From a virus: 6,246 nucleotides of DNA. The stretch spans positions 1 to 6,246 of the IMG/VR virus record IMGVR_UViG_3300007505_000491, one strand, 5' to 3'. Position numbers and translations under genes: made by a program. The notes under the pieces were generated by a model. It saw only the letters and a list, made by a program, of their open reading frames with translations. It did not search any database and was not told where the DNA came from. Positions 1 to 6,246 of this stretch are shown one piece after another (the stretch's first letter is position 1; each line of letters opens with the position of its first letter).

Positions 1-50
1 GACTGCCTCTTTCCAATTTGTTGCTACAGGCACCAGCAAAGGGACGGCGG
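1..50. repeat. Terminal direct repeat, copy 1 (overlap of a circular contig)
   Basis: gactgcctctttccaatttgttgctacaggcaccagcaaagggacggcgg at 1-50 is identical to 6197-6246. Genes read through the junction sensibly: the endolysin RBS AGAGG lies in the repeat, 5 nt upstream of the ATG at 6196. Confidence 0.95.
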
Positions 51-73
51 GGGAAACCCCCACCGTCCTTTTT
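42..73. terminator. GC-rich hairpin (12-bp stem, AAA loop) flanked by A5/T5, between the last structural gene and the endolysin gene; possible bidirectional terminator or ssDNA structure
   Basis: ggacggcggggg (42-53) / aaa / cccccaccgtcc (57-68), then ttttt (69-73) on the plus strand. The single C48-A62 mismatch on plus becomes a G-U pair in minus-sense RNA. On the minus strand the stem is followed only by CUUUG, so it is a weak terminator for the coding strand. It sits 24 nt downstream of the stop at 92-94. Confidence 0.4.
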
Positions 74-91
74 GTGCCCTTTACCCGGGGG

Positions 92-655
92 TCAAGCGCT
101 GGCGCCCTGCTCAGGCTCTCCCTGATCGTCAGAGGCTTCCTCACTCTGCTCCCTTTCTGCGAGCAACTCGTCGAGTCGCTGATTGGTCCGCGCAAGCAAC
201 GCTTCGAGCTCGTCCTGACGACTTGGCACGCCGCGTTGCAGTTGTCGCTCCAGCGTCTTTCGGACGTTATCACGGTGAATAATCACCTGCATGGGGTCGT
301 CCATCAGATGCCCGGGCTTCTCGAACGACACAAAGGAGACACCTACCGGCGCTTCTTGCTGATGCGGCTCACGCTCGTCATAGACCCAACAATCAACGCC
401 CTTGGCTGGCTCCGGCCATACGGCCAGCCCCATGCCATGCCGCACCTTGACTTTATGGTCACCGAGCGGCAATGCGCCAATGAGGAATGGTTCCCCATCC
501 AATTCGCCGTCGGCACTGAGCGTTGCGGCGTACATCAGCACGTTGCCGGTGCACATGACCCGCGACTGTATCGCCGTCGGGCCGTCTGATGGGTACGCAA
601 GCGGGCTTTCGGCTGTGAAACGCCGCCAAAACTGCCTGTTTTCGTAGTTTATCAT
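92..655 (-). CDS. Hypothetical 187-aa protein directly downstream of the capsid gene; beta-rich N-terminal part, helical and very acidic C-terminal tail (possible scaffolding or other structural protein)
   Basis: The ORF track gives 92..661, but that start is GTG. An in-frame ATG at 655 is preceded by GGGAGAG (GGAG plus 7 nt spacer), which begins right after the capsid stop TAG (667-669). The C-terminus is ...LDELLAEREQSEEASDDQGEPEQGASA. I recognise no family motif. Confidence 0.7.
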   Translation of the reverse strand: MINYENRQFWRRFTAESPLAYPSDGPTAIQSRVMCTGNVLMYAATLSADGELDGEPFLIGALPLGDHKVKVRHGMGLAVWPEPAKGVDCWVYDEREPHQQEAPVGVSFVSFEKPGHLMDDPMQVIIHRDNVRKTLERQLQRGVPSRQDELEALLARTNQRLDELLAEREQSEEASDDQGEPEQGASA

Positions 656-666
656 TTGCACTCTCC

Positions 667-2277
667 CTATAGTGGTGCGTTTTGCTCGCGAACCTTGTCG
701 TAGTTCGCTTCACTTTCATGCACTGCGCCAACTAGCGTCAGCCCCGTGACTGTGATCCGCCCATTGAACGACATGATGAACTGATCACGGGACTGATCAT
801 AGAACGGCACTGTCGACAACGTGGTGGAGACATAGAACTCTTCCGACAGTGTCGGATTCGCTACGTCGGTGGGCCAAACAACTTTTCGGGCCTCAGTTGT
901 GGCATCCGAGGCCGTATAGACGAACAAATCCCCGCCCAGACGCGTGGGCCACTTGAGCCAACGCCAGTTGCGCCGCGCCCAGCCAAACAAACCTTCCTTG
1001 TTTGTGTGGCTGATATCCACGTCACCGTTTTTGACTTCCTCAACCGGCATCGGATTGTTGACGTCTTTATAGTAATTTGGCAGATCGTCCACGCTTGTGG
1101 CGGTGAACCACGGATCCGGCTGGCGCTCGAACAACTGCTCAGGCACAATTTCAGCAAACATCATAATGACGCCGCCATACATATTGGCTGGCAACGAGAC
1201 GTTCACGGACCCCGCAGCCACGCCATTCGTTGCATGCTCATTCAAGTCGGGTGCATTCGTGGCATAGCGCAAGCCCTGCTTAAACGGCACCGTCACCTTA
1301 GAAAGCAAGTGCGGCTGCATCCAGTCTAGATCACCGACATTGAAGCCCGACATGAGGGTATCGATAATCCACTCGTCTGAGTGGCCTTCATATCGCTCGC
1401 GCAACTTGGCCCATGAGACGAGCTTGCGGGCCTGTTCCAGATTGGCGAGCGATACCTGAATACCGTTCTCCGCCATCTCGCCATAAATTTCCGGCGAGCC
1501 ATTCGTACCGTTACCACGCACGAAAATGCCACCAGTCGCGTCACTATCCTTGGAGGACCATCCATAGGCATAATTCAACGGGTTTGGATTTCCCGTCTCT
1601 ACCACGCCGTTGATTGCCTTCTTGACGCCATTGGTTGCGATACCTCGCACCTTAATGGGCTGGGCAATCACCGTTAGCGGTACTTCACCCGCTATCATAC
1701 CCTCGTCAAACGTCGGCACAATCTCCGACATATTATTTTCGTGCCAGAACGCCGGAGCGAGGCTCCCGTCGAGCGGATCGCGCTGATCCAGCGACTTGGA
1801 ACGGTTCATAGCGAGCCAGTTCCACACGGTGTTATAACTCTCCAGAGGCGACGTATTGACCTGCTGGGTCGCTGGCGCGAACAGCCCCAACGCCTTATAC
1901 ACCGCGTTAGCGCCAGCGGTTCCGTATTGATGCGTGGCAATATACGGAATAACCGCCTTGCCGGCCATCGGCTCAACGCCCTGATACGACTTCTGCACAA
2001 ACATCGGATTCTTTTCGAACCGCGCGAGCGCCGAATGCGGGATGAAATACGTCGAGACCGTCGCGAACGTCTTGTTTATCAATAGTTCCTTTGTTTCGCG
2101 CATTTCAATAGCAAAAGGAATACTGCCCTGCGAGCTATCCTCGCGGAGCAGATTATAATAAGCCACCGGCATAAACCTTCCCGGCTTCAACGTTGTTACC
2201 CCGCGCAATGCAAATGTGCGGGTTTGCCGTACCACTGGTACGGGGTTTGTATCCATACGACCGCTGAGAAGCGACAT
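667..2277 (-). CDS. Microviridae major capsid protein (phiX174 F / gokushovirus VP1 family), 536 aa
   Basis: It is the longest ORF. The ATG at 2277 is preceded by GAAGG plus 7 nt. The size and sequence pattern are typical of Phage_F capsids, e.g. TLKPGRFMPV near the N-terminus, ESYNTVWNWLAMN, and ANLEQARKLVSWAKLRERYEGHSDEWIIDTLMSGFNV (the conserved R.Y/...fG block). Confidence 0.93.
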   Translation of the reverse strand: MSLLSGRMDTNPVPVVRQTRTFALRGVTTLKPGRFMPVAYYNLLREDSSQGSIPFAIEMRETKELLINKTFATVSTYFIPHSALARFEKNPMFVQKSYQGVEPMAGKAVIPYIATHQYGTAGANAVYKALGLFAPATQQVNTSPLESYNTVWNWLAMNRSKSLDQRDPLDGSLAPAFWHENNMSEIVPTFDEGMIAGEVPLTVIAQPIKVRGIATNGVKKAINGVVETGNPNPLNYAYGWSSKDSDATGGIFVRGNGTNGSPEIYGEMAENGIQVSLANLEQARKLVSWAKLRERYEGHSDEWIIDTLMSGFNVGDLDWMQPHLLSKVTVPFKQGLRYATNAPDLNEHATNGVAAGSVNVSLPANMYGGVIMMFAEIVPEQLFERQPDPWFTATSVDDLPNYYKDVNNPMPVEEVKNGDVDISHTNKEGLFGWARRNWRWLKWPTRLGGDLFVYTASDATTEARKVVWPTDVANPTLSEEFYVSTTLSTVPFYDQSRDQFIMSFNGRITVTGLTLVGAVHESEANYDKVREQNAPL

Positions 2278-2399
2278 TATTTAACCTTCTTGTTTGGAAG
2301 CATACGCTTCACAGTGTGCTTGATTTGCGTTGCGACTGCAACCATTTTCTCTTGACGGCGTTTGCAGCCATCACAGATTTTAGGGATACGGTAGCTCAA
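2277..2399 (-). CDS. Small highly basic peptide (~40 aa from TTG; 22 aa if from ATG at 2345), positional analogue of the phiX174 J / gokushovirus VP8 DNA-binding protein
   Basis: The TTG at 2399-2397 overlaps the pilot-gene stop TGA (2398-2396) as TTGA, with GGGAG 9 nt upstream. The stop TAA overlaps the capsid ATG as TAATG (2275-2279). The product is (M)SYRIPKICDGCKRRQEKMVAVATQIKHTVKRMLPNKKVK, rich in K/R with a CxxC. The start codon is uncertain. The GTG start at 2477 in the track would overlap the pilot gene by 82 nt and looks less likely. Confidence 0.4.
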   Translation of the reverse strand: MSYRIPKICDGCKRRQEKMVAVATQIKHTVKRMLPNKKVK

Positions 2400-3301
2400 T
2401 TGAGATAACTCCCGACATAGCCCCAATCGCCAGCCTTGCGACTTTCGATTTCTTGCAGTTGCTGCCGCAAATCCCACGCGGCGTCACTTTCTGCCGCACC
2501 ACGCGCCGCCGCTTCTTCAAGGGCCTTATTCCGGCGGCCCCAATCTTCTATGGCGGCGAAACCGCCAAACATGGCTTCCAAGGCAAATTTGCCGCTTGCC
2601 TCCGCAGCGGCCTTAGTACGGGCCTGACCGTCATTGCCCAAGATTGCCAATCTTTGTCCAGGCGAAAGCTGGTCATACTTCGGACCGAAGTACATACGGG
2701 CCGCGTTGTGCCCAACGTCCTGCCCCAGCACAGCAATGCCGTGGATCGCCGATACCAGATCACCGTATCGCGTTTCGCCATCCTCGGCGTTTGAGGTATT
2801 TGGCTTTGCCAGCCAGTCAAACCCACCAAACGCCAAGTCCATTGGCTTGTTTGCCATCGCATTGCCGAATGCGCCGGAAAACACACCAGTCACCGCGCCA
2901 GTAGCCTTCGACGCGGGGCCGGTGTTGCCTTGCATGGTGCCCGCCACATGCTGCGCTACGCGCTCCGCGCTGGCGCCGCGCAACTGTGCTTGCACACTGT
3001 CGGGTAGGCGCGACACCAGCTCGCGCACCTCCGCTGCGCTTCTTTGGGTGGACGACCCACTTTCGGTAGCGCCCAGATTGGCGGCGCGCTCGCGCTGCAA
3101 GCGCTCATTGGTCGCGCCCGTGATATCACCAGCGGCGCGCCCATTATTGAAGTTATCGCGCCACGACTGCTGTTCGAAGGCGCTTAAACCCGTCACCTGC
3201 TCAAAATAGGACGGCTCCTTATAAGAGCCGCCCGTGCTTTTCGTTTGCTTCTCGGCGCTCGACTTGCTCGCGCTCTTTTCTTTGCTGGCTTGCTTGCTCA
3301 T
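2396..3301 (-). CDS. Minor capsid / DNA pilot protein (VP2 / H-like), 301 aa
   Basis: The ATG at 3301 overlaps the stop of the upstream 56-aa ORF as ATGA. The protein has a Lys/Ser-rich N-terminus, long Gly/Ala-rich central stretches (GAVTGVFSGAFGNAMAN, AMFGGFAAIEDWG) and helical segments. Size, composition and position next to the capsid gene are typical of microvirus pilot proteins. The assignment is by composition and synteny only. Confidence 0.7.
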   Translation of the reverse strand: MSKQASKEKSASKSSAEKQTKSTGGSYKEPSYFEQVTGLSAFEQQSWRDNFNNGRAAGDITGATNERLQRERAANLGATESGSSTQRSAAEVRELVSRLPDSVQAQLRGASAERVAQHVAGTMQGNTGPASKATGAVTGVFSGAFGNAMANKPMDLAFGGFDWLAKPNTSNAEDGETRYGDLVSAIHGIAVLGQDVGHNAARMYFGPKYDQLSPGQRLAILGNDGQARTKAAAEASGKFALEAMFGGFAAIEDWGRRNKALEEAAARGAAESDAAWDLRQQLQEIESRKAGDWGYVGSYLN

Positions 3302-3468
3302 TTCTTCGCAAATCTCCGCGTTACCAGATCGACGGCGACGAACACCGCCGCCGCTACGCCATAGCCGATCATATTTGCATGATCAGCGGCAATTCCGTAC
3401 ATGGCGATATTACCGCCGATGAACGTGCCGAGCCTTCCGATTAGCGGCTCGGCAAAGTTACGCCACAT
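3298..3468 (-). CDS. Small membrane protein, 56 aa (candidate holin or membrane-active lysis/entry factor); absent from the supplied ORF track because it is under 60 aa
   Basis: My own translation is MWRNFAEPLIGRLGTFIGGNIAMYGIAADHANMIGYGVAAAVFVAVDLVTRRFAKK. The ATG at 3468 is preceded by AGGAGA plus 5 nt, the same RBS geometry as the Rep gene. The stop TGA overlaps the pilot ATG. There are two hydrophobic segments followed by a basic C-terminal tail. Confidence 0.6.
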   Translation of the reverse strand: MWRNFAEPLIGRLGTFIGGNIAMYGIAADHANMIGYGVAAAVFVAVDLVTRRFAKK

Positions 3469-3477
3469 GGTTATCTC

Positions 3478-3726
3478 CTATTTTCTACACCACGGATTGA
3501 ACTTCTTTAGACCGCCCCCGCCGCCGCTACTAGGGCGATTATCTTTGGGGCGCTCTGTGCAATGCCGGGCGCGTGGCGCATCCGGCTTTGCCTTCTTAGG
3601 CAAGACTGCCTTCGCTGTAAAGGCCTCTGTTACGCGCACCCCCCTTGTGGGAATGCGCTGCTTGAGTACATCCCTAAGAGGGTCTGTTACCCGCGTCGGC
3701 TCTGGAACGGTCCGTGTATCACGCAC
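3478..3726 (-). CDS. Basic ~82-aa ORF after and overlapping the Rep stop (position analogous to gokushovirus ORF5/VP5); start uncertain, and the frame stays open upstream to a TTG at 4032
   Basis: The frame is open for 184 codons (track ORF 3478..4032), of which about 80 lie beyond the Rep stop. It contains no ATG. A GTG at 3726-3724 overlaps the Rep stop (GTGCGTGA) but has only a weak GAGAC RBS. The product is Arg/Lys/Pro-rich (…AKAVLPKKAKPDAPRARH…SSGGGGGLKKFNPWCRK). The stop TAG is embedded in the RBS of the next gene. Confidence 0.3.
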   Translation of the reverse strand: MRDTRTVPEPTRVTDPLRDVLKQRIPTRGVRVTEAFTAKAVLPKKAKPDAPRARHCTERPKDNRPSSGGGGGLKKFNPWCRK

Positions 3727-4972
3727 CGTCTCGTCGAGGTCCGAGCCCGTCGTCTCTGAGAGAGAACGCGCCGGGCCACGGGAAATCCCATGCGTTTCGT
3801 CTCTGGACGGGGATCGAGAGATAACTTCTCTCTGCACTCCGCCAGATACGTTCGAGTTCTTCGAAGGGCTTGGCCCAGAACTCGGCCTCGGCGAGGCCGG
3901 TCGTCCAGAGGACGTATTCGAAGAGGCGTTTGTCGTTGTATTCGGGGATGTGTCCTTGTCCCGATTGTTCTTTGCCAAAGTACTGTTTCTCCCATGTAGC
4001 AAGATTGCTTTCGCGCTTGAGTTTAGCAACAATCGCTTGTTCGTTCCAGTACTCTCTCAAAGTTTGCGGACGCTCCATTCTGGCGCGCTTCGCTTCCCAT
4101 TTCGCGTCCTCCTCCCGCTCTTGGGTATCGAGCGGCGTCAGATATTCCGAGCGCCCGATCCGCCCAAATCGCTGATACCCGCCTATAAGATCGCTCTCGG
4201 GTATCGGCACGTCGCCATAAAGGCGCTTCCATTCGGCGATGAACGCCTGAACATATAGCTCCGAGACTTTTCCGCGCATCATAAAGCGCTTCATCTCTTG
4301 CTCCCCGTTATACTTCACCACAGGAAACCTGTATGTGAGGTCGCGTGGCGGTACGCCCGCCAGCGCGCAATCTCTTGCGAGGCCCGTCAAATATTCCGTG
4401 CCTAGTGGCGGGTCTTTGGACATTAGCACCTTTATAGCGTTATTCGGATCATCCTGATCCTTGAGCATATATTTCAGCGCATAACGCACATGAGCGTACT
4501 GCGCTTGTTTGATGTGCACATGTCCTATTGGTTGACCATCCGCATATGCCCATTCTGGGATATGCACCCCGCCGATACGTTCGTATTCATCGTCGGGGAT
4601 TTGTGTGAATTTTTTCCAGTCCGGCAGTTTAGAGCCGTAGAAGTGAAAGATACCGTGCCAGTGAGCGCGCCCGAAGGTCGAACCGTATTCACCGGCTATC
4701 ATATACCGGACGTTATATCCGAAGCGCTTGGAGCGCATTCGTTTGCAGAGCTTTTGCATATCGCTCGCGAATAGCATCACACTATGGAGATGGTCTGTTA
4801 AGCCCTCCCTGCTTTTCCCATACGACAAGCGCAGGGAATAACTCGCCGTGGAGGTCATTGTTTCGGCAATGTTGCGCCCGCACCAATCGCTCACGCGATT
4901 GTCAAGACATTGCCAGCATCTACGACACCCGACCGTCACACCGTTAGCTAACAGGCTTGGACTAACACACAT
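3719..4972 (-). CDS. Replication initiation protein, HUH rolling-circle endonuclease (gokushovirus VP4 / phiX174 A family), 417 aa
   Basis: The ATG at 4972 is preceded by AGGAGA plus 5 nt. The N-terminus MCVSPS...GCRRCWQCLDNRVSDW is the Cys cluster typical of VP4-type Reps. Motif I-like is SYSLRLSYG, the HUH motif is RAHWHGIFHF, and the double-Tyr motif is VRYALKYMLKD (YxxKY). Confidence 0.93.
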   Translation of the reverse strand: MCVSPSLLANGVTVGCRRCWQCLDNRVSDWCGRNIAETMTSTASYSLRLSYGKSREGLTDHLHSVMLFASDMQKLCKRMRSKRFGYNVRYMIAGEYGSTFGRAHWHGIFHFYGSKLPDWKKFTQIPDDEYERIGGVHIPEWAYADGQPIGHVHIKQAQYAHVRYALKYMLKDQDDPNNAIKVLMSKDPPLGTEYLTGLARDCALAGVPPRDLTYRFPVVKYNGEQEMKRFMMRGKVSELYVQAFIAEWKRLYGDVPIPESDLIGGYQRFGRIGRSEYLTPLDTQEREEDAKWEAKRARMERPQTLREYWNEQAIVAKLKRESNLATWEKQYFGKEQSGQGHIPEYNDKRLFEYVLWTTGLAEAEFWAKPFEELERIWRSAERSYLSIPVQRRNAWDFPWPGAFSLRDDGLGPRRDGA

Positions 4973-5084
4973 TGATTTCTCCTATGGGAAAGTGGGAACC
5001 ACGCAATGATTGCCTCGCCTACGTAACCTACTACATTCACGGTCGTGTGTCACTAGATGCATTCAACCGCAAGGAATGGGGTGC

Positions 5085-5118
5085 AAAAAAGCCCACTTCT
5101 AACGAAGTGGGCTTTTTT
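5085..5118 (-). terminator. Rho-independent terminator (bidirectional by symmetry) ending the endolysin / tRNA-like transcription unit upstream of Rep
   Basis: The minus strand reads AAAAAA-GCCCACTTC-GTTA-GAAGTGGGC-TTTTTT. This is a perfect 9-bp GC-rich stem with a 4-nt loop and a U6 tract, 25 nt downstream of the CCA of the tRNA-like element. Confidence 0.85.
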
Positions 5119-5143
5119 GCCTCAGACGCCGTATGGCTTAATT

Positions 5144-5247
5144 TGGTGGACCGGGCAGGGGTCGAACCTGCGCGTGCTCCCTCCGCTGGATATACCAGCA
5201 GACGCCGAGAACGGGTTAATAACCCTTCACGCTCCTCTTTCCGGTCC
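5144..5247 (-). ncRNA. tRNA-like element (104 nt) with encoded CCA; acceptor/T-arm mimic lacking a canonical anticodon loop
   Basis: On the minus strand, GGACCGG (5247-5241) pairs 7/7 with CCGGTCC (5154-5148). The T arm is GCAGG-TTCGACC-CCTGC (5171-5155), followed by discriminator A (5147) and CCA (5146-5144). The interior 69 nt hold hairpins GGGTT-ATT-AACCC (5225-5213) and UCUGCUGG-UAUAU-CCAGCGGA (5202-5182). There is no 7-nt anticodon loop, no U8 and no G3-U70. Confidence 0.55.
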
Positions 5248-5502
5248 ATAGGCTAAGGGCTACGCCCTCGCGTCGTTCAAATTGTGGCTCCTCGCCATGC
5301 TCGCCCAGGCGCTTCGCTCTTGGGCTGTGCGTGGCTCCGGTGCCGCTACGCGAATTTGCACTTTGCTACCCCTTGCTCGGCGCAAGCCATTCCCCGGCCA
5401 ACTATGTTGGCCGAGGATGGGCTTAACTTACGATGTACACGGCCACAAATGTTATTGCCAGAGCAAGTAACAGACCGTGGAACATGCCGCTGAGAAGCGG
5501 CA
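5248..5502 (-). other. Structured non-coding region between the 69-aa ORF and the tRNA-like element (candidate origin / leader / att region)
   Basis: No convincing ORF is present. The hairpins are 5484-5503 (7 bp, at the stop codon), 5392-5416 (11 bp, loop AUA in minus sense) and 5255-5269 (6 bp). The last two each contain a pair that is G-U in minus sense but an A-C mismatch in plus sense. Confidence 0.45.
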
Positions 5503-5712
5503 TTACACCAGCACCTTTTGACCAAGGCGCTTAGAGAGGCCGGTTGAGCCTTCGGCATACGCGATGGCACGAGCATCGCCCACCGGGCAAGCGTCTTGAC
5601 GCTCGACTAAGCCAACATGTAGCGCAAAGGCTTTCTTGTTGGCTAGCAAGGTCTTTTTTGCGGCTTTAGCCGCTTCATCGCTGGAGATTTTTACGGACGG
5701 AGTATCGCTCAT
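5503..5712 (-). CDS. Hypothetical 69-aa protein overlapping the last 38 nt of the endolysin gene
   Basis: The ATG at 5712 is preceded by GAGGT plus 8 nt. The product is MSDTPSVKISSDEAAKAAKKTLLANKKAFALHVGLVERQDACPVGDARAIAYAEGSTGLSKRLGQKVLV. It is soluble and Ala/Lys-rich, with no motif I recognise. Confidence 0.45.
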   Translation of the reverse strand: MSDTPSVKISSDEAAKAAKKTLLANKKAFALHVGLVERQDACPVGDARAIAYAEGSTGLSKRLGQKVLV

Positions 5713-6196
5713 CTTTCGTTACCTCATATGGTGCTTCGCTCACACGCTCGCGCCAATCGCGAAGCTCCCAGTGAGCGGGATCCCACCCCACTTTGCTAAT
5801 ACGGGGCTGTCCCTTACGGAACCAATCCCCTCCCCACACAATATCTATATTGCGCTGAATGGCAATCTCTTTTCCGACTTCTCCAAAAATAAGCCACTCA
5901 TAGTCACCCATATCCCACGCATATATGCTGTGAACGAGGTCGACGGCAAAGGCCATATGGGGCCACTTGCCATCATCTGGGCTATCTTTTGAAAAGCCGT
6001 CATCAAAGAGCTTCAACTGCTCCTTATAGTCTCTGACGATGGTGTGCGCAAATACAGGTATTCCGCGACCATCCATACGCTTGTAGAACAGCCATATGAA
6101 CTCAAGCAATTGCGGCGCAGCGCCACCGGCAATTGGCCGGGTTCGCTGCTCCGTGAGCTTTTGCGAGCGCACTTGATCGTGGTTAACAATTCTCAT
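5675..6196 (-). CDS. Peptidase M15 family (VanY / L-Ala-D-Glu peptidase-like) cell-wall hydrolase, probable endolysin, 173 aa
   Basis: The track ORF 5675..6235 starts at a TTG inside the terminal repeat. The internal ATG at 6196 has AGAGG plus 5 nt and is the likely start. Motifs read by eye are VRDYKEQLKLFDDGFSK...WPHMAFAVDL (the R..eeQ..L...G.S...H...AvDl block) and IVWGGDWFRKGQPRISKVGWDPAHWEL (the wGGdW...D..HfE block). These would supply the His/Asp/His zinc ligands. The H-to-D spacing is one residue shorter than the classic HxxGxAxD. Confidence 0.85.
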   Translation of the reverse strand: MRIVNHDQVRSQKLTEQRTRPIAGGAAPQLLEFIWLFYKRMDGRGIPVFAHTIVRDYKEQLKLFDDGFSKDSPDDGKWPHMAFAVDLVHSIYAWDMGDYEWLIFGEVGKEIAIQRNIDIVWGGDWFRKGQPRISKVGWDPAHWELRDWRERVSEAPYEVTKDERYSVRKNLQR

Positions 6197-6246
6197 GACT
6201 GCCTCTTTCCAATTTGTTGCTACAGGCACCAGCAAAGGGACGGCGG
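6197..6246. repeat. Terminal direct repeat, copy 2 (identical to 1-50)
   Basis: It matches bases 1-50 exactly over 50 nt, which defines a 6,196-nt circle. Confidence 0.95.

Follow-up and report, generated by a model that had tools for sequence, protein, structure and literature searches.

The stretch of DNA analysed here (6,246 nt, hereafter the window) derives from a microvirus related to phages of Alphaproteobacteria, and Pfam and PHROG scans of its 11 ORFs returned matches only for the capsid, the replication initiator Rep and the endolysin. On the minus strand, between the endolysin and Rep genes, the window holds a 104-nt element with the ends of a tRNA and an interior of another kind (Table 1). 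The sequence separating this element from the endolysin gene contains small ORFs and a conserved structured non-coding element, for which RNAalifold proposes 31 pairs, nine of them changed on both sides, and which has no match in Rfam; it is the immediate 5' neighbour of the tRNA-like element and separate from it. On the 3' side, a trailer of exactly 25 nt leads to an intrinsic-terminator hairpin, as the first-pass annotation of this DNA had indicated. The hairpin was missed by a simple terminator scan, folds as 17 bp in a 326-nt context and was aligned by Rfam to the terminator part of Thr_leader. Beyond it lies a 26-nt box that is found in every examined clade genome covering the region and may be the nick site for Rep or the promoter of its gene, and the Rep gene is the next gene downstream. 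Since a promoter scan identified none adjoining the element, co-transcription with the upstream genes is assumed.

The interval bounded by the conserved structured element and by the terminator ahead of the 26-nt box and Rep can be described as a cargo slot of variable content. Most relatives carry hairpins, small ORFs or almost nothing at this position, the slot of one clade member (L082) being almost empty. Most of them are without any tRNA-like element, and the trailer module is kept in relatives that lack one. The initial expectation that so small a genome seldom retains passengers is at odds with this free variation.

Read on the minus strand from 5247 to 5144, the element has the order GGACCGG-69 nt-GCAGG-TTCGACC-CCTGC-CCGGTCC-A-CCA, that is, an acceptor stem, an unpaired 8-nt segment (AAAGAGGA), an inner domain, a T arm, a discriminator base (A73) and an encoded CCA; the base just before the acceptor 5' strand (5248, position -1) is a U. 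Direct reading bore out the anatomy first proposed: all seven acceptor pairs are Watson-Crick, the T stem of five pairs and its 7-nt loop have G53, T54, T55, C56, G57, A58 and C61 in place, and an unpaired A precedes the CCA. The A at position 8 and the A-U pair at 3:70 were likewise confirmed.

Table 1. Features of the tRNA-like element and its surroundings (window coordinates).
Feature	Coordinates	Strand	Basis or remark
Endolysin gene	6235..5675	-	~430 nt upstream of the tRNA-like element
Conserved structured non-coding element	5251..5390	-	Alignments A2 and A4; RNAalifold
Whole tRNA-like element, 104 nt	5144..5247	-	Read directly; folds; shuffle test
Acceptor stem, 5' strand GGACCGG	5241..5247	-	7/7 Watson-Crick with 5148..5154
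Non-tRNA inner domain	5172..5232	-	Minimum-free-energy and centroid folds
Inner hairpin 1	5225..5213	-	GGGUU-AUU-AACCC
Inner hairpin 2	5202..5182	-	UCUGCUGG-UAUAU-CCAGCGGA; 8 bp, one G-U, 5-nt loop
T arm GCAGG-TTCGACC-CCTGC, canonical T loop	5155..5171	-	Read directly
T stem GCAGG/CCTGC	5171..5167 and 5159..5155	-	5/5 pairs
T loop TTCGACC	5166..5160	-	
Acceptor 3' strand CCGGTCC, discriminator A and encoded CCA	5144..5154	-	Read directly; 3' strand 5154..5148, A73 5147, CCA 5146..5144
25-nt trailer	5119..5143	-	AU-rich start AAUUAA, hairpin GCC-AUAC-GGC, motif YTGAG
Intrinsic-terminator hairpin AAAAAAGCCCACTTC-GTTA-GAAGTGGGCTTTTTT	5085..5118	-	A run and T run on either side
Conserved 26-nt box CTTGCGGTTGAATGCATCTAGTGACA	5048..5073	-	Just past the terminator
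Rep gene, rolling-circle replication initiator	3719..4972	-	PHROG 942 at 1.8e-26; Pfam PF23343

Fold, chance expectation and tRNA identity

In minimum-free-energy folds of both RNA and DNA, the acceptor stem and the T arm form a single coaxial unit, and the fold significance of the element is z = -2.9 for RNA and z = -3.8 for DNA. The acceptor/T-arm fold persists in a 326-nt context, in the minimum-free-energy as well as the centroid structure. The interior is itself well folded as RNA: in the preferred arrangement, a GCGUG/CACGC helix closes both inner hairpins into a three-way junction, which is reminiscent of the tRNA-like domain of tmRNA. From the earlier description of the interior, the 8-bp hairpin with the UAUAU loop stands, while the cloverleaf with a D-like and an anticodon-like arm is the alternative to the favoured three-way junction.

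The expectation by chance was estimated from 3000 dinucleotide-preserving shuffles of the window, scanned on both strands. The T-arm pattern alone arose 0.029 times per window, the T arm together with a 7/7 acceptor complement 30-160 nt upstream arose 0.0043 times per window, and with the CCA added there was no occurrence in 3000 shuffles, in agreement with the earlier judgement that a chance origin is unlikely. The element lies far beyond chance, and its description as tRNA-derived can be retained in the form tRNA-derived or tRNA-mimicking. Preservation is uneven: there is no flaw in the acceptor stem, T arm, T loop or CCA, and the interior is entirely non-tRNA, a pattern that selection on the minihelix alone would give.

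The 7-bp acceptor stem, the 5-bp T stem and the 7-nt T loop with GTTCRA..C are those of a tRNA. Missing from the tRNA plan are a D stem, a 7-nt anticodon loop (the inner loops measure 3 and 5 nt) and the expected base at position 8; without a D arm and a 7-nt anticodon loop the element cannot decode, as the first-pass annotation had recognised. An unusually shaped tRNA that still decodes, or a tmRNA in miniature, is suggested by the perfect acceptor, T arm and CCA, by the succession of acceptor, unpaired GG segment, long helix and T arm, which approximates the tRNA-like domain of tmRNA, and by a second element of this kind in a related phage (L076, described below), which has a 7-nt loop, UUGGAUU, and scores 22.3 bits against tRNA-Sec. 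This score falls short of the threshold of 47, however, and ARAGORN in tRNA and tmRNA modes identified 0 genes in the window or in any relative. In Rfam cmscan, no match to the tRNA clan exceeded 13.6 bits, even with the search space cut to 281 nt; this best match, to permuted tmRNA with a threshold of 47, came from the T arm and CCA alone, beta_tmRNA reached 8.3 bits against a threshold of 84, and the Rfam TLS families gave no match at E <= 10 in the window and the 281-nt region. The ARAGORN and Rfam checks recommended at the outset for tRNA, tmRNA and TLS thus produced only sub-threshold matches. In addition, the sole candidate anticodon loop of the window's element has 5 nt, the 3:70 pair is A-U instead of the G-U of tmRNA, and 104 nt are too short for a tag reading frame or pseudoknots, neither of which is present: the unpaired segment is separated from the T arm by only 61 nt, which fold as two simple hairpins. 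A decoding role is effectively refuted, and any residual probability of it is extremely small.

Next to no probability attaches to a small protein as the product of the locus. The 70-aa ORF 5249..5037 has as its start codon the ATG in TATGG, where the element has its 5' edge, and the L076 element opens with ATG at the same place. Against this, the ORF passes straight into and past the terminator hairpin, has no Shine-Dalgarno sequence at a usable distance and is without Pfam or PHROG match, and the L076 frame encodes an unrelated 35-aa peptide. Its translation has no homologue among 5.8 billion proteins, a search that also served to look for copies of the window's type of element called as genes and found none.

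Relatives and possible donors

No record of the window's own proteins was found. The nearest relatives (L003 and L004), whose Rep proteins are 66-75% identical, are contigs that end before the intergenic region, and a further contig (L070) ends inside it. A metagenome scan recovered only relatives of ~24-43% identity, with no intergenic T arm among them, and the IMG/VR members of the clade are only two (L067 and L068). Eight GenBank relatives were added (Tortoise microviruses 71, 73 and 76-79, Rhizobium phage RHph_Y2 and Flyfo Tbat2_98); no further element of this kind was found in them, and four of their hairpins match a loose pattern.

Searches with the element itself used blastn against GenBank phages, where every match was to the T arm of a tRNA annotated in a large phage; the blastn comparison proposed in the first-pass annotation accordingly confirmed the T-arm resemblance to tRNAs and yielded no homologous element. 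Against plasmids, blastn returned nothing, and an exact search of IMG/VR with the 3' half of the element gave no match. Since no diverged copy of the window's type was found by blastn, in IMG/VR, among plasmids or in the protein search, its stems and interior are without within-type covariation support.

Possible donors were sought among cellular genomes. The 25-nt 3' half formed by the T arm and acceptor strand had 0 exact matches in 185,579 representative genomes (one genome per species). A relaxed pattern of acceptor plus T loop occurs in genomes at a minimum of 120 loci, which are ordinary tRNAs (114 of 142 being tRNA-Asp(GTC)), and no window-like interior is present among the matches listed. 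Real tRNAs with the same acceptor matched at most 20 of the 25 positions, in a comparison that leaves aside the class I matches, mostly tRNA-Asp.

These results bear on the idea, raised in the first-pass annotation, that the element is an attP-type site, i.e. a copy of a host tRNA or tmRNA 3' end used for integration. The T arm and acceptor 3' strand are what tRNA-targeting integrases duplicate, and the best weak Rfam match is a permuted tmRNA acceptor piece, a form found in Alphaproteobacteria. A genuine site of this sort exists in IMG/VR, where a double-T-arm pattern identified only one contig (L207), unrelated to the window, with a tRNA-fragment att site beside an ORF that is integrase-like by eye. 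Such temperate-phage sites share the T arm and acceptor 3' strand with the window's element and differ from it in being accompanied by an integrase and in being identical in sequence to a host tRNA gene, neither of which applies to the window: Pfam and PHROG detected no recombinase among the 11 ORFs, and the tRNA comparisons above stop at 20 of 25 positions. The element also includes the acceptor 5' strand, which an att core does not need, and the Rep homologues found come only from metagenome, IMG/VR or viral records. Known temperate microviruses possess no integrases and use the host chromosome-dimer-resolution system instead (PMC9753089). With no integrase and with the 25-mer absent from all 185,579 representative genomes, the attP idea is unsupported and very improbable.

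T-arm elements in other microviruses

T-arm hairpins are rare, eight of them (six distinct) having been identified in 468 kb of microvirus loci examined. Those of the window, of the phage represented by contigs L075 and L076 and of Tortoise microvirus 74 (TM74) are intergenic, and another is the tRNA fragment of L207, which is not a microvirus. The L075/L076 phage, whose Rep protein is present on seven contigs, is 58% (Rep) and 68% (capsid) identical to the window's phage. After ...CCCTTAGnnTAT|GG it carries a second element, which cannot be aligned with the first and begins at the same junction (TAT|GG). This element reads GGCAGGG-50 nt-GTGGG-TTCGATC-CCCAC-CCCTGCC-T-CC and retains the U at -1; compared with the window, five of the 12 stem pairs are changed on both sides (three in the acceptor, two in the T stem) and none is broken. 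The two elements may each have arisen from a different tRNA, captured independently, and if so these "compensatory" differences are uninformative on selection in the phage.

In TM74, the capsid and Rep proteins are ~35% identical to those of the window, and the copy of the element is 86% identical to that of L076 (E = 3e-13). It lies downstream of Rep, whereas the window and L076 copies lie upstream. Its closing stem has 12-15 bp compared with 7 in the window, so that the geometry of an RNase P/CCA ruler is not kept across all versions, and for the L076/TM74 type the minimum-free-energy fold favours a long hairpin in which two T-arm-like repeats pair. Common to all three elements is N-CC after the closing stem (A-CCA in the window, T-CCT in L076, A-CCG in TM74), and all three lineages have the element in coding-strand orientation. 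Sister genomes of TM74 are without it, apparently after deletion via short direct repeats.

This loss in the TM74 lineage, which has no visible consequence, would be expected of a passenger without function, a tRNA-like gene fragment captured by illegitimate recombination whose stems are intact through recency. The slot is moreover a hot spot for cargo, filled in relatives with unrelated sequence, and the absence of the element from most related genomes points in the same direction. A mere passenger is nonetheless rather unlikely, given that all 12 stem pairs, the T loop and the CCA are intact around an interior that bears no D or anticodon trace and is well folded, and that no donor tRNA was found. 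Furthermore, two different elements occupy an identical junction in phages with 58-68% identical proteins, and the L076 type is kept at 86% although the proteins concerned are ~35% identical to those of the window.

Alternatively, as the first-pass annotation also proposed, the locus could fold and act within the packaged ssDNA, the plus strand, either as an accessory of the complementary-strand origin or in packaging, with the tRNA resemblance as a legacy. The DNA fold is as significant as that of the RNA (z = -3.8), the hairpin-rich region is located immediately upstream of the 26-nt box with its possible Rep nick site, a position that single-strand origins of rolling-circle plasmids occupy, and other hairpins fill the same slot in relatives. 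We consider this unlikely, as all three elements keep the GTTCGA..C consensus of the T loop and the N-CC(A) tail, features that tRNA-handling enzymes read on RNA and that, to our knowledge, are used by no primase, RNA polymerase or PriA origin. Since the L082 slot is almost empty, any origin function would also have to be independent of slot content.

A possible mimic of the tRNA acceptor end

The reading preferred here, in which we place about even confidence, is that the element is a dispensable, horizontally mobile, tRNA-derived mimic of the acceptor/T-arm half in a microvirus cargo slot. Among the hypotheses first put forward, that of a mimic on which RNase P and CCA enzymes act is the best fit to the anatomy, such handling being what known substrate rules would predict. 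RNase P binds the stack of T stem-loop and acceptor and places its cut at a set distance measured from the elbow (PMC4919913), and both the 3' RCCA and the residue N(-1) are of importance to the bacterial enzyme (PMC12710915). The element displays the features predicted for a substrate, namely 7 + 5 bp without interruption, the T loop, a U at -1 and A73-CCA. Among the points against a mimic RNA, the element's mRNA and the packaged ssDNA have the same sense, so that the sequence by itself suits an RNA role and a DNA role alike, and most relatives dispense with the element.

Judging from the layout, the element would be transcribed as the tail of a lysis-side transcript ending at the terminator. 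The sequence shows that the RNA folds into a 12-bp coaxial stack of acceptor and T stems; the T loop is canonical, a U stands at -1, the end is formed by G1-C72 and A73-CCA, and the unpaired GG-containing segment could form an elbow. Following the rules of RNase P, the host enzyme is expected to measure from this elbow and to cut between U5248 and G5247, and the AU-rich trailer would be trimmed to the encoded CCA via the normal tRNA 3'-end pathway. A stable RNA of ~104 nt would probably be released, with a tRNA-like surface limited to the acceptor end and T arm. More speculatively, this RNA might occupy or compete for a host factor that recognises the acceptor end of tRNAs. Such a factor could be a toxin or defence enzyme that modifies tRNA ends, the CCA-adding enzyme, RNase P, a synthetase or EF-Tu. 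In another version, cleavage itself might set the ends of the neighbouring RNAs. An extended proposal, which we regard as decidedly unlikely, is that microviruses of this clade exchange small mobile genes for acceptor/T-arm-mimic RNAs, which RNase P excises and which then work in trans, as decoys or sponges that draw off host factors attacking or reading the 3' end of tRNA. Candidate targets of such decoys include abortive-infection nucleotidyltransferase toxins (MenT/AbiE type) and other acceptor-end nucleases.

tRNA-like signals for processing or mimicry are familiar from the 3' TLS of plant viruses, the vtRNAs of gammaherpesvirus-68 and the MALAT1 mascRNA. Like these, the window's element is a non-decoding acceptor/T-arm mimic, probably at the 3' end of a longer transcript, and one that RNase P and the CCA-adding enzyme should recognise; unlike them, it belongs to a DNA phage and not to eukaryotic RNA viruses, herpesviruses or nuclear lncRNAs. 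The plant TLS, in addition, has a pseudoknotted acceptor at the 3' end of the genome, while the acceptor here is an ordinary 7-bp helix followed by a terminator. The stable RNAs of phage T4 (species 1 and 2, or RNAs C and D) are stable small phage RNAs with tRNA-like ends that depend on host tRNA-processing enzymes, and their function is still unclear; they can be likened to the RNA predicted for the element, from which they differ in lying inside a true tRNA gene cluster of a 169-kb phage. With the tRNA genes of large tailed phages, the element shares its phage-borne, sense-strand location, its tRNA shape and its canonical T arm, the CCA being encoded in the window; it differs in the missing D arm and 7-nt anticodon loop and in its carrier, a 6.2-kb ssDNA microvirus. 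The tRNA-like domain of tmRNA has its parts in the same order, with an acceptor, an unpaired GG segment where a D arm would stand, a long helix substituting for the anticodon arm, a T arm and ACCA, and tmRNA is set apart by the 3:70 pair, the tag frame and pseudoknots, its greater length and the low score of 13.6 bits. Viral tRNA mimicry has been reviewed (PMC5723415).

Full-text literature searches retrieved no paper on a tRNA or tRNA-like structure in Microviridae, in line with the remark in the first-pass annotation that it knew of no described microvirus with a tRNA, tmRNA or TLS, and papers on related alphaproteobacterial microviruses (including PMC9753089) make no mention of tRNA. Microviruses are among the smallest DNA phages, and their annotation is usually limited to protein genes; an intergenic cargo slot and the adjoining conserved structured element are missed by such routine annotation. 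If the preferred reading of a mobile acceptor/T-arm mimic is true, non-coding accessory genes are exchanged even among ssDNA phages of 6 kb, and during infection it pays to imitate the surface that the acceptor end of a tRNA presents. Such mimicry could matter for RNA processing, for the hijacking of host tRNA enzymes or for the evasion of tRNA-directed defence, and the decoy proposal, if true, would give ssDNA phages their first counter-defence based on RNA as well as their first tRNA mimic. With its acceptor and T arm joined to a foreign interior, the element also represents a compact, natural minimal substrate for studies of RNase P, the CCA enzyme and synthetases.

Anatomy and chance expectation of the tRNA-like element

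The convincing genes of the window all lie on the minus strand, as does the tRNA-like element whose parts are listed in the table. Re-reading of the sequence confirmed the outline drawn in the first-pass annotation, namely a fully Watson-Crick acceptor stem (7/7), a T stem of 5 bp (5/5), an A-CCA end and a T loop that keeps G53, T54, T55, C56, G57, A58 and C61. The terminator reported downstream was likewise recovered: exactly 25 nt separate the CCA from a hairpin that Rfam aligns to the Thr_leader terminator. The same coaxial acceptor/T-arm unit is predicted by RNA folding and DNA folding, and it persists when 326 nt of context are folded, whether the minimum-free-energy or the centroid structure is taken. 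In 3000 dinucleotide-preserving shuffles of the window, scanned on both strands, a T arm of comparable quality arose 0.029 times per window; when a 7/7 acceptor complement was required as well the figure was 0.0043, and the combination with CCA never occurred, which bears out the earlier judgement that chance is an unlikely source. The element is very probably a real, tRNA-derived module that is maintained for its structure.

The earlier description of the interior stood in part. Position 8 is A and the inner loops comprise 3 and 5 nt, the latter as described, but the cloverleaf-like layout appears, by folding, as an alternative to a preferred structure in which a GCGUG/CACGC helix encloses both inner hairpins. 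The predicted order is thus acceptor stem, 8 unpaired nt, long helix and T arm. No homologue of this interior was present in the data examined, and a search among relatives, the nearest of which are broken contigs, retrieved no diverged copy of the window's type. The unpaired segment, AAAGAGGA(G), is also a near-perfect Shine-Dalgarno-like purine tract with no usable start codon after it; its role may be no more than to provide a GG that contacts the elbow.

Features of the window and of the loci compared with it (L-numbers denote loci or contigs; coordinates are those of the window unless a locus is named)
Feature	Coordinates	Strand	Basis or remark
Endolysin-like protein	6235..5675	minus	PHROG 465
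Small ORFs	between endolysin and Rep in gene list	minus	
Conserved structured non-coding element	5390..5251	minus	alignment; directly 5' of tRNA-like element
Its copies	L073 1303..1443; L076 3963..4101; L068; L083; L082		
Its 3' motif in IMG/VR contigs	L077 2172..2369; L080; L078		
5' acceptor strand GGACCGG	5247..5241	minus	sequence; followed by 69 nt
Unpaired segment AAAGAGGA, 8 nt	5233..5240	minus	fold; after acceptor stem
T arm GCAGG-TTCGACC-CCTGC	5171..5155	minus	sequence
3' acceptor strand CCGGTCC	5154..5148	minus	sequence
A73	5147	minus	sequence
CCA	5146..5144	minus	sequence
Small hairpin GCC-AUAC-GGC + YTGAG	5119..5143	minus	before terminator; also L001, L002, L068, L076, L216
Intrinsic terminator, 17-bp hairpin with flanking A and T runs	5118..5085	minus	sequence; Rfam
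26-nt box CTTGCGGTTGAATGCATCTAGTGACA (CTTGCRG..TGCA..TA.TGACA)	5073..5048	minus	directly after terminator
Rep	4972..3719	minus	PHROG 942, Pfam PF23343
301-aa protein	listed between Rep and capsid gene	minus	
Major capsid protein	2277..667	minus	PHROG 514
189-aa protein	listed last, after capsid gene	minus	
Slot with short ORFs	L068 about 130..440; L002 3240..3330; L216 1920..2285		
TM74 double-T-arm element	L204 5278..5375		compared with L208, L209

Tests against known classes and the question of a donor

The view that the interior cannot decode agrees with its small loops, with the A at position 8 and with ARAGORN, which returned no gene in either the window or its relatives. With cmscan, the whole window (E <= 10) yielded the terminator only. 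When the search space was 281 nt, permuted tmRNA scored highest (13.6 bits; threshold 47), in an alignment restricted to T arm, 3' acceptor strand and CCA. The order of acceptor, unpaired segment, long helix and T arm resembles that of the tRNA-like domain of tmRNA; in contrast to tmRNA, however, the element is too short to hold a tag frame, and pair 3:70 is A-U, as first noted, rather than the G-U of tmRNA and tRNA-Ala. A tRNA or tmRNA identity was rejected on these grounds, and a decoding RNA is extremely improbable. A small protein has next to no probability: the ORF at 5249..5037 (70 aa, starting at the ATG within TATGG) reads through the terminator, has no Pfam or PHROG match and no homologue among 5.8 billion proteins, and the equivalent frame in locus L076 yields an unrelated 35-aa peptide, so that a coding reading was rejected.

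An attP-like copy of a host tRNA or tmRNA end had also been proposed and is very improbable. None of the window ORFs tested matched a recombinase family (Pfam, PHROG), and the element includes a 5' acceptor strand, which an attP core does not require. The 25-mer that runs from the T arm through the 3' acceptor strand to A73 had no exact match in one genome per species across 185,579 species or in IMG/VR, and plasmids gave no match to the element. A looser query that kept the acceptor stem but allowed any generic T loop returned ordinary tRNAs, 114 of 142 being tRNA-Asp(GTC); the best real 3' halves in the set compared, from which the class I matches (mostly tRNA-Asp) were left out, differed at 5 or more of the 25 positions. 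Lysogenising microviruses have no integrase of their own and rely on the dimer-resolution system of the host (PMC9753089). What looks like a genuine att site, in contrast to the window's element, lies in a 25.5-kb IMG/VR contig (L207), where a tRNA 3' fragment (minus strand, ~1160..1090) with the T arm CCGGGGTTCGATTCCCCGG and an acceptor strand precedes, by a few hundred nt, an ORF resembling a tyrosine recombinase by eye.

By tests of membership, the element falls outside tRNAs, tmRNAs, attP sites and the Rfam families of tRNA-like structures (TLS). Its anatomy is similar to that of viral and cellular TLS to which RNase P and CCA enzymes are recruited. Full-text searches turned up no report of a tRNA or a tRNA-like structure from Microviridae, in line with the first-pass statement, and two papers on related alphaproteobacterial microviruses mention neither tRNA nor intergenic structure. 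Viral tRNA mimicry is already known; here it would occur in an ssDNA phage, as a mobile accessory module.

T-arm elements in other microviruses and the variable slot

A scan of all loci examined for a T arm with an acceptor complement matched the window, L075/L076 and, weakly and without CCA, L053. The L075/L076 phages, whose Rep is seen on 7 contigs, share 58% (Rep) and 68% (capsid) identity with the window and carry their element, GGCAGGG-50 nt-GTGGG-TTCGATC-CCCAC-CCCTGCC-T-CC, at the same junction (GCCCTTAGttTAT before GG; GCCCTTAGccTAT before GG in the window). The interiors cannot be aligned. In the acceptor stem, pairs 3:70, 4:69 and 5:68 differ from those of the window on both sides, as do 50:64 and 51:63 in the T stem, with no pair broken and the U at -1 retained. 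With the L076 region as query, blastn found a copy in Tortoise microvirus 74 (TM74; 86% identity over 71 nt, E = 3e-13), whose capsid and Rep are only about 35% identical to those of the window. There it lies downstream of Rep, its inner hairpin, with the loop TTCGATT, is a second T-arm-like hairpin, and its closing stem of 12-15 bp, followed by A-CC-G, exceeds the RNase P ruler length; for this L076/TM74 type the minimum-free-energy fold favours an alternative hairpin. TM71 and TM73, 77-88% identical to TM74 over most of their length, lack only this segment, a clean indel of ~100 nt. TM71 retains the left arm of the closing stem, GCCGGAAGG, and short (T)CGGGC repeats flank the segment, which suggests loss in the sisters by deletion between repeats. 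TM74 and its sisters also have a long non-coding stretch after Rep, with two direct repeats of ~55-60 nt (CAGTCTGCTGCACGAAGTTCAGACCAAAGGGATGCGCGGCAG...; L204 4700..4880).

T-arm hairpins of such quality are rare, numbering 8 (6 distinct) in the 468 kb of microvirus loci examined. Positions were mapped for those of the window, L075/L076 and TM74, all intergenic, and for the L207 one, a non-microvirus IMG/VR tRNA fragment; the remaining three fall outside the mapped set. Eight further GenBank relatives contained no additional element of this kind and 4 loose-pattern hairpin matches, unmapped to genes. T-arm elements of at least two sequence types are thus scattered over three microvirus lineages; they pass from one genome to another, change their place within it, and can be lost.

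Alignment with relatives places the element in a fixed frame: structured element, variable slot, small hairpin with YTGAG, terminator, 26-nt box, variable GC-rich stretch and Rep. The structured element begins its description with GGGGUAGCAAAG, to which are added a single long hairpin, irregular and variable at its tip, and a short hairpin AGGGC-NNN-GCCCU followed by UAG; RNAalifold on six microvirus copies gave 31 pairs, 9 of them changed on both sides, and 5251..5390 had no Rfam match. Its 3' motif recurs in three non-microvirus IMG/VR contigs (42-47 kb), preceded in two of them by GGGGTAGCA. A complementary-strand origin and an unfamiliar structured RNA are candidate roles. The small hairpin with YTGAG (GGCC-AUGC-GGCC in L076, GCC-AAAC-GGC in L002) is kept with or without the tRNA-like element. 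The slot holds unrelated hairpins in L073 and Tortoise microvirus 75 and small ORFs in L068, L216 and Tortoise microvirus 72, two of which read by eye as hydrophobic (for instance MRSELKVALIATAIFLVFQIALLILK in the last) and may encode membrane or lysis-related peptides; in L082 and L083 it is nearly empty. In its behaviour the slot is like a cargo site of the moron type. Because its content varies between genomes, the tRNA-like element is taken to be an insertion at a permissive site, not part of the core genome, which weakens the earlier argument that so tiny a genome would not keep passengers. A functionless passenger would fit the cargo slot and the dispensability, but it is unlikely, as the sharply uneven preservation fits poorly, no donor was found and the L076 type is 86% conserved across very distant phages. 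GC-rich repeated hairpin units absent from the window lie between box and Rep start in L083 (4420..4560), L216 (2500..2700; GGGGCGTAGCCCC and flanks, repeated three times) and L002 (3560..3650).

The 26-nt box, found in every clade genome examined, includes a -35-like TTGACA/GTGACA and loosely resembles the phiX174 origin core; it may be where Rep nicks, or the promoter of Rep. Single-strand origins of rolling-circle plasmids sit at the corresponding position upstream of the nick site. A role of the fold in ssDNA, also raised at first pass, could draw on this location directly upstream of a possible nick site, on the significant DNA fold and on the shared sense of mRNA and virion DNA; it is nevertheless improbable, since the conserved features are those that tRNA enzymes read on RNA and the slot is empty in some relatives.

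Proposed processing and likely host

RNase P binds the stack of T-stem-loop and acceptor stem, and the distance from the elbow to its cut is constant whatever the remainder of the molecule (PMC4919913); the bacterial enzyme also uses N(-1) and a 3' RCCA (PMC12710915). The element combines a 12-bp acceptor/T stack and canonical T loop with a neighbouring unpaired, elbow-capable GG segment, U at -1, G1-C72, A73-CCA and an AU-rich trailer start, in sense orientation at the tail of the transcription unit. From this anatomy and the established RNase P rules, it is inferred that RNase P would cut between U5248 and G5247, that the trailer would be trimmed to the encoded CCA and that a ~104-nt RNA would accumulate. 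The minihelix is taken as the putative functional surface because it is the sole part common to the window and L076 types. The released RNA could then lure away, or compete for, some factor by which tRNA acceptor ends are read, or it could be a punctuation signal setting the ends of neighbouring RNAs; the modelled chain as a whole has roughly even chances of being correct.

Since the closest named relatives by capsid tblastn include, besides tortoise- and bat-faeces microviruses, cultured Rhizobium and Roseobacter microviruses, the host is probably an alphaproteobacterium. One JGI contig (L081, 13,773 nt) contains a microvirus genome of 6010 nt repeated 2.3-fold as a head-to-tail concatemer, and the 10.6-kb contig listed for the window's Rep (P0001) is probably an assembly artefact of this kind, not a prophage.
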